From an uncultured Alphaproteobacteria bacterium (GTDB lineage Bacteria > Pseudomonadota > Alphaproteobacteria > Methylaequorales > Methylaequoraceae), in the NCBI GenBank assembly GCA_902595755.1, contig CACJRF010000001.1, positions 1,447 through 65,446 of the forward strand: DNA of 64,000 bases. The letters are read 5' to 3'. The position numbers and the translations under genes are program-made. The notes beneath the pieces are model-generated. The model saw nothing but the letters and a program-made list of their open reading frames with translations. It made no database searches and was not told where the DNA came from. Every line of letters starts with the position of its first letter. Positions within the stretch are counted from its first letter, which is position 1. Positions 1 through 64,000 of the stretch are shown here, piece after piece.

Positions 1-1634
1 TGATCTGTTATCAATATTACTTTACCTCCTCTTGCTAGAACTTCCTTCATATTAGAAATATTTTTTTCAAAAAGATAATTTTTAGGAGCTATGAAAACAA
101 TTGGTAATTTTTCATCAACAAGTGCGATTGGTCCATGTTTCATCTCACCAGATGCATATCCCTCTGCATGTATATAAGAAATTTCTTTTAACTTTAATGC
201 ACCCTCCATCGCCAATGGATAGCAATGTCCTCTTCCCAGGTAAAGTACACTTTTAGCTTTAAAAATATTTTTGCTTAATTTTTTTATCTCTTCGCGCAAT
301 TCTAGTATACTAGACATATTCGATGGAATCTCAATTAAACTGTCGGTAAGTTTTTTTTCTGCTGTGTGATTAATTACACCCAACTCTCTTCCAATAACGA
401 GGCATAAACATGAAAGAATACTCAATTGGGCTGTGAAGGCTTTTGTTGAAGCTACACCAATTTCTGGACCTGCCTCAATTGTTAAATAAAAGTCAGATTC
501 CCTTGCGATACTACTTTCTCTGTTATTTACCAAACTAAGGATAATATTTTTGTTTTTTTTAGAATGACGAAGTGCCGCAAGTGTATCTGCGGTTTCTCCT
601 GATTGGGAAATAAAAATAGAAAGAGATGAACTAGATTTCTGTGCTCTTTTATATCTATACTCTGAGGCCAAATGAGCAGAAGAAGGAATCCCAATGTAAT
701 TTTCAAACCAATAGGTAGCTATCTGGCTTGCAAAGAAAGATGTACCACAAGCTATAAAATCTATTCTCTTTATCTTGTTCCATTTAATTTTTAATTCTGG
801 AATATTAATTTTTTTATTTATAGGATCTAAAAACCTTGATAAAGAATTGCTGATTATATTTGGTTGTTCAAAAATTTCTTTCTGCATAAAATGATCAAAA
901 TTTCCTTTACCTAATTTTGAATCACTAAATGAGGATTTTGAAACTTTTCTAATTACTTTTTTAAATTTAGAGTCAAAAATATTTAACTTATCTTTAAAAA
1001 TAAATACACTATCACCCTCTTCCATATATATAATTTTTTGGGTAAATGGAGATAAAGCAATAGAGTCTGATCCGAGATAAAAAGATTTTTCAGAAATACC
1101 AATTGCAAGAGGACTTCCTTTTCTAGCACCAACTAAAAAATTTTGATCTTTAAAAAGTATTGCAATTGCAAAGGCTCCCTCTAAACACGAGAGTGTTTTT
1201 TTTAGCGCTTGTTCAGGAGCACTATTTTTTAAATTCAAATCTATTAAATGTGCAATAACTTCACTATCCGTCTCTGATTTAAATACGTAACTTTTTTTAA
1301 GTAAGTTTTTTTTTAATTCTGAATAATTTTCAATTATCCCATTATGAACAATTGAAACATTAGTTGAATTATGAGGATGGGCATTTTTAGTTGAAGGAAT
1401 CCCATGGGTAGCCCATCTTGTATGACCAATTCCTAATGTCCCTTCAATGTTTTTATTAGATAACTTTTTTTTTAGGTTGATCAGTTTGCCCTGAGCACGA
1501 ATAGTTTGAATCTTCTGATCTACTACCACAGATATACCAGAAGAATCGTACCCCCTATATTCAAGTTTATGAAGACCTTTAATTATTTTGTTTACAACTG
1601 GTTCATCAGATAATACTCCAAAAATTCCACACAT
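1..1634 (-). CDS. glmS: glutamine--fructose-6-phosphate aminotransferase (partial, C-terminus beyond window start)
   Basis: Minus frame open from ATG 1634 to base 1, so it is absent from the ORF track. Hand translation starts MCGIFGVLSDEPVVNKIIKGLHKLEYRGYDSSG (Cys2 class-II amidotransferase). The ATG overlaps the glmU stop as TAATG. Confidence 0.9.
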   Translation of the reverse strand, partial: MCGIFGVLSDEPVVNKIIKGLHKLEYRGYDSSGISVVVDQKIQTIRAQGKLINLKKKLSNKNIEGTLGIGHTRWATHGIPSTKNAHPHNSTNVSIVHNGIIENYSELKKNLLKKSYVFKSETDSEVIAHLIDLNLKNSAPEQALKKTLSCLEGAFAIAILFKDQNFLVGARKGSPLAIGISEKSFYLGSDSIALSPFTQKIIYMEEGDSVFIFKDKLNIFDSKFKKVIRKVSKSSFSDSKLGKGNFDHFMQKEIFEQPNIISNSLSRFLDPINKKINIPELKIKWNKIKRIDFIACGTSFFASQIATYWFENYIGIPSSAHLASEYRYKRAQKSSSSLSIFISQSGETADTLAALRHSKKNKNIILSLVNNRESSIARESDFYLTIEAGPEIGVASTKAFTAQLSILSCLCLVIGRELGVINHTAEKKLTDSLIEIPSNMSSILELREEIKKLSKNIFKAKSVLYLGRGHCYPLAMEGALKLKEISYIHAEGYASGEMKHGPIALVDEKLPIVFIAPKNYLFEKNISNMKEVLARGGKVILITD

Positions 1635-2944
1635 TATTTTTTTTTCTCTTTTCTTACTAATTCAGATTTTCTATATATAAGGCTGTTCTCCTTTATATCT
1701 TTATTTACAATTGTTCCAGCTCCTATAACAGAATTCTTCTTTATTTCTAATGGAGCAATTAATGACGTGTTAGATCCAACTAAACAATTAGCTCCAATAG
1801 TTGTTTTATTCTTATTTTTTCCATCAAAATTACATGTAATTGATCCTGCACCAATATTAGTTTCTTTTCCAATAAGTGCGTCGCCAATATATGATAAATG
1901 AGATACTTTTACACCGCTTTTTATATCTGATTTTTTAATTTCAACAAAATTTCCAATTTTTACATTAGATCCTATTTCTACATTATCTCTTATTCTAGAA
2001 AAAGGGCCTATCATAACATTTCTATTTACTATGGTATTTTCTAAATGTGTAAAACTCTTAATCAAAACATTCTCTTTAACAATAACGCCAACTCCGAAGT
2101 ATACGTTTGGTTGTATTTTTACATTTTTTTCAATTCTTGTATCAGCACTAAAAAATACTGTTGATGGATCTTCCATAAAAATACCCTTATTTAAAAAGAA
2201 ATTTCTTTTTCTGTTTTGAAATATTTTATTAGCTCTTGATAACTCCTGCATATTATTGACACCCTTGCATTCTTCATAATCACAAAGATAATATCCAGCT
2301 TTTAACCCATACTTATAAAATATACTTACTAGATCAGTTAAATAAAATTCTTTTTTCTTATTAAGGTTCCCAACTTTATTAATATATTTTAGTAATTTTT
2401 TTGTATTAAAAATCATCATACCAGAGTTACATATATTAAGGTCATTTTCTGATTGAGTTTTTGTCATTTCAGCTTTCTCTATTATTTTGACTAAAGATTT
2501 ATTCTGAAAAAATAATCTTCCATATGCATGGTCACTTGATTTTGGTTTCATTGCTAAAACACAAAGATCTAGAGAGTTTTTAATAAAATATTTTATCGCA
2601 TTCTCAATAGTTTTTTTTTGAATTAAAGGAGTATCACCGTATAAAATTAGTGTATTTTTTATATTTGATGAATTATTTTTCTTCAGTGCTGTTTTAACGG
2701 CATGAGCTGTGCCATTTCTATTATGCTGTGTTACGAGTTTAATTTTTTTATTTTTTATATTATAAATAAAATTCTTGAATTCATCAGAAATAACTGTTGT
2801 TAAAATTTTTGGATTCATTGATAAGGCAATTTCATGAACATGACTTATCATTTCCTTATTACCTACTTCATGAAACACTTTAGGAATAGATGAATTCATT
2901 CTTGATCCTTTACCTGCAGCTAATACAATGATAGATAATGACAT
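1634..2944 (-). CDS. glmU: bifunctional GlcNAc-1-P uridyltransferase / GlcN-1-P acetyltransferase
   Basis: N-terminal LAAGKGSRM nucleotidyltransferase motif, C-terminal hexapeptide-repeat (left-handed beta-helix) region, adjacent to glmS. Confidence 0.93.
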   Translation of the reverse strand: MSLSIIVLAAGKGSRMNSSIPKVFHEVGNKEMISHVHEIALSMNPKILTTVISDEFKNFIYNIKNKKIKLVTQHNRNGTAHAVKTALKKNNSSNIKNTLILYGDTPLIQKKTIENAIKYFIKNSLDLCVLAMKPKSSDHAYGRLFFQNKSLVKIIEKAEMTKTQSENDLNICNSGMMIFNTKKLLKYINKVGNLNKKKEFYLTDLVSIFYKYGLKAGYYLCDYEECKGVNNMQELSRANKIFQNRKRNFFLNKGIFMEDPSTVFFSADTRIEKNVKIQPNVYFGVGVIVKENVLIKSFTHLENTIVNRNVMIGPFSRIRDNVEIGSNVKIGNFVEIKKSDIKSGVKVSHLSYIGDALIGKETNIGAGSITCNFDGKNKNKTTIGANCLVGSNTSLIAPLEIKKNSVIGAGTIVNKDIKENSLIYRKSELVRKEKKK

Positions 2945-2992
2945 TTGACGTTTCTAATCTTTATAATACTTTTATCAGATAAATATTTTTTT

Positions 2993-3658
2993 ATGAATAA
3001 AAATTTTAAATGTGTAATATTTGATCTTGACGGAACTCTCATAGATAGTGGACCTGATTTAGCTAGTTCTTTAAATTATGTACTTAAAAAGCAAGGCTTT
3101 GAGGGCGTTAACCAATCCATTTTAGGAAGTCTTGTTGGCGGAGGTGCTGAAATGATGATAAGAAAAGGTTTTGATCATATACAAGTAAAAATTGATGAAA
3201 AAAAAGTAGAGACATATATTTTTCAATTCTTAGAATATTATTATAATAATTGCACAAATCAGACAAAACTTTATGAAGGGGTTGAAAATACTTTGAAATA
3301 TCTCAAAGAAGCAAATCTTAAAGTTTGTTTATGTACAAATAAAAGGCAGCACTTAACTAATAAAATTATGAAAGAGTTTAATTTAGAATATTACTTTGAT
3401 TTCATCTTGGGATCATCAAACGAATTGCAAATGAAACCTAGTGTTAAAATGTTAGAATTCTGCTTAAAAAAATTAAAAATTAATTCTTCAGAACAATGTA
3501 TAATGATAGGTGACAGTAACAATGATATTTTACCAGCTAATAAATTAAATATGACTTCCATTTTTGTAAGATATGGTTACGGAAAATTATCAAAAAATAT
3601 AGTTGCAAGTTATGAAGTTAATAAAATTAAGGAAATTATTGATATCTGTAATTTTTAA
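2993..3658 (+). CDS. gph: HAD-superfamily phosphatase (phosphoglycolate phosphatase-like)
   Basis: HAD motif I FDLDGTLIDS and motif IV GDSNNDI. The track ORF begins at TTG 2945; ATG 2993 (MNKNFKCVIFDLDG) is more plausible. Confidence 0.65.
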   Translation: MNKNFKCVIFDLDGTLIDSGPDLASSLNYVLKKQGFEGVNQSILGSLVGGGAEMMIRKGFDHIQVKIDEKKVETYIFQFLEYYYNNCTNQTKLYEGVENTLKYLKEANLKVCLCTNKRQHLTNKIMKEFNLEYYFDFILGSSNELQMKPSVKMLEFCLKKLKINSSEQCIMIGDSNNDILPANKLNMTSIFVRYGYGKLSKNIVASYEVNKIKEIIDICNF

Positions 3659-3899
3659 ATCTTAATCCTCTCATTGAAAAATAAATTAATTTCATTCAGA
3701 CCTTTATAAATAGTCATAATTGCTACGATAAGAGCGCATAGTGCAATAAAGTATAAAAATTTATAAAATTTTGGATCCACTTGATAATTATAAACAAAAT
3801 AATTAGAAATATAATATTCATGTTATGAATTAAGAATATACGAATAATAAATTTGATTTATATCTAAAAATGTCTTAATTTTTCTTTAATAATTAAAAT

Positions 3900-4169
3900 A
3901 TGAGGTTAAAAATGAAAAAAATAATTATTCTTTGCTTTACTTACTTAAGTATAATAACTCTCGCTGAAGACTCATCAGCAGGTTGTCTAAAACTTTTAGA
4001 TAGAGATTTGTCATCTACTAAAAGTCAATTAAATAAATATTCGTGCAAAAAACAACATTCTAATGATATTTCATTTCAATGTTCAAAAAATGCACCAAAT
4101 GGTTGGGCCAAATATTATTCTGTAAAATTTAGAAATATTGAAAAAAAAGTGATAAACTGTTTAGGTTAA
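3900..4169 (+). CDS. small secreted Cys-containing hypothetical protein
   Basis: Signal-peptide-like N-terminus (MKKIIILCFTYLSIITLA), 4 Cys. Alternative start ATG 3912. Confidence 0.45.
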   Translation: MRLKMKKIIILCFTYLSIITLAEDSSAGCLKLLDRDLSSTKSQLNKYSCKKQHSNDISFQCSKNAPNGWAKYYSVKFRNIEKKVINCLG

Positions 4170-4213
4170 AAAAATAAGGTTTTAGATTTCTTTTTTTTTA
4201 ATATATTAGTTGC

Positions 4214-5173
4214 ATGAGTGAAAACCTTATTAAAGAATCGACTTGTGCAATTAATAAAGCCACCCAAATTCTAAATAGAGGCGGACTTGTATCAGTTAAA
4301 GCTGAAACAGTATACGGTTTAGCTTGTGACCCAAGTAACCCTGAAGCAATATTAAAGCTTTACAATTTAAAGAATCGTCCATCAAGCAACCCACTTATAA
4401 TTCATGTTAACTCTTTAGAGATGCTTAAAGAAATTGCTGAAGTTAATACAATAGCTTCAAGTATCATTAATTTTTTCTGGCCAGGACCACTCACTTTGAT
4501 TCTTCCAAGAAAAAAAAATAAAAAAGTTTTAGATTTCGCAGTTGCAGGACTGAATACAATAGCTGTCAGAATGCCATCCTCTGAAATATTTTTGAAACTA
4601 ATAAATAAGTTTGGCAAGCCAGTGGCTGCACCAAGTGCAAATCAAAGTGGATATATTTCTTCTACAAAAGCGAGTCATGTAATTGAGTCATTTGGAGAAG
4701 ACATTGAACTTGTAATTGACTCTGGACAGTCTGAATATGGTCTAGAATCTACTATAATTGATTTAAGCTCAGAAAAAATCTTGATCAGAAGACTGGGTGT
4801 AATAGATAAAAAATTATTAGAAAAAAAAATAGAAACTAAAATATATGAACAAAATGAGCCCAAAAAAAACAATCCAAATTCACCAGGACAATCTTTTAAG
4901 CATTATTCTCCAAACACACCAATTAAATTGAATGTTAAAAATCCTGGAGAAGATGATGCATTTTTAGGGTTCGGCTCTATAAGACTAAACCATAAACCCT
5001 TTCTAAATTTATCTGAAAATGGAGATTTAAATGAGGCAGCTTTTAATTTATTTCATTTTTTGAGAAAACTCGATAAATTAAAGAAAAAAAAAATTTCAAT
5101 TTATCCCATCCCTAAAAAAGGAATTGGTAAAGTAATAAACGAAAGACTGAATAGAGCAAAAGTAAATGAATAA
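4214..5173 (+). CDS. sua5: L-threonylcarbamoyladenylate synthase (YrdC plus Sua5 domains)
   Basis: YrdC-type motifs ETVYGLACDP and APSANQSG, with a C-terminal Sua5-like extension. Confidence 0.85.
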   Translation: MSENLIKESTCAINKATQILNRGGLVSVKAETVYGLACDPSNPEAILKLYNLKNRPSSNPLIIHVNSLEMLKEIAEVNTIASSIINFFWPGPLTLILPRKKNKKVLDFAVAGLNTIAVRMPSSEIFLKLINKFGKPVAAPSANQSGYISSTKASHVIESFGEDIELVIDSGQSEYGLESTIIDLSSEKILIRRLGVIDKKLLEKKIETKIYEQNEPKKNNPNSPGQSFKHYSPNTPIKLNVKNPGEDDAFLGFGSIRLNHKPFLNLSENGDLNEAAFNLFHFLRKLDKLKKKKISIYPIPKKGIGKVINERLNRAKVNE

Positions 5174-6560
5174 AATTTTAAAGCCTCTTCTGAAGACATT
5201 AAATAAGAATGAATTTTGTACAGAACAGGGTATAATTAAGAATTATTGTATTGACTGGAGAGGCAAATTCAAAGGAACAGCTGAAATACTGTTTTTCCCA
5301 AAAAACGTTAAATCTGTTGTTAAAATTATGAAGTTTTGCTTCAAGAATTCGATTTCTATTGTACCTCAAGGAGGAAATACAAGTTTGGTAGGTGGTTCTG
5401 TACCAAGAGTGAATAAGGGAGAAGTAATAATAAATCTCTCAAAATTAAACAAAATTAGAGAAATAGATCCTATCAGTAATACTGTGACGCTCGAGGGTGG
5501 TTGTATTCTTCAGGATGCGAGTGATAAGTTAGAGCCGTTTGGACTTGAAATGCCTATTTCAATAGGTTCAAAAGGTAGTTGTCAAATCGGAGGTAATATT
5601 GCAACTAACGCCGGAGGACTTAATGTAATCAAATATGGTTCGATTAGAAGTAATATTCTGGGAATTGAAGCTGTCTTACCCAATGGAGAATTACATAATG
5701 ATTTAAAAACTATAAAAAAGAATAATACTGGTTTTGATTTAAAACAACTTTTAATTGGTTCCGAGGGTACTTTAGGCATAATTACAGCAGCAACTTTAAA
5801 GATTTACAAGAAGCCAAGTGAAAGAATAGTACTAATACTTTCTACTGACAAAATAAATGAAACTTTGGAGGCTTACAAAACCATAACAAAAAATTTTGGT
5901 GAATTAATTTCAGCATTTGAATTAATGAATAAGTTTTCAGTAAATCTAATAAAAAAACTAGATAATAAACTAAAACTACCTTTCTCAGGAAATTATTACT
6001 GTCTAATTGAACTAACAAATTTTTTAGATATTAAGAATTTCAATAATTTTATTATTGATAAGTTTGGTGAGGTTAGTTTTAAAAAAATGAAAATTATTAT
6101 TGCTAAATCTGAGTCAGAAAATAAAATTTTCTGGAGAATAAGAGAAGAAATACCTTTAGCCGAAAAACTCTTGAAAAACGTTATACAACATGACGTTTCT
6201 TTACCACTTAATTTAATTGATAAATTTATAGAAAAAAGTAGCTCTTCACTTAAAAAACTTGATCCTAAAATCTTTATAATAAACTTTGGACACTTAGGTG
6301 ATAATAATCTTCATTTCAATGTATTTGTTGACAAAATTCTTGATAATAAAGAATACAAGAAAATTCAAAAGAATATAAATAAAATTGTTTTTTCAAATGT
6401 TATAAAATATAACGGCTCAATCAGTGCAGAACATGGTATTGGTCAATTAAGAAGAAAAGAACTTAAAAAGTTTAAGAGTGATGACGAGATTAAAAAAATG
6501 GTCCAAATCAAAAAAATTTTTGATCCAAAAGGGATTATGAATCCAGGTAAGATTATTTAA
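5166..6560 (+). CDS. FAD-linked oxidase (GlcD / D-2-hydroxyacid dehydrogenase family)
   Basis: FAD_binding_4-like PQGGNTSLVGGSVP and C-terminal EHGIG motif. 8-nt overlap with sua5. Confidence 0.8.
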   Translation: MNKILKPLLKTLNKNEFCTEQGIIKNYCIDWRGKFKGTAEILFFPKNVKSVVKIMKFCFKNSISIVPQGGNTSLVGGSVPRVNKGEVIINLSKLNKIREIDPISNTVTLEGGCILQDASDKLEPFGLEMPISIGSKGSCQIGGNIATNAGGLNVIKYGSIRSNILGIEAVLPNGELHNDLKTIKKNNTGFDLKQLLIGSEGTLGIITAATLKIYKKPSERIVLILSTDKINETLEAYKTITKNFGELISAFELMNKFSVNLIKKLDNKLKLPFSGNYYCLIELTNFLDIKNFNNFIIDKFGEVSFKKMKIIIAKSESENKIFWRIREEIPLAEKLLKNVIQHDVSLPLNLIDKFIEKSSSSLKKLDPKIFIINFGHLGDNNLHFNVFVDKILDNKEYKKIQKNINKIVFSNVIKYNGSISAEHGIGQLRRKELKKFKSDDEIKKMVQIKKIFDPKGIMNPGKII

Positions 6561-7465
6561 TCAAGATAATTTTTATATATTTTATTCGCTTCATTACAAA
6601 TCTTTAATGGATTAATATTTAACCTAAACAATCCAACAAAATATAAAAAAAGATATTTTAGATACATTCTCCTATTTTTTTTCCCCCTGACAAATCTCCA
6701 TGCTCTCGCTGTTAAACGTCGCTGAGCATATAATTTAAGGCTTAAATTTAGTTCAGGGTTATCTTTGACAAACAATTCTAGTGATTTTGACACTCTATAT
6801 ATTTGATTATTTTTTTTTTCAGAGATTTGTCCTGGTGCTTTAAATGGTAAGATAGCTACTGGGTAATTTAGCCTAATAAAATTCCCAATATTTGCTAACC
6901 TCAGAGTTAATGAATATTCTTGACTATGAATAACTCTTTCATCACATCCACCTAGCTTTTTACATATATCTGTCCTAACCAGAAATTGTGAAGGGTTGAA
7001 CATTGAATTTCTCATGGCTGATTTAATTGGATTTTTTTGAAATGTTACGTTTATGTTCTCCAATTTATCATCTAATTTTTCAGATGAGATATTTTCTACT
7101 TTTCTTTGCAAACCATATGCAAGGATGAAATTCTTATTTTCCTCTAGAAGTTTTAATAAAATTAATGTGGTTTTATTTATAATTAAATCGTCTGCATCAA
7201 GAAATTTAATATATTTCATATTTGAAGCACAAATACCTGCATTTGTTGCGCTTGCTGAACCTTTATTCTTTTGAGAAATTATCTTACAATTTTTTAGATT
7301 TTTTCTCTCTCTTTTTAGTATCTCTAAAGAGTTATCTGTTGAACCATCGTTTATAAAAATATACTCTTTATCAAAATTACCGGTTTGTTGCCTAAGTGAT
7401 TTTATGACGGTTTTTAAATATTTAGCCTTATTAAAAACTGGTATAACAAAAGAAACTGACGTCAA
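6557..7465 (-). CDS. family 2 glycosyltransferase
   Basis: VSFVIPVFN...INDGSTDNS...LDADD (DXD) pattern. Confidence 0.8.
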   Translation of the reverse strand: MTSVSFVIPVFNKAKYLKTVIKSLRQQTGNFDKEYIFINDGSTDNSLEILKRERKNLKNCKIISQKNKGSASATNAGICASNMKYIKFLDADDLIINKTTLILLKLLEENKNFILAYGLQRKVENISSEKLDDKLENINVTFQKNPIKSAMRNSMFNPSQFLVRTDICKKLGGCDERVIHSQEYSLTLRLANIGNFIRLNYPVAILPFKAPGQISEKKNNQIYRVSKSLELFVKDNPELNLSLKLYAQRRLTARAWRFVRGKKNRRMYLKYLFLYFVGLFRLNINPLKICNEANKIYKNYLD

Positions 7466-7468
7466 AAT

Positions 7469-8176
7469 TTAATTCCCTTGATTAATAAGATATTTTTTTA
7501 ACTCCATATTTCCAAAAGCCGAGGCATTAGTTATTTCAGACCTTTTTTGATAAACCAATCCTATATTATTACATAAAACTTCATTGTTAGTGACATCTAC
7601 AATAATTGGGCCTGACCTAGTATCTGCTATAAAACTAGCGTTTCCTTTTCCTTCAATTTCAATACAATCCTCAAATGATTTTTTTTTGGATTTAAATTGA
7701 AAGTTTCTTCTTGATACTTTGTATTTCATTTTAAACCTTGTTCTTGGCTTAAAATTTCTGAGGGGAGGTTGAAAACCCTTGACTAAAAACAACTGTTCCT
7801 GAGTCTCCCATTCATTAGTTTTAAAAGTTAAATCTGGATAAACTACTTTTTGAACTGGCTCTACGATTCCTTCATTAAAGGCTAAGACTACTGATTTTCT
7901 AAATACAGTTTTTTTTTTTTCATCTATTTCATATGTGTAATAACTACCGTCTGAGTAAAGTTTTGATAATTCTACCTTATTATTTTGTTTATCTTTTTTT
8001 GCGTTAGTAATCATTATTCTTTTTAAGAATCTCTCATTTTTATATGATGAGTAAATATTTATTGAATAAGTCCATTTTAAATTAATGTCCGATGGAAAAA
8101 AATTATTTTTTTCTGGTGTACAACCCTGAATCAGAAGAAGAACTATAGCTAGATATTTAATATTAATATGTTTCAT
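7469..8176 (-). CDS. lipoprotein of unknown function (paralog of 33995..34681)
   Basis: Signal peptide with lipobox LIQGC. Collinear similarity to the 33995..34681 product (FFPSDINLKWTYSINI vs YFPLDEKKKWSYEVTI, plus C-terminal blocks). Confidence 0.6.
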   Translation of the reverse strand: MKHINIKYLAIVLLLIQGCTPEKNNFFPSDINLKWTYSINIYSSYKNERFLKRIMITNAKKDKQNNKVELSKLYSDGSYYTYEIDEKKKTVFRKSVVLAFNEGIVEPVQKVVYPDLTFKTNEWETQEQLFLVKGFQPPLRNFKPRTRFKMKYKVSRRNFQFKSKKKSFEDCIEIEGKGNASFIADTRSGPIIVDVTNNEVLCNNIGLVYQKRSEITNASAFGNMELKKYLINQGN

Positions 8177-8180
8177 AGAG

Positions 8181-8256
8181 TGGTGCCCAGGGGAGGAATT
8201 GAACCACCGACACAGCGATTTTCAGTCGCTTGCTCTACCAACTGAGCTACCTGGGC
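8181..8256 (-). tRNA. tRNA-Phe (GAA), CCA encoded
   Basis: Reverse complement GCCCAGGTAGCTCAGTTGGTAGAGCAAGCGACTGAAAATCGCTGTGTCGGTGGTTCAATTCCTCCCCTGGGCACCA. Full cloverleaf, anticodon loop CTGAAAA, canonical TTCAATT T-loop, one U-U in the T stem. Confidence 0.93.
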
Positions 8257-8307
8257 CTAATTAAAATGTCTAATTATTACTAAACGTTAGAATATTTTCA
8301 AATAAAT

Positions 8308-8889
8308 TCATATTATCTTAAATATTTTATACACTTCTGGAATTGATAATCCAACAACATTTGTATAAGAACCTTTTATTTTTCTAATAAATTTTGAGGC
8401 CATTCCCTGAATTGCATAACCTCCTGCCTTTCCTATACCTTCCTCTAATAGTTTATTACTTATATCAACTGGTTCTAATTTTTCAAAAAAAATTTCCGTA
8501 ATCACAACTTTACTAAATATCTTTCCTTCTTTTGAAATGATACAAATTCCACCGTAAACTTTATGTCTTCTGGCTGACAAATAATTAAGGTAAGTTTTAA
8601 CAGTATCTTTCGATTCAGCCTTATGAAGAATTCTTCCTGCCCTAAAGACTAATGTGTCCCCTGCAATAATAGTTGAGTCGTTAAAATTTTTATAACTTTT
8701 TCTAACATAAAGAGCTTTCTGAATTGCTATATTTCTAACACTTTTTTTTAAAGAACTTTTTTCTAAAAGGTTTTTTTCATTAATCATTGGTTTTATAATC
8801 CTAATTTTTTTTAATCCCAGATTTTGAAGTAGTTCAAGCCTTCTTGGTGAAGAGGAGGCAAGGATTATATTACCAAGCTTATTAAACAA
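8308..8889 (-). CDS. maf: Maf-like nucleoside triphosphate pyrophosphatase
   Basis: N-terminal ILASSSPRRLELL and C-terminal GAYAIQG-like motif (GGYAIQG). Confidence 0.85.
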   Translation of the reverse strand: MFNKLGNIILASSSPRRLELLQNLGLKKIRIIKPMINEKNLLEKSSLKKSVRNIAIQKALYVRKSYKNFNDSTIIAGDTLVFRAGRILHKAESKDTVKTYLNYLSARRHKVYGGICIISKEGKIFSKVVITEIFFEKLEPVDISNKLLEEGIGKAGGYAIQGMASKFIRKIKGSYTNVVGLSIPEVYKIFKII

Positions 8890-8891
8890 AT

Positions 8892-9110
8892 TTATTTATG
8901 TCGGAATGTTATTCGACCTTTAGTTAAATCATAGGGTGTCATCTCAACTGTAACTCTGTCTCCAGCTAAAACTCTTATTCTAAATTTCCTCATTTTTCCT
9001 GCAGTATGGGCTATAATTTCATGATCATTGTCTAACAAAACTCTAAACATTGCATTTGGAAGTAATTCCTTTACAGTCCCTTGAAATTCCATTAATTCAT
9101 CTTTAGCCAT
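8892..9110 (-). CDS. infA: translation initiation factor IF-1
   Basis: 72 aa, [13 protein letters not shown]...[19 protein letters not shown], typical IF-1 S1 fold sequence. Confidence 0.95.
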
Positions 9111-9119
9111 AAATTTCCT

Positions 9120-10415
9120 TTATTTTTTCAGTCTGCATTCTATTGATAAAGCGTGTGCTTGTAAACCCTCTTCATTAGCTAAATTAATTGCATCCATACC
9201 TATTTTTTTTATACTTTTCTCAGTACAACAAACAACCGAGGATCTTTTTAAATAATCCAAGAGGTTTAATCCTGAAGTAAACCTTGCTGTCCTATCGGTA
9301 GGTAAAACATGATTTGGACCTGCTATATAATCACCAATTGCTTCTGGAGTAAACTTTCCAAGAAATATAGCACCCGCATTTTTTATATCCTTTAGATATT
9401 CTTTAGCATTATCTAAAGCAATTTCTAAGTGCTCAGGAGCTAGTTTATTTATTAATTCAATTCCATCAAAAATTTTTTCAACTATGATGACAGCACCAAA
9501 TTTTTCCCAGCTTTTTTTTGCTATATTTCTTCTTTTAAGCTCCTTTAATAATTCATCAATTTTACTAATTACATCTTGGGCAAAAATATTACAGTCGGTT
9601 ATGAGAATTGATTGAGCAAGTTCATCATGCTCTGCTTGTGAAAGAAGGTCTATAGCAATATGTTTTGGGTTATTATTTTTATCTGCAAAAACCAAAATTT
9701 CTGATGGTCCTGCAATCATGTCAATTCCAACAACACCAAAAAATTTCTTTTTTGCTAATGCAACATATGCATTACCTGGACCAAAAATTTTGTCTACTTT
9801 TTTTAAGCTTTCAGTACCCAATGCTAAGGCCGTAATTGCTTGTGCACCCCCAATTTTATATACCTCTTGAATATTCAGTATTTTACAACACGCTAAAACA
9901 AGAGGATTTACTTCACCATTTGTGGCTGGAACTGTTACAACTATACGAGGAACTCCAGCAACCTGAGCAGGAACTACATTCATAATGAATGATGAAGGAT
10001 AAGCAGCCTTTCCTCCTGGAACATAAAGACCAACAGATTCAAGAGGATTCCAAATTGAACCAAGCGTTACGCCCTCTTTGTCCTTATAAAGTGAATTACT
10101 GGGTTTTTGCTTAATGTGAAACGCCCTCACCCTTTTTATAGAGTTTTTTAATGATACAATTAGACTTTTATCTACTGAGTTATAAGCTTTATCTATCTCT
10201 TTCTTGTCCACAATTAAGTCTGAAAAAGTTTTTGCTTTTATTTTATCAAACTTATTTGACAGTCTTAATACTTCCTTGTCTCCTTTTAATTGAACATCCT
10301 TGATTATTTTATCAACTGTATTTTCTATTGAGAGGTCTGAAACACTTCTTTTTTTTAGAAGGATATCAAAATTTTTATGAAAATTTTTATCTTTTTGTCG
10401 TAATATTTTAACCAC
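9120..10415 (-). CDS. hisD: histidinol dehydrogenase
   Basis: 431 aa with conserved SQAEHD and GDYIAGPNHVLPT motifs. Overlaps hisG by 8 nt. Confidence 0.93.
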   Translation of the reverse strand: MVKILRQKDKNFHKNFDILLKKRSVSDLSIENTVDKIIKDVQLKGDKEVLRLSNKFDKIKAKTFSDLIVDKKEIDKAYNSVDKSLIVSLKNSIKRVRAFHIKQKPSNSLYKDKEGVTLGSIWNPLESVGLYVPGGKAAYPSSFIMNVVPAQVAGVPRIVVTVPATNGEVNPLVLACCKILNIQEVYKIGGAQAITALALGTESLKKVDKIFGPGNAYVALAKKKFFGVVGIDMIAGPSEILVFADKNNNPKHIAIDLLSQAEHDELAQSILITDCNIFAQDVISKIDELLKELKRRNIAKKSWEKFGAVIIVEKIFDGIELINKLAPEHLEIALDNAKEYLKDIKNAGAIFLGKFTPEAIGDYIAGPNHVLPTDRTARFTSGLNLLDYLKRSSVVCCTEKSIKKIGMDAINLANEEGLQAHALSIECRLKK

Positions 10416-11052
10416 TTATTGCCTTTTTTAATTGTTTAATGACTTGAGAAACCTTATCGTTATTTAATTTAAAAGCAATTTTATTAACTACAAGCTTCGA
10501 GGAAATTTTAAACAGAACTTCGGATTCGACTAAATTATTTTCTTTCAAAGTCTTACCCGATGAAACTAAATCTACAATAGTTGAACAAATACCAAGTTTT
10601 GGAGCTAACTCAATAGCACCATTCAGTTTTATACATTCTGCTCTAATTCCTTTACTTGCAAAATAATCTGTCACAGTATTTTTATATTTTGTGGCAATCT
10701 TTAAATGACCATTTCTTTGTTTTTTTTTTAAAAAATCTTTTTTATGTGCGACTGATAATTTACACTTTCCAATACCAAGATCCAACACATTATTTACTTC
10801 GTCGTAATTAAATTCTTTTAAAACATCATCCCCAACTACCCCTAGATGCGCAGCACCAAAAGCTACAAATGTAGCTACATCAAAAGACCTAACTCTAATT
10901 ATGTCAAGAAAATTAACACTTGTTTTAAACATTAACTTCCTAGATTCAGGTTCATTAAATTCTTTCTCAGGGATGATATTAGCCTTAGTTAAAATTGGGC
11001 TTAATTCATTTAAAATTCTTCCCTTAGGAACTGCAAGTATCATTTTCTTCAT
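10408..11052 (-). CDS. hisG: ATP phosphoribosyltransferase, short form
   Basis: 214 aa, LAVPKGRI N-terminus and DLVSSGKTL motif. Short-form length implies a HisZ partner elsewhere. Confidence 0.9.
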   Translation of the reverse strand: MKKMILAVPKGRILNELSPILTKANIIPEKEFNEPESRKLMFKTSVNFLDIIRVRSFDVATFVAFGAAHLGVVGDDVLKEFNYDEVNNVLDLGIGKCKLSVAHKKDFLKKKQRNGHLKIATKYKNTVTDYFASKGIRAECIKLNGAIELAPKLGICSTIVDLVSSGKTLKENNLVESEVLFKISSKLVVNKIAFKLNNDKVSQVIKQLKKAISG

Positions 11053-12317
11053 TTTTTTATTCTATTTATTTTTGCACCGCATGCTTTAAGTTTTTTTTCA
11101 ATATTCTCATAACCTCTGTCCAAATGATATACCCTATTAATAATCGTTTTACCTTTTGCCATCAAGCCGGCAATTATTAAACATGATGATGCCCTTAAAT
11201 CAGTGGCCATTAACTGTGCACCATAAATCTCTTTAACCCCACTGATTTCAACCTTTGATCCCTTTTTTTTAATTTTTGCTCCCATACGTCTTAATTCACT
11301 AACATGCATGAATCTATTTTCAAAAATTTTTTCATTAATCTCATTTAAACCTTTAATTTTTAATAAAGCTGAAGTCAACTGAGCTTGAAGATCAGTTGGA
11401 AAGCCTGGATATTCTTTGGTAGTAATTTTTAAATTTAAACAACCATTTTTTACTTTTTCAATACTAAAACTTTTATTATCAATTTTTTTTAGCTTCAACA
11501 AACTAATTGGTCTTAAAATATTTTTTAAATGTTTATAAATTTCAGTATTAACCCCCGAAAGTATTAATTTACCTGAACAACCTAAAACAGATAGAGCAAA
11601 AGTTCCAGCTTCAATTCTATCAGGCATAACTTCAAATTCTCCTCCATTTAATTTTTTTACTCCATCGATAGTAATTACTTCAGTACCATGGCCCTTAATT
11701 TTTGCTCCTATTTTTATTAAAAAGTTACAAAGATCATTAATCTCTGGCTCTTGAGCTGCGTTATAAATTATTGTTTGTCCCTCAGCCAAAGTAGCTGCCA
11801 TAATTAAATTTTCTGTTGCGCCTACAGATTTTTTTTTAAAGTTTATAGAAGTTCCTTTTAATTTACTTTTGACACTGCCATGGACATAACCATTTTTTAT
11901 TTTAAAAGATGCTCCCATCTTTTTCAAACAATCTAAATGTAAATCTACTGGCCTTGTTCCAATTGCACAACCTCCAGGTAGTGAAACTTTTGCATACCCA
12001 TATCTGGATAAAAGTGGACCCAATATCAAAAATGATGCCCTCATTTTTCTCACAAGTTCATAGGGTGCTATCAATGATTTAGGCTTGTTGGACTTAAAAG
12101 TATAACAACTATTCTTTTTTTTTAAAATTTTAACATTCAACGACTTAAGTAAATCTATCATTGAAAAAATATCCGATAAACTTGGTATATTGGTTAACCT
12201 TACAATAGAATTTGTTAAAAGTGTTGAAGCTAGAATTGGAAGCGCAGAATTTTTGGATCCACTGATCCTAATTTTTCCTTTAAGAGGTTTTCCACCAAAT
12301 ATCTCAATTACATCCAT
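11049..12317 (-). CDS. murA: UDP-N-acetylglucosamine 1-carboxyvinyltransferase
   Basis: 422 aa, GSKNSALPILA N-terminus, active-site LPGGCAIGTRPVDLH. Confidence 0.93.
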   Translation of the reverse strand: MDVIEIFGGKPLKGKIRISGSKNSALPILASTLLTNSIVRLTNIPSLSDIFSMIDLLKSLNVKILKKKNSCYTFKSNKPKSLIAPYELVRKMRASFLILGPLLSRYGYAKVSLPGGCAIGTRPVDLHLDCLKKMGASFKIKNGYVHGSVKSKLKGTSINFKKKSVGATENLIMAATLAEGQTIIYNAAQEPEINDLCNFLIKIGAKIKGHGTEVITIDGVKKLNGGEFEVMPDRIEAGTFALSVLGCSGKLILSGVNTEIYKHLKNILRPISLLKLKKIDNKSFSIEKVKNGCLNLKITTKEYPGFPTDLQAQLTSALLKIKGLNEINEKIFENRFMHVSELRRMGAKIKKKGSKVEISGVKEIYGAQLMATDLRASSCLIIAGLMAKGKTIINRVYHLDRGYENIEKKLKACGAKINRIKK

Positions 12318-12318
12318 T

Positions 12319-12873
12319 TTATAGTTTAGGTAAAGTCACACCCTTTTGGAACATATATTTACCTTTTCTATCAGAATATGACAATTCACAAATATCATCT
12401 CCTTTAAAAAATAAAAATTGTGCAGCACCCTCATTTGCATAGATTTTTGCAGGAAGCGGTGTGGTATTAGAAAATTCAAGAGTAACGTGTCCTTCCCATT
12501 CTGGCTCTAAAGGTGTAACATTCACAATAATTCCACATCTTGCATACGTTGATTTTCCAACACAAATAACTAAGGTTTCTTTAGGTATTTTAAAATATTC
12601 GACTGTTCGTGCAAGTGCAAAGCTATTTGGAGGTATTATACAATGATCAACTTCTCTATCAACAAAACTGGTATTAGAAAAGTCTTTTGGATCCACGGTT
12701 GCAGAATTTACATTAGTAAAGATTTTAAAGTTTTTTGATACTCTTGCATCATATCCATATGAAGAAAGTCCATAAGATAATACCCCTTCTTTCTCAAGCT
12801 TTTCAACAAATGGGTTGATCATTTGTTTTTCTTTAACCATTTTTTTTATCCAAAAATCAGGCATTATTCCCAT
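12319..12873 (-). CDS. dcd: dCTP deaminase
   Basis: 184 aa, SYGYD and GKSTYARCG motifs typical of Dcd. Confidence 0.92.
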
Positions 12874-12945
12874 AATTTACTTCCCTTCCTCTTTTTTAAA
12901 TTTTTCCTTAGTGCCTTTGAAAGTTTGTCAAACTTTGGAGTTCTT

Positions 12946-13317
12946 TTATTCATAATACTTATTCTTCTTTTTTTCAAGAAAAGTGTATTTTGTTGCTTTC
13001 CCCTTAGATAGTTTTATTGGATACCTTTTTTTATTAATCTCAATTTTCTTTAGACACTCCTTTTCTAAGTCAATCCCAGCAATATCCGAAAATCTAAGAA
13101 GATATAGCATTATATCAGCAATCTCCTCTTTAATCTTAGAGAGATTTTCTTTTTTTTTATAAAACTCTGAGCTTTCTTTTTCCCATTGAAAAATTTCTAA
13201 TAATTCTGACGACTCAAGACTAATAGATATAGCTAGGTTTTTTAAAGAATGAAACTGATCCCAATCTCTTTTTTTTGAAAATTCTCTTAAAATCTTTTTT
13301 ATTTTTAATTCGTTCAT
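12946..13317 (-). CDS. MazG-like nucleotide pyrophosphohydrolase
   Basis: RDWDQFHSLKNLAISISLESSELLEIFQW...EEIADIMLYLL: all-alpha MazG/dCTPase-type EExxE pattern. Confidence 0.7.
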   Translation of the reverse strand: MNELKIKKILREFSKKRDWDQFHSLKNLAISISLESSELLEIFQWEKESSEFYKKKENLSKIKEEIADIMLYLLRFSDIAGIDLEKECLKKIEINKKRYPIKLSKGKATKYTFLEKKKNKYYE

Positions 13318-13410
13318 ATGATTCGTCTTTTTAAAATTAATATACTTGATTTTTATCTTCTTTAAAAAATTTATATCTTTTTTTTTAATTGTTGCTAGAA
13401 TTTAAAAACA

Positions 13411-15030
13411 ATGAATGAGGTAATATGGGGCAGATATTCACTACTTGTTTACACTGGTATAAGCACTGTAACTCTTTTAATCCTAAGTTTCTTTTTTAAA
13501 TTTTTAATTTTATTTACATTTATTTCAGGCTTTTTGTTTTCTGTTTCTTTATGGGATTTTTTTCAAAAAAAAAGATCTATTCTTTCCAACTTTCCATTAT
13601 TAGGGAGATTCAGATTCTTTTTAGAAAGTATAAGACCTGAATTAAGACAATATTATTGGGAATCTGATGATGATGAAGTCCCTTATTCAAGAAATCAAAG
13701 GTCAATGGTCTATCAAAGATCAAAAAATATCGAAGGAGTTAGACCATTTGGTTCACTGGAAAAAATGTACAAAGAAGATTTCGTTTGGCTTAATCACTCA
13801 ATAACCCCATCACATATAGAAAGTTCTGAGTTTAAAACAAAGGTTGGAAATGGTAAAAATTTTTACAATATGTCAGTGTTAAATATATCTGGCACATCAT
13901 TTGGTGCAATTTCACCGCCTGCAATTACCTCATTAAATATGGCTGCAAAAATGGGTAATTTTGCACATAATACAGGTGAAGGCTCAATGTCTAGTTATCA
14001 TGAAAAAGGTGGTGGAGATACTATCTGGCAAATATCAACTGGGTACTTTGGGTGCAGAGATAGCAAGGGAAATTTTTCACCAAAAAAATTTGCATCAAAA
14101 GCTAAAAGTCCACAGATAAAAATGATTGAAATTAAAATTAGCCAGGGAGCAAAGCCAGGTCATGGTGGTATGTTACTTGCACCAAAGGTAACAGAAGAAA
14201 TAGCTGCTACAAGGGGAATAGAAGTTGGTAAAGATTGTATATCACCTGCTCGTCATAAAGAATTTTCTAATCCCTCACAACTATTGAAGTTTGTTGAAAA
14301 ACTTAGAAAACTTTCAGGTGGTAAACCTGTTGGAATTAAAATGTGTATTGGTCATCCATGGGAATTAATTTCGATAGTTAAGACAATGGTTATAGAAAAA
14401 AAATATATTGACTTTATTACGGTTGATGGTGCTGAAGGTGGAACTGGAGCAGCTCCTGCTGAATTTACTGATCACCTTGGTAGTCCACTTAAGGATGCAA
14501 TAATTTTCGTTGATAATGCTCTTGTGGGCTCAAACCTCAGGGAAAAGGTGAAAATAGGTGTATCAGGAAAAATAGTATCGGCATTTGATATTGCTCACAT
14601 GTGTGCTCTGGGGGCTGATTGGGTAAATATGGCGAGACCATTTATGTTTTCAATTGGGTGTATTCAGTGTAGGTCCTGTCATACAGGAGAATGTCCAACT
14701 GGAATAGCAACTATGGATCCAATGAGGTACAGAGCTATTGATATTAAAGATAGATCAAATAGAGCTTTTAATTTTCATAAAAATACTATTTTCGTATTAA
14801 AAGAACTCTTAGAGTCTGTTGGGGTAAAACACCCAAGCGAGTTAAATAGAAGACACATTGTTAGAAGATTATCTGAAAGTGAAATTCTATTAGCTGATCA
14901 AATTTATCCTCGAGCAGAAAAAGGGGAACTACTAAAAAAAGGAAAGAAAACTATTGCTGACCCTAGAATTAATGTTTACTGGAATAAAGTAAATACAAAA
15001 AGTTTTAATTATGATATGGGTTCAATTTAA
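13411..15030 (+). CDS. membrane-anchored FMN-binding glutamate synthase-family protein
   Basis: Two N-terminal hydrophobic helices, then a GltB FMN-domain-like region (ISQGAKPGHGG, DGAEGGTGAAP, CHTGECPTGIATMDP). Confidence 0.8.
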   Translation: MNEVIWGRYSLLVYTGISTVTLLILSFFFKFLILFTFISGFLFSVSLWDFFQKKRSILSNFPLLGRFRFFLESIRPELRQYYWESDDDEVPYSRNQRSMVYQRSKNIEGVRPFGSLEKMYKEDFVWLNHSITPSHIESSEFKTKVGNGKNFYNMSVLNISGTSFGAISPPAITSLNMAAKMGNFAHNTGEGSMSSYHEKGGGDTIWQISTGYFGCRDSKGNFSPKKFASKAKSPQIKMIEIKISQGAKPGHGGMLLAPKVTEEIAATRGIEVGKDCISPARHKEFSNPSQLLKFVEKLRKLSGGKPVGIKMCIGHPWELISIVKTMVIEKKYIDFITVDGAEGGTGAAPAEFTDHLGSPLKDAIIFVDNALVGSNLREKVKIGVSGKIVSAFDIAHMCALGADWVNMARPFMFSIGCIQCRSCHTGECPTGIATMDPMRYRAIDIKDRSNRAFNFHKNTIFVLKELLESVGVKHPSELNRRHIVRRLSESEILLADQIYPRAEKGELLKKGKKTIADPRINVYWNKVNTKSFNYDMGSI

Positions 15031-15104
15031 AAGAAAAAGGTGAATTTAATCTAAATTTATTTTCTAAATAATGTTTATGTTTAATTTAGATAATCTTTTG
15101 TTTT

Positions 15105-15178
15105 GCCCTCTTAGTTTAATAGTAAAACAGGGTCTTGGTAAGACTCAGCCACTGGAGCGTAACCAGTAGAGGGCACCA
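15105..15178 (+). tRNA. tRNA-Thr (GGU), CCA encoded, non-canonical D and T loops
   Basis: GCCCTCT-TA-GTTT-AATAGTA-AAAC-A-GGGTC-TTGGTAA-GACTC-AGCC-ACTGG-AGCGTAA-CCAGT-AGAGGGC-A-CCA. All four stems pair. The T-loop AGCGTAA lacks T54-Psi55, and the D-loop has a single G. Confidence 0.65.
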
Positions 15179-15186
15179 TAATACTA

Positions 15187-16392
15187 ATGAAAAATTTAAC
15201 AAAAAATATATTAATAGGATTTTCATTAGGATTAATCTTTGGAATCTCTATAAATTTGATCAATCTAGATCAATCTGAAAAAAAATTTATAATTGAAATA
15301 CTTTCAGTTGGTGGAGAGATATTCTTAAAAGTTATAAAAATGTTGGTTGTTCCAATTGTTTTTTTTTCACTTACTTCTGGAGTGGCTAATTTAAATGAAC
15401 TTAATACTTTAGGAAAGATTGGTATTAAATCTATATCTCTTTATATTCTTACCACTTTTTTTGCGATAACAGGCTCACTAATCTTTGCAAACTTATTAGA
15501 TCCTGGAAAGGGGTTCAACTTAAAAATAGAAAATAATGATATAACAATATCAGAACCTCCATCTCTCAATGAGGTTATTTTAAATATCATTCCAAACAAT
15601 CCTTTTGAATCATTAGTAAATGGAAATATGCTTCAAGTAATATTTTTTGCTATTCTTCTCGGTAGCGCAATTTCAATCTCTAAAAAGAAAGAACTTACTA
15701 AATTTTTTAATGATTTCAATTTAGTTATAATGAAAGTTCTTTCTATTTCTCTTATAATTGCACCAGTTGGAATATTTTGTTTAATTTCTAGAACCTTTGC
15801 AACGCAGGGTTTGGGTTCTATAATTGAATTAGCAAAATATTTTTTTGTTGTTTCTTTTGCCTTATTTTTACATGTAATATTTATATATTTGCCATTAATA
15901 AGAATATTTGGAAAAGTAAAAGTAATAAAATTTTTTAATGGAATGAAAGAAGCGTTAATTTTTGCATTTTCGACTTCTAGTAGCTCAGCAACAATTCCAG
16001 TCACACTTGAAAATCTAAAAAAAAATTTTAGTGTTAAAGATAAGATTGCCTCTTTTACAGTACCTTTAGGAGCTACAATAAATATGGACGGGACAGCAAT
16101 TATGCAGGGTGTAGCAACTGTATTCATAGCCAATGCTTATGGTGTTGATTTATCTATTATTGATTATTTAAATATTATTTTAACATCAACGTTAGCCTCA
16201 ATAGGGACAGCAGGAGTCCCTGGCGTTGGAATAATAATGCTAGGGATGGTTCTGAATCAAGTTGGTTTACCACTAGAAGGTATAGCTCTCATAATGGGAG
16301 TAGACAGGTTTCTTGATATGCTTCGAACCGCAGTAAATGTATCTGGTGATTCAATGGTATCTATAATTATAAATAAATCAGAAAAAAAATAA
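15187..16392 (+). CDS. dicarboxylate/amino acid:cation symporter (GltP/DctA family)
   Basis: 401 aa polytopic protein with SSSATIPV and GATINMDGTA motifs of the DAACS family. Confidence 0.88.
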   Translation: MKNLTKNILIGFSLGLIFGISINLINLDQSEKKFIIEILSVGGEIFLKVIKMLVVPIVFFSLTSGVANLNELNTLGKIGIKSISLYILTTFFAITGSLIFANLLDPGKGFNLKIENNDITISEPPSLNEVILNIIPNNPFESLVNGNMLQVIFFAILLGSAISISKKKELTKFFNDFNLVIMKVLSISLIIAPVGIFCLISRTFATQGLGSIIELAKYFFVVSFALFLHVIFIYLPLIRIFGKVKVIKFFNGMKEALIFAFSTSSSSATIPVTLENLKKNFSVKDKIASFTVPLGATINMDGTAIMQGVATVFIANAYGVDLSIIDYLNIILTSTLASIGTAGVPGVGIIMLGMVLNQVGLPLEGIALIMGVDRFLDMLRTAVNVSGDSMVSIIINKSEKK

Positions 16393-16565
16393 TGAATTGG
16401 TACAATATTGAACTTGAAATTACTTTTTATGGTAAGGAATTTGAACTAACTGAGGCGTCAAATGAACAGGAGGCGAAGCTAATTGCAATAAAAAAGGTTA
16501 TACAAAAGTATAAATGCTTGGAAAAAGAGGTTGTGGTTTTAAGTTGTAAGATTATTCAAAATTAA
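16392..16565 (+). CDS. 57-aa hypothetical protein (not in ORF track)
   Basis: ATG overlaps the transporter stop as TAATG. Hand translation MNWYNIELEITFYGKEFELTEASNEQEAKLIAIKKVIQKYKCLEKEVVVLSCKIIQN. The 3' end overlaps the convergent pyrC by 14 nt. Confidence 0.35.
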   Translation: MNWYNIELEITFYGKEFELTEASNEQEAKLIAIKKVIQKYKCLEKEVVVLSCKIIQN

Positions 16566-17901
16566 ATTGAACACAATTACCGTTTAAGTTTTCGCTAATT
16601 TCATTGTCTCTCATAGCAACTTTTCCATTTACAATTGTAAAAATCGGCATCCCCTTTATTCTTAGATTATTATAAGGGGTCCATCCTGACTTACTTGCAA
16701 TCCATTTATCAGTTATTTCAAATTCTTTTTCTAAGTCAATAATTGTCAAATCAGCGTCATATCCTAAACTTATTTTTCCTTTATTTTTAATTTTATAAAT
16801 TTCACATGGATTAACAGAAATAAGTCTTACTAAGTCTTGGATAGTAAGTTTATTTTTATTCACAAAGTTTAGCATTATAGGAAGAAGTGTTTGTACTCCT
16901 GTCATTCCTGAAGGAGATAAAGGATATTTCTTTTTCTTTTCTTCTATTGTGTGCGGAGCATGATCGGAACCTATAACATCCACTACCTTTTTTTCAATTC
17001 CATACCACAAGCCTTTGCGGTGATCATCATTTCTAATTGGGGGGTTCATTTGGGCATTAGTTCCTAATAGATCATAACAATCCGGCGAACTGAAATATAA
17101 GTGCTGAGGAGTAACTTCACACGTACAAATATCTTTATTTTTTTCTATCATTTTTATTTCATCTGCAGTTGAAATATGTAATATATGTAGGTTTGTTTTT
17201 CCAACTTCACGTGCAATTTTTAATAATCTTTGAGTACTCCTAATTGCTGTATTATCATCTCTCCAAACTGGGTGAGAATTTACTGAAATATTAGGATCAT
17301 CTAAAATTTTTTTTCTGTCTCTTAATCTATATTCATCCTCGCTATGAACAGCAAATTTTCTATCTATGTTTGAAATAATTTTTCTTAAACTATCATCGTC
17401 TTCAACTAGTAAATCTCCAGTTGAAGAGCCCATAAATATTTTCACACCACAACAACCAACTAATCTTTCAAGTTTACTAAGTTCAGTTATATTTTCTTTT
17501 GCTGCTCCTATGAAAAAACTATAATTACAAAATGCGTTTTTTTTTGCTATTTCTAGTTTTATATCAAGTTGCTCTTTATTTATTGTGGCTGGGGACGTAT
17601 TTGGCATTTCAAAAACTGTAGTGATCCCTCCTAAGATTGCTCCTTTAGTGCCATGATATATATCTTCTTTATGTGTAAGGCCTGGTTCTCTAAAATGTAC
17701 TTGGGTATCAATTGCACCAGGCATTACTATTAAACCTTTAGCGTCAATAACTTCATCTGCTAGACTTTGGTCTACAGAACCTACTTCACAAATTTTACCT
17801 TCATTAATTCCTATATCTATTTTATCAATATTATAATCTGGCAGAACAACCGAACCATTTTTGATAACTAAATCTATTTTAAAATTATTTTTTATATTCA
17901 T
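16552..17901 (-). CDS. pyrC: dihydroorotase-type cyclic amidohydrolase
   Basis: DTQVHFREPG metal-binding motif, MPNTSP, GSDHAPH. 449 aa, class-I DHOase/allantoinase-like. Confidence 0.75.
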   Translation of the reverse strand: MNIKNNFKIDLVIKNGSVVLPDYNIDKIDIGINEGKICEVGSVDQSLADEVIDAKGLIVMPGAIDTQVHFREPGLTHKEDIYHGTKGAILGGITTVFEMPNTSPATINKEQLDIKLEIAKKNAFCNYSFFIGAAKENITELSKLERLVGCCGVKIFMGSSTGDLLVEDDDSLRKIISNIDRKFAVHSEDEYRLRDRKKILDDPNISVNSHPVWRDDNTAIRSTQRLLKIAREVGKTNLHILHISTADEIKMIEKNKDICTCEVTPQHLYFSSPDCYDLLGTNAQMNPPIRNDDHRKGLWYGIEKKVVDVIGSDHAPHTIEEKKKKYPLSPSGMTGVQTLLPIMLNFVNKNKLTIQDLVRLISVNPCEIYKIKNKGKISLGYDADLTIIDLEKEFEITDKWIASKSGWTPYNNLRIKGMPIFTIVNGKVAMRDNEISENLNGNCVQFNFE

Positions 17902-19624
17902 TTCTCTTTTTTAAAACGTCAAAATAATTTCCACGATCTTTTAAACCTTCAACATGAATAAGATACCATGAACTAAAAAAAATTATATGCCAAATTGATT
18001 TAGCCATCTTTTTATTTTTTTTAACTTTATCACATAAAAAATTTATTTCTTTTTCTGTAAAAAAAAGTAAAAGAAAATCAAGTTTAAGCAAATTTTCTTT
18101 TATGAGATCAATTTTTTTTGGAATCCATTCACTTATTGGTATAGTAAAGCCTTTTTTGGGAGAAAAAGAATCATAGTTTTTAAGATTTTTTTTTAAGAAT
18201 TTTCTTATGTAAAACTTTCCAAAACCACTTCTTATTTTTAAACTATCTTCAACAAAAAAAAACTCTCTGAACATATTTTTATCTATGAATGGTGTTCTAC
18301 CCTCTAAACTAAATGCCATTAGGCATCTATCTAATTTTACTAGTAAATCGTTAGGTAACCAGTTCTTATAATCAAATAATTGTTTTTTTTGAAGTTTGGT
18401 TATATTTTTATATTCGAAATAACGTGTTTTATTTTTAAAATCATTATTTCTTATTTGTAGTTTTTTAAAAAGGTTTCGACTTTTGAATGTTTCCTTTAAG
18501 TCTCTTCCCTTGAATAAAAATCTTTTTACCTTTTTATATCTCCCGTATCCTCCAAATAATTCATCACCCCCTTCACCTGTGAGAACAACTTTAAATTCTT
18601 CAGAAGCCTTTTCAGATAATTTTAATGTTGGAAGAATTGCATAATCTGCTACAGGTTCATCAATTTTTTCTGCAGCAAGAAAGATTGAGTCCCAAAAATC
18701 ATTTTCAGAGAAACTTAGTTCTTTTAGTTTTATATTATTGTCTATACAAATTTGTTTGAAATTATGATTCTTTTTTTCAGAAACATTCATAGTAAAAGCT
18801 GTAATATTTTTTAAATTTAGCTCGATAATACAGTAAAGTAAAAGCATTGAATCGATACCACCTGATAAAAACAAACAATAAGGCACGTCACTCCTAAGGT
18901 GATATCTAACAGTTTCAATGACTTTTTCTTTTAAAAAACTTTCACTGATTGTAATATTTCTTTTTACTTCTAGTTTTCTAAATTTACTTTCTTTAATTTT
19001 ACCATTTTTAATAATTAATGTTTCCCCAGGCCTTACTCTATTTAAACTTCTATAAATAGTTTTGTTTCCTGTACAATATTGATATTGAAGTTGCTCAACT
19101 ACCTTATTAATATTCAATGATGGTAAGTTAGGAGTTACATTTTTTAAAGAATTAAGCTCAGAGCAAAATATTAATCCTTGGTTAAAAACTGTGAAATATA
19201 AAGGTTTTATTCCAAACTCATCCCTTGAAATAATTATTTCATCTTTTTCTTCGTTATAAATTGCAAATGCATACATTCCTCTCAGTTCTTTGAAACCCTC
19301 AATACCCTTATTCTTATAAACAGCTAAAATAGATTCAGAATCGGAATTTGTTTTAAATTTATAATTAGAGTATTTCTTTCTTATTTCTAAATCGTTATAA
19401 ATTTCACCATTTGCAACGAGAACTAAATTTTTATTTTTTATTGGCTGGTAACCTTGCTTCAAATCAACTATTGATAATCTCGTATGAAGTAAATTTATTT
19501 TTTTTTTTTCATAAACTCCACTGCCGTCTGGCCCTCTATGAATCAAAGATTTTTTTAGATTTAAAAATCTTTTGGTAAGACTTTTATCTTCAGCGACTAA
19601 GGATAAACCTGCAATTCCACACAT
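17885..19624 (-). CDS. asparagine synthase (glutamine-hydrolysing)-family amidotransferase
   Basis: MCGIAG N-terminal nucleophile and SGGIDS PP-loop. Located at the head of the glycosyltransferase cluster. Confidence 0.85.
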   Translation of the reverse strand: MCGIAGLSLVAEDKSLTKRFLNLKKSLIHRGPDGSGVYEKKKINLLHTRLSIVDLKQGYQPIKNKNLVLVANGEIYNDLEIRKKYSNYKFKTNSDSESILAVYKNKGIEGFKELRGMYAFAIYNEEKDEIIISRDEFGIKPLYFTVFNQGLIFCSELNSLKNVTPNLPSLNINKVVEQLQYQYCTGNKTIYRSLNRVRPGETLIIKNGKIKESKFRKLEVKRNITISESFLKEKVIETVRYHLRSDVPYCLFLSGGIDSMLLLYCIIELNLKNITAFTMNVSEKKNHNFKQICIDNNIKLKELSFSENDFWDSIFLAAEKIDEPVADYAILPTLKLSEKASEEFKVVLTGEGGDELFGGYGRYKKVKRFLFKGRDLKETFKSRNLFKKLQIRNNDFKNKTRYFEYKNITKLQKKQLFDYKNWLPNDLLVKLDRCLMAFSLEGRTPFIDKNMFREFFFVEDSLKIRSGFGKFYIRKFLKKNLKNYDSFSPKKGFTIPISEWIPKKIDLIKENLLKLDFLLLFFTEKEINFLCDKVKKNKKMAKSIWHIIFFSSWYLIHVEGLKDRGNYFDVLKKRNEYKK

Positions 19625-20662
19625 TTATTTTATAATTTTTCTGAAAAATGAAATATATTTTTTTACAATTATTTCTTGTGTAAATTTTTTACTATACTCT
19701 TCAAATGCATTTTTTATGATCTTATCTTTTAATTTTTTATTTTTTTGAATTTCTTCAACCTTTTCAACTAGATTAAAAATATCTTCTTTTTCAAATTTTA
19801 GTCCATTTATTTTTTCTTTAATTAAATTACTTGGACCACTTACATTAGCTGCAATAACGGGTATTTTATGTGCCCAACCATCTATTATAATATTACCAAA
19901 AGGTTCATGCCGAGAGGGACAAACTAAAATTGAGGCCGAGTTTAAAAAGGAGGAAATATCATCCGTCCAACCAAAAATTTTTACTCTTTCTTTTAAATTG
20001 TATTTTTCAATAAGCTCTTCATATAAATCCTTTAATAAACCCTGTCCTACAATAATTAAATTGTAGCTAGGTAAAAAAGATAACGATTTTATTAGAACAT
20101 CAAAACCTTTATTTTCATGAAACCTACCCATTGCGATTAAAGTTTTTTTCTTATCAAATTTTAGATCTAACTTAGTTTTTTTATTTGGATTAACAAAGTT
20201 AGGTATAAATGTGACCTTATTAGAATCCCACCCTGAATCAATAATATAATTTTTAATATCTTCTGTATTTGCAATCAAATAATCACATTTAGAATAGTTT
20301 TTCATTTTATAGTAACCGCCAAGTCTTCCAACAACTACTTCGGGGCCAAACTTTTCATTGGGTAAAATCCTTGAGGCTCTATTCATCCATGTAAGTATTA
20401 TGTCAGGCACAAATTCTTTAATACTAGTTTCAATTATGGACTGGCAAAAAGGATTAAAATTATTGAATAATTTAATAGATTTTACATTCTTTAATTTAGT
20501 ATTTAAATAATCAAATCTTTTTTGATGATGTCTAATTATTACTTTCTGCTCTAAATCTTCTTTTTCTATTGCGATTGTGAGTCTTTCAAAAAAATTCTCT
20601 GCACCTCCGCTATTAGCTCCAGACATAATATTAAGAATCTTTAATTTAGAATTTTTTTCCAT
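19625..20662 (-). CDS. GT-B glycosyltransferase (family 4-like)
   Basis: C-terminal EPFGNIIIDGWAHKIPVIA (E-x7-E-like GT1/GT4 motif). Confidence 0.78.
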   Translation of the reverse strand: MEKNSKLKILNIMSGANSGGAENFFERLTIAIEKEDLEQKVIIRHHQKRFDYLNTKLKNVKSIKLFNNFNPFCQSIIETSIKEFVPDIILTWMNRASRILPNEKFGPEVVVGRLGGYYKMKNYSKCDYLIANTEDIKNYIIDSGWDSNKVTFIPNFVNPNKKTKLDLKFDKKKTLIAMGRFHENKGFDVLIKSLSFLPSYNLIIVGQGLLKDLYEELIEKYNLKERVKIFGWTDDISSFLNSASILVCPSRHEPFGNIIIDGWAHKIPVIAANVSGPSNLIKEKINGLKFEKEDIFNLVEKVEEIQKNKKLKDKIIKNAFEEYSKKFTQEIIVKKYISFFRKIIK

Positions 20663-21678
20663 TTATTCGCCACTTCATTCCATGTTAAATAATTTTGTTT
20701 TTTGAGAGCATTTTTATGCATATTTTTCCATAAAATATCATCATTAAGTAATTTTATAGTTTTGTCACAAAAAATTTTATCGTTTTCACAAACATAACCT
20801 GTTTTATTATTTATAATTCTTTCATTCATACAACCATAATTCATTACAACTGATGGCAGTCCAACCATTTGAGCCTCAGCTAAAGCCATACAATATGTTT
20901 CATCTAATGTACCTTTATAAAGGAATAGCCTAGACTTCTTAAGCTCTTTTAAAAGTTTTTGTCTTGGTAAAGGTTCTTTTACTACTACATTTAAATTCTC
21001 AAGAGACTTTGCTCTTTTTAGAATATTAGATATTTGGCGAGAATGTTTTTTTCCAAATTTACCATATGTCTCAAAGCCAGAAAAGATTTCTAATATTGCT
21101 CCATTTGATTTTTTATAAATATTTTTTTCCCACATATCTAATAGCCAAGATAGGCCCCTCATAGGATTTGAAGTAAAAATTACTTTTCTCTTGGGAGGAG
21201 ATCTTGTTGTTTTGTAATTAAATAAGTTGTCTTCAATTCCATAAGGTATTATGACTCTTTCGAGTGCAGGAGCCCAGAAAGGATATGTACTAGCATGATA
21301 TTTTCCTGAAAAAACTATTTTAAAATTATTAAAAAAAATTTTTGATAAATATCTATATTTTATCAAATACTTTGCCGGATTATGAATCCAGAAAATTCTG
21401 TTTTTGCATTCTTTTTTTATATTCAAAAATTTATCACCTCTGTTGACAATTAAAGTATCACATGTTTCATCATTTATAGAGTTATTAAGCTTTTTCCATT
21501 CAACTCCATTCATTAGTCCCTCATATTCGCAATTATTATAAACAACAACTTTAAATCCATTTTTTGATAAACGTTCGACAAGTGATACAAAAGCAATCTC
21601 GGCACCACCATAAGGTTTATCTCTTACAGAATATGAGTCAAAGGATATCCCATCATCAACAAATAACAACTTAGTCAC
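20641..21678 (-). CDS. GT-B glycosyltransferase (family 1/4-like)
   Basis: ETYCMALAEAQMVGLPSVV motif. 22-nt overlap with the downstream GT gene. Confidence 0.7.
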   Translation of the reverse strand: MTKLLFVDDGISFDSYSVRDKPYGGAEIAFVSLVERLSKNGFKVVVYNNCEYEGLMNGVEWKKLNNSINDETCDTLIVNRGDKFLNIKKECKNRIFWIHNPAKYLIKYRYLSKIFFNNFKIVFSGKYHASTYPFWAPALERVIIPYGIEDNLFNYKTTRSPPKRKVIFTSNPMRGLSWLLDMWEKNIYKKSNGAILEIFSGFETYGKFGKKHSRQISNILKRAKSLENLNVVVKEPLPRQKLLKELKKSRLFLYKGTLDETYCMALAEAQMVGLPSVVMNYGCMNERIINNKTGYVCENDKIFCDKTIKLLNDDILWKNMHKNALKKQNYLTWNEVANKWKKILN

Positions 21679-22426
21679 TTTTATTTTCCTTATATTTTAG
21701 GTAGGATAAGAGTGGATATAATCCTGCAACAATTCCTATAATTAAACCCATTTTACCCTCTTTAAATCCTTTTCTAAGAATAAAGCATTTCCAAAATCTA
21801 GAAAAAATCCTTCTAATATTTGTAAATATATTTTCATTTTTATTTTCCTTTTCCAAATCTAGTGCTCTTGCAGAAGAATAACTATCAAGTTTTTTGATTA
21901 AATCTTTAATACTATCACAATAGTAATGAGTTAAATGATTCTTTAAATTATCACCTTTATTCCCTATTAGAGTTATTTTAGGATGAACTCTTTGAAAACC
22001 CCAGTTTTTACAATTTTTTCTGAATAAACCCGCATAAGATGATTTTCCAAAATATGCACCCCAACCATATTTAACTAATTTTCTGTTAATATAATTATCA
22101 ACATTGATTTGATGCCAATCATATTTGCTATTTTTTATTGTATACAATATCTCCTTACCCAAATTTAAGTCTACTCTTTCGTCGGCATCTATCTCTAAAA
22201 TCCATTCATTTTTACATTTCTCAATGCCATAATTTCTTCTATCTCCCTCAATTTCCCAACTTCCTGAAAAATATTTATTGGTAAACTTTTTTACAATCTT
22301 TAATGTATTGTCTGTACACTTATCTAGAATAACTACTATTTCATCAGAAAAATATAATTTCTCAAGACATTCTGAAATTTGTTTTTCTTCATTATGGACT
22401 ACTAACAAAACTGATATTTTTTTCAT
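21671..22426 (-). CDS. family 2 glycosyltransferase
   Basis: ISVLLVVHNEEKQI...EIDADE (DXD) pattern, C-terminal hydrophobic helix. Confidence 0.78.
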   Translation of the reverse strand: MKKISVLLVVHNEEKQISECLEKLYFSDEIVVILDKCTDNTLKIVKKFTNKYFSGSWEIEGDRRNYGIEKCKNEWILEIDADERVDLNLGKEILYTIKNSKYDWHQINVDNYINRKLVKYGWGAYFGKSSYAGLFRKNCKNWGFQRVHPKITLIGNKGDNLKNHLTHYYCDSIKDLIKKLDSYSSARALDLEKENKNENIFTNIRRIFSRFWKCFILRKGFKEGKMGLIIGIVAGLYPLLSYLKYKENKSD

Positions 22427-23352
22427 TTTTTGTAAAATTTATCTATTTTTTTTAATACATCATCTACTTTTAGGTCTCTCATTAAACAATCTTCCTGTCT
22501 AAAATCAAAGTTTTTATGGCCCATTAATTCCTCTGGACTCTTTTTGCCAGAAATATAAAGTGTTTTTCTACCCCAAGGACGATATTTTTCCACACTACTT
22601 GGTCCAAACAAACCAATAGTTCTAACTCCAGCTAGGGCTGCCAAATGCATAAGACCAGAATCATTTCCAATAAAAAGTTTACACTCTTTTAAAAATAAAA
22701 GAATTTCAACTAAAGAAAACTTTCCAAACATATTAAATATTTTTTTATTCTTGATTGATAAAATTTTATTTATTTTATACTCCTCTTCTTTAGGTCCGAT
22801 AAGAACAAAAATATGGTTTTTAAATTTGCTGAGTGTAGAAATTTTTTTTATCAATCTTAAGAAGTTTTCTTCAGGCCAAATTTTTGGATTCCAGTTAGCT
22901 GTTGGACAAATACAAATCACCTTTTTTCCTTTAAATTTATTTTTAAAACTAAAATTTAATATATTAATTTTAGGTTCTACTAATTTACCTGTTACACTGG
23001 TTGTGATTTCTTCTACTTTATGCAGAGATTTAAATTTATTTTTTCTGAATATATTCCTTTTTTTTGTGAATAAAAGAAAACTTATTACTGATCCCCTAAG
23101 ATCAATAACTTCTTCCCAACTTTTAAAAAAAACTTTTATAAATAAAATTAACCAATGAAATGAAAATTTTTTTTTTTTAAGAGGAATTATAATGTCAATA
23201 TCTTTACAATATTTAAAAAGGTCGTGAGGAGCCTCACCACAAACAAAGGTAACCTGGGTATCTTTATACTTATTTTTAAAATAATAATTTAAACCTGAAG
23301 ATAAAATTGCATCACCTAGTCTATTGGAAGAAATTATTAATACTCGTTTCAT
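22423..23352 (-). CDS. family 9 glycosyltransferase (heptosyltransferase-like)
   Basis: N-terminal RVLIISSNRLGDAIL and C-terminal GNDSGLMHLAAALG-like motif (GNDSGLMHLAALAG). Confidence 0.8.
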   Translation of the reverse strand: MKRVLIISSNRLGDAILSSGLNYYFKNKYKDTQVTFVCGEAPHDLFKYCKDIDIIIPLKKKKFSFHWLILFIKVFFKSWEEVIDLRGSVISFLLFTKKRNIFRKNKFKSLHKVEEITTSVTGKLVEPKINILNFSFKNKFKGKKVICICPTANWNPKIWPEENFLRLIKKISTLSKFKNHIFVLIGPKEEEYKINKILSIKNKKIFNMFGKFSLVEILLFLKECKLFIGNDSGLMHLAALAGVRTIGLFGPSSVEKYRPWGRKTLYISGKKSPEELMGHKNFDFRQEDCLMRDLKVDDVLKKIDKFYKK

Positions 23353-23390
23353 ATCTGTGTTATTATATATTTTAAATAAAAAAATTTAAT

Positions 23391-24260
23391 ATGTTCCAAG
23401 ATAATAGTTTTTTTGAAGAGAAATATAGCTCAATCATAAAAGTAAAAGGACCCGATAAGTTCAGTTTCCTTCAGGGAATCATATCAAATGATACTGAAAT
23501 TCTCAAAACTAAATTAAGTTTATACGCTGCTATACTTACACCCAAAGGAAAATTTTTATCTGATTTTATTCTAAGCATATATGAAGATAATATTCTAATA
23601 GAAATTAAAAGTAAAAATCTAGACCTAATTATGAAAAAATTATCAATGTTTAAATTAAGATCTAGTGTAACTTTTGAGGTTCTAAATGACTTTAAAATAT
23701 ATTTATTGAATGAAAATAGCCTTAAAATTTTTCAAAAAGTAAAGTTTAAAAAGACATTTAGCGACCCTAGATTTAATAACTTATTTCATAGGGTATATAT
23801 TTTTGGAAAGCAAAAAGTGACTAGTTTAGAAAATGGTGATTTTTATTTATTAAAACAGGATGAATATAAATCTATTCGTCTTCTTCATGGGGTGCCAGAT
23901 TTTAGTTTAGATGCTATTTCAAATAAATCACTTTTAATGGAAATGAGGTTTAATTACCTTAACGGTATTTCATGGGATAAAGGCTGTTATCTGGGGCAGG
24001 AAATAACTGCAAGAATGTATTATAGAAAAATTACAAAAAAATTGTTAACTCAAGTGAAAATTAAATTCAAGACTTTTATGAACCAAAAAGTTTTATTAGA
24101 TGGAAGTGAAGTTGGATTTTTAACTAGTTACGATAAAAGGAATGGATTGGCTTATATCTCCAAAAATATTTTAGAGAATTATAAAAATGAAAATTTTAAA
24201 TCAGGTGATTCAGTATTGTCAATATCTGATCCGTGGTGGTCAAGTAATTCTAATTCCTAG
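23391..24260 (+). CDS. ygfZ: YgfZ/CAF17 folate-binding Fe-S cluster repair protein
   Basis: Signature KGCYLGQE present. GcvT-like fold length. Confidence 0.8.
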   Translation: MFQDNSFFEEKYSSIIKVKGPDKFSFLQGIISNDTEILKTKLSLYAAILTPKGKFLSDFILSIYEDNILIEIKSKNLDLIMKKLSMFKLRSSVTFEVLNDFKIYLLNENSLKIFQKVKFKKTFSDPRFNNLFHRVYIFGKQKVTSLENGDFYLLKQDEYKSIRLLHGVPDFSLDAISNKSLLMEMRFNYLNGISWDKGCYLGQEITARMYYRKITKKLLTQVKIKFKTFMNQKVLLDGSEVGFLTSYDKRNGLAYISKNILENYKNENFKSGDSVLSISDPWWSSNSNS

Positions 24261-25149
24261 CTAAATAATTTCTTAACTCATTGAGAGTTTTAAAGGGATT
24301 TGATGAGTAATTCATTAAATCTTTAATCTGCTCTTTACCTTTTTGACCAAATTCGTCGATAATACTCCTCTCAATCCAACTAATATCTTGAGACTTCCTC
24401 TGATTAAAAATTTTTTTTTTTTCCTTAAGTATTCCCCATCTTTTTGAAATCACATCGAAAAGACCCTTAAAGCCAGAACTTTTGTGAGATGAGATTTTTA
24501 AAATTTCAATACCATCATCGTCATATTCAAATAGATTTTCACTACCTTTTAAATCTGAGTAGGTTAGATTTGACAAATCTTTTAAATCGCTCTTGGTAAC
24601 GAGTATTATATTAGGAATTTCAAAAATACCTGATTTCATGAACTGAATGTTATCACCACTACCTGGTTGAATACATAAAACCACTGTATCTGTAATATCT
24701 TTTATAAAAATCTCAGATTGACCTACACCGACTGTCTCAATAATAATATAGTCAAATATTGATCTCATGGTAATCATTGTTGGATATGTCAACTCAGAGA
24801 TCCCACCAAGATAATTTTTTGATGCCATAGATCTTACAAATACATTGTTGTCAGTTGGATCAAGTAGAAATCTGGTGCGATCTCCTAGTATTGCACCTCC
24901 AGTCTCTCTTGAGGATGGATCAACTGCTATAACACCTACTGACTTATTGTTTTTCCTTATAAATTGAATTAATTTATCTATAAGTGAAGACTTTCCAACC
25001 CCAGGCGATCCAGTAATACCAATAACATGGGCTCTTGGATTTGAATGCATCAAGTCAAGTTTATTAATCACTTTTTCTGAATTTCTATTTGTTTCGATTT
25101 GTTCCAAAAAATTTGATAGCTCAATTTTTTTTTTTAATGTTATTTTCAT
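24250..25149 (-). CDS. meaB: MeaB/ArgK-type G3E GTPase
   Basis: P-loop GSPGVGKSS, ETVGVGQSE and TKSD motifs. Confidence 0.85.
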   Translation of the reverse strand: MKITLKKKIELSNFLEQIETNRNSEKVINKLDLMHSNPRAHVIGITGSPGVGKSSLIDKLIQFIRKNNKSVGVIAVDPSSRETGGAILGDRTRFLLDPTDNNVFVRSMASKNYLGGISELTYPTMITMRSIFDYIIIETVGVGQSEIFIKDITDTVVLCIQPGSGDNIQFMKSGIFEIPNIILVTKSDLKDLSNLTYSDLKGSENLFEYDDDGIEILKISSHKSSGFKGLFDVISKRWGILKEKKKIFNQRKSQDISWIERSIIDEFGQKGKEQIKDLMNYSSNPFKTLNELRNYLARN

Positions 25150-27164
25150 CTTATAAGTGATTCAAATTTAAAAATATTATTAACTTTTTCAAATAAATAA
25201 TTAACTAAAGCTTTTCTGTTTTCTTTTAATTTTTCGTCACTACTATTTACTTTAACTTTGTCAAAGAATTGATTTAAGGAGTTAGTAAATAATATTATGA
25301 ATTTTTTATCCTCCAAAAAATCAATCCCTTGCTCAAACTTAATAAGATACTGCGAGCATTCATACAAACGTATCTCTTCTTTAGATTGGAAAATATTCAC
25401 GTTAATACTATTTTGCACTTTGGAATTTTCATTTATAGAAATTAATCTTTTTATTGCCCTTTGAAAGTTTTTACCGTTTTCACTAGATATAAACTTTTTT
25501 AAAACTTTAAGGTCTTTATATAATTGTAGAGGATTAAATTTATTTTTAATCAGGACGGTTTGAACTTCCTCACCTTTAAAGCCCATATCATTAAATATAA
25601 TCAAAAGCCTTTTTCTAAAGTAGTCAATAATATCTTCTACATCTACTTCTGATGTAATACCTTGTTCTTCAAACTGTTTATTAGAAAATTCAAGAATTTT
25701 AATCAAATCTAAATTTAAATTATTCTCTATACATATTTTTATGATAGACAAAGCTGACCTTCGAATAGCAAAAGGATCACCTGCGCCTGACAGTTTTTTA
25801 TAAGAAATGAAAAAACCAAGAATACCATCAACTTTTTGGGAAATAGACATCAATAATGATAAATAATTATCACTTTTGGGAAAGTCTAGATTATATTGAT
25901 TAGATATAGCATCACACACTTCATTCGGGAAATTTTCTAGCGAAGCATAATATCCACCAACTTTTCCTTGCAAACTTGGAAATTCTTTTACTAACTCGCA
26001 TGTTAGATCGACATTAGAAAGAATCAAATATTTATAAAACTTTTTAAGATCTAAATTTACCTTACCTGAAATAAAAACAATTAATTTTTGTATTCTTTCA
26101 GCTCTTTGATATAGATTTCCTGCATTTCTAAAAAAAATAATTTCTTTTAAGTTGCCTATACGGTCTTCTAGTTTTTTTTTTCTATCCTCTTTGATAAAAA
26201 ATTCTGCATCACTAAATCTTGCTTTAAGTACATTCTCATTGCCTTTGATAATTTTTTTTTTCTTCGATATATCTTTACCCGAAATAAAGGCAAAAGAATT
26301 CATTAGTGATTTGTTTTTAACAAAACAAAAGTAATCCTGTTTTTCAAACATTACACTCTTTAGAAGGAATTCAGGTAAATCAAAATATTTCTCAGAGAAA
26401 GTTCCAAATAAAACATTTGGATACTCGATAGAATCTACAACTCTGCCAAATAAATCTTTATTTTCAACTAATTTTGACCTTTTTAAATTACAAAAACCTT
26501 CTAGTTTTTTGTTTATCATATTTTGACGTTTTTTTCTTGAGAGTATGACATTATTCTTCTCAAGATCTTTTTCATAATTATTAGTTTTATTTAATATAAT
26601 TTTATTTTCACCATACTTGTAATTCCCATAGGTAAAATTACTAGAAGTTACTCCTCCATAATTAAAAACAATCTTTTTATTATGAAAAACACACAATATG
26701 CTTTTAATTGGTCTTATCCATTTTTCATCAAAACTATTCCACCTCATAGACTTCTTCCACCTTACCTTACTTAAAATTATTGGTAGATTTTGTTGAAGTA
26801 ATATATTTACCCTTAACTTTGCTGATTTTTTTTTTAGAAAAAAATATTCTTTATTTTTTACCTTTTTTTTAACAAGGTCTTTAAATGTTGCATTATTTTT
26901 ATTAAGAAAACCCATTAAAGCATTTTCATGTGCGTCAATTCCCGGGCCTCTAATCTCAATAACACTTTGTGGAATTTCTTTTTCAATTTTATTAATTGAG
27001 ATAGATATTCTCCTTGAGGATGAATTTATTTCAATTTGTGAATATTGAACTTTTTTTAAAATTAAAAATTCCTCAATTAAATCTTTAAGATCCTTTTCTG
27101 CAAATCTTTGTGCCCAAGACGGAATTTCTTCACCATATATTTCTAATATAAATTCATTCATCAT
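25146..27164 (-). CDS. glyS: glycine--tRNA ligase beta subunit
   Basis: 672 aa, N-terminal [14 protein letters not shown]-type motif. Overlaps glyQ by 11 nt. Confidence 0.9.
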
Positions 27165-27996
27165 TTAATAAACTACAACAGTTATATACCATTGTTCTAA
27201 TTCTTAAGATAAATGCTTGCCTTTCTTTTGCAGATATAAGGCCTCTAGAATCCAAAAGGTTAAAGCAGTGACTTGCTTTTACACACTGTTCATATGCTGG
27301 TATTACTAATTTCTTATCAATTAGACTTTTGGTAGTTTTTTCATAATCATTAAATGAACTAAATAAATAATCGGAGGAAGCATGATTAAAATTATAATCT
27401 GATTGCTCTTTTTCATTACGAAGAAAAATATCTCCGTAAGTAGTACCATTTTTATCCCATTTTATATCATAAATATTATCGATATTTTGAACATACGTTG
27501 CAAGTCGTTCTAATCCATATGTAATTTCTAAACTAACAGGTTTACATTCAATCCCTCCGACCTGCTGAAAATAAGTAAACTGACTAATCTCCATTCCGTT
27601 ACACTGTACTTCCCAACCCAAACCTGCAGCACCCAAAGTTGGACTTTCCCAGTCATCTTCGATAAATTTTATATCATTTTCGTCAGGATCAATTTTAATT
27701 TCTTTAAGACTTTTTAAATATAATTCCTGTGAGTTTGTTGGGCTTGGCTTCATAATTACTTGTAGTTGATAGTAATGCTGAAGTCGATTAGGGTTTTCAC
27801 CATATCTTCCATCCGCTGGCCTTCTACATGGTTGGGTAAAAACTGCGTTCCATGGGTCTTTACCTAGAGCTTTTAGCGCAGTGAATGGATTAAATGTTGC
27901 TGCACCCATTTCCATATCATAAGGCTGCATCACTAAACATCCTTTTTTACTCCAATAGTTTTGCAAATTAGAAATTATTTCTTGAAAAGTAAGCAT
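27154..27996 (-). CDS. glyQ: glycine--tRNA ligase alpha subunit
   Basis: Highly conserved sequence ([36 protein letters not shown]). Confidence 0.95.
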
Positions 27997-28087
27997 TATT
28001 AATTTTAAAATACTATATTATCATTTATACATGTTAAATAATAATTACTAAAATAAATTTCATATACATTTAATTACAAATCCATCA

Positions 28088-29095
28088 ATGAATATAGTTA
28101 AACTAAAAAATCAAGATGAAAACGAATTTAAAAATTTTCTTAGCTGGCTCGAAGAAGATCTGAATAGTGTTAACAAATTTATTCTAGAAAATTTAGCTGG
28201 AAGTATTTCACTAGTTACAAAATTATCAAACTATATTGTAAATTCAGGTGGTAAAAGAATTAGACCACTGTTAACAATCGCATGTGCTAAATTATGTGGT
28301 TACTCTGGTACAAGGCATATACTACACGCATCTGTTATTGAATTTATTCATACTGCTACTCTTTTGCATGATGATGTGGTTGATAACAGTAAAAAAAGAA
28401 GAGGAAGGAAAACAGCGAATTATGTTTGGGATAATAAATCTAGTATTCTAGTTGGAGATTATCTTTTGAGTAAGGCTTTCAGACTACTAACCAACGATGG
28501 ATCGATGAAGTGTATTAAGATCATTTCAGATGTCTCAGTTAATATATCGCATGGTGAAGTAAAACAATTAATTTACATTAATAATCTAAAAACTACAGAG
28601 AGTCAGTATTTGGATATTATTTCTGATAAAACAGCACAGTTATTTTCAGCAGCATGTAAAATAAGTGCAGAGATATGTGAAATTGATGAAGAAAAAAAAG
28701 AATTTTTATCAGATTTTGGGAAATTTATTGGCATTGCATACCAAATAGTTGATGACACACTGGATTATTTTTGTAAATCTGATGAGTCAGGAAAAGAACC
28801 AGGAAATGACTTAAAAGAAAAAAAAATGACATTACCTCTCATCCTTTGCTACCAGAGAGGAAATACAAAGGAAAAAAGAATAATTGAGTCTATCTTGTCA
28901 AAAGATAATATTATTGATGACGATTTTGAAAAAATTGTGGGTATTATGGAAAAGTATAATATAAAATTTGATTGTTTAGCTAAAGCTAAACATTTCTCCA
29001 TAATGGCTAAAGATAGTCTTGGTATTTTTAAGGAATCTGCTACTAAGGAAAAAATTATAAGGTTAGTTGACTTTCTAATAAACAGACAGAACTAA
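28088..29095 (+). CDS. ispB: polyprenyl (octaprenyl) diphosphate synthase
   Basis: First and second Asp-rich motifs LLHDDVVD and DDTLD. Confidence 0.88.
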   Translation: MNIVKLKNQDENEFKNFLSWLEEDLNSVNKFILENLAGSISLVTKLSNYIVNSGGKRIRPLLTIACAKLCGYSGTRHILHASVIEFIHTATLLHDDVVDNSKKRRGRKTANYVWDNKSSILVGDYLLSKAFRLLTNDGSMKCIKIISDVSVNISHGEVKQLIYINNLKTTESQYLDIISDKTAQLFSAACKISAEICEIDEEKKEFLSDFGKFIGIAYQIVDDTLDYFCKSDESGKEPGNDLKEKKMTLPLILCYQRGNTKEKRIIESILSKDNIIDDDFEKIVGIMEKYNIKFDCLAKAKHFSIMAKDSLGIFKESATKEKIIRLVDFLINRQN

Positions 29096-29125
29096 ATTGG
29101 AACAATTTTTGCTAATTACCTAATA

Positions 29126-29245
29126 ATGACAAATTTTAAACATCCCTCTTCCTTAAAGTATGCAAAAATAAAATTTTTAGAGTTTTTTTCTAAAAATTAT
29201 CTAGTATTACTAATTATTTGCATAGCTTTCACAATTTTTATTTAA
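29126..29245 (+). CDS. 39-aa putative membrane peptide (not in ORF track)
   Basis: Hand translation MTNFKHPSSLKYAKIKFLEFFSKNYLVLLIICIAFTIFI. One C-terminal hydrophobic helix, no clear SD. Confidence 0.2.
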   Translation: MTNFKHPSSLKYAKIKFLEFFSKNYLVLLIICIAFTIFI

Positions 29246-29275
29246 ATTAACGCATTTATTTATTAACTTAATATT

Positions 29276-30607
29276 ATGGAAGAAGTTAATAAATTTTCTA
29301 AAAGATTTAAAAGGTATACTGATTTGGGTACATCAGCAGGAAGCCTTGCTATTAAATTCTTAGGTACCAAAATACTTGGTAAGGAAAAGTCTAAAAATGC
29401 TGAAAACTTAGGATATGTTCTGGGAAACCTTAAAGGTCCTATTATGAAAATTGCTCAGTTAGCATCAACAGTCCCAGATTTACTTCCACCTGAATATTCT
29501 CAAGAATTAACAAAATTACAATCTAACGCTCCACCAATGGGATGGAACTTTGTGAGGAGAAGAATGAACAACGAACTTGGAGTTGGATGGCAAGCAAAAT
29601 TTGATTCATTCGATAAATTGCCTTTTGCTGCAGCATCTCTTGGTCAGGTTCATAGGGCCAATCTAGACGGAAAAAATGTAGTTTGTAAACTTCAGTATTC
29701 AGATATGTTATCGATAGTTGAAGCAGATATAAATCAACTGAAGCTAATTTTCTCAGTTTATAAAAAGTTTGATAGTACCATTAATACCTCAGAAATAGAA
29801 AAAGAAATTATATCAAGAGTTAGAGAGGAACTTGATTATAATTTAGAACAAAAACACATGTTAATATTTAACGAGATATTTAAAAATAATGACGCTGTAA
29901 ATGTTCCAAAAGTAATCAAAAAAATTTCGACAAAGAGATTATTAACCATGAACTTTCTAGATGGAGATAAATTATTAAATTTTACTAAACACAAAGTATC
30001 GCATAGAAAAAAATTAGCTATAAACATGTTTAAAGCTTGGTATCTACCTTTTTATAAGTATGGTATTATTCATGGTGACCCGCATTTGGGAAATTACTCT
30101 GCAGATAAAAATTTAAATATAAACTTACTTGATTTTGGGTGTATTAGATTTTTTAAACCCTCTTTTGTTCAGGGTGTTATTGATTTGTATAATTCAATTA
30201 AAGATAATAATGAGGATTTAGCTGTAAAAGCATATAAAAGTTGGGGGTTTGAAAATATTTCTAAAAATTTGATAGAAATATTAAATATCTGGGCAAAATT
30301 TTTGTATTCACCACTCTTAAAAGATAAATCTGTAAAGATGCAAGAAACAAACTCCTCTGTCTATGGAGCAGAGGCTGCATCAAAGGTACATAAAGAGCTA
30401 AAAAAAATTGGAGGAGTTAAGCCTCCGAGAGAGTTTGTTTTTATGGATAGAGCTGCAATTGGTATGGGTTCAGTTTTTTTACATTTAGATGCAGAAGTTA
30501 ACTGGTATAGAGAATTTCATAGTCTGATTGGTGGATTCTCTCAAAAAGAGATGATGGTTAAACAAAAAAACTTATTTAGAATAGCTAAAATGAAAGAAAA
30601 TCTTTAG
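29276..30607 (+). CDS. ABC1/UbiB-family atypical kinase
   Basis: ABC1 motifs AAASLGQVHRA and HGDPHLGN. Confidence 0.8.
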   Translation: MEEVNKFSKRFKRYTDLGTSAGSLAIKFLGTKILGKEKSKNAENLGYVLGNLKGPIMKIAQLASTVPDLLPPEYSQELTKLQSNAPPMGWNFVRRRMNNELGVGWQAKFDSFDKLPFAAASLGQVHRANLDGKNVVCKLQYSDMLSIVEADINQLKLIFSVYKKFDSTINTSEIEKEIISRVREELDYNLEQKHMLIFNEIFKNNDAVNVPKVIKKISTKRLLTMNFLDGDKLLNFTKHKVSHRKKLAINMFKAWYLPFYKYGIIHGDPHLGNYSADKNLNINLLDFGCIRFFKPSFVQGVIDLYNSIKDNNEDLAVKAYKSWGFENISKNLIEILNIWAKFLYSPLLKDKSVKMQETNSSVYGAEAASKVHKELKKIGGVKPPREFVFMDRAAIGMGSVFLHLDAEVNWYREFHSLIGGFSQKEMMVKQKNLFRIAKMKENL

Positions 30608-31163
30608 CTTTTTTAGAGAATTTTTCTGCATAATTCAATAGCCGATCAAGTTCTGACATAGTTTTTGAAAGCTCTTTTGAATCGTCATTTAACCAAACCT
30701 TAAAACAATATGAATAGATTAGAAAAAGAGATTTCTTTTTTATTACATCGAAAATAGTGTCATCATATGCATTCGAAAATTCTAGATAAAAATCCATGCT
30801 TACTAAAATATTTTGTGATATTTCTTTTAAAATAATTGGACTTTTAATTTCATTAATAATTTTTTTTAATCCACCTTTAAAAGGAGTCATTGCATCAAAC
30901 CTCATCATTATAAGCTCAAAAATATTATCCTTTACATCGGAATTTTCAAATTCCTCTATATTAATATTTAACTCGACTTTTTCATCTATCATCTTAGAAA
31001 ACTCAATTAATAAATCATTTTTGTTACTAATGAAATTTTTTACTTCTGAAGTTTTATAATTATTTTCCTCTGCAAATCTCTCTATTGAGAATTCTTTCCA
31101 GCCAATTTTATCTATAAACAAAAATGACTCTTCGATTATTTTAAATTTTGATAATTTATTCAT
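30585..31163 (-). CDS. TetR-fold COQ9-like protein
   Basis: N-terminal helix-turn-helix-like region ([27 protein letters not shown]). Sits next to the ABC1 kinase and ispB. Assignment to the COQ9 family is inference. Confidence 0.45.
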
Positions 31164-31235
31164 ATTATGAGGTTGAAATTACTATATATATATATAATCT
31201 TATTAATTAATAATATAATAGTGGAGTTTTTAGAT

Positions 31236-31631
31236 ATGTATAAGAAATTTTTAATGTTATCATTAGTTTTCATTCTTAGTTTGAGTAGTAATGCTGTTTT
31301 TGCAGGCGATGTAGAAAAAGGGAAGAAAATATTTAAGAAGTGTGCTGCTTGCCATAATGTTGCAGAAGGAGCAAAGCATAAAACTGGTCCTAATTTGTGG
31401 AAAATTCATGGTGCAAAAGCAGGAATACAGGATGGTTATAAATATTCTAAATGGTTAAAAGGATCAGGGATAGTTTGGAATGATGAAGAGCTAGCTGCTT
31501 GGGTATCAGCTAAAAAAGTTAAAGTTGCCAAGTTTGGTAAAGATGTGAAGAAAAGTAAAATGATTTTCGCAGGTTTGAGAAAGCAAGGACAGATAGACGA
31601 TATGATAGCCTATCTTAAATCTCTAAAATAG
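31236..31631 (+). CDS. class I c-type cytochrome (c2-like)
   Basis: Signal peptide, haem motif CAACH, distal Met in KMIFAGL. GTGGAG SD before ATG 31236; the track start 31167 is an extension. Confidence 0.85.
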
Positions 31632-31638
31632 CTTTTTA

Positions 31639-32151
31639 ATGGAGCTTAAAGAGATCGAGGCTTTTATTAATAAAATACCTGACCACCCAAAACCAGGTAT
31701 TTTGTTTTATGACATCTCAACGTTGATTTTAGATAACGAAGCTTTTGGTGAATCTTTAAGCTTAATGTGTGATAATGTTTCTAAGTTGGAAATTGACTTA
31801 GTAGCTGGAATAGATGCAAGGGGATTTATTTTTGCATCAGGAATAGCTTCCAAACTAAATAAAGGTCTTGTTATGTTGCGAAAAAAAGGCAAGCTTCCAG
31901 GAAGAACTCTTTCTCAAGAATATAATCTTGAATATGGAAAAGATACAATTGAAATAAATGTAAATATTAAAAATAAGAGAGTTTTATTAGTTGATGATTT
32001 GTTAGCAACAGGTGGAACAGCTCATGCAGCTATTAAGCTTTTAAAAAAATCAGGTGCTAAAGTAAAAAGTTTTTTATGCCTTATAGAACTTTCTTTTTTG
32101 AATGGAAAGCAAGCATTAGATGTCCCTTTTAAATCTTTAATTAGGTATTAA
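31639..32151 (+). CDS. apt: adenine phosphoribosyltransferase
   Basis: PRPP-binding VLLVDDLLATGGT motif, 170 aa. Confidence 0.92.
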   Translation: MELKEIEAFINKIPDHPKPGILFYDISTLILDNEAFGESLSLMCDNVSKLEIDLVAGIDARGFIFASGIASKLNKGLVMLRKKGKLPGRTLSQEYNLEYGKDTIEINVNIKNKRVLLVDDLLATGGTAHAAIKLLKKSGAKVKSFLCLIELSFLNGKQALDVPFKSLIRY

Positions 32152-32155
32152 ATAG

Positions 32156-32866
32156 ATGACAAGATCACATAAACTTTTCTTAAATTGGCTATTACAATCA
32201 AGCCTTATATTTTTTTTGATTTATTTTTTAAGTGATCAAGGGATAATTTTTAAGATTGTATCTTCCGATAAAAGTTATATTACAACTCTAATAATGCTCG
32301 TTTATATTATCGTAACAATACATTGTGTTTATCATACTTTTCTCATTTCAACAGAATTAAATAAAGCACATATAATAAAAAAAAGTTTAATAAAAGAAAA
32401 TGTTAAATTAAGAATAATAGATAGTAATCTAATTCTTACATCAAAAGGAGAAATTTCTGATGGTATTGTTTCTAACTACTTTAAGGATCTTATTGGCTTA
32501 AAAAAGAATGGTGCAACAAGTCATGTGCAAATATTAGATAGTTATAAAAAAAAAACTGTAACCTTTTACGAATTTGGATGGTTTTGTTCAGATGTAATGC
32601 TTAAATTAGGACTCATTGGAACAGTAATAGGTTTTATAATTATGTTAAGTTCTTTGTCAGATATTACAACATTCGACGTTACTTTACTACAAGGTGTACT
32701 TACAACAATGGGAAGTGGAATGGGTGTAGCCTTATATACAACACTTTCAGCTCTTGTGGGCGGGGTTTTAATCGCAGTCCAATATTATAATTTAGAGAGT
32801 GGCTGCGAAGAGCTGTTTTCAGTGTTAAATCAAATTTCTGAAATTAGTATAGATAATAGCTTATAA
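32156..32866 (+). CDS. MotA/TolQ/ExbB-family proton-channel subunit
   Basis: C-terminal GLIGTVIGFIIML...GVALYTTLSALVGGVLIAVQYYNL matches the MotA_ExbB channel pattern. N-terminal TM pair plus a roughly 80-aa cytoplasmic loop. Confidence 0.7.
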   Translation: MTRSHKLFLNWLLQSSLIFFLIYFLSDQGIIFKIVSSDKSYITTLIMLVYIIVTIHCVYHTFLISTELNKAHIIKKSLIKENVKLRIIDSNLILTSKGEISDGIVSNYFKDLIGLKKNGATSHVQILDSYKKKTVTFYEFGWFCSDVMLKLGLIGTVIGFIIMLSSLSDITTFDVTLLQGVLTTMGSGMGVALYTTLSALVGGVLIAVQYYNLESGCEELFSVLNQISEISIDNSL

Positions 32867-33462
32867 TGTCATACTCAGGAAGAAGATTAAGGGCAGACCC
32901 CTTTACAGACCTTTTATTCAACGTCTTATTATCTTTTACTCTTTTAATGTTCTTAGCTATAATCTTTATGAATCCAATACCAAAAACAGGAGTAATAAAC
33001 CCCAAAGCAGAGTATATAATAACTGTTAGCTGGAAAGACAATAATCCAGATGATGTGGATACTTATGTTCAAAGTCCAACAGGAGATCTAGTATGGTTTA
33101 GAGGTAAAGAGGCGGGTTTTGTTCACTTGGATAGAGATGACAGAGGTTTATTGAATGATACTATTGAGGTAAATGGTGAAAAAGTTCAAAATCCTTTAAA
33201 CCAGGAAGTTGTTACTATTCGAGCTGTTGTACCAGGTGAATATATTGTGAATGTACATTATTATGCAACTAAGACTAATAATCCTATTGATGTTAATGTA
33301 AAGGTTGAAAAAGTTAATCCCCAATTAGAAGTAATTTATTATGGTACAATAAATTTAGAAAAAAAAGGTATAGAAAAGACAGCAACAAGATTTAATATAA
33401 CTCAAGGTGGAAGTGTTAGTGTCTCTGGCAATTTATATAAAAAACTTGTTCCAGATAACTAA
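32866..33462 (+). CDS. ExbD/TolR-like membrane anchor fused to an unrecognised beta-rich periplasmic domain
   Basis: TAATG overlap with the channel gene. N-terminus RADPFTDLLFNVLLSFTLLMFLAIIFM resembles the ExbD/TolR TM (conserved Asp, IIFM). The remainder has no OmpA/PG-binding or ExbD-like motif I recognise. Confidence 0.55.
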   Translation: MSYSGRRLRADPFTDLLFNVLLSFTLLMFLAIIFMNPIPKTGVINPKAEYIITVSWKDNNPDDVDTYVQSPTGDLVWFRGKEAGFVHLDRDDRGLLNDTIEVNGEKVQNPLNQEVVTIRAVVPGEYIVNVHYYATKTNNPIDVNVKVEKVNPQLEVIYYGTINLEKKGIEKTATRFNITQGGSVSVSGNLYKKLVPDN

Positions 33463-33476
33463 AGAAAGGAAAAATA

Positions 33477-33998
33477 ATGAGCTCAGAAATAATTTTAATA
33501 ATAACTGGATATATTCTTATAGGTTTCTTACTAACCTTATTTAATTTAAGAACAAATTTTCATTGGATTCTTAAATCCTCTATGATTGTTTTGACAGCAT
33601 TTTTTTATATCTTCACATATAACTCTTTCAAGGATCTCTTAGGTTGGCCATCTAGTGAAAAACTACCAGAAAGATTTAGGTTAATTTCTGCTCAGATATA
33701 TGAACCAAATGCAATACTAAATTCAGAAGGAGAAATATTCTTGTGGATTACGAATATGGATAATCTTGCTGGTCTAGGAGAACCGCGATCGCATATCATT
33801 CCATATAGTAAAGAAGTTCATGAAAAGATCTCTAAGGCACTGGTAAATCTAAAAAATGGAATACCACAAATGGGCGAACATTCAGATGAGAATAAGGAGA
33901 GTATAATTTCTTCTATAACAAAGAAGGAAAAAGTTATAGATGCAAGTACAAAATTAAATTTTTTTGATATGCCAAATCAACTTCTCCCTGAGAAATGA
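33477..33998 (+). CDS. two-TM hypothetical membrane protein
   Basis: Two N-terminal hydrophobic helices, then a soluble tail. Same tightly packed gene string. Confidence 0.5.
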   Translation: MSSEIILIITGYILIGFLLTLFNLRTNFHWILKSSMIVLTAFFYIFTYNSFKDLLGWPSSEKLPERFRLISAQIYEPNAILNSEGEIFLWITNMDNLAGLGEPRSHIIPYSKEVHEKISKALVNLKNGIPQMGEHSDENKESIISSITKKEKVIDASTKLNFFDMPNQLLPEK

Positions 33999-34681
33999 CT
34001 AAATATTTATTTATATTATTTATCTTTTTTATTAGTAGTTGCAAAGACTTAAGTAACTCATATTTCCCTCTTGATGAAAAAAAAAAATGGTCCTATGAAG
34101 TTACAATTAAACCTGAAATTGATAAACCGATAGTTTATAAAAAAATAAATTATTCAATTGGTAAAACAAAAATTGAAAATGAAGTATATTTTCCATTTTT
34201 AAGAGAAAATGGTTCGATTTATTATTACAAAAAAAATAAGGATGGAATCTTTAGAAATGGACTAAGCTTCGAGAAGGATAACAAAATTAACTTCCATAAA
34301 AAACAAAGGCTTGTTTTACCTAACCCAATAAATGTAGGAGATAAGTGGGAAGTAGATAGTAAAACTTATCTCATACTAAAAAGATATCCATACTATGATT
34401 ACAGGGCAACAACCAAATTTAAAATAAATTATGAAGTTATATCCAAAAAAGAGTTTATAAGAACTCCCTTGGGAAAATTTAATAATTGTATTTACCTTAA
34501 AGGTACGGGTAAAACAAAATTTATTGGTGATAGTGAAATAGGTGCCATTGAAATAAATATTTCATCTGAAGAATGGTATGCTAAAGGTATAGGTCTAATT
34601 AAAAGTAAAAGAATAGAAGAAACAAATTCAGATCTTTTTGGAAAAACGGTAATGGTACAAACCTTAGAAAGTTTTGAATAA
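33995..34681 (+). CDS. lipoprotein of unknown function (paralog of 7469..8176)
   Basis: Lipobox FISSC, ATGA overlap with the upstream gene, collinear similarity to the 7469..8176 product. Confidence 0.6.
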   Translation: MTKYLFILFIFFISSCKDLSNSYFPLDEKKKWSYEVTIKPEIDKPIVYKKINYSIGKTKIENEVYFPFLRENGSIYYYKKNKDGIFRNGLSFEKDNKINFHKKQRLVLPNPINVGDKWEVDSKTYLILKRYPYYDYRATTKFKINYEVISKKEFIRTPLGKFNNCIYLKGTGKTKFIGDSEIGAIEINISSEEWYAKGIGLIKSKRIEETNSDLFGKTVMVQTLESFE

Positions 34682-34684
34682 TTT

Positions 34685-35704
34685 ATGAGTATTAATAATA
34701 TTAACACAATACTATTAACAGCAGTTCTCTTATCAATTTTATTATATTACGGTAAGTTTATACTTTTGCCTTTAACGCTTGCATTATTCATATTTGTAAT
34801 TATCAAATCACTCTCAAAAAAACTCATAGATTCGACACTTAAATTATTTAAGATAAAAATCAATGATTTAGTGTCTTTTTTCTCTATTTTTTCTATTTTC
34901 ATCATAATTATTTATACATTTCTTAAAATTCTAAATTCCAATCTAAGGAATGTTACAGATAATTCTAGTTATTACCAAAATAATCTAAAAAACTTAATCA
35001 ATATATTTTCTGATTACAAAATTGAAAAGTTCATAGAATTAAACAATGTATTTAATGAAGTAAATTTTTTAGAAATATTCTCAAGAGTTATAAATTATTT
35101 TACTGAATTAACAGGAAACTTCTCCTTGATTTTGATTTATATTATTTTTTTTATGATTGAGGAAAAACTTTTAGCTGAAAAAATTAAATTTTTCTTTAAT
35201 AAGTTAACAACAAAAAACGTTCTAAAAAAAATTAATAACGATATTTTTAAATACTTTCAAATTAAAACCTTTACCAGTTTTCTTACAGGAATATTTACTT
35301 TTTTAGTCTTATATGTTTTTAACAGTGATCTTGCACCGACATTTGGTATTTTTGCATTCTTTCTTAATTTTATACCCTTCATTGGTTCTTTAATTTCGAT
35401 TATAATTCCAACTATTTTTTCACTGATTCAATTTTTTAGTTTTTTTGAATCAATTTTAATTTTAATAACATTAACATTCTCTCAAATTCTAATTGGTAAC
35501 TTCCTAGAAACAAAGATGATGGGAAAAACGTTAAATCTTAGTCCAATTGTAATGATTATATTTTTATCAATTATGGGTAAAGTTTGGGGCGTTGCCGGTA
35601 TGTTTTTAAGTGTACCTATATTAGTTTTTTTATTAATTATATTTAGCAACTTAAATTCAACAAAAAATCTCGCTATTTTAATTTCTGAAAAAATCAGATC
35701 TTAA
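34685..35704 (+). CDS. AI-2E (PerM/YhhT) family transporter
   Basis: 339 aa polytopic protein. C-terminal LSPIVMIIFLSIMGKVWGVAGMFLSVPI is typical of the family. Confidence 0.8.
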   Translation: MSINNINTILLTAVLLSILLYYGKFILLPLTLALFIFVIIKSLSKKLIDSTLKLFKIKINDLVSFFSIFSIFIIIIYTFLKILNSNLRNVTDNSSYYQNNLKNLINIFSDYKIEKFIELNNVFNEVNFLEIFSRVINYFTELTGNFSLILIYIIFFMIEEKLLAEKIKFFFNKLTTKNVLKKINNDIFKYFQIKTFTSFLTGIFTFLVLYVFNSDLAPTFGIFAFFLNFIPFIGSLISIIIPTIFSLIQFFSFFESILILITLTFSQILIGNFLETKMMGKTLNLSPIVMIIFLSIMGKVWGVAGMFLSVPILVFLLIIFSNLNSTKNLAILISEKIRS

Positions 35705-36792
35705 TTCCTCATTGATCTGTCTATAGAAAGTATAATTCCAAATCCAATAAAATAAGAAATCATTGATGACCCACCATAAGAAACTAAAGGCAAAGGTAAA
35801 CCAACAACAGGCAAAATACCAATCACCATAGACATATTAATCATTGAGACAAAGAAGTAGTTTGATATTATTCCATATCCAACCATTTTATTAAAATTAT
35901 CTGAAAAAGATTTACTTGCGATTGAATAAGTAAGATAGGTGATTAAACAAATTAGTCCAATTACAGAAATTGTACCTAGGAAACCAAATTCCTCCCCTAA
36001 CATTGAAAAAATAAAATCTGTATGCTTTTCAGGAAGAAAATCTAAATGTGACTGAGATCCCTTGGTCCAACCTTTTCCAAATATTCCTCCAGATCCAACT
36101 GCAATCTGAGATTGTATAATATGGTAACCAGATCCTAAAGGGTCACTCTCCGGATCAAATAATGTAAGAATTCTTTTTTGTTGATATTCCTTGAGACTTC
36201 CCCAAATATACGGAGCAGAAAATATGAAAAAAAGTGAAAGAACACCAAAAAATTTCCAGCTTATTCCAGATATAAAAAAAATTATTAAACCAAGTAGCAA
36301 AACTACCATTGCGGTCCCTAAGTCAGGCTGAACAAGTATTAAAAAGAATGGTGAAAGAATCAAAAAAATAGGTAAAATTAAAAAAATATAATCTCCTGCA
36401 CTCTGAAGTTTTTTTTCATCAAAAAACTTTGCTAATGTAATAATTACTAGAATCTTTATTAATTCAGAGGGTTGAAAAACAAATCCACCTAGATTCAACC
36501 ATCTTCTAGATCCCTTACCTACTATTCCATAAAACGTAGCAAGAATAAGTAAAATAATTCCAATTAGATAAAAAAGATAAGCATGTTTTTTTATAAAATT
36601 TAAATCAGTCAAACTTACAGCTATCATTATTAACAGGCCTAAACATATTTTACTAAAATGTGAAATAAATACTCTGTCATCATCACCATATGTTGCGCTA
36701 TATATCATAACTAGACCAACAAACGAAAGGAAAGATATTAAAAAAACTAATAACCAGTTTAATTTCTTAAATTGTATTAATATTTCAGACAT
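35701..36792 (-). CDS. rodA: peptidoglycan glycosyltransferase RodA (SEDS family)
   Basis: FtsW/RodA/SpoVE motifs (QPSELIK, DFIFSMLGEEFG, PLPLVSYGGSS). Downstream of mrdA. Confidence 0.9.
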   Translation of the reverse strand: MSEILIQFKKLNWLLVFLISFLSFVGLVMIYSATYGDDDRVFISHFSKICLGLLIMIAVSLTDLNFIKKHAYLFYLIGIILLILATFYGIVGKGSRRWLNLGGFVFQPSELIKILVIITLAKFFDEKKLQSAGDYIFLILPIFLILSPFFLILVQPDLGTAMVVLLLGLIIFFISGISWKFFGVLSLFFIFSAPYIWGSLKEYQQKRILTLFDPESDPLGSGYHIIQSQIAVGSGGIFGKGWTKGSQSHLDFLPEKHTDFIFSMLGEEFGFLGTISVIGLICLITYLTYSIASKSFSDNFNKMVGYGIISNYFFVSMINMSMVIGILPVVGLPLPLVSYGGSSMISYFIGFGIILSIDRSMRN

Positions 36793-38569
36793 AGTTTAGA
36801 TAATTTTTTAAAGAAAATTCTAGAATTCTTTTAGCAATTGGTGCCGCAACTTTGGAACCACTCCCCATATGTTCTGCAATTATAGTTACAGCAAATTTAG
36901 GATTATTATATGGAGCATAAGCTGTAAAAACTGAATGATCCCTTAACTTATAATCTATTTCATCGTTTTTAAGAACGCCTGACTCTCTTTCTTCCATGGA
37001 TATCTTGCGAACCTGTGATGTTCCAGTTTTTCCTGCCATCTTATAATTAGATGATAATCTCGACTTAAATGCAGTTCCATCAAAATCATTTACAACACTA
37101 TACATAGATTTTCTAATATAATTTAGAGCCTTATCTGATAGATTCATTCTTTGGAACTCTTTATTCTTTACCTTTAATATAGAAGGAAAGATTTTTCTTC
37201 CAGTTGCTATTCTTGCTGTCATCAGGGTTATTTGGAGTGGAGTGGACAAAACATATCCTTGTCCAATCACAGTATTTAATGTTTCTCCCCGATGCCACCT
37301 CTCTTTTCTATTTAACTTTTTCCAACTTCTATTTGGCATGATTCCACCAAGTTCATTTGGAATATCAATATTTGACTTAATTCCGTATGAAAATTGTTTA
37401 GAAAATAATGATAAATCATCAATATCTATTGATTTTGCAAGATTATAAAAATAACAATCACATGATTTTTGAATTGCCCCTAAAAGGTTTACTTTCCCAT
37501 GACCCTCTTTCTTCCAACAGTGGAATCTTCTATTACCAAATTGTAAAGAACCAGTACAATTAATTTCTTTATGTATATTCAATTTCATTTTCTCAATTGC
37601 GAATAAAGCTGTTATTAATTTGTATGTTGATCCTGGTGAATATAACCCTGCAATAGATCTATTTAATAGTGGATTGAACTCATGATTTAAAAGTTGATTC
37701 CATTTCTGATTACTCACTCCGTTACTAAATTCGTTATTATTGAATGATGGTGATGATGCTAAACAGTTTACCCCCCCAGTTTGACAATCAAGTATAACAG
37801 CAGCACCATTAACTTTTTTCAACTCTTCCATTGCTTTAGACTGAATATCTAATATCAAATTAGTTTTTATATTCTTACCTGGTATTGGATTCTTTCTTAC
37901 TATTTCTTTTTTTATTATTCCTCTAGAGTTAGCCTCTAATTTAACCCAGCCATCAGTTCCAACTAACTGATCATCAAGATTCTTTTCCACACCTGATATC
38001 CCAATTTTAAGGTTGGCCAGTTTTTTATTTTTATTAATTTTTTTGTACCCTACATAACCAAGAACATGCGAAAAATTTTCATCATGGTTATAATGCCTTA
38101 CCTTTTCTTTTGTTATTAATAAGTAAGGAAATTGATTTGACATCAACTCAAACAACTCCAACTCATCCATAGTTAAGTTTTTTTTAATTGTAATAAAGTC
38201 AGATAAATTTTCATCCCTTAAATTTAATTTAACCTGATCTAAATCAAATTTTGAAAATTTGATAATACTTTCTAATTTTTGAATTGTTTGACCAATAAAC
38301 TTCTTTTTTTCTTTAAGAATATTTAGTTGATAATCTATTTGGTTTGACGCAATGGGTTTATCATACAGATCTAAAATAGTTCCTCTTTCTGGATATAATA
38401 TTTTAATTTTAGTTTTATTAGATTCAGATAATTTACCGTATTTTGATTTTTGTAAAATTTGTAAGTAATATAATTTACTTATTACTATACCTGTTATTAG
38501 AGATTTTGACATACCAAGAATGAAGGCTCTTCTTCTTAATGTTTTAGATTTTTTAACTGCCTTATTCAT
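36785..38569 (-). CDS. mrdA: penicillin-binding protein 2 (elongasome transpeptidase)
   Basis: SxxK (STYK) and KTGT motifs. Position between mreD and rodA. Confidence 0.9.
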   Translation of the reverse strand: MNKAVKKSKTLRRRAFILGMSKSLITGIVISKLYYLQILQKSKYGKLSESNKTKIKILYPERGTILDLYDKPIASNQIDYQLNILKEKKKFIGQTIQKLESIIKFSKFDLDQVKLNLRDENLSDFITIKKNLTMDELELFELMSNQFPYLLITKEKVRHYNHDENFSHVLGYVGYKKINKNKKLANLKIGISGVEKNLDDQLVGTDGWVKLEANSRGIIKKEIVRKNPIPGKNIKTNLILDIQSKAMEELKKVNGAAVILDCQTGGVNCLASSPSFNNNEFSNGVSNQKWNQLLNHEFNPLLNRSIAGLYSPGSTYKLITALFAIEKMKLNIHKEINCTGSLQFGNRRFHCWKKEGHGKVNLLGAIQKSCDCYFYNLAKSIDIDDLSLFSKQFSYGIKSNIDIPNELGGIMPNRSWKKLNRKERWHRGETLNTVIGQGYVLSTPLQITLMTARIATGRKIFPSILKVKNKEFQRMNLSDKALNYIRKSMYSVVNDFDGTAFKSRLSSNYKMAGKTGTSQVRKISMEERESGVLKNDEIDYKLRDHSVFTAYAPYNNPKFAVTIIAEHMGSGSKVAAPIAKRILEFSLKNYLNYV

Positions 38570-39059
38570 TAATATAACCTAATCTATTATTAAATTTTTT
38601 TACAATTGAATTGAATAGTGGAAATAATATTATACTTAAAAAAAAACTTAAAACTATTCTCTTAAATTCAAAGTAATTATCAAAAAAAACAAATTGTATA
38701 AATTTGTTTACAGAAATATAGGCTAATAATATTAATATAAAGTTTGTCCATATTATCTTAAAGTCAATTGATACAATAGTTCTGTGTTTTCTTTTCAAGA
38801 AATGTAAAGTTATTAAAAAAAATAGACTTGTTATTCCTATAACTTCACCATCCAAGAAATCATAAAAAAGTCCAACTAGCAATATCCATAAAGGTCTAAA
38901 TCTTTCTGAATCATTGTTTATTAATGCATAAAGAAACATAAAAGTGAAATATGGTTTTATAATTTCTTTATCTGAAAAATATCCAGGTGCAAACTCAAAG
39001 AAGATGAACAAAATTAATAAAAAGTATGGAATGATCCTTAAAAAAAAACTTAAAACCAT
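38562..39059 (-). CDS. mreD: rod shape-determining protein MreD
   Basis: 165-aa polytopic protein directly after mreC. Call rests mainly on position and topology. Confidence 0.65.
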   Translation of the reverse strand: MVLSFFLRIIPYFLLILFIFFEFAPGYFSDKEIIKPYFTFMFLYALINNDSERFRPLWILLVGLFYDFLDGEVIGITSLFFLITLHFLKRKHRTIVSIDFKIIWTNFILILLAYISVNKFIQFVFFDNYFEFKRIVLSFFLSIILFPLFNSIVKKFNNRLGYINE

Positions 39060-39068
39060 TTTTATATT

Positions 39069-39908
39069 TTAATCTAAATTTATTTTTTTAAAATCAAATA
39101 TTAAAACATTTACAAAAATTGAATCAGACTTTTTGGCCGTAGGTTGTATATAAACATCGTTTAATGTTTTTACAATTTTTCCAATTATAATCCCTTCTTT
39201 AAAGAATCCTGCTGCATCTGTTGAAATAACTAGTTCATTATGCTCAAGTTTAAACTTATTCTCTAGATGTTTTAAAACTAATCGATCACCGTCTCCTCTA
39301 GCAAAAACTGAATGTTTAGTATTTACAGATATACCCGGTAAGACAGAATCAGAACTATAAATTGTAAGGACTTTTGATGAATAAGTACCAACTTGGCTAA
39401 CTCGGCCTAAAAGTCCATTTTCGTTAAAAACTAAATCATTAGTTTTTAACCCTTCTTTTTTACCAATATCAATATATATGGAATTATCATCATTTCTATA
39501 CCCATCTATTATGATTCTAGCCGATAATTTTTCAACATAATTAACTTCTTGAAGCTTTAATAGGTTTTTTAGTCTAAAGTTTTCTACTTCTAATAAATTA
39601 ACTTTATTAAATTCTTTTTTTAAAAATTTATTCTCATTTTCAAGTGATTTGTTTAAGGTTTTATAATTACCTATCTTCTCAAAATATTGAATTAAATCTG
39701 AAACCAATTGAAAGGGCATATTAGCAAATACTAATCCAGGTTTGCTTGCTGAAACAATGAGGTATTTCATATTGTTAACTGTTTTACTTTTTGATAGTGA
39801 CATCAACACAAATAACAACGAAAGAGTGATACAAATTAACAATTCTAATATATACCTATTAAGTGGGCCAGAATTTATTCCTCTCGAAAAAGAAGACTTA
39901 TACCCCAT
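39069..39908 (-). CDS. mreC: rod shape-determining protein MreC
   Basis: N-terminal TM, coiled-coil (ENENKFLKKEFNKVNLLEVENFRLKNLL), then beta domains. Confidence 0.85.
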   Translation of the reverse strand: MGYKSSFSRGINSGPLNRYILELLICITLSLLFVLMSLSKSKTVNNMKYLIVSASKPGLVFANMPFQLVSDLIQYFEKIGNYKTLNKSLENENKFLKKEFNKVNLLEVENFRLKNLLKLQEVNYVEKLSARIIIDGYRNDDNSIYIDIGKKEGLKTNDLVFNENGLLGRVSQVGTYSSKVLTIYSSDSVLPGISVNTKHSVFARGDGDRLVLKHLENKFKLEHNELVISTDAAGFFKEGIIIGKIVKTLNDVYIQPTAKKSDSIFVNVLIFDFKKINLD

Positions 39909-39909
39909 A

Positions 39910-42577
<2,668 letters not shown>

Positions 42578-42587
42578 CTTATTTATT

Positions 42588-44136
<1,549 letters not shown>

Positions 44137-44143
44137 TTTAACT

Positions 44144-45901
44144 TTATACTAGAATCATTCCTTCTTCTGAAATTTCACCATCTACTTTGTCATTCGGACC
44201 CAATAGCATTTGGTCATGTGTTGATCCTGAAGGTATCATTGGAAAGCAGTTTTCATTTGGGTCAACTACAACATCACATATTACAGGACCTTTTATACTT
44301 ATCATCTCATTTATTGCTTCATCTAAATCATTTGGCTTTAATACTTGTATCCCACTTGCCCCAAATGATTCGGCCAACTTAACAAAATCTGGTAATGATT
44401 CCATGTAGGATTCTGACAACCTATTACCATGTAGTAGTTCCTGCCACTGTTTAACCATGCCCATATAGTGGTTATTTAATATAAAAATTTTAACTGGTAG
44501 CTTATATTGTTTGATTGTAGACATTTCTTGAATGTTCATTAGTATCGAAGCTTCTCCTGCTACATCTATTACCAATTCTTTCGGATGGGCTATTTGAACA
44601 CCCATCGCAGCTGGTAATCCGTATCCCATAGTTCCCAAACCACCAGATGTCATCCAATGTTTTGGTTTGTTAAATGACAAAAATTGAGCTGCCCACATTT
44701 GGTGCTGACCAACCTCCGTTGTAATAAATGGATTTAGTTTTTCAGTTAATTTATTTAGCCTTTCTAAAGCAAACTGTGGTTTAATAATTTCTTTTGAATT
44801 TTTATACCTTAAACAATTTCTAGACCTCCACTTATCAATTTGTATCCACCATTTCTTTATTTTATTTTTTGAAAAAATAATTTTCTTTTCTTCAATTCTA
44901 TTATTAATAGCACTTAATATTCTATACAAATCGCCCTGTACCATTACATCTACATTTACACTCTTATTGAATGATGAAGGGTCGATATCCATGTGGACTT
45001 TTTTTGATTTGGGTGAAAAGCCTGAAACTTTTCCAGTAATTCTGTCATCAAAACGTGCTCCAACACATAAAAGTAAATCTGACTTATGCATTGAATGATT
45101 AGCCTCATAGGTTCCATGCATACCAAGCATACCTATAAACTGATTATCAGATGTTGGGAAAGCTCCTAAACCCATCAATGTTTGCGTACACGGGAAACTA
45201 GTTTTTTTTATTAACTTAAAAAGTTCTTTAGAAGCCTTAGTTCCAGAATTTATTACACCCCCTCCTACATAAAAAATAGGTTTTGAAGATTCTGTCATAA
45301 GTTTTACAATTTCATTAATCTTTTCGTCATCTGGCTTTACTTTAGGTTTATAATAACGATTATCTTTATATGCCTTTTTTCCTTTATAAACAGTTTTGAA
45401 AGTTTGAATATCTTTTGGAATATCAACTAAAACTGGTCCTGGTCTTCCATTTATACAAATGTTAAATGCTGAATGAATTACTCCAGCCAACTTTGTTACA
45501 TCCTTAACTAAATAATTATGTTTGGTACAGGGTCTGGTAATTCCAACTATGTCCGCCTCCTGAAATGCATCATTACCAATCATGTGTGTTGGTACTTGGC
45601 CCGTAATACAAACTATAGGAATTGAATCCATCATTGCGTCTGTTAATCCAGTAACTGTATTAGTCGCTCCCGGACCAGAAGTTACTAATACAACACCAAC
45701 TTTTCCTGTGGATCTCGCATAACCCTCTGCTGCATGAACTGCTGCTTGCTCATGTCTAACTAAAATATGTCTGATTTTCTTTTGTTTAAATATTTCGTCA
45801 TAAATAGGTAGAACTGCTCCCCCCGGATAACCAAAAATAACCTCAACATTTTCTTGGATAAGGGTTTCTATAACTACTTTTGCACCTGTAATTTTCGTCA
45901 T
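44144..45901 (-). CDS. ilvI: acetolactate synthase large subunit
   Basis: ThDP enzyme motifs (GYPGGAVLPIYD, GLGTMGYGLPAAMG). Confidence 0.93.
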   Translation of the reverse strand: MTKITGAKVVIETLIQENVEVIFGYPGGAVLPIYDEIFKQKKIRHILVRHEQAAVHAAEGYARSTGKVGVVLVTSGPGATNTVTGLTDAMMDSIPIVCITGQVPTHMIGNDAFQEADIVGITRPCTKHNYLVKDVTKLAGVIHSAFNICINGRPGPVLVDIPKDIQTFKTVYKGKKAYKDNRYYKPKVKPDDEKINEIVKLMTESSKPIFYVGGGVINSGTKASKELFKLIKKTSFPCTQTLMGLGAFPTSDNQFIGMLGMHGTYEANHSMHKSDLLLCVGARFDDRITGKVSGFSPKSKKVHMDIDPSSFNKSVNVDVMVQGDLYRILSAINNRIEEKKIIFSKNKIKKWWIQIDKWRSRNCLRYKNSKEIIKPQFALERLNKLTEKLNPFITTEVGQHQMWAAQFLSFNKPKHWMTSGGLGTMGYGLPAAMGVQIAHPKELVIDVAGEASILMNIQEMSTIKQYKLPVKIFILNNHYMGMVKQWQELLHGNRLSESYMESLPDFVKLAESFGASGIQVLKPNDLDEAINEMISIKGPVICDVVVDPNENCFPMIPSGSTHDQMLLGPNDKVDGEISEEGMILV

Positions 45902-45944
45902 AATAATTAAAGTAAACTAAAAAACAAATATACTCACTAAAAAT

Positions 45945-46841
45945 TTAAAAATTTTTTAATATAAAATCTTCTGCCTTATTATATGGTAAAAAATTTGCTC
46001 CTATCGATCTATTTTTAAACCAGGTAATTTGTCGTTTAGCGTAGTTTCTTGTCTCTATCTGAAATTTTTCAAGTGCAAGATCTTGATTAATAATTCCTTC
46101 AATATTACTTTTGAGAATTTGAAATCCAATCGCTTTATGGATTGGGTGACTCGAGGTCATGTCATTCTTTAAAAAACTGTCAATTTCATCAAGACATTCC
46201 ATATTAAAGATTTTAGAACACCTTGTATTTATCCTTTCATATAACTCGTTTCTTTGATGACTAATAACAATGTAAATCAATTTTTTGAAAATTTTATTTG
46301 TTTTAATTGAATGCCAGTATGTAAATGTTTTTGCTGTAAATGAGTGTACAGATAGGGACCTTATTATTCTTTGGGTGTCATTTTTTGATATTTTAACAGC
46401 ATAATCAGGATCTATCCTCATAAGTTCTTCATACAAATAAAGATTTCCTTTATTTTTTTGTTTTTTTTCTAAACTTTCTACTATTTCTCTTGGAATATTT
46501 GGAACTGGAGAAATTTGTCCATTTAATCCATCTAAATATAAACCTGTTCCTCCAACAAAAATCGGAATCTTTTTAGAGTTTTTATTTAATATCATTTTAA
46601 CCTCTTTTAACCAAATACCTAAATCACAAAGTAAAGGATATTTTATGCAATTATAAAGATTACAATCAAAGTCCTTAACTTCTTCATTAGACGGGGAATT
46701 AGTTAATTTATGAAGTTTATTATAAACTTGCATGCTATCAGCGTTAATTATGATACTAGGTATTTTTTTTTGAAGTTTGAATGCTAATTCTGACTTACCT
46801 GAAGCTGTTGGACCCCCGATTAAAATTGCTAAGGGAAACAA
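45945..46841 (-). CDS. miaA: tRNA dimethylallyltransferase
   Basis: P-loop GPTASGKS, length 298 aa. Confidence 0.9.
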   Translation of the reverse strand: MFPLAILIGGPTASGKSELAFKLQKKIPSIIINADSMQVYNKLHKLTNSPSNEEVKDFDCNLYNCIKYPLLCDLGIWLKEVKMILNKNSKKIPIFVGGTGLYLDGLNGQISPVPNIPREIVESLEKKQKNKGNLYLYEELMRIDPDYAVKISKNDTQRIIRSLSVHSFTAKTFTYWHSIKTNKIFKKLIYIVISHQRNELYERINTRCSKIFNMECLDEIDSFLKNDMTSSHPIHKAIGFQILKSNIEGIINQDLALEKFQIETRNYAKRQITWFKNRSIGANFLPYNKAEDFILKNF

Positions 46842-46842
46842 T

Positions 46843-48309
46843 TTAGTCTAACTTTAAAACTAAAAACCTTGCAAAGTCACCTTCATAGACTTGAATAAGG
46901 ATTGAATCTGCTTTTCTTTTTATAAAACCTTCAAAAACTTCTTTAGCTTTATCTGGAGTCTCAATATTCTTTTGTGAAATTTGTGAAATTACCATGCCTA
47001 CATTTAAACCAGATTTAGCTGCTATTGAATCTCTTTTAACTGCTGAAATGACAACTCCGGATATGTTTTTATTTATATTATATTTTTGTCTTGTTGCATT
47101 GTTAATTGCCACGACCCTTAGGCCAACTTTATCTATTTCAACTTCATTGCTAGGAGGGTCATCCTTCCTTGTCTCCGGTTTTTCTTCCTGTGAACTATAT
47201 TTCTCTAACTCACCAAGTTTAATAGTGAATGATCTTATCTTTTTGTCTCTCCAAACTTTGACTATTGCTTTACTCTCAACAGCGGATTCCGCAACAGTTC
47301 TTTGTAATGACTTGACATCCTTAATTTTTTTTCCATTAAATTCGAGTATTACATCCCCAGACTTTAAGCCTCCTTTTTCGGCAGGCTCATTAGGATTGAC
47401 CATCGCAATAAGGACACCATCTTCATTTTTCAATCCAAGACTTTTAGAGATTTCTGGGGTAAGTTCTTGAATTCTCACTCCCAACCAACCTCTCTGAGTT
47501 TTGCCATATTTTTTGAGTTGCTCAATTATAGGTTTTGCCAGATTTGCAGGTATAGAAAAGCCAATACCAACACTTCCACCTGTTGGGGAAAAAATTGCTG
47601 TATTAATTCCTAGAACTTTTCCATCAAAATTGAATAGTGGTCCACCCGAGTTACCTCTGTTAATCGAGGCGTCTGTCTGAATAAAACTATCGTATGGACC
47701 AAAATTTATATCCCTGTTAAAGGCTGATATTATTCCAGTGGTAACTGTCCCACCTAAGCCAAAGGGGTTCCCTATAGCAATAACAGAATGACCTACTCTA
47801 GCCTTGTCAGAGTCAGCAAAGTTAACATATGGTAGAGGCTTTTTAGATTCAACTTTTAGAAGTGCTATATCGGTCAGCTTATCTGTACCGATTAATTTTG
47901 CCTCAAGCTCGGTTTCATCTTGAAATTTCACCTTAATTTCATTTGCCTGCTCAATAACATGGTTATTAGTAACAATGTAACCAGTGGGATCTATTACAAA
48001 ACCTGAACCTAATGCTTGTGGCGTTTCATTCTGTGGTTGATTGTTTGGTCTTTGCTGTTGTGGAGGTCCAAATGGAAATCCAGGAGGAAAATTTTTGAAA
48101 AAGTCTCTAAATTGAGGTGGAATATTATCAAATGGAAGTTGATTTAAATTTTCCTGCTCTTTTGGTTTTTGAATGGTAAAAACATTAACAACACTTGGAG
48201 ATAAGTCTGAAACTAAATTTGCTAAGTCATCAGAACTCGGATGAGTTTTAACGTTATCGTTTAGAAATAGACAAACTAAAAAGCTAATTGCCACGAAAAA
48301 TCTGAACAT
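46843..48309 (-). CDS. degP: periplasmic serine endoprotease DegP/HtrA family
   Basis: Signal peptide, trypsin-like GNSGGPL catalytic motif, two PDZ-like C-terminal regions. Confidence 0.9.
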   Translation of the reverse strand: MFRFFVAISFLVCLFLNDNVKTHPSSDDLANLVSDLSPSVVNVFTIQKPKEQENLNQLPFDNIPPQFRDFFKNFPPGFPFGPPQQQRPNNQPQNETPQALGSGFVIDPTGYIVTNNHVIEQANEIKVKFQDETELEAKLIGTDKLTDIALLKVESKKPLPYVNFADSDKARVGHSVIAIGNPFGLGGTVTTGIISAFNRDINFGPYDSFIQTDASINRGNSGGPLFNFDGKVLGINTAIFSPTGGSVGIGFSIPANLAKPIIEQLKKYGKTQRGWLGVRIQELTPEISKSLGLKNEDGVLIAMVNPNEPAEKGGLKSGDVILEFNGKKIKDVKSLQRTVAESAVESKAIVKVWRDKKIRSFTIKLGELEKYSSQEEKPETRKDDPPSNEVEIDKVGLRVVAINNATRQKYNINKNISGVVISAVKRDSIAAKSGLNVGMVISQISQKNIETPDKAKEVFEGFIKRKADSILIQVYEGDFARFLVLKLD

Positions 48310-49181
48310 TATTTCCTCTTACTACCTTTAGAGTCATTGAAAAACTCTAAAAATTCGCTATCTGGAGACAAAATCATGGTTGTACCATCCTCGCCTAGAA
48401 CATTACCATAGGCTTGCATAGATCTGTAAAAAGAATAAAAATCTGAATCTTTTTCAAAAGCATTTGCATAGATTGATATTGCTAAGGATTCTCCCTCACC
48501 TCTTAGAATTTCGGACTGGCGGGTAGCCTCTGCAAGAATCACCGTCTTCTCCTTATCAGCTTCAGCTCTAATTTTTTGAGCTATCTCTGAACCCTTAGCT
48601 CTAAATTCTTTTGCTTCTCTTGCTCTTTCACTAATCATTCTATCATAAATGGCTTGACTGTTTGCTTCAGGTAAATCTGCTCTTCTAATCCTCACATCTA
48701 CAATTTCTATCCCAAATCTAGACGCTTCATTGTTAACTTCGTTTCGTATCCTTATCATAATGTCACCTCTATCTTTAGAGAGTAATTCGTCAAGAGTGAC
48801 TGTACCCACAACTCTTCTTAGTGATGATATAACATTAGAATTTAATCTATTTCTGACGTTAGATTCGCTTCCTACCGTTTTATAAAATTCAAGAGGATCT
48901 GTAATCTTAAATCTAGTAAATGAATCTATAAGCATTCTTTTTTTATCAACAGCTATGACTTCCTCGATTGGCAAATCATACTCTAAAATTCTCTTGTCAT
49001 ATCTTACAACATTCTGAATAAGAGGTATTTTAAAATTTAACCCAGAATCTTGCACTACTCTTTTAGGCTCGCCGAATTGTAAAACTAAACCTTGCTGTTT
49101 TTCATTCATTGTAAAGAGGCCATTTAAACCAACAGCTATGATAATTATTAAAAAAAGAATAAGAGCTGAAAATTTAGTCAT
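48309..49181 (-). CDS. hflC: protease modulator HflC
   Basis: Band-7/SPFH protein with N-terminal TM. 8-nt overlap with hflK. Confidence 0.9.
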   Translation of the reverse strand: MTKFSALILFLIIIIAVGLNGLFTMNEKQQGLVLQFGEPKRVVQDSGLNFKIPLIQNVVRYDKRILEYDLPIEEVIAVDKKRMLIDSFTRFKITDPLEFYKTVGSESNVRNRLNSNVISSLRRVVGTVTLDELLSKDRGDIMIRIRNEVNNEASRFGIEIVDVRIRRADLPEANSQAIYDRMISERAREAKEFRAKGSEIAQKIRAEADKEKTVILAEATRQSEILRGEGESLAISIYANAFEKDSDFYSFYRSMQAYGNVLGEDGTTMILSPDSEFLEFFNDSKGSKRK

Positions 49182-50265
49182 TAGAAACCTCGTTGGTTTG
49201 AGATGATTTTAAGGATTTCTTTTTTAATTCAGGCAAAGGGAGGTAAGGTACCACCCCTCCTCCTGCTTTATTATCAACAATAACTTTATCTATCTTACCT
49301 AGCGTCTTTTCTAAAGTTTCGAGATATATTCTTTCTCTAGTAACTTCTTTTGATTCTTTGTAAGAATTATAAACTGAGATAAATCTCTGTGCTTCACCTT
49401 CGGCTTTGGCTACAACCTCTTTCTTATACGCTTCAGCTTCTTGTATAGTTCTTTCTGCTTCTCCACGAGCTCTCGGAATTATATCATTTCTGTATGTTTC
49501 AGCTTCATTTCTTAGTCTTTGTTCATCAGTTTTTGCTCTTTGAACATCTCTGTATGATTCAATTACTAATTCTGGTGGATCAGCCTTCTGTAATTGGACC
49601 TGTGTGACTAATATTCCAGCAGAATAATAGTCTAAAACATCTTGAACCTTATTTTTGACATCTTCCTCAATTATTGACTTTCCTTCTGATAAAATTGGAT
49701 CGATGGGAGTTTGACCAATTTTTTCTCTCATGACACTCTCACCAATACTTTTTATTGTTATCTCAGGATTTCGAACATTAAATAAGTAATCTTTTGCATC
49801 ATTGATAATCCAAAAGATCGTAAAATTTAAATCGACAATATTTTCGTCACCTGTCAACATTAAAGCTTCTTCAGGAATTTGACGCGTTTGTTGAGAATTA
49901 GAAAATTGAGACTGGGAGTTTCTAAAACCAACTTCAATTCTATTTACCTTAGTAACTTTGGGTTTAAGAGCATATTCTATAGGATAAGGTATATGATAGT
50001 GAAGTCCAGGCTCCGTTGTCCTAACATATTCTCCAAATCTAGTCACAACCCCTTGTTCATCCGTGCCAACTCTATAAAAACCACTTAAAGTCCATAAAGC
50101 TAGCAAAATAATTAATACAATATACAAGTTAAACGGGTTATTTTTTGGAAACATATCTTTGAGCTTTTTCTGAATACTATTAAAATAATCATCACTGTAG
50201 GAATCATTATTGCTGTTTGATCCATTCCCTTTTGAATTATTACCCCAGGGGCTATTAGCATTCAT
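49174..50265 (-). CDS. hflK: protease modulator HflK
   Basis: SPFH domain. MNANSPWGNN matches the usual HflK N-terminus, so ATG 50265 is preferred over upstream in-frame ATGs at 50283 and 50307. Confidence 0.82.
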   Translation of the reverse strand: MNANSPWGNNSKGNGSNSNNDSYSDDYFNSIQKKLKDMFPKNNPFNLYIVLIILLALWTLSGFYRVGTDEQGVVTRFGEYVRTTEPGLHYHIPYPIEYALKPKVTKVNRIEVGFRNSQSQFSNSQQTRQIPEEALMLTGDENIVDLNFTIFWIINDAKDYLFNVRNPEITIKSIGESVMREKIGQTPIDPILSEGKSIIEEDVKNKVQDVLDYYSAGILVTQVQLQKADPPELVIESYRDVQRAKTDEQRLRNEAETYRNDIIPRARGEAERTIQEAEAYKKEVVAKAEGEAQRFISVYNSYKESKEVTRERIYLETLEKTLGKIDKVIVDNKAGGGVVPYLPLPELKKKSLKSSQTNEVSND

Positions 50266-50388
50266 GTTTGAGATCCATTTCATAATAAAAAAAATTACTT
50301 GTTTCATCTTATATAAGAATTGTTTTATGCTTGCAAAGAATTATTTTGTAATTTTACTTTTTAAATTTAATATTTAATATCAACTATC

Positions 50389-51162
50389 ATGATTAATAAA
50401 ATAATTGCTGTTGGCTCTGGAAAAGGCGGTGTAGGAAAATCTACTGTATCCGTCAATCTCTCAATAGTTTTAGCAAAATATTTTAAACTGAAAATAGGGC
50501 TCCTTGATGCTGATATCTACGGACCTTCTATACCAAACCTGTTGGGTATAAAGGATAAACCATCAACTGAAAATAAAAAAATTATTCCTTACGATAAATA
50601 TTCTATAAAGGCTATTTCAATTGGAAATATGATTCCAGATGGTTCTGCAGTAATTTGGAGGGGAGCAATGGTTTCGAGTGCTATAAGACAGCTGTATAAT
50701 GATGTGGTTTGGGGTGACTTAGACTACTTAATTATTGATCTACCCCCAGGAACTGGGGATATTCAACTTTCCTTATCTCAGTATCTTAATATTTCAGGAG
50801 CTGTAATTGTGTCAACTCCCCAAGAAATATCCCTTATCGATGTAAGAAAAGCTATTTCGATGTTTGACAAAGTAAAAATTCCAATTCTAGGTTTAATTCA
50901 AAATATGAGCTACCTCAAAATAAACGGAAATGAAGAGTATATCTTTGGAAAAGATGGAGTTAAAAATGAGGCGGTAAGTCTAAAAAAACCTTTTCTTGGA
51001 GATATTCCTCTAATAAGCGAAATAGCATCTTCAAGTGATAAAGGTGCTCCTAGTGTTTTAAATGGGAAATCACAAGCTACTGATTTTTATAAAAGCATCG
51101 CTAAAAATCTTTTAGACAATAAGGATAAAATGATTGATAAGAAGGTTAAAATTGAAAATTAA
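50389..51162 (+). CDS. mrp: Mrp/ApbC Fe-S cluster carrier ATPase
   Basis: Deviant Walker A GKGGVGKST and the CxxC-less short alphaproteobacterial form. DLPPGTGD motif. Confidence 0.9.
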   Translation: MINKIIAVGSGKGGVGKSTVSVNLSIVLAKYFKLKIGLLDADIYGPSIPNLLGIKDKPSTENKKIIPYDKYSIKAISIGNMIPDGSAVIWRGAMVSSAIRQLYNDVVWGDLDYLIIDLPPGTGDIQLSLSQYLNISGAVIVSTPQEISLIDVRKAISMFDKVKIPILGLIQNMSYLKINGNEEYIFGKDGVKNEAVSLKKPFLGDIPLISEIASSSDKGAPSVLNGKSQATDFYKSIAKNLLDNKDKMIDKKVKIEN

Positions 51163-52082
51163 AAAGAAAATATTTTTTTTAATTCATCAATTTCTCTTTT
51201 AGAAATTTTAGTTTCTTTATTAGATTTACCATGAAGTTTGTTTTTTATGAACTCTATTGCTTCTGAAGAAAGGACTAAGGAATCAAGTCTATTTTTTAGA
51301 AACGCTTCATAAGTTAGCGGCACCCATTTTTTCATTATATTTATCATTATCTCTGCATAAACTCTTATTTCATACTGAGCGTGTTCATCAAACCTCAAAG
51401 CTAAAAAATGCATAAAATTATGAAGATCAATTTTCCAATACCATTGAGTGTAGCTATTTAAGGGTAATACAATTCTAGATAGTTCTCTGGTAAGTCCTTG
51501 CCTTTTGTGATTTACTTCATCATCGTCTTGATTTAATAAAAAATTATATTTTTCAAATGAATCTTTAGAATTTTCTCTTAAAACCTTCATGTACATCTTT
51601 TTTTCATTCTCATCCAAATCTCCTGACCTTCCCTGATTGTTGGTTTTTGACTGAGGTTTAAGTTCTTTAGGATTTGGTATATAAAATTCATTTTCAAGAA
51701 TTGAGTATCTTGCTGAATATTCATTTACATTGGCTGTTCTATGTCTTATCCATTGCCTAGCCACAAAGATTGGTAATTTTACGTGAAATTTGATTTCATT
51801 CATTTCAAAGGGCGTGGAATGTCTATGACTAAGCAAGTAATTAATTAGGCTTTTATCTTGGTTTAACTGCTTTGTTCCTTTACCATAGGATACTCTTGCA
51901 GCCTGAACTATAGAGGAATCATTGCCCATATAGTCAATTACTCTTACAAAGCCATGATCAAGAGCTTTAAATGATTTATATAAAACTTTCTCAAGTTTTG
52001 GTGCAACTACTCTTTTAGTTAAAAACTTATTTTTACTGACGCTATCAATTTCTTTTTGTATTTTTTGATTTTTTTTCATCAA
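51159..52082 (-). CDS. thyX: FAD-dependent thymidylate synthase
   Basis: ThyX signature RHRTANVNEYSARY. Confidence 0.9.
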   Translation of the reverse strand: MMKKNQKIQKEIDSVSKNKFLTKRVVAPKLEKVLYKSFKALDHGFVRVIDYMGNDSSIVQAARVSYGKGTKQLNQDKSLINYLLSHRHSTPFEMNEIKFHVKLPIFVARQWIRHRTANVNEYSARYSILENEFYIPNPKELKPQSKTNNQGRSGDLDENEKKMYMKVLRENSKDSFEKYNFLLNQDDDEVNHKRQGLTRELSRIVLPLNSYTQWYWKIDLHNFMHFLALRFDEHAQYEIRVYAEIMINIMKKWVPLTYEAFLKNRLDSLVLSSEAIEFIKNKLHGKSNKETKISKREIDELKKIFSF

Positions 52083-52336
52083 TCTATAATAGTAAAAGCA
52101 TAAATCATTACAATCAATTTAAGGTTTTATTTTTTTAAAATTAGGTTTAAGATATAAATGCTGTTTTCAGCTATAGCAATAAACGTTTGATTTGAACTGA
52201 GACGGACCCGGGGGCGGTACCCGGCACCTCCACCAAAATATATTTTAATGGGGGTGAAACAGGATCGACGTGCATGTAGACGGTCAAAAACTTTGCTCGG
52301 AATGGTACCAACGTTATCGGACTAAACTTTATAAAT

Positions 52337-52369
52337 GCCAACGATAATGAAATGGCACTCGCTGCTTAA
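52337..52369 (+). other. tmRNA tag reading frame ANDNEMALAA-stop
   Basis: GCC AAC GAT AAT GAA ATG GCA CTC GCT GCT TAA. The stop is embedded in the hairpin GCTTAA-tt-TTAAGC (52364-52377). The C-terminal LAA is typical of ClpXP degrons. Confidence 0.85.
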
Positions 52370-52420
52370 TTTTAAGCAAGCGCGGTTATGAGATTACCGG
52401 GCAACAGAAGTCTCATCGGC

Positions 52421-52453
52421 AAGGGCGGGCAATTGTTCGCCCTTGTTTGTTTT
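52421..52453 (+). terminator. intrinsic terminator of ssrA (copy 0 of the repeated block)
   Basis: AAGGGCGGGC-AATT-GTTCGCCCTT stem-loop (two G-U pairs) followed by GTTTGTTTT. Confidence 0.8.
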
Positions 52454-52623
52454 AGGGAGACTCACAAAGGGTTTCAGAGGATTCGCTCAACAGAAAATAA
52501 GAGAAAATAAAGCAAAACAAAACGATTTAAGTGTAATGCACTTTTGTCTGTTCTTATTTTCTTAAAACATTAGTTCAAGCATTAAAATTTACGTTATTTT
52601 GCTTGAACCAATTATAATTTATT

Positions 52624-52785
52624 TTATTCTTTTTTTTCTTCTGTTGTCTCTTCTTCTTTTTCTTCAGAAGTATCTTCTGTTTTTTCTTCTACAACTTCTT
52701 TTTTTTCTCCGTGTCCGTCCGCTCTTATGGATTCAGAAGAAAATAAAATTGCTAAGGAGAAGAATAAAAGGTAGAAATTTTTCAT
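52624..52785 (-). CDS. 53-aa secreted acidic E/K-rich protein (not in ORF track)
   Basis: GGAGA SD 5 nt before the ATG. Hand translation MKNFYLLFFSLAILFSSESIRADGHGEKKEVVEEKTEDTSEEKEEETTEEKKE (signal peptide plus charged tail). Confidence 0.5.
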   Translation of the reverse strand: MKNFYLLFFSLAILFSSESIRADGHGEKKEVVEEKTEDTSEEKEEETTEEKKE

Positions 52786-52953
52786 GTGTATCTCCAAAAA
52801 GGTTAAAATATAATACTAATAAATCTTAAATATTTATTGAAATTTATATTCTTTATATTTGTTATAATTTCAAATAATAATGGTGATGCTATAATATTTA
52901 GAACAGACATTTTTTCGTTTATAATTTTACAAATTATAAAATTAAGAGGAATA

Positions 52954-52997
52954 GGCGCCTAAAACCTGTCCAAAGGGAAGGAAGAATTTTAGACGCC
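52954..52997. other. GC-rich imperfect hairpin inside E1
   Basis: GGCGCCTAAAA ... TTTTAGACGCC: 11-bp arms with one mismatch and a 22-nt loop. Locally GC-rich in an AT-rich spacer. Confidence 0.35.
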
Positions 52998-53062
52998 AAC
53001 ATAATACATAGTAATTAAGATATCTCTGTAGAAATTTTTTATGTTTATACCTATTATTAATT

Positions 53063-53175
53063 CTGATTATAGATTTATTTAAACTAATCCTATTAACCTT
53101 GATTGAAAAATTATTAGTAATCATTGTAATTTAGTCTGTATTAATTTTTTTTTCTTTAGAAAATAGAAATTATAA
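53063..53175. repeat. X repeat, copy in E1 (homolog at 54571..54680)
   Basis: About 110 nt alignable by eye with 54571..54680, e.g. TTGAAAAATTATTA(G/A)TAATCATTG and TTTAGAAAAT(A/G)GAAAT. Confidence 0.7.
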
Positions 53176-53181
53176 AATTAA

Positions 53182-53460
53182 TCCGTGCAGAAGTCGTGCA
53201 GAAAATGTCCTCAATTTGCAGACACTTTTGCAGACACTTTTTGAGGAATACCCAGAAACAGAGGGTCTTAGACCATAAACCGAGACACAGAAGTCTCATC
53301 GGCAAGAGCGGGCGATTGTTCGCCCTTGTTTGTTTTAGGGAGACTCACAAAGGGTTTCAGAGGATTCACTCTTCAACAAATAAGGGAAATCACTGTGCAA
53401 AAAGTGTTATGCACTTGCAATGCACTTTTATTTGTTCATCATTTATTTTTCTGGATTGTT
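53182..53460 (+). repeat. junction repeat J1: element right end + tmRNA 3' core copy 1 + element left end
   Basis: TCCGTGCAGAAGTCGTGCAGAAAATG...TTTGCAGACACTTTTGCAGACAC, then ACCGAGACACAGAAGTCTCATCGGCAAG and the terminator, then the same downstream sequence as after ssrA. Confidence 0.85.
53304..53336 (+). terminator. terminator copy 1
   Basis: AAGAGCGGGC-GATT-GTTCGCCCTT plus GTTTGTTTT. One extra mismatch relative to copy 0. Confidence 0.6.
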
Positions 53461-53535
53461 AGAATGGTTGAAAGAATTGTAAAATTTTTTTTAAGTTGCT
53501 TGATTAATGGCGTAAAAATTAATTAAAATTTATTT

Positions 53536-54075
53536 ATGAAAAGACTATACCTCAAATTTTTTAAAATATATTTATCAGTTTCAATCATACTTTTAGGATG
53601 TGTAAAAGTAAATTCTTCTGAGGGTATAAATGATGTCAAAAATTTATTAGAAGGAAGGTATGAACTAGTTTATTGGACAGAAAATAACATCCAATATTAT
53701 TACCCAGAAGTAGCAGGAATACTTATCTTAAATAATAATAATGCTTTAATTACCTTGGATAAAAATATGGATACAAACAAGTCTGCCGAATTAATAGGAT
53801 GGGGAAAATATGAAATTAACAGTGAATCATTTCATATCGGATGGCATGATTGGAAGTTATTATTGATTGAAAATAATATTAAAACTGTAAAAAAAAAATC
53901 TCCTTGGGAAGGTATGAGAGAATATAGTGTTTTTTTTAAAGATAATAAATTAGTTTTAACTTCAATAACTGGCAAACAATCTTGGAACATAAATAAAAAT
54001 TCTATAGTTTATATGGATAGAGAGTGGGGTGAAAATCAAGACGAAGTTGTAAGATATTGGAGAAGAGTAAATTAA
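53536..54075 (+). CDS. lipoprotein of unknown function (E2 cargo)
   Basis: Signal peptide with lipobox ILLGC, 179 aa, no motif recognised. Confidence 0.6.
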   Translation: MKRLYLKFFKIYLSVSIILLGCVKVNSSEGINDVKNLLEGRYELVYWTENNIQYYYPEVAGILILNNNNALITLDKNMDTNKSAELIGWGKYEINSESFHIGWHDWKLLLIENNIKTVKKKSPWEGMREYSVFFKDNKLVLTSITGKQSWNINKNSIVYMDREWGENQDEVVRYWRRVN

Positions 54076-54148
54076 AAAAAATTCTTTCTATTTGCATTTA
54101 AATTAAAAAATTTTTTAATGTACTTATTAAATACTTTAGTGTTAAGAA

Positions 54149-54307
54149 ATGAAAAAATTCTTTTTAATTGTAATGACTATTTTTTTATCTAAAAATGTAA
54201 ATTCATTAGAATTGTTATGTAGTGGAGAAAAACCAAGATTACAAAATCAAAAACAAATGGTAAATGACCACATTAAATTGTTCCCAGATTACTATGGTAA
54301 AAAGTAG
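54149..54307 (+). CDS. 52-aa putative secreted protein (not in ORF track)
   Basis: Hand translation MKKFFLIVMTIFLSKNVNSLELLCSGEKPRLQNQKQMVNDHIKLFPDYYGKK. The stop abuts the first base of repeat J2. Confidence 0.35.
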   Translation: MKKFFLIVMTIFLSKNVNSLELLCSGEKPRLQNQKQMVNDHIKLFPDYYGKK

Positions 54308-54500
54308 TCCGTGCAGAAGTCGTGCAGAAAATGTCCTCAATTTGCATACACTTTTGCATACACTTTTTAAGAAAGTCCCAGAAACAAAGGGTCTTAAGAC
54401 ATTTACCGAGACACAGAAGTCTCATCGGCAAAGGCGGGCAATTGTTCGCCCTTGTTTGTTTTAGAAATACTCACAAAGGGTTTCAGAGTATTTACTCTTC
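54308..54500 (+). repeat. junction repeat J2: right end + core copy 2 + left end
   Basis: The first ~60 nt are identical to J1, except that both TGCAGA units of the second pair read TGCATA. Confidence 0.85.
54430..54462 (+). terminator. terminator copy 2
   Basis: AAAGGCGGGC-AATT-GTTCGCCCTT plus GTTTGTTTT. Confidence 0.6.
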
Positions 54501-54570
54501 AGTAATAATATGAAGAAATATGGCGAGTAAAAAGATTATCCCAACTTGTTATTTCAATCATAAAATTAGT

Positions 54571-54680
54571 TGATAATGATATAGATTTATCTAAACTTAT
54601 CCAAATGACCTTTATTGAAAAATTATTAATAATCATTGCGGTTTGGTCTGTAGTGATTTTTTTGTTTAGAAAATGGAAAT
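54571..54680. repeat. X repeat, copy in E3
   Basis: Homolog of 53063..53175 (see that entry). Confidence 0.7.
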
Positions 54681-54702
54681 AATTAGATTGTATGTAAAGT
54701 GA

Positions 54703-54827
54703 GTACCGGCAAAAGTCGTGCAGAAATTGTCGTCATTTTGAATACACTTTACTTACACTTTATTCATGCACCGAAATATGTAAGTATCATCTGCAAAGGC
54801 GGGCAATCGTTTGCCCTTGTTTGTTTT
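54703..54827 (+). repeat. junction repeat J3: degenerate right end + core copy 3 (attR-like, no left-end block follows)
   Basis: AAAAGTCGTGCAGAAATTG...TTTGAATACACTTTACTTACAC...ACCGAAATATGTAAGTATCATCTGCAAAGGCGGGCAATCGTTTGCCCTTGTTTGTTTT. Sequence to the right is unrelated to the other copies. Confidence 0.7.
54795..54827 (+). terminator. terminator copy 3
   Basis: AAAGGCGGGC-AATC-GTTTGCCCTT plus GTTTGTTTT. Confidence 0.55.
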
Positions 54828-54888
54828 ATAGGATTAATTGTAGGATTTATATATTCTAATTTTGAAAGATAAATCTTTATTTTATATC

Positions 54889-55401
54889 TTACTCAATTAT
54901 AATTTTCCCGCGCATACCCATTTCTGCGTGTGACTTATTAATTTTATTATCAATAACTTTACAATTTAAATCATCAAAAACTCCGGTTTTAATCGGAACA
55001 AACCACCACTCCAAAGTATTATTCGGGAAAATTTCTACCTCAAGAATATCGCCTTTAATCTCAGCTATTTTTTCTTTATCCTTATTGACTTGAATCTTTC
55101 TTGTAAAAATTGAATCTGCAAACTCTTTTGATGTGAAATAATGTTTACTATCGCTCAGATTTTTTAATTTTAATTTATAAAGTTTTCCTGTCTCAAACTT
55201 TAAAAGTGATGGCTCATAATAATGAAACTCACCAGAGCTACCCTTTAATAAAACTTCGATACTTATTGGCTTTTGTCTTGTGAGGTCTCCTTTTCCATTA
55301 GATTTACTCGTAGTAAACAAAGTTAAAATTATCAAGGAAAGTAAAAAATAAAAGTTATATAAAAGTGTTCTCATTATTAGGTTCACAAAATTAAAAAACA
55401 T
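54889..55401 (-). CDS. secreted cupredoxin-like protein
   Basis: Signal peptide. C-terminal LNC...SHAEMGMRGKIIIE resembles the Cys/His/Met copper-ligand loop ending GM-x-G-x-I, with an unusually long Cys-His spacer. Alternative start 55374. Confidence 0.6.
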   Translation of the reverse strand: MFFNFVNLIMRTLLYNFYFLLSLIILTLFTTSKSNGKGDLTRQKPISIEVLLKGSSGEFHYYEPSLLKFETGKLYKLKLKNLSDSKHYFTSKEFADSIFTRKIQVNKDKEKIAEIKGDILEVEIFPNNTLEWWFVPIKTGVFDDLNCKVIDNKINKSHAEMGMRGKIIIE

Positions 55402-55428
55402 TGAATTATATTAATGAGTTCATAGAAT

Positions 55429-55442
55429 ATATAACGTTACAT
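55429..55442. promoter_or_regulatory. candidate Zur/Fur-type operator palindrome
   Basis: ATATAACGTTACAT: 14-bp palindrome (6 of 7 pairs) centred on ACGT, in the divergent cupredoxin/zur spacer. AT-rich background makes chance matches likely. Confidence 0.25.
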
Positions 55443-55472
55443 TTTATCGAATATTATGTTAGGATTTTTTTT

Positions 55473-55901
55473 ATGAATTCAAGCTTAGAAAAAAAGGCAT
55501 TAGATTTTTGTATAAAAAATAAGCACAGATACACAAAACCTAGAGAAAGTGTGTTAAGAATCATTGCATCAAGTAATAAGCCGATTAAGGCGTATGATGT
55601 TTTAAAGCATCTAAAAAAAGTTTTAAAAAATCCTAAACCTCCAACTGCCTACAGAGCAATAGAATTTTGGGAAAAGTATAATTTCATCCATAGAATTGAT
55701 AGTCTTAATGCTTATTTCGTATGTGAGGCTGAACACCTGCATTCAGGATCTCAGTTTCTTATTTGTAATCAATGTGGTGAAGTAACTGAGTCTCATATTT
55801 GTGAAATACCCAAAATAATTAAAAAGAAAATAGAAAAAAATATTTTTTCAGCGAAAAGTTGGAACTTAGAAGTGAAGGGAATTTGTTCAAAATGTTTTTA
55901 A
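55473..55901 (+). CDS. zur: Fur-family metalloregulator, Zur-like
   Basis: PPTAYRAIEFWEKYNFIHRIDSLNAYFVC, plus CNQCG and CSKC structural-zinc pairs. ATG 55473 preferred over the TTG 55401 track start. Confidence 0.8.
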   Translation: MNSSLEKKALDFCIKNKHRYTKPRESVLRIIASSNKPIKAYDVLKHLKKVLKNPKPPTAYRAIEFWEKYNFIHRIDSLNAYFVCEAEHLHSGSQFLICNQCGEVTESHICEIPKIIKKKIEKNIFSAKSWNLEVKGICSKCF

Positions 55902-56077
55902 AAACTATAAATAATAAAAGTTAAATTTAGGCAAAATAATAAAAAAATCTTGTTATTTGTATAAAAATAAGAATATGTTAGATTAGCATTATAATTTCTA
56001 TTTATATTTTATTTATATAAAATTTATTAGTTATTATGCTTAATAACAGATTAACCTCTGAATTTAATGGAGTATAT

Positions 56078-56284
56078 ATGAAGACCGGTAAAGTAAAATG
56101 GTTTAACGAAAACAAAGGGTATGGCTTTATAGCGCCTGATGATGGAGAAAAAGATGTTTTTGTCCATTACACCGCACTAGAAAAGGCTGGTATTAAAAAT
56201 CTTTCAGAGGGACAAAAAGTATCTTTTGATGTAGCTGAAAATAAAGGTAAGTTTGCTGCAGATAATCTAAAAATTTCAGAATAA
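56078..56284 (+). CDS. cspA: cold-shock protein (CspA family)
   Basis: [21 protein letters not shown]-1 motif and VFVHYT RNP-2. GGAG SD before ATG 56078. Long AT-rich 5' leader (55902-56077). Confidence 0.93.
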
Positions 56285-56322
56285 CAATTCTTTTAAGATC
56301 TATTTAAAAAAATATTAACATC

Positions 56323-56347
56323 AAAAAAAAAGGGGACCTAAGCCCCC
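56323..56347 (-). terminator. intrinsic terminator (minus strand; may also serve cspA)
   Basis: Minus strand GGGGGC-TTAG-GTCCCC followed by nine T. Lies 36 nt after the 24-codon ORF stop. Confidence 0.7.
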
Positions 56348-56382
56348 TTCCGTATTCTGATAACAGTTACAAATTTTATAAA

Positions 56383-56457
56383 TCAACCTGAAATCAAAGG
56401 TTGCTCTGATAAAAAGTTAATTAATTTGAAATTGTTTGGATCATAAATACTAGACAT
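56383..56457 (-). CDS. 24-aa peptide MSSIYDPNNFKLINFLSEQPLISG (not in ORF track)
   Basis: ATG preceded by TAAGGAGGTGATC (13-nt perfect complement of the canonical 16S 3' tail) with 7-nt GGAGG-to-ATG spacing. Followed by a strong terminator. Confidence 0.45.
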   Translation of the reverse strand: MSSIYDPNNFKLINFLSEQPLISG

Positions 56458-56459
56458 CA

Positions 56460-56472
56460 GATCACCTCCTTA
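56460..56472 (-). promoter_or_regulatory. 13-nt perfect Shine-Dalgarno
   Basis: The plus strand reads GATCACCTCCTTA, identical to the conserved bacterial 16S rRNA 3' terminus. The minus strand reads TAAGGAGGTGATC. Confidence 0.55.
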
Positions 56473-56547
56473 AAAAAAAGATTAATATTTAATATTTATA
56501 TTATGAATTTATAGAAAATATTCAATTGATAGATGTATTTAAATTGA

Positions 56548-57075
56548 TTATTTATCAAAATGTTCTTCATAGAAAAACTTTCCATTTTCATAATATTCGA
56601 CTTTTATTTTTTTTCCTAACTCATCAAAGTGTATCCAGTTTGAATTTGGTCTCCCACTAAGATATGTAACTTCTGACATAATTTCACCATTTTTGTGGAA
56701 AGTTCTAAATAAACCGTCTTCTTCCAAACCGTCATAATAGTTTAATTTCCAATAAATTGATCCATCTTCGTGAAACTCTTTCCATTGACCGTGTTGCTTA
56801 CCTTTTTTGAACATACCATACATTGAAACTTTTCCATTTTCATAAAAACTTTTAAATTCCCCATGTTGCATACCATTTTTAAAATTATCTATTAATTGTA
56901 ATTTTCCAGAAGGATAATAGTTTTTTAATATACCGCTAAAAGGTTGATTATCAGATTTCTTATAAAAAATATTTCCTTTTCTGACTAGGTCATTCCAGGA
57001 ATTTATCTCTTCTGATAAGAGATTAGTCTCAAAAATAAAAATTAAAAAAAAAAATTTCAAAAAAAATGCAAACAT
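56548..57075 (-). CDS. secreted MORN-variant repeat protein (YwqK-like)
   Basis: Signal peptide, then repeated G-x-x-x-G-x-x-K-x-(F/Y)-x-x-(N/D)-G units (GMQHGEFKSFYENGK, GKQHGQWKEFHEDGS). Confidence 0.7.
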   Translation of the reverse strand: MFAFFLKFFFLIFIFETNLLSEEINSWNDLVRKGNIFYKKSDNQPFSGILKNYYPSGKLQLIDNFKNGMQHGEFKSFYENGKVSMYGMFKKGKQHGQWKEFHEDGSIYWKLNYYDGLEEDGLFRTFHKNGEIMSEVTYLSGRPNSNWIHFDELGKKIKVEYYENGKFFYEEHFDK

Positions 57076-57130
57076 ATTATTAACATTATACTTACTAAAA
57101 CCTTTTCAATGATTAAATACTTTAAAATTT

Positions 57131-58162
57131 TTAAAATGCGTATTGCCACCCCAAAACTATCTTGTAGCGTTCCCCCATTTGAATACCATTATATTTTTGA
57201 TGAATTGGGACTAAAAATTCTAAACCTAATCTATTATTCTTTAAAAAATTTTCGTGATTGATAAAATTTAAACCTATACCTAAAGTAAATTTTTGAAAAC
57301 CCTGATTGTATGAATCCATCGCTGGACTCATTCTTTTATTCATCTCATTGTCTGATCCACTCATTTTATCTTTATAATTATAAGTAAGTTTAACTGAGCC
57401 ACTTAACTCATTTAAAATTCTATAAGACATCCATAAATTTGCATCAAATTCCTTACCGTATTTATAACCTTTTGAATTATTCCCTGATACAGGTACCTTA
57501 AAATGTATCTGTTCTCCGATTTTAAATTTGTCAATTGTATTCAAATTATTAACTAAAAAATAGGTATCATATGTACCTGTACTATTTTGCATTCCATATC
57601 CTAATCTTGTGTTATTCGATGCAGGCGTTCTTCCTCTTTTATCTATACTGCCGGTTGGCAAACTAACTCCTAATAAAAAACTATTCTCCCAATTAGTTTC
57701 ATTTAGCAATGTTATTAAAGCTGACGCCTTTAAATCACTAAAACCAGATGAATTGACTTCAAAGTTTGTTCCACCTGCCATCCTCATTCTTTGTTTAGTC
57801 ATCTCTTTTTCTAAAAAGCTATTCATCAACATAAGTGTTATTCTATTTGAGGGGGCATACATCATACCAAACATATGCATATCCATAGACATAGATTTTG
57901 GTACATTCATATACGATCCTGAACCATCAGAAGCACCATTTGGTGCATTCATTACAGCATCTTTGGAAAGTTTTTTATTATTATTAAATAACCTACCCAT
58001 CTGCATGTTCATAAATCTATATGAAAACATAACTTCTTTTTTTTTGTGAGTATGATCGCCCATAACAGAAATGGGTGCATGTGAATCAGCTAGTTGAATA
58101 TTATCGGCAAATACTTTGTTGAATTGAAATAATATGAGTAAAATTGTGATTATAAATATAAT
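57131..58162 (-). CDS. outer-membrane beta-barrel protein; start codon non-canonical or unresolved
   Basis: C-terminal GWQYAF (terminal Phe), alternating beta-strand pattern. The frame is open 105 nt upstream of the track ATG (58063) and encodes a signal peptide (IIFIITILLILFQFNKVFA-DN). It contains no ATG/GTG/TTG. ATT 58162 follows an AGGAGA SD. Confidence 0.65.
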   Translation of the reverse strand: MIFIITILLILFQFNKVFADNIQLADSHAPISVMGDHTHKKKEVMFSYRFMNMQMGRLFNNNKKLSKDAVMNAPNGASDGSGSYMNVPKSMSMDMHMFGMMYAPSNRITLMLMNSFLEKEMTKQRMRMAGGTNFEVNSSGFSDLKASALITLLNETNWENSFLLGVSLPTGSIDKRGRTPASNNTRLGYGMQNSTGTYDTYFLVNNLNTIDKFKIGEQIHFKVPVSGNNSKGYKYGKEFDANLWMSYRILNELSGSVKLTYNYKDKMSGSDNEMNKRMSPAMDSYNQGFQKFTLGIGLNFINHENFLKNNRLGLEFLVPIHQKYNGIQMGERYKIVLGWQYAF

Positions 58163-58198
58163 CTTCTCCTAAGTTTAATTTTTATTTTTTTATAAATA

Positions 58199-58483
58199 CT
58201 AAATTAAATATTTAGGAGGAGAGTTTGATTTTGGTTCAATTTTAAATAATAAATTTAATTTTTTTATCTGTGATGAATAATCATTGATTAAATAATGAAA
58301 ATAAATGAAATTGTCAAAATTTAAAAACTTAGATTCGATTCCTTTAGAGATACAATGAAGCTCACATGAACTATTCGTGTTTTCCTCTGAACTACATATG
58401 TTAGGATCAATCATTAAAGGTGAAGCAGATAGAGAAGCTTGGCAACCTAATAAATAAAGTAAGATAGTAAAAACTATTCTCAT
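58199..58483 (-). CDS. small Cys-containing lipoprotein
   Basis: Lipobox LLGC and four further Cys. 94 aa. Confidence 0.5.
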   Translation of the reverse strand: MRIVFTILLYLLGCQASLSASPLMIDPNICSSEENTNSSCELHCISKGIESKFLNFDNFIYFHYLINDYSSQIKKLNLLFKIEPKSNSPPKYLI

Positions 58484-58539
58484 GATAAAAACTTATACCA
58501 AATTTTTCTCAGTATACTTACTATTTAAAATAGAAAATT

Positions 58540-59355
58540 TTAGTTTTTAATTTTTGTGAAAAATAACTGCTGATTATCTAACTTGTAAGAATTAATTTTT
58601 TCTTTTGTTTTTTCATCAAGCAACCAATTTATAAACTTCTTTGACTCGGTATATTTAACATTCGGACACTTCTCAGGGTTAATAGGAATAACCCCATAAA
58701 AATTATATAATAAGGGTTCATTTTCGACTAGTATAGCGTGATCACTTTTATTTTTAAAACTTATCCAAGTTGCTCTATCAGTTATTAAATAAGCATTTTT
58801 GTTAACTGCCATGTTTAATGAAGCTCCCATTCCTTGTCCAACTGATAAATACCATTTATCGGTTTGTGGATTTGGCAGAAAATTAATCTTTTTCCAAAGA
58901 CCTATTTCTTTTTTATTTGTTCCGCTATCATCTCCTCTTGATATAAAAAGAAGTTCATGGTTGTGAATCTGTTCCAAAGCGCTTTCTATTGAAATATTAT
59001 TCTTTAAGAATGATGGGTCAGACTTAGGACCCACTAAAATATAATCATTATACATAAACTCTTTTCTGTATAAACCAAAACCATTTCTTATTAATTTTAG
59101 TTCAGACTCCTTATGATGTGCAATAAGAAGATCAGCATCACAATTCTCGGAATTTTTAATAGCCTGCCCTGTTCCAACTGCAACAACTCTAACATCAATA
59201 TTAAATTTTTTTTTAAAATCTGGTAGTATAAAATCATAAAATCCTGAGTCTCTAGTCGAAGTAGTTGACTGAAGAATGAGAAAATCATTTGATTGTATAT
59301 TACTAAAAACAGCTATTAAAAAAAAAGGGATAAGGTAGAGTATTTTCGTTTGCAT
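58540..59355 (-). CDS. TupA-like periplasmic oxyanion (tungstate/molybdate-type) binding protein
   Basis: Signal peptide. TTSTRDSG, VAVGTGQA, RGDDSGT and GQGMGA motifs are collinear with the TupA family. No tupBC nearby. Confidence 0.72.
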   Translation of the reverse strand: MQTKILYLIPFFLIAVFSNIQSNDFLILQSTTSTRDSGFYDFILPDFKKKFNIDVRVVAVGTGQAIKNSENCDADLLIAHHKESELKLIRNGFGLYRKEFMYNDYILVGPKSDPSFLKNNISIESALEQIHNHELLFISRGDDSGTNKKEIGLWKKINFLPNPQTDKWYLSVGQGMGASLNMAVNKNAYLITDRATWISFKNKSDHAILVENEPLLYNFYGVIPINPEKCPNVKYTESKKFINWLLDEKTKEKINSYKLDNQQLFFTKIKN

Positions 59356-59404
59356 TTATTAAATTATATTGGATTAATTTTTTTTTTTCATGTAGTCATA
59401 ATAT

Positions 59405-60328
59405 ATGACGTTTCGTAAACATTTCACTTCTTTACTTTTATTGCTAATTTCTTTTTTTGCAACAAAATCATTCTCTTTTAATTTAGAAGAAGTTGCAGAT
59501 AAAATTTATGTACATTTTGGTTTTCAAGAAGATGCTAACAAAATTAATAAAGGGGACATATCAAATATTGGATTTATTGTAGGAGATAAATCCGTCCTAG
59601 TAATTGATACTGGAGGAACTCCAAGTATTGGTGAGGCCTTGTATAAAAAAATAAATGATATTTCGGGTCTTCCAATTTCTTATGTTGTTATAACCCACTC
59701 TCATCCTGATCATTACTTTGGTACAAATGTATTTATAAACGAATCAATAGATATAATTGGTCACAGTAAGCTTCAAAGATCCCTTGATGCTAATTTTGAG
59801 TTTTATAAAAATCTTCAATTAGTAAATACTAGAGATCAATCAGTTAAAGAGTTTAAAAATTTTAAGATTACAAAAATTGTTAATATTGATAAGAATTTAA
59901 CCATTGATTTAGGTAATAGAATCATTGAAATAAAAGCTTGGCCAAGTGGACATACTGATAATGATTTATCAATTTTTGATAAAAAAACCAGAACACTATG
60001 GACTGAAAATATTTTTATTAGAAGAACTCCATCAATTCGAGCAAGTGTAAAGGGGTGGAAAAAAAACCTCGAAGAAACCAGTAAAATGGATCTAAATTTA
60101 ATCATTCCTGGTCATGGTCCCGTTAAGAAAAAAAATGAAGCCTTAAAACCAATGTTGTCTTATTTCAATCGTTTAATAGATAACACTAGAAAGTTTCATA
60201 AAAATAATCTTTCTTTGTCAAAAGCAATAGAAAAATTTCCCTCAGAAAATATTGAAAGTTGGCTTCTTTATAATATTTATCACCCATCTAACATTACAAA
60301 GGTTTATACCGAATTAGAATGGGAGTAA
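59405..60328 (+). CDS. secreted metallo-beta-lactamase-fold hydrolase
   Basis: Signal peptide and HxHxDH motif (THSHPDH), later GHT and GHG. Confidence 0.8.
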   Translation: MTFRKHFTSLLLLLISFFATKSFSFNLEEVADKIYVHFGFQEDANKINKGDISNIGFIVGDKSVLVIDTGGTPSIGEALYKKINDISGLPISYVVITHSHPDHYFGTNVFINESIDIIGHSKLQRSLDANFEFYKNLQLVNTRDQSVKEFKNFKITKIVNIDKNLTIDLGNRIIEIKAWPSGHTDNDLSIFDKKTRTLWTENIFIRRTPSIRASVKGWKKNLEETSKMDLNLIIPGHGPVKKKNEALKPMLSYFNRLIDNTRKFHKNNLSLSKAIEKFPSENIESWLLYNIYHPSNITKVYTELEWE

Positions 60329-60363
60329 TTTAACAAATTTCCACTATTGACGTTAATATAATA

Positions 60364-60519
60364 ATGTTAACGAATTTTTTTGAATTTTTAATTTATTTGA
60401 ATATTATTCTGTCTATTTCTATTCTTATTTTCGTTATTATTTCTAAAGGCAGAGAGCCAGAAAAATTTCCAGATAATTTTTCTAAAAAATATGTAATTAA
60501 ATCACAAATTAAAATTTAA
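60364..60519 (+). CDS. 51-aa putative membrane peptide (not in ORF track)
   Basis: Hand translation MLTNFFEFLIYLNIILSISILIFVIISKGREPEKFPDNFSKKYVIKSQIKI, with one hydrophobic helix. Confidence 0.3.
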   Translation: MLTNFFEFLIYLNIILSISILIFVIISKGREPEKFPDNFSKKYVIKSQIKI

Positions 60520-60570
60520 AAAAAATTTAAAAATTGTTTACTAAATTATAATAGTTACTAAATTAACATT

Positions 60571-60744
60571 ATGAAAAAGATAAATGATTTTGAAAAAATT
60601 GAAATACTCGAGGATAAAATTGATAAATTACAAAGATCAGTGAATAAATTAGAAAAAAAACTTTCTGATCACATCAAATTTATAGATAAGGTATATGAGC
60701 CCCTAAGAAACCCAATTTCAAAAATTAAAAATTTATTTGGTTAA
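60571..60744 (+). CDS. 57-aa coiled-coil-like hypothetical protein (not in ORF track)
   Basis: Hand translation MKKINDFEKIEILEDKIDKLQRSVNKLEKKLSDHIKFIDKVYEPLRNPISKIKNLFG. The 3' end overlaps the next ORF by 8 nt. Confidence 0.4.
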   Translation: MKKINDFEKIEILEDKIDKLQRSVNKLEKKLSDHIKFIDKVYEPLRNPISKIKNLFG

Positions 60745-61084
60745 TGAATTGCTATTTTTAATTAAAGTTATTTTTTCGGCCATAATATTATCTTTTGCAA
60801 GTTGGTTATCTTTTAAAAAGCCAGTACTAGCAGGTTTTATTGTCTCTCTCCCATTAGTTAGCCTTATCACAATTCTCTTCTCATATGCCGAATATAAAGA
60901 TATTGATAAAACAGTGAGTTTTGCAAAAAGTATTTTTATTGGTGTTCCAATTTCCCTGCTATTCTTTTTACCTTTTCTTTTCTCAAAACAGTTAAATCTT
61001 AGTTTTTCTCAAGCTTATTTATCAGGTATAATTATTCTAATAGTTGGTTATTTTATACATAAAAATATTACAAATTTATTGTGA
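60737..61084 (+). CDS. small polytopic membrane protein (TTG start)
   Basis: 115 aa, 3-4 hydrophobic helices. Only TTG starts are available near the 5' end. Confidence 0.55.
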   Translation: MVNELLFLIKVIFSAIILSFASWLSFKKPVLAGFIVSLPLVSLITILFSYAEYKDIDKTVSFAKSIFIGVPISLLFFLPFLFSKQLNLSFSQAYLSGIIILIVGYFIHKNITNLL

Positions 61085-61220
61085 TACAAAATGTACGAGT
61101 TTTTTAGATTGATAATTTATACTTCTTTACTAATAACACTAACATCAATCTTATTTTTTTTTTTTAAATAATGTTTGTAATTTAAAAGAATAATTTTTTT
61201 TGATAAAATTAAAAATAATC

Positions 61221-61676
61221 ATGGAAAAAATTTATATAGATTACGGTAAAAGAATTAATAGCGCTATATTAAATGTTGTAAGAGAAATTTTAAAAGATTT
61301 ATCTAAATCAAAAATATCTTCTCATCATTGTTTCTATATTACTTTTAAAACAAAATCTAAGGGTATCAAAATACCCTCAAAATTTTTAAAAGAGTACCCA
61401 GATGAGATGACAATTGTTTTACAAAATCAGTATTGGAACCTTAAAGTAGAAGCTAAAAAGTTTTCAGTAACTCTTCTCTTCAATAAGAAAAAGGAAACTC
61501 TTGAAGTTCCCTTTGATTCTGTAGTAAAGTTTTATGATCCATTTGTGAAATTCAGTATTCAATTAGAATTGAGGAAAAGTAAAAATAGTAAACGAAATAT
61601 TAACAGTAAAAAGCCTGAAAAAAATAAGAAAAGTAAAGAAAAAATAATAACTTTAGACGACTTTAGAAAAAAATGA
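61221..61676 (+). CDS. sspB: SspB-type ClpXP adaptor (alphaproteobacterial form)
   Basis: IDYGKRINSAILNVVREIL...HHCFYITFKT...YPDEMTIVLQNQYWNLKV...FSVTLLF pattern of SspB, plus a basic C-terminal tail ending LDDFRKK. ATG 61221 preferred over TTG 61200. Confidence 0.78.
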   Translation: MEKIYIDYGKRINSAILNVVREILKDLSKSKISSHHCFYITFKTKSKGIKIPSKFLKEYPDEMTIVLQNQYWNLKVEAKKFSVTLLFNKKKETLEVPFDSVVKFYDPFVKFSIQLELRKSKNSKRNINSKKPEKNKKSKEKIITLDDFRKK

Positions 61677-63064
61677 ATAAGTATAGAAGAGAAAAAGACA
61701 GTATTGGAACTATTAAAGTTTCTAATCAAAGAATATGGGGTGCACAAACCCAAAGAAGCCTTGAAAACTTTGAAATTGGGAATGAAAAAATGCCCGTAGA
61801 GTTAATCAAAGCATTCGCAATTCAAAAAAAAGCATCAGCCATAAGTAATGTTGCAATTGGTAAGTTAGAAAAAAAAATTGGTGAAAAAATAATTGATGCA
61901 TGCGACAAAATTATTAATGGGGAGTTAGATGATGAATTTCCGTTAAGTGTTTGGCAAACAGGTTCTGGCACTCAAACAAATATGAATTTGAATGAAGTTA
62001 TTGCTAATTACGCAAACAAAAGTCTAGGAGAAAAATTAGGTGAATATAAAAAGGTACATCCAAATGACCATTGTAATATGGGACAATCCTCAAACGATTC
62101 CTTTCCGACTGCTATGCATATTTCAATAGTTTTAGAAACTAATAAAAATTTATTAAAAAAAATTGACAACTTTATAAACATTTTAGAGAAAAAAGAAAAA
62201 GAATTTCAAAATATAATAAAAGTTGGAAGAACTCATCTTCAAGATGCAACTCCCATATCTGTTGGACAAGAATTTGGAACTTATGTATCGCAAATTAAAA
62301 ATGCAAAAAAAAGAGTGAAATATAGTTTAAAGGAATTAATGATGTTAGCTCAGGGTGGTACTGCTGTTGGAACTGGTTTAAACACCTCAAAAAAATTTAT
62401 CTCAGGTTTTATCAAAGCAGTACAAATGATTACTGGATTACCATTTAAAGAATCTCAAAATAAATTTGAGTCTATATCATCTCATGAGCCAATATTAAAT
62501 TTTTCTGGTGCGCTTAATACATTGATCGTTGCGTGCTATAAAATATGTAATGACATTAGATTTCTTGGTTCAGGACCACGCTCAGGAATTGGTGAATTGA
62601 TTCTTCCTTCAAATGAACCAGGGTCATCAATTATGCCTGGAAAGATTAATCCTACTCAATGTGAATCAATGTCTCAAGTATGTATTTATCTTCTAGGCCT
62701 TCAATCATCAATTTCAATTGCATGTAGCCAAGGACACTTTCAATTAAATGCCAATAAAACATTTTTAATTTTTGCTGCATTAAAAACAATAACGCTTCTA
62801 TCAGACTCCATTAAATCTTTTACAAATAACTGTCTAAAAAATATTAAAGTTAATAAAAAAAAGATAGATCATAACCTTGAAAACTCTTTAATGTTAGTTA
62901 CGGCCTTAAACCCAAAGTTAGGTTATGATAAATCTGCTGAAATAGCAAAAAAAGCATTTAAAGATGATATTACACTTAAACAATCTGCTATTGAACTTGG
63001 ATATTTAAGTGAAGATGAGTTTGATTTAATAATTGATCCTAAACAAATGACAAAAATATCTTAA
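61673..63064 (+). CDS. fumC: class II fumarate hydratase
   Basis: Signature GSSIMPGKINP, 463 aa. 4-nt overlap with sspB. Confidence 0.95.
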   Translation: MNKYRREKDSIGTIKVSNQRIWGAQTQRSLENFEIGNEKMPVELIKAFAIQKKASAISNVAIGKLEKKIGEKIIDACDKIINGELDDEFPLSVWQTGSGTQTNMNLNEVIANYANKSLGEKLGEYKKVHPNDHCNMGQSSNDSFPTAMHISIVLETNKNLLKKIDNFINILEKKEKEFQNIIKVGRTHLQDATPISVGQEFGTYVSQIKNAKKRVKYSLKELMMLAQGGTAVGTGLNTSKKFISGFIKAVQMITGLPFKESQNKFESISSHEPILNFSGALNTLIVACYKICNDIRFLGSGPRSGIGELILPSNEPGSSIMPGKINPTQCESMSQVCIYLLGLQSSISIACSQGHFQLNANKTFLIFAALKTITLLSDSIKSFTNNCLKNIKVNKKKIDHNLENSLMLVTALNPKLGYDKSAEIAKKAFKDDITLKQSAIELGYLSEDEFDLIIDPKQMTKIS

Positions 63065-64000
63065 TCAAGAAATAGGTCAAATAGTTTTTCCGTATTTAAT
63101 TCCTTAATTGGATTGTCTTTGAGAATTTTATCGATAGATTTAGGATTGATAATTATTTTTTTTCTTTTACCAATTAAATTGTCAATTCCCTTTTTTAATA
63201 AAACAGCTTTAACTTTATCGAAATCATAAGTGACTTTATAGTTCTCAAAATTACCATTCAGAAAAACTGAGAACTGTGGTAATGACGGGAATTTTTTTGT
63301 TTTTAATGATATTTTATTATCTGCATTTAAATCTTTAGAAATGATATTATAATCACCAGACGATCTGATTTTAATAACTTCATTTCTAGTTTCAAAGTCA
63401 CTTATACTTAATTTATTATTTGACAATTTAAATTTAAAAAACATTGTTTCTAATTGTGTATCCCCCCCAAATTTTTTGAGGTTAAATAAATTAAAGAAAT
63501 CTTGAAAAGTATTAATATTGTCTACTTTGGATATGATATTTTTTACATCAATTCCACTTATTGCTAAATTATTTGATTTGCAAATACCTTTATTTATTGA
63601 AAAATTTTTAAGTGATTTTTTTTTTACCGAATTATCAAATTTATAATCCATATTACATGTAAAAATTGCTTTCTTAATTTTAAATTTACTTTTTGGCTGA
63701 AAAAAACTTTCATCAATCAATAAATCCTGTGTGTTTATTTTCCCATTTAATTTTTTTGAAATTAAATTATACTTACCCTCTAATTTAAGCCTTGAATTCA
63801 GGTAATTTGATATGAAATTTTTGATAAAAAGATTATTATCTTTAAAAATAATTTGAAAAGTCGTAAATTCTAAAGGCTTATCTTTAAAATTTATTTTTGC
63901 TATATCAACATCAAATTTTGCTTCTAATAAGTGATTTTTGGTATTATTAACTAATTGGTAGTTAGAATTTTTTAAATTATTTAATTTTGATAACAGTATA
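63061..64000 (-). CDS. large hypothetical protein, C-terminal part (N-terminus beyond window end)
   Basis: The track start (TTG 63720) is an artefact. I translated the same frame without stops up to base 63999. Lys/Asn-rich beta-type sequence, function not recognised. Confidence 0.55.
   Translation of the reverse strand, partial: ILLSKLNNLKNSNYQLVNNTKNHLLEAKFDVDIAKINFKDKPLEFTTFQIIFKDNNLFIKNFISNYLNSRLKLEGKYNLISKKLNGKINTQDLLIDESFFQPKSKFKIKKAIFTCNMDYKFDNSVKKKSLKNFSINKGICKSNNLAISGIDVKNIISKVDNINTFQDFFNLFNLKKFGGDTQLETMFFKFKLSNNKLSISDFETRNEVIKIRSSGDYNIISKDLNADNKISLKTKKFPSLPQFSVFLNGNFENYKVTYDFDKVKAVLLKKGIDNLIGKRKKIIINPKSIDKILKDNPIKELNTEKLFDLFLD

Follow-up and report, generated by a model that had tools for sequence, protein, structure and literature searches.

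A candidate three-subunit, proton-driven envelope motor of the MotA/TolQ/ExbB class encoded by SAR11-type bacteria, other Proteobacteria, and phages

MotAB, ExbBD, TolQR, GldLM, and ZorAB are proton-driven motors of 5:2 stoichiometry whose task is set by the B subunit and its partners, and the known motors of this kind have each opened a field. The pore-lining threonines are T145 and T178 in TolQ and T148 and T181 in ExbB. In the MotA/ExbB superfamily, it is established that every characterized member transduces work and does not conduct ions as an end in itself (PMC9389320). Among MotAB homologs, the B subunit was found to be less conserved than the A subunit (PMC12505986). Additionally, TolQ-like genes without a syntenic ExbD or TolR were described to be paired with Transpore-helix vWA proteins, and a fusion of Transpore helices to non-ExbD periplasmic domains (vWA) was proposed (PMC12204202, Mol Biol Evol 2025).

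Gene organization of the locus and its surroundings

Four plus-strand genes were analyzed within a 64-kb window, which is the whole stretch of DNA under study. The first three, hereafter the trio, encode an A subunit (gene 1, 236 aa, 32156..32866), a B subunit (gene 2, 198 aa, 32866..33462), and a C subunit (gene 3, 173 aa, 33477..33998), and are followed by a lineage-specific accessory (gene 4, 228 aa, 33995..34681). Read from the sequence, a 4-nt gap separates apt from gene 1 (TAA stop, ATAG, ATG), genes 1 and 2 overlap in TAATG, 14 nt with an internal AAGGA lie between the TAA of gene 2 and the ATG of gene 3, genes 3 and 4 overlap in ATGA, and gene 4 runs into the AI-2E (perM) gene as TAA-TTT-ATG. 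The open reading frames, their coordinates, the motifs quoted, and all five junctions were as described in an earlier interpretation made without database searches (the sequence-only reading). Close packing of genes is usual in this streamlined genome of ~29% GC; hence, packing alone is no evidence of co-function, while co-occurrence across lineages is. A scan for promoters and terminators returned 31 promoter-like sites compared with 33.8 expected from shuffled sequence, and no operon boundaries could be derived from it.

The neighbors of the trio included apt, perM, and rodA, the last belonging to an mreB-mreC-mreD-mrdA-rodA cluster on the minus strand (35701-40992), convergent with the trio module. 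The adjacency to the elongasome genes pointed out previously is therefore real, but as it is convergent and limited to the SAR11-type lineage, it was dropped as too weak a functional clue. Searches of the window with E. coli TolQ, TolR, TolA, TolB, Pal, CpoB, and YbgC (phmmer and tblastn) gave no match at E<=1, and no Tol, Exb, or Mot homolog of E. coli was detectable in it. Flagellar genes were likewise found neither at the locus nor in the rest of the window, in agreement with the prior remark that TonB, TolA/B/Pal, and flagellar genes are missing nearby. For Pelagibacter, a TolQRAB operon of its own has been reported; by this analogy, and with the present genome covered over the 64-kb window, the trio is taken to be an additional, distinct stator-like system.

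Features of the three subunits

Gene 1 was placed by its profile matches in the MotA/TolQ/ExbB superfamily, as a very divergent member. It passed the gathering score of Pfam PF01618 (MotA_ExbB) with 31.2 against 22.9 bits over residues 151-215, so that the family match spans just ~65 residues, and the same score was passed by phage and divergent A subunits with 30.2 and 23.3 bits. An hhalign comparison of the A family profile with E. coli TolQ (E=2e-4) covered the last two TM helices and paired T156 with TolQ T145 and T196 with TolQ T178. Invariant positions among 22 family members were G141, W142, F143, D146, K150, G152, L153, G155, T156, G159, and F160, together with G188, M189, A192, T195, and T196. 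Hydropathy indicated four hydrophobic segments (7-36, 40-66, 143-171, and 188-209) and a K/R-rich loop of ~75 aa between TM2 and TM3; the phage A subunits, of 155-180 aa, have no such cytoplasmic loop.

Pairwise searches with TolQ, ExbB, or MotA did not detect gene 1, and pairwise comparison with PDB sequences gave nothing useful. Its best matches among NCBIfam models and PDB sequences were weak, namely MotP, PomA, and MotA, and weak matches to ZorA were also present in PADLOC (E=0.05-0.07) and NCBIfam (antiphage_ZorA_2, E=0.06, 12.3 bits where 100 are required). Of the ExbB-like channel signature initially read into gene 1, membership of the superfamily was upheld, but not the specific likeness to ExbB: the protein instead has a MotA-like four-TM layout and lies at a near-equal distance from TolQ, ExbB, and MotA.

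AF2 models of genes 2 and 3 were of moderate confidence (pLDDT 74-76). For gene 2, the model (mean pLDDT 74.4) contained a TM helix at residues 12-35 and an all-beta domain with strands within 49-187, giving a topology of a cytoplasmic Arg-rich N-terminus, a single TM helix, a conserved linker of ~12 residues, and a periplasmic domain. The TM helix holds the invariant motif FTDLLFN, whose Asp15 lies near the cytoplasmic end and is invariant in 45 close members, and an acidic residue occurred in the TM helix of 24 of 24 divergent cellular and phage B members (23 Asp and one Glu). The Asp-bearing membrane anchor proposed for gene 2 was thus confirmed. The core common to cells and phages consists of D15, W56, D63, D65, L88, D91, D92, G94, E114, and R119, and includes an invariant acidic cluster in the periplasmic domain (D63, D65, D91, D92, and E114); outside this cluster, the invariant residues of B map to its TM helix and its linker.

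The B family comprises 2,095 representatives, or clusters, at the 50% identity level. Between Alphaproteobacteria and Gammaproteobacteria, B is 64-68% identical (about 66%), compared with 28-40% for gene 1 and 33-43% for gene 3, and is far more constrained than its A and C partners. Its identity in high-GC Gammaproteobacteria indicates that gene 2 is no product of AT-driven drift, and its periplasmic domain is so extremely conserved as to suggest a universal envelope ligand.

Gene 2 had no ExbD, TolR, MotB, or OmpA match at E<=1 in Pfam or NCBIfam, and the hhalign probability was 2.7% against E. coli TolR, 0.1% against ExbD, and 0.1% against MotB. The likeness of its TM helix to that of ExbD/TolR was not statistically significant, with the PFxD motif alone lining up, and neither the single sequence nor the profile matched any PDB sequence. 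A Foldseek search of the model against PDB returned generic beta-sandwiches, with 2qng at the top (E=5.7e-5, TM 0.45-0.51), and structures of ExbD, TolR, GldM, and PorM were not among the 50 best matches listed; matches in BFVD were generic or non-significant only. Weak Pfam matches were obtained for PPC (E=0.054, 14.8 bits against a cutoff of 25.9) and DUF2135 (E=0.029, 14.9 bits against a cutoff of 22), and one JGI record names a homolog of gene 2 'YfaP (DUF2135 family)'. A beta-sandwich is also weakly shared with phrog_1735, a family of unknown function. These profile searches, together with the predicted all-beta fold, bear out the view that the periplasmic domain is outside the ExbD, TolR, and MotB-OmpA families, and gene 2 is best described as a non-canonical B subunit and no ordinary ExbD/TolR. 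The 411-aa representative P0407 resembled an A-B fusion but was dropped, since its N-terminal half is garbled, probably through a frameshift in the assembly.

The model of gene 3 (mean pLDDT 75.6) contained N-terminal helices at residues 3-24 and 30-50, in line with the two TM segments assigned to this protein at the outset. Beyond this hairpin, a small alpha/beta domain and a disordered linker lead to a C-terminal tail conserved as F[FY]D[LM]P.(P/Q)L(F/L)P(E/D)K. Invariant residues were W30, K33, G56, W57, P103, R104, G133, E134, F162, D164, P166, and K173. Gene 3 matched no family in Pfam, NCBIfam, or PHROG and had no structural match in PDB by Foldseek (best E=0.14), showing that the C subunit is non-canonical as well.

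Co-occurrence, distribution, and accessory genes

Of 84 cellular loci, 83 had A, B, and C side by side in this order and the remaining one was truncated; A was directly upstream of B in every locus, both cellular and phage. Among 16 phage or phage-like loci, A and B were contiguous in all, an HMM of C found gene 3 in 12, and at least three of the four others had an ORF of similar size after B. The median gap between A and B was 1 nt, with 70 of 77 non-redundant cellular loci at <=5 nt, high-GC genomes included, and the lengths of the trio genes were near constant. The three genes therefore show strict co-occurrence and tight coupling. Co-conservation extended to gene 4 within Alphaproteobacteria only, and the four-gene module originally proposed is replaced by a conserved unit of three genes, with YkuD, DUF302, and VWA-FHA proteins in place of gene 4 in Gammaproteobacteria.

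Gene 4 is predicted to encode a lipoprotein with the lipobox FISS|C (read from the sequence). It had a borderline match to Pfam PF21347 (DUF3108_like; 27.3 bits, the cutoff being 27.0), its homolog in locus L004 scored 15.9 bits against the same model, and no PDB sequence matched it. In every SAR11-type locus that extends far enough, gene 4 comes after the trio, and homologs with 33-37% identity do so in two alphaproteobacterial genomes that are only distantly related (L004/L041 and L042). In contrast, it was absent from 42 of 42 gammaproteobacterial loci, from phage loci, and from bare-trio versions, making it an accessory of Alphaproteobacteria only, outside the conserved core. Its previously noted paralog was confirmed by phmmer (E=8e-25) and by tblastn, which gave 28% identity over 218 aa: it is a 235-aa lipoprotein with the lipobox LIQG|C, encoded at 7469..8176 on the minus strand, unlinked to the trio and without a Pfam match.

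In the 42 gammaproteobacterial loci, the trio was linked to a YkuD L,D-transpeptidase (39/42), a DUF302 lipoprotein (39/42), and a VWA-TM-FHA protein (32/42). The YkuD protein has a signal peptide and an HG...GC motif, the DUF302 protein has a lipobox, and the VWA-FHA protein has a signal peptide, a VWA domain, a C-proximal TM helix, and an FHA domain on the cytoplasmic side. By these features, the accessory proteins (YkuD, DUF302, VWA, and gene 4) all face the periplasm.

Carriers of the trio include at least 546 species-level genomes, and the system was found in SAR11-type bacteria, whose cells rank among the ocean's most abundant, in other Proteobacteria, across which its distribution is patchy, and in phages. 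Within the SAR11-type and the gammaproteobacterial lineages, its synteny among housekeeping genes is conserved. The phage carriers are the temperate Sinorhizobium phage 16-3 and T4-like phages, one of which is the cultured Rhizobium phage P10VF; in the lytic T4-like phages, the trio lies amid replication and late-transcription genes. The phage genes are always annotated as "hypothetical", and their existence had escaped the sequence-only reading. No functional label for the trio was obtained from PADLOC defense models or PHROGs, with PADLOC returning nothing for genes 2-4, and searches of the literature on DUF2135/YfaP, DUF3108, pelagimyophage MotA, and phage-encoded ExbB/TolQ yielded no account of the trio. 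In phage papers, 'motA' denotes the T4 transcription factor, which is unrelated. Both B and C fall outside described families, yet the system is widespread. As cultured Rhizobium and Sinorhizobium phages (P10VF and 16-3) carry the trio, they give direct experimental access to its function in a genetically tractable setting, which is rare among SAR11 genes of unknown function.

Proposed motor, alternatives, and comparison with known systems

We consider the trio to be an A-B-C inner-membrane, proton-driven envelope motor of the MotA/TolQ/ExbB class with a new composition, with a probability of roughly 0.55. The distinct stator-like motor of the sequence-only reading is thereby retained, on the grounds that gene 2 is no ordinary ExbD/TolR and genes 1-3 are co-conserved, but without its four-gene unit and its ExbB-specific A subunit. 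We infer complex formation, proton coupling, and a 5:2 stoichiometry, in favor of which stands the coupling of the A and B genes (median gap 1 nt), as well as metal binding and an envelope target. Specifically, the A subunit would form a proton-conducting ring around the single TM helix of B, with Asp15 facing the A threonines T156 and T195/T196, and proton flow would move A relative to B as in MotAB, ExbBD, and TolQR. The short conserved linker would hold the PPC-like beta-sandwich of B near the membrane, where an invariant acidic cluster formed by D63, D65, D89, D91, D92, D98, N112, and E114 probably binds a metal, e.g., Ca2+, and may bind a conserved envelope ligand, either via this metal or directly. 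The two-TM C subunit stands where TonB and TolA stand in their operons, and its periplasmic domain and tail would pass work to periplasmic partners that depend on the lineage. These would be the gene-4 lipoprotein in Alphaproteobacteria, and the YkuD, DUF302 lipoprotein, and VWA-TM-FHA proteins in Gammaproteobacteria.

The most likely task of such a motor would be to maintain or remodel the peptidoglycan/outer-membrane layer, and its conserved periplasmic target may be peptidoglycan or the links of peptidoglycan to the outer membrane. Direct binding of the wall is doubtful, since the linker of ~12 residues is too short for B to reach peptidoglycan. A peptidoglycan link is possibly indicated by the YkuD neighborhood, which is found in one class, and by the SAR11 adjacency, which is convergent and not conserved. 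The accessory genes are wholly different between lineages and absent in phages, suggesting that the output may differ between lineages. The bare trio would have been taken up by phages as a means of altering the envelope of the infected host. More tentatively, the trio could represent an unrecognized class of proton motors (an A ring, a B axle with the acidic beta-sandwich, and a two-TM C arm) that mechanically service peptidoglycan-outer-membrane connections together with L,D-transpeptidases and lipoproteins. It would then be a core envelope function of abundant marine Proteobacteria, and its capture by T4-like and temperate phages would serve to stabilize or re-wire the host envelope during infection.

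Among the alternatives, an unlikely one is that A-B-C forms a gated ion pathway or a sensor of PMF or cations (e.g., Ca2+- or H+-linked), in which the acidic beta-sandwich, held at the channel mouth by its very short linker, acts as an ion-binding gate. The loopless phage A subunits, by which a cytoplasmic output would not be needed, and the non-conserved accessory partners are compatible with such a gate, while the work transduced by characterized superfamily members argues against it. Additionally, the strictly conserved C subunit, with its periplasmic domain and tail, suggests an output arm, and the linkage, in two classes, to lipoproteins and to enzymes of the periplasm suggests an envelope task.

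Slightly less probable still is an anti-phage or superinfection-exclusion system, i.e., a Zorya-like envelope sensor, which would explain the carriage by T4-like and temperate phages, where exclusion genes are common, as well as the patchy distribution and the weak ZorA matches of gene 1. The latter scored far under curated cutoffs, however, and neither a PADLOC match to genes 2-4 nor a linked effector (nuclease, protease, or NTPase) was found. The fixed syntenic place among housekeeping genes is no variable island, the extreme purifying selection on gene 2 is unlike that of typical defense genes, and the position of the trio amid the replication and late-transcription genes of lytic T4-like phages also speaks against defense.

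A GldLM/PorLM-like motor powering secretion or surface motility through an Ig-like periplasmic shaft is improbable: the beta-sandwich of B and the small cytoplasmic part of A are loosely GldLM-like, but a single sandwich of ~140 residues on a 12-residue linker is unable to span the periplasm, GldM and PorM were missing from the listed Foldseek matches, T9SS or gliding genes were not found in trio neighborhoods, and the module is carried by phages and by SAR11-type cells, which are planktonic. Finally, an ordinary Tol/Ton energizer (ExbB/ExbD or TolQ/TolR) that diverged in a fast-evolving, AT-rich genome, as the PF01618 match of gene 1, its nearest hhalign relative TolQ, and the ExbD-like topology and PFxD motif of gene 2 might suggest, is effectively refuted by the gene 2 profiles, by an all-beta instead of an ExbD-like alpha/beta fold, and by the conservation of gene 2 in high-GC Gammaproteobacteria, and is further opposed by the lack of TonB, TolA, TolB, and Pal in the window and the separate TolQRAB operon of Pelagibacter.

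As a proposed envelope motor, the trio is close to TolQ-TolR(-TolA) and ExbB-ExbD(-TonB), with which it shares the A family PF01618, threonines aligned to TolQ T145/T178, the topology and conserved TM Asp of B, a three-gene operon with a membrane-anchored third periplasmic protein at the TonB/TolA position, and linkage to lipoproteins and envelope enzymes. B departs from ExbD and TolR in its periplasmic domain, which sits on a 12-residue linker and forms an acidic all-beta sandwich unrelated to theirs in sequence and fold. Compared with TonB and TolA, C has two TMs and a novel fold, lacks a proline-rich spacer, and shows no SHLS-type motif in its alignments, while A differs from TolQ and ExbB in its four TM segments and short cytoplasmic loop, which is missing in phage versions.

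The four-TM layout of A and the TM Asp of B are shared with MotA-MotB and PomA-PomB. However, B has no OmpA-like peptidoglycan-binding domain, plug, or long linker as in MotB/PomB, the cytoplasmic loop of A is much shorter than the torque-generating domain of MotA, and the conservation seen among MotAB homologs is reversed, with B more conserved than A. Similarly, Zorya ZorA-ZorB has a MotA/ExbB-superfamily A subunit outside a flagellar, Ton, or Tol context, to which gene 1 gave its weak profile matches, but the trio has no ZorB-like peptidoglycan-binding domain, long ZorA tail, or ZorC/D-type effectors, and is syntenic with housekeeping genes. The same concept, an Asp-bearing TM helix joined to a non-ExbD periplasmic domain, is found in the Transpore-helix vWA systems, and the gammaproteobacterial version of the trio also includes a periplasmic VWA protein. 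Unlike in those systems, it is a beta-sandwich that the Asp helix of the trio carries, VWA-TM-FHA occurs as a distinct protein and an optional fourth component, and a third subunit, C, is conserved.

Conservation of the trio and its lineage-specific partners

The four plus-strand open reading frames described in the sequence-only reading were confirmed at 32156-32866 (gene 1, the A subunit), 32866-33462 (gene 2, B), 33477-33998 (gene 3, C), and 33995-34681 (gene 4, an accessory lipoprotein). All of its junctions were also borne out by the DNA: apt and gene 1 are 4 nt apart, genes 1 and 2 overlap at TAATG, a 14-nt spacer with an AAGGA ribosome-binding motif precedes gene 3, genes 3 and 4 overlap at ATGA, and 3 nt separate gene 4 from a perM-like gene of the AI-2E transporter family (34685-35704, plus strand; Pfam score 130.9 bits). 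The GC content of the window is about 29%, and its nearest relatives were Pelagibacteraceae and SAR11-type MAGs and SAGs. Because close gene packing says little by itself in a compact genome, the analysis relied on co-occurrence in other lineages.

A pattern scan with one genome per species identified gene 2 relatives in 546 genomes, of which the best 80 were inspected. Genes 1, 2, and 3 are linked as a unit, being contiguous in 83 of 84 cellular loci, with a truncated contig as the exception. Their lengths were almost fixed in these loci (about 247, 200, and 172 amino acids, respectively), and the gap between A and B had a median of 1 nt and was at most 5 nt in 70 of 77 non-redundant loci. 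Between Alphaproteobacteria and Gammaproteobacteria, gene 2 retained 64-68% identity, compared with 28-43% for genes 1 and 3. This places B above A in conservation, opposite to the report for MotAB, where MotA is the more conserved subunit (PMC12505986). An exhaustive profile search with gene 2 returned 2,095 cluster representatives (50% level), 460 of them with E<=1e-30; most were full-length matches of 200-230 amino acids, and every source name was "hypothetical protein".

The four-gene module originally proposed was thus reduced to three genes, as gene 4, a lipoprotein whose DUF3108-like match is borderline, followed the trio in SAR11-type loci and in two distant alphaproteobacterial genomes (33-37% identity) but never in the gammaproteobacterial loci examined. 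The loci of Gammaproteobacteria and Legionellales (L043-L084; for example, L052 at 4165-8632) instead comprised YkuD, DUF302, A, B, C, and usually a VWA-TM-FHA gene, and the cluster usually adjoined tilS and accA. Specifically, a YkuD L,D-transpeptidase with a signal peptide and a DUF302 lipoprotein were each present in 39 of 42 loci, and a protein with a signal peptide, a VWA domain, a TM segment, and a cytoplasmic FHA domain in 32 of 42. Another alphaproteobacterial lineage carried the trio without accessories in an unrelated neighborhood. Together, the distributions of gene 4 and of the YkuD, DUF302, and VWA genes and the bare trios define a conserved three-gene unit with lineage-specific, periplasm-facing partners. 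In a Geminicoccaceae-like alphaproteobacterium (L106; 5060-5929, minus strand, upstream of the bare trio), the trio neighbors genes for entericidin and a fasciclin-domain protein as well as a cluster for trehalose synthesis and Wzy, a further context that is envelope-flavored but unrelated.

The paralog of gene 4 proved to be a separate lipoprotein gene (7469-8176, minus strand) just downstream of tRNA-Phe (8181-8256), with no linked motor gene. Of its two minus-strand neighbors (6557-7465 and 8308-8889), one resembles a family-2 glycosyltransferase by eye, and the other is an unidentified 193-aa ORF.

The mreBCD-mrdA-rodA cluster does lie near the module, as had been noted, but it is convergent, and the synteny from apt through perM to rodA was found in the SAR11-type lineage only. 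The AI-2E/perM-like gene was syntenic in all SAR11-type loci and missing from the trio neighborhoods of other lineages, and it is probably a neighbor of the module rather than a component. Elsewhere in the window, a permuted two-piece alphaproteobacterial tmRNA was found at 52121-52418 (plus strand; Rfam RF01849, 204 bits), which ARAGORN did not report. Only short or unannotated ORFs follow it from 52.4 to 56 kb, a stretch that may represent an island inserted at the tmRNA gene.

Sequence and predicted structure of the three subunits

The A subunit belongs to the MotA/ExbB family, scoring above the Pfam MotA_ExbB gathering threshold (31.2 versus 22.9 bits) across residues 151-215 only; outside this region it is highly divergent. 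Matches to NCBIfam and PDB sequences (MotP, PomA, and MotA) reached E-values of only 0.003 to 0.2, and it went undetected when E. coli TolQ, ExbB, and MotA were used as pairwise queries. In profile alignments, a 22-member family profile matched TolQ with E=2e-4 and 45% probability, compared with 17.6% for MotA and 8.9% for ExbB. The TolQ alignment paired T156 with T145 and T196 with T178, the pore-lining threonines of TolQ, and T156, T195, and T196 were invariant among the 22 members. Hydropathy indicated four segments, the second and third of which are separated by a K/R-rich loop of about 75 residues. The layout is MotA-like and not the three-TM arrangement of ExbB and TolQ.

The N-terminus of the B subunit is rich in Arg, and its TM helix (residues 12-35) bears the invariant motif FTDLLFN. 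A conserved linker of about 12 residues leads from the helix to a domain at residues 49-187 that is all-beta in an AF2 model of moderate confidence (mean pLDDT 74.4). Its periplasmic domain was indeed non-canonical, with no match to ExbD/TolR, MotB/OmpA, or Zorya models, and no PDB sequence was matched even in profile searches. The Foldseek matches listed were all generic beta-sandwiches, the best being 2qng (function unknown; E=5.7e-5, TM about 0.5), and matches in BFVD were uncharacterized phage proteins; weak PPC and DUF2135 matches are compatible with a PPC-like jelly-roll. In a comparison of 24 highly divergent members from cells and phages, W56, D63, D65, L88, D91, D92, G94, E114, and R119 were invariant, and D15, E49, D89, D98, G104, N112, N151, P152, E170, and F176 nearly so. 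From the acidic cluster, we infer a putative metal (Ca2+) or ligand site.

The two TM helices attributed to gene 3 were recovered by AF2, both N-terminal, in a model of moderate confidence. Beyond them lies a small alpha/beta domain, which a low-confidence linker connects to a conserved C-terminal tail with the core F[FY]D[LM]P..L.P[ED]K. Neither a Pfam or NCBIfam family nor a structural match was found. The K/R residues of the short inter-helix loop weakly suggest, by the positive-inside rule, a periplasmic domain. The tail (residues 159-173 of the protein encoded at 33477-33998; xIxF[FY]D[LM]PxxLxP[ED]K) was conserved from SAR11 to phage versions, with Y.LPPPSYPQK as its counterpart in the phage-like metagenomic locus L085. 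Its position after a disordered linker suggests a candidate docking peptide that might bind through beta-strand addition, by analogy with the TonB and TolA boxes.

The trio in phages

Carriage of the trio by phages was unexpected. Gene 2 relatives at 32-42% identity were encoded by 14 IMG/VR contigs of up to 230 kb (L087-L100). A shortened A was directly upstream of B in all 14, as well as in the phage-like metagenomic loci L085 and L086. The length of A was 155-257 amino acids over these 16 loci, 155-180 in the viral contigs, and 147-180 in T4-like marine and Rhizobium myophages and the temperate phage 16-3; C was detected by HMM in 12 of the 16.

The trio-bearing viral contigs are true phages. 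Flanking genes included a T4-type DNA polymerase (phrog_262, E=4e-195), Hsp20, and thymidylate kinase, and in the T4-like phages, including L108 and L109, the trio resides among replication and late-transcription genes; in L108, it is flanked by a late sigma factor, a gp46/47-like nuclease, and a phage metallopeptidase. Deposited examples include gp191-gp192-gp193 of the T4-like Rhizobium myophage P10VF (L102, 123684-125188), p038, p040, and p042 of phage 16-3 (L101, 22651-24512), and the trios of the T4-like Rhizobium myophages RL38J1, RL2RES, AF3, P9VFCI, and several RHph phages, all annotated as hypothetical. No accessory gene accompanied the trio in the phage loci examined, which suggests that the trio is self-sufficient and targets some general feature of the Gram-negative host envelope.

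Possible function and relation to known motors

In the mechanism that we infer, in each of its elements, A, B, and C would form an inner-membrane motor of the MotA/ExbB class, in which proton passage between the A threonines and Asp15 of B would move A and B relative to each other. Held at the membrane's periplasmic face, the beta-sandwich of B would use its acidic site to bind a conserved ligand, and C would pass the work on to periplasmic partners. Linkage to YkuD, lipoproteins as partners, and carriage by phages suggest a role in envelope maintenance, at peptidoglycan or its links to the outer membrane.

The trio may alternatively serve in ion gating or sensing. A defense or exclusion role is possible given the carriage by phages, but it is disfavored by the lack of matches to defense models, the lack of an effector, synteny fixed among housekeeping genes, and strong purifying selection. 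Direct contact of B with the cell wall is doubtful given the short linker, and a shaft of the GldLM type is improbable. The reading as an ordinary Tol/Ton system is excluded, as gene 2 matched ExbD/TolR neither by models nor by hhalign (probabilities of at most 2.7% against E. coli TolR, ExbD, and MotB; only DPFTDLL lined up, with TPFIDVM of ExbD), and a separate TolQRAB operon is reported for Pelagibacter, the present genome having been read over the 64-kb window.

B and C are novel, and the literature searched gave no account of a beta-sandwich B subunit, a C subunit, or phage-borne trios. Among known systems, TolQR(A) and ExbBD(TonB) come nearest, together with TolQ-like motors, proposed recently, in which a vWA domain is joined to the Asp-bearing helix (PMC12204202). 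The trio is rated as a putative new subtype of the 5:2-class motors.

What the first reader, a model, noticed from the sequence alone, without database searches (positions are those of the whole stretch)
52395..54827. Four direct copies of the tmRNA gene 3' end delimit three tandem, integrase-less mini-elements
Seen in sequence:
- The last ~59 nt of the tmRNA gene run from ACCG through the terminator hairpin and the GTTTGTTTTA tract (copy 0 at 52396-52454). This block recurs three more times in direct orientation. The terminators are at 53304-53336, 54430-54462 and 54795-54827, spaced 883, 1126 and 365 bp apart.
- By hand alignment, an 84-nt block starting CAGAAGTCTC differs from copy 0 at 3 positions in copy 1 and 7 positions in copy 2. 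Copy 3 is more diverged.
- Copies 0, 1 and 2 share a further ~100-170 nt on their right side (a conserved hairpin, then an AAGTG/CACTT hairpin).
- Copies 1, 2 and 3 share ~105 nt on their left side (TGCAGA repeats), which takes the place of the tmRNA body.
- Only copy 0 has real tmRNA on its left. Only copy 3 has unrelated sequence on its right.

This is the attL/att/att/attR pattern expected for three related elements integrated in tandem at ssrA, each supplying a replacement gene end. None of them encodes an integrase, an excisionase or any ORF above 180 aa. The cargo is small secreted proteins or lipoproteins, and the third element is a 365-bp cargo-less miniature.

Established knowledge: ssrA 3' ends are classic tyrosine-integrase targets, and att-flanked integrase-less elements (CIME-type) exist elsewhere.

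Inference: these are cassette-like non-autonomous elements mobilised in trans, for example by a phage integrase. Because this ssrA is circularly permuted, the target is the coding-piece terminator rather than the tRNA-like CCA end. Alternative explanation: the copies are paralogous small-RNA genes that share the tmRNA 3' end.
Basis: partly seen in the sequence, partly recalled or inferred. Interest (0 to 1): 0.8.

Follow-up and report, generated by a model that had tools for sequence, protein, structure and literature searches.

The report
Decayed integrative elements stacked at ssrA
Downstream of the tmRNA gene of this SAR11-type genome lie three small, integrase-less leftovers of a roughly 7–9 kb integrating element that inserts into the end of that gene; this explains one variable gene island in the ocean's most abundant bacteria.

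Summary
There are four direct copies of the last 59–71 nt of the two-piece tmRNA gene (52396-52454, 53279-53337, 54405-54463, 54770-54828). They delimit units of 883, 1126 and 365 bp.

In 26 SAR11 genomes and 31 metagenome contigs the same site carries 1 to at least 5 copies with varying cargo: restriction-modification systems, DoxX, PhoD and small secreted proteins.

The junctions look like attP sites. They have an inverted repeat GAGAC-ACAGAA-GTCTC at the left edge of the identity block, two tandem motifs on the left arm and up to three on the right arm. The motif variant matches within a cassette but not across a junction.

Just left of copy 2 (54239-54307) lie the last 22 codons and stop of a divergent tyrosine integrase. 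Intact 397-aa copies sit in that position in about 7–9 kb elements integrated at ssrA in other SAR11 cells.

So the window holds deletion derivatives of serially integrated elements. This is a known kind of island (tRNA/tmRNA-targeting elements, CIME-like remnants). Mobilisation in trans is plausible but not shown. Unit 3 is an old fossil shared with the closest relative.

The parts
52121..52418 (+). Two-piece (circularly permuted) alphaproteobacterial tmRNA gene, ssrA. It is the integration target.
   Evidence: Rfam RF01849, 204 bits, and RF04321, 139 bits. ARAGORN did not call it.
52396..52454 (+). Copy 0 (attL-type). It holds the last ~23 nt of the tmRNA coding piece plus the intrinsic terminator. 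The left half-site is GGGCA (tmRNA version), followed by ACAGAA (52404-52409) and GTCTC (52410-52414).
   Evidence: The GGGCA versus GAGAC difference between copy 0 and all internal copies is seen.
52455..52570 (+). Left end (P' arm) of unit 1. It begins with the conserved GGGAGACTCACAAAGGGTTTCAGAGG and holds one arm-type motif, GTGTAATGCAC (52531-52541).
52624..52797 (-). Cargo ORF of unit 1, 57 aa. It has a signal-peptide-like N-terminus and an acidic tail. Unit 1 cargo (52571-53067) recurs in at least 9 distant SAR11 genomes.
   Evidence: Cargo identity is 84-92.5% nt against thyX 72-75%.
53068..53278 (+). Right end (P arm) of unit 1. It comprises a distal segment (53068-53179), tandem repeats CGTGCAGAAGT/CGTGCAGAAAA (53184-53205), tandem arm-type motifs TTGCAGACAC x2 (53216-53225 and 53228-53237), and the CCC..GGG hairpin with GGTCTTAGACC.
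53279..53337 (+). Copy 1 (attP-like junction core). It holds GAGAC (53282-53286), ACAGAA (53287-53292), GTCTC (53293-53297) and the terminator.
53338..53460 (+). Left end (P' arm) of unit 2, with two arm-type motifs: GTGTTATGCAC (53404-53414) and TTGCAATGCAC (53415-53425).
53536..54075 (+). Cargo of unit 2: a 179-aa predicted lipoprotein (lipobox LLGC) with no Pfam family.
   Evidence: The same gene is 99.5% identical but inverted in metagenome contig L049.
54239..54307 (+). Fossil 3' end of a tyrosine integrase gene: the last 22 codons (...QNQKQMVNDHIKLFPDYYGKK) plus the stop. It is embedded in the spurious 52-aa ORF 54149-54307.
   Evidence: tblastn with the intact integrase P0013 matches residues 376-397 at 82% identity, E 6.7e-6. 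Full-length proteins end ...NDHIKLFPDYY(G/D)KK. Comparable fossils of 17-82 codons occur in 11 other cassettes.
54308..54404 (+). Right end (P arm) of unit 2. It holds CGTGCAGAAGT/CGTGCAGAAAA (54310-54331) and TTGCATACAC x2 (54342-54351 and 54354-54363). It starts right after the integrase stop codon, as in intact elements.
   Evidence: The layout is identical downstream of intact int genes in L067, L070, L072, L073 and L069.
54405..54463 (+). Copy 2 (attP-like junction core). It holds GAGAC (54408-54412), ACAGAA (54413-54418), GTCTC (54419-54423) and the terminator.
54464..54769 (+). Unit 3, with no ORF. It is a decayed P' stub (54464-54515) plus a decayed P arm (54580-54769; degenerate motifs; a deletion removes the hairpin region).
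   Evidence: It is conserved in the closest relative L025, directly after its ssrA.
54770..54828 (+). Copy 3 (attR-type, distal end of the array). Its left half-site is degenerate (CCGAAATATGTAAGTATC). The terminator is intact. Unrelated chromosomal flank follows.
   Evidence: The flank 54829 onward is shared with L025.

Best explanation
The array is what remains after repeated site-specific integration of one family of SAR11 integrative elements into the 3' end of the two-piece tmRNA gene.

**Proposed mechanism**
- The parent elements are about 7-9 kb long.
- They carry a divergent, roughly 397-aa tyrosine integrase whose stop codon abuts the attachment site.
- Their attP consists of a left arm with two tandem arm-type motifs, a core with the inverted repeat GAGAC-ACAGAA-GTCTC, an ~80-nt stretch identical to the ssrA end (last ~15 nt of the tmRNA, terminator, ~27 nt beyond), and a right arm with three tandem copies of the same motif.
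- Integration recombines at or near ACAGAA. The element supplies a new gene end and terminator, and the old end is pushed downstream.
- Each new arrival pushes earlier ones further from ssrA.
- Internal deletions then removed the integrase and most other genes. Both ends and some cargo were left.

**What the window contains**
- Three such derivatives: unit 1 (small secreted peptide), unit 2 (lipoprotein plus the last 22 codons of int) and unit 3 (ends only, old and degenerate).

**Shown**
- The repeats, the variable arrays and the int fossil.
- Intact int in the same position in full elements at ssrA, and the tyrosine-recombinase fold.
- Linkage of arm motifs within cassettes.
- The patchy, high-identity distribution of unit 1 that points to horizontal transfer.

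**Inferred**
- The exact crossover position.
- That the tandem motifs are arm-type integrase sites.
- That units 1 and 2 can still be excised and moved by a related integrase supplied in trans (my estimate about 0.3).
For: **Repeats and target**
- The repeats are confirmed and the tmRNA is mapped.

**Arrays in other genomes**
- In 26 SAR11 genome loci the same core recurs 1-5 times after ssrA, with spacings of 260-4300 bp.
- 31 metagenome contigs carry the internal-copy version.
- Cargo differs between genomes: type II and type ISP R-M systems, DoxX, PhoD and methyltransferases.
- The closest relative L025 (thyX 96% nt, tmRNA 98.9%) lacks units 1 and 2 but has unit 3 and the same flank.

**Horizontal spread**
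- Unit 1 is 84-92.5% identical to copies in genomes whose thyX is 72-75% and tmRNA 82-86% identical.
- Its order relative to the DoxX cassette differs between genomes.

**Junction anatomy**
- Internal copies read GAGAC-ACAGAA-GTCTC apart from a few decayed copies, and none carries the tmRNA version GGGCA of the left half-site. Copy 0 always has GGGCA.
- The motif variant at the left end of a cassette matches the one at its right end: longest common substring mean 8.95 against 7.12 for random pairs, p = 0.0015.
- The two arms flanking one junction do not match (7.16, p = 0.33).
- This is what integration of circles with matched arms predicts.

**Integrase**
- An integrase remnant sits directly left of the left arm in the window and in 11 other cassettes.
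- There is an intact ORF in SAG locus L024.
- Full-length homologues of 396-408 aa are 70-89% identical and end in the fossil's sequence.
- Family tests: PF00589 in 7 of 12 members; PDB XerC-like match at E 0.004; AF2 model pLDDT 76, whose 66 matches at E <= 0.001 start with 50 tyrosine recombinase chains.
- Full-length lambda Int aligns over 386-391 columns.

**Full elements**
- L058 has a full element bounded by an ssrA copy and an internal copy.
- L069 has at least 2 full elements in tandem.
- L067 has int followed by an attP with GCAATACAC x2 on the left arm and x3 on the right arm.
Against: - No excised circle, empty attB or integration event has been observed. All evidence is comparative.
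- The window's own ends are partly decayed. The right-arm motif count is 1, 2 and 0 instead of 3. The two ends of units 1 and 2 carry different motif variants. The core of unit 3 is degenerate. So present mobility is doubtful.
- The same cargo (unit 1) is linked to different motif variants in different genomes. The L025/window difference does not map to the core. Homologous recombination therefore clearly reshuffles the array as well.
- The integrase lacks two canonical residues (Y for the first H, N for H/W). It scores below Pfam's cut-off in P0013.
- No integrase of this family is in the 64-kb window apart from the fossil.
Confidence: 0.8

Rival explanations
1. The units are dead fossils. 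They arose by integrase-mediated insertion long ago, but they are no longer substrates for any recombinase. All present-day gain, loss and shuffling of units happens by RecA-type homologous recombination between the ~200-300 bp repeats, including after uptake of foreign SAR11 DNA.
For: - The arms in the window are decayed.
- Unit 3 is conserved as a fossil in L025.
- Cargo and motif variants are associated in a mosaic way.
- The junction of the L025/window difference lies in the right arm, not at the core.
- No integrase sits in most arrays.
- A gene-sized segment is inverted within another cassette.
Against: - The left half-site GAGAC is kept in internal copies apart from a few decayed ones and never replaced by the tmRNA version GGGCA.
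- Arm motifs stay linked within cassettes.
- Many integrase-less cassettes keep complete 2+3 motif sets (listing).
- Intact integrases of this family occur in marine metagenomes from several projects.
Confidence: 0.35
2. Copies 1-3 are paralogous small-RNA genes, or functional terminator/regulatory modules, that share the tmRNA 3' end. On this view they are not attachment sites.
For: - Terminator hairpins are maintained by compensatory changes across 32 sequence variants.
- A CCC..GGG hairpin upstream shows some covariation by eye.
Against: - No promoter-like site lies in the left arms on the + strand.
- No Rfam family matches copies 1-3 even at E <= 1.
- The left arm starts at the stop codon of an integrase gene in intact elements.
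- Motif variants are linked across the cargo, not across the supposed RNA gene.
- Copy number and position vary freely between genomes.
Confidence: 0.04
3. The cassettes are moved by a host-encoded recombinase, in a Xer/dif-type (IMEX) or integron-like system. On this view the integrase elements are unrelated passengers.
For: Cassettes without a recombinase stacked at one site resemble an integron array in outline.
Against: - The core bears no resemblance to a dif site (28 bp; comparison from my own knowledge of the dif consensus).
- The sites are ~300 bp with arms, unlike attC.
- No recombinase gene flanks the array in any of 26 genomes.
- The integrase fossil and the intact integrases sit exactly at the arm.
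Confidence: 0.03

Closest known systems
Genomic islands and prophages integrated by tyrosine integrases into tRNA/tmRNA genes, including tandem arrays (Williams 2002; Islander database, PMC4383910)
   Same: - An intact target gene lies at one end.
- Displaced 3' fragments lie in direct orientation downstream.
- The element restores the gene end.
- The tmRNA gene is the most enriched target, and tandem arrays are known.
   Different: - The target is the coding-piece end of a permuted two-piece tmRNA gene plus its terminator, not the tRNA-like CCA end.
- Islander requires an integrase in each island, so these integrase-less units would be filtered out.
- Arrays of three or more are rare there (4 of 3919 islands).
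Additive flexible genomic islands of streamlined plankton: Prochlorococcus islands and tycheposons (bioRxiv 10.1101/2020.12.28.424599), the Methylophilaceae tRNA-Lys island (PMC10872708), and SAR11 islands with partial tRNA repeats (PMC11796062)
   Same: - Serial integration next to a tRNA/tmRNA gene pushes older elements distally.
- Partial target-gene repeats are scattered through the island, with fragmented integrases.
- Cargo includes defence and nutrient genes.
- Some tycheposons carry a small serine recombinase.
   Different: - The SAR11 paper mentions one tmRNA-linked island in a single sentence and reports no mobile element there.
- In this case the att anatomy, the integrase family and the parent element are identified.
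- Homology of this integrase to tycheposon recombinases was not tested.
CIMEs (cis-mobilisable elements): att-flanked, integrase-less derivatives of integrative elements that are mobilised after accretion with a helper (own knowledge: Streptococcus thermophilus ICESt1/ICESt3 work)
   Same: - The units are flanked by attL/attR-type sites of a known integrase-bearing family.
- They lack recombination genes.
- They lie in tandem with each other, and in other genomes with full elements (L058, L069).
   Different: - Mobilisation has not been shown here.
- The parents are not conjugative elements, as far as their unannotatable genes allow one to say.
Lambda-type heterobivalent integrases and their attP (arm-type sites P1, P2, P'1-P'3)
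   Same: - The layout has two tandem motifs on one arm and three on the other, around a core with inverted half-sites.
- The integrase model has an N-terminal beta-sheet-plus-helix domain and aligns with full-length lambda Int.
   Different: - Binding has not been tested.
- The motif differs between elements (GCAATACAC, GTGATACAC, GCAACGCAC, GCACACAC and others).
- The identity block with attB is ~80 nt, not 15.
Integron gene cassettes
   Same: Small units of mostly one or two genes, without a recombinase, are stacked at one site and differ between strains.
   Different: - There is no adjacent intI or attI.
- The sites are ~300-bp double-stranded attP-like junctions rather than folded attC hairpins.
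- The units derive from deletion of autonomous elements.

Membership tests
tDNA-targeting genomic island (Islander-type) | An intact tRNA/tmRNA gene at one end and a displaced 3' fragment of it, in the same orientation, at the other end | tested here: met
   tmRNA at 52121-52418. Three displaced 3' fragments lie in direct orientation.
tDNA-targeting genomic island (Islander-type) | A tyrosine integrase gene inside each island | tested here: not met
   In the window only a 22-codon fossil remains (54239-54304). The feature is met in relatives L024, L058, L067 and L069.
tDNA-targeting genomic island (Islander-type) | The identity block between attP and attB runs from the crossover to the 3' end of the gene, so that the gene is restored | tested here: met
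   Identity starts at ACAGAAG and runs through the tmRNA end and terminator in all copies. Copy 0 keeps a full tmRNA.
CIME-like non-autonomous element | Flanked by att sites of an integrase-bearing element family while lacking the recombination genes | tested here: met
   The same P and P' arms flank full elements (L058, L067, L069) and the window units.
CIME-like non-autonomous element | Excision or transfer when a helper integrase is present | not testable with these tools
   This needs read-level circle detection or an experiment. Indirect support only: unit 1 is 84-92.5% identical in genomes with thyX at 72-75%.
Tyrosine recombinase (parent integrase P0013 family) | Two-domain core-binding plus catalytic fold | tested here: met
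   The AF2 model has pLDDT 76. Foldseek gives 66 PDB matches at E <= 0.001. The 50 best listed are all tyrosine recombinases or integrases: Cre, Tn1549 Int, lambda Int, IntI, XerH, XerA and an S. aureus integrase.
Tyrosine recombinase (parent integrase P0013 family) | Catalytic signature R-K-H-R-H/W-Y | tested here: inconclusive
   R226, K263, R341 and Y373 are invariant. The first H is Y338 and the H/W position is N363 (nearly invariant). The residue assignment comes from the alignment to XerC-like 4a8e.
Tyrosine recombinase (parent integrase P0013 family) | Pfam PF00589 at the gathering threshold | tested here: inconclusive
   PF00589 matches 7 of 12 members (best E 3.8e-6). P0013 itself matches only Phage_int_M, at 18 bits against a cut-off of 27.
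Integron | An intI gene with attI next to the array, and attC hairpin sites on the cassettes | tested here: not met
   No recombinase flanks the array in 26 genomes. The junctions are ~300-bp attP-like sites.
Tycheposon | The hallmark deep-branching tyrosine recombinase and replication module of the Prochlorococcus family | not tested
   No tycheposon sequences were on hand. Shared traits only: tmRNA/tRNA targeting and a small serine recombinase. The other genes of the SAR11 element match no Pfam or PHROG family.
Rfam-described small RNA | A match of copies 1-3 to a curated RNA family | tested here: not met
   Only copy 0 matches (the tmRNA 3' end), at E <= 1 over 52380-54950.

The most novel reading that the evidence does not exclude
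The integrase-less units may be a working cassette system rather than debris. On this reading each cassette carries a 2+3 set of arm-type motifs whose variant acts as an address read by the hypervariable N-terminal domain of a matching integrase. Rare ~9-kb helper elements would then excise, transfer and re-insert specific subsets of defence and surface-protein cassettes at ssrA across SAR11 species. That would be an integron-like gene-shuffling system in a clade thought to be nearly free of mobile elements.

The first hint is weak. Three integrases with different N-domain strands (residues ~25-40) sit next to three different motif variants.
Probability: 0.2. Interest if true: 0.75.

Novelty: new member of a known kind. 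Interest (0 to 1): 0.5.

Why it matters
SAR11 genomes are textbook examples of streamlining and are usually described as lacking mobile elements, yet their populations carry large flexible gene pools. This locus gives a concrete mechanism for one such island.

- An ssrA-targeting integrase family and its decayed derivatives stack restriction-modification systems and small envelope proteins downstream of the tmRNA gene.
- At least one cassette is far more similar between distantly related lineages than the surrounding genome is.
- The attP anatomy, the integrase sequence and the fossil signature described here can be used to annotate this island in SAR11 genomes.
- The locus also explains why assemblies tend to break at this ssrA: several genome and metagenome contigs end at or near a repeat copy.
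- The integrase family is absent from GenBank phages and IMG/VR, which makes it worth characterising.

Tried and rejected
- **Phage origin.** blastn of the junction against 50,697 GenBank phages gave no match. Four exact or degenerate core and arm patterns against IMG/VR gave 0 hits. tblastn of the integrase against phages and a profile scan of IMG/VR found no relative. A known phage source is therefore not supported.
- **Regex screen for the tyrosine-recombinase box II motif.** It was run over 532 ORF segments and gave no hit. The screen was uninformative, because this family has Y-S-L-R-H and G-N-T-S instead of the canonical motifs.
- **Pfam summary scan of 60 cargo ORFs.** It listed no PF00589 among the 25 of 31 families shown. 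This is also weak evidence, given how poorly the family scores. The tblastn with P0013 is the valid test.
- **L045 603-aa ORF next to a core.** It looked integrase-like by eye. It is a B12-binding radical SAM protein with only a sub-threshold DUF6538 hit.
- **L024 element genes against PHROGs.** Only the serine recombinase matched. No capsid, terminase or replication function could be assigned, so 'phage satellite' stays a guess.
- **Serine recombinase as the integrase of the family.** It is present in full elements. However, it is a resolvase/invertase type, and the gene that abuts the site is the tyrosine integrase, so I did not adopt this.
- **Empty site.** None was found. Every genome with sequence after ssrA has at least a right-arm stub.

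Full report
**1.

The window is SAR11-like. thyX (51159-52082, minus strand) is followed by an alphaproteobacterial two-piece tmRNA gene at 52121-52418 (Rfam RF01849, 204 bits). ARAGORN missed this gene.

The repeat finder returns four direct copies of a 71-nt block ending at 52454, 53337, 54463 and 54828, at 80-89% identity. They are spaced 883, 1126 and 365 bp apart. The 31-nt terminator core occurs four times within 3 mismatches, against none in 100 shuffles. All four copies are terminator-like. The largest ORF between them is 179 aa.

Two details need correcting:
- Copy 2 shares only about 52 nt to its right with copies 0 and 1.
- The left arms of copies 1 and 3 share a further ~110 nt (53068-53179 ~ 54580-54689).

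**2. The same site in other SAR11 genomes**

A scan of GTDB genomes with thyX gave 26 loci. blastn and an nhmmer profile of the core show the following:
- ssrA is followed by one to five or more copies of the same core, at spacings of about 260-4300 bp.
- Cargo differs between genomes.
- Several genome contigs (L001, L002, L007, L010, L019) end right at ssrA.

An exact-pattern scan of metagenomes with the internal-copy version of the core gave 31 more contigs.

Cargo (Pfam) includes:
- several type II restriction-modification pairs, a type ISP enzyme and a related helicase-nuclease;
- DoxX, a PhoD-like phosphatase, methyltransferases and an acyltransferase;
- small secreted proteins.

The closest relative, L025 (thyX 96% nt, tmRNA 98.9%), has ssrA followed directly by the equivalent of unit 3 and the same downstream genes. 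It lacks units 1 and 2.

Unit 1 (52571-53067) is 84-92.5% identical to copies in genomes whose thyX is only 72-75% and tmRNA 82-86% identical. It sits at different array positions, and its order relative to the DoxX cassette is reversed in L017. This distribution is not vertical.

**3. Anatomy of the junctions**

An alignment of 31 non-ssrA copies shows one conserved module. From left to right it contains:
- tandem CGTGCAGAAGT / CGTGCAGAAAA;
- two tandem copies of a ~10-nt motif, with a 12-13 nt period, whose sequence differs between cassettes (TTGCAGACAC, TTGCATACAC, TTCAATACAC, TGCACACAC, GTGATACAC, GCAACGCAC and others);
- a short CCC..GGG hairpin and a GGTCTTAGACC palindrome;
- CCGAGAC-ACAGAA-GTCTC;
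- the tmRNA end and terminator;
- GGGAGACTCACAAAGGGTTTCAGAGG;
- after ~40 nt, one to three more tandem copies of a motif of the same type.

Copy 0 always reads GGGCA where the internal copies read GAGAC, apart from a few decayed copies, and no internal copy carries GGGCA. Identity with the tmRNA gene therefore starts at ACAGAAG, right at an inverted repeat with a 6-nt spacer. This is the usual geometry of a tyrosine-recombinase core (inference).

The terminator stem is kept by compensatory changes in many of its 32 variants among 95 copies.

**4. The cassette, not the junction, is the inherited unit**

For 39 cassettes with both ends, the motif variant at the left end matches the one at the right end of the same cassette. 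The longest common substring averages 8.95 against 7.12 for random pairs (p = 0.0015). The two arms flanking one core are no more alike than random (7.16; p = 0.33; cassette versus junction p = 0.016).

This is what integration of a circle with matched arms into a core produces. It argues against the junction being a gene of its own. It does not by itself separate site-specific from homologous crossing-over in the core.

**5. The integrase**

In a subset of cassettes, a conserved peptide ...VRNQKQMVNDHIKLFPDYYGKK* ends directly at the left arm. In the window it occupies 54239-54307, inside the apparent 52-aa ORF. Upstream DNA in L058, L009 and L013 reads, across frameshifts, as ...GLERPMYSLRHSALNQRLESGV...KGNTSPEMIKNYYRDV..., which is a tyrosine-recombinase C-terminus.

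- **Intact copies.** SAG locus L024 has an uninterrupted ORF of 365 codons for this protein that runs off the contig end. A protein search returned full-length homologues of 396-408 aa, 70-89% identical over the whole query. All end in ...NDHIKLFPDYY(G/D)KK or a close variant.
- **Sequence-level family tests.** The family is divergent. PF00589 matches 7 of 12 members (best E 3.8e-6). The best solved relative by sequence is a XerC-like protein (E 0.004).
- **Catalytic residues.** R226, K263, R341 and Y373 are invariant. Tyr replaces the first His, and Asn replaces the His/Trp.
- **Fold.** An AlphaFold2 model (pLDDT 76) has an N-terminal four-strand sheet plus helix, then helical and catalytic domains. 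The 50 best listed of its 66 Foldseek matches at E <= 0.001 are all tyrosine recombinases, including full-length lambda Int over 386-391 columns.
- **Distribution in the fetched sequences.** tblastn of P0013 against everything fetched finds near-complete genes only in L024, L058, L059 and L067-L069. Fragments of 17-82 codons occur in the window and 11 other cassettes.

**6. The parent elements**

- **L058.** About 7.06 kb lie between the ssrA core and an internal core that has a standard left arm. This stretch carries the integrase, which is frameshifted in this long-read assembly, and a small serine recombinase.
- **L024.** The related element is at least 8.7 kb long.
- **L069.** Cores lie at 2394, 11253, 20479 and 20660, so at least two full elements are in tandem.
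- **L067 and L068.** The int stop codon is followed at once by a complete attP-like site with GCAATACAC x2 on the left arm and x3 on the right arm. The left-end genes of an element follow.
- **Gene content.** The remaining ~15 small genes match nothing in Pfam or PHROGs.
- **Absence from virus collections.** Neither the att site nor the integrase occurs in GenBank phages or IMG/VR.

**7. Reading of the window**

- **Unit 1 (52455-53337).** It keeps both arms, but the right-arm motif set is reduced to one copy, and the two ends carry different variants.
- **Unit 2 (53338-54463).** It keeps two right-arm motifs, a lipoprotein gene, the last 22 codons of int and a full left arm.
- **Unit 3 (54464-54828).** It has only stubs and a degenerate core, and it is shared with L025.

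The array is therefore a stack of deletion derivatives, oldest at the distal end. Whether units 1 and 2 can still be moved by an integrase supplied in trans is open; I put this at about 0.3. Homologous recombination clearly also reshuffles the array. Cargo and motif variants are associated in a mosaic way, and a 576-nt gene segment from unit 2 appears 99.5% identical but inverted in another cassette.

**8. Rivals**

- **sRNA genes.** There is no Rfam match for copies 1-3 at E <= 1. No promoter-like site lies in the left arms. The linkage test and the integrase position also argue against it.
- **Host recombinase or integron-like system.** There is no adjacent recombinase, and the sites are unlike dif or attC.
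- **Dead fossils.** This reading concerns present mobility only, and it stays a serious possibility.

**9. Comparison with what is known**

Integration of tyrosine-integrase elements into tRNA and tmRNA genes, with tandem arrays and displaced fragments, is classic (Islander, PMC4383910). Related cases are described for:
- Prochlorococcus, where serial integration builds islands containing partial tRNA repeats and integrase fragments (bioRxiv 10.1101/2020.12.28.424599);
- Methylophilaceae (PMC10872708);
- SAR11 tRNA-linked islands, described briefly.

A single sentence in the SAR11 paper notes one tmRNA-linked island with no mobile element found (PMC11796062). I found no description of this att anatomy, of the integrase family or of the parent element in the searchable literature. 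Overlap with the Pelagibacter-associated virion-encapsidated elements of PMC9618062 could not be checked.

I therefore file this as a new member of a known kind. It has moderate interest because of the organism and because the evidence chain from fossil to intact integrase is complete.

Noticed in passing
window 53535-54110; L049 2006-2581: The lipoprotein gene of unit 2 is 99.5% identical over 576 nt to a Tara metagenome contig. There it lies inverted relative to the att core and in different flanks. This suggests gene-sized modules are shuffled or inverted inside cassettes.
   Followed up: partly
L067 7894-8484; L024 2454-3152; L058 2107-2535; L059-L066: Full elements carry a small serine recombinase (resolvase/invertase type, 196 aa, PF00239). 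Where the contig extends far enough it is followed by conserved ORFs of 166 and about 79 aa; L062 differs. The 90%-identity cluster has 63 members on 34 contigs. Its role (resolution of tandem arrays? inversion?) is unknown.
   Followed up: partly
L067, L070, L072/L073 (int N-termini and the DNA after the int stop): Three integrases that differ in N-domain residues ~25-40 (KYWYVRFYVGRQFSK, RYYNILFYVGLHHSK, KYWNVSFYVGRDLRL) sit next to three different arm motifs (GCAATACAC, GTGATACAC, GCAACGCAC). This may be co-varying specificity, but n = 3 only.
   Followed up: partly
L074 2045 onward: Integrase homologue P0024 (70% identical, 401 aa) is followed by unrelated sequence with no left arm. It may use a different attachment site.
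   Followed up: no
L001, L002, L007, L010, L019; many of L027-L057: Genome-bin and metagenome contigs often end at or within a few hundred bases of a core copy. The repeat array appears to break short-read assemblies at this locus.
   Followed up: no
window 52121-52418: ARAGORN did not report the two-piece tmRNA that Rfam finds at 204 bits.
   Followed up: no
window 54631-54658 and the homologous 53119-53146: The distal part of the left arm of units 1 and 3 contains its own terminator-like hairpin followed by a T run. This distal arm type differs from the type that carries the integrase fossil.
   Followed up: no
L045 1692-3500 (minus strand): A 603-aa B12-binding radical SAM protein directly after an att core has an N-terminal stretch with a sub-threshold DUF6538 match (E 0.0011). 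That domain is otherwise seen at the N-terminus of some integrases.
   Followed up: no
L013, L008, L009, L012 terminal copies: In the clade whose array is followed by a 93-aa membrane-protein gene, the last copy still carries ~27 nt (GGGAGACTCACAAAGGGTTTCAGAGG) after the terminator. In that clade the attB identity block therefore extends ~80 nt. In the window lineage the last copy is cut right after TTTTA.
   Followed up: partly
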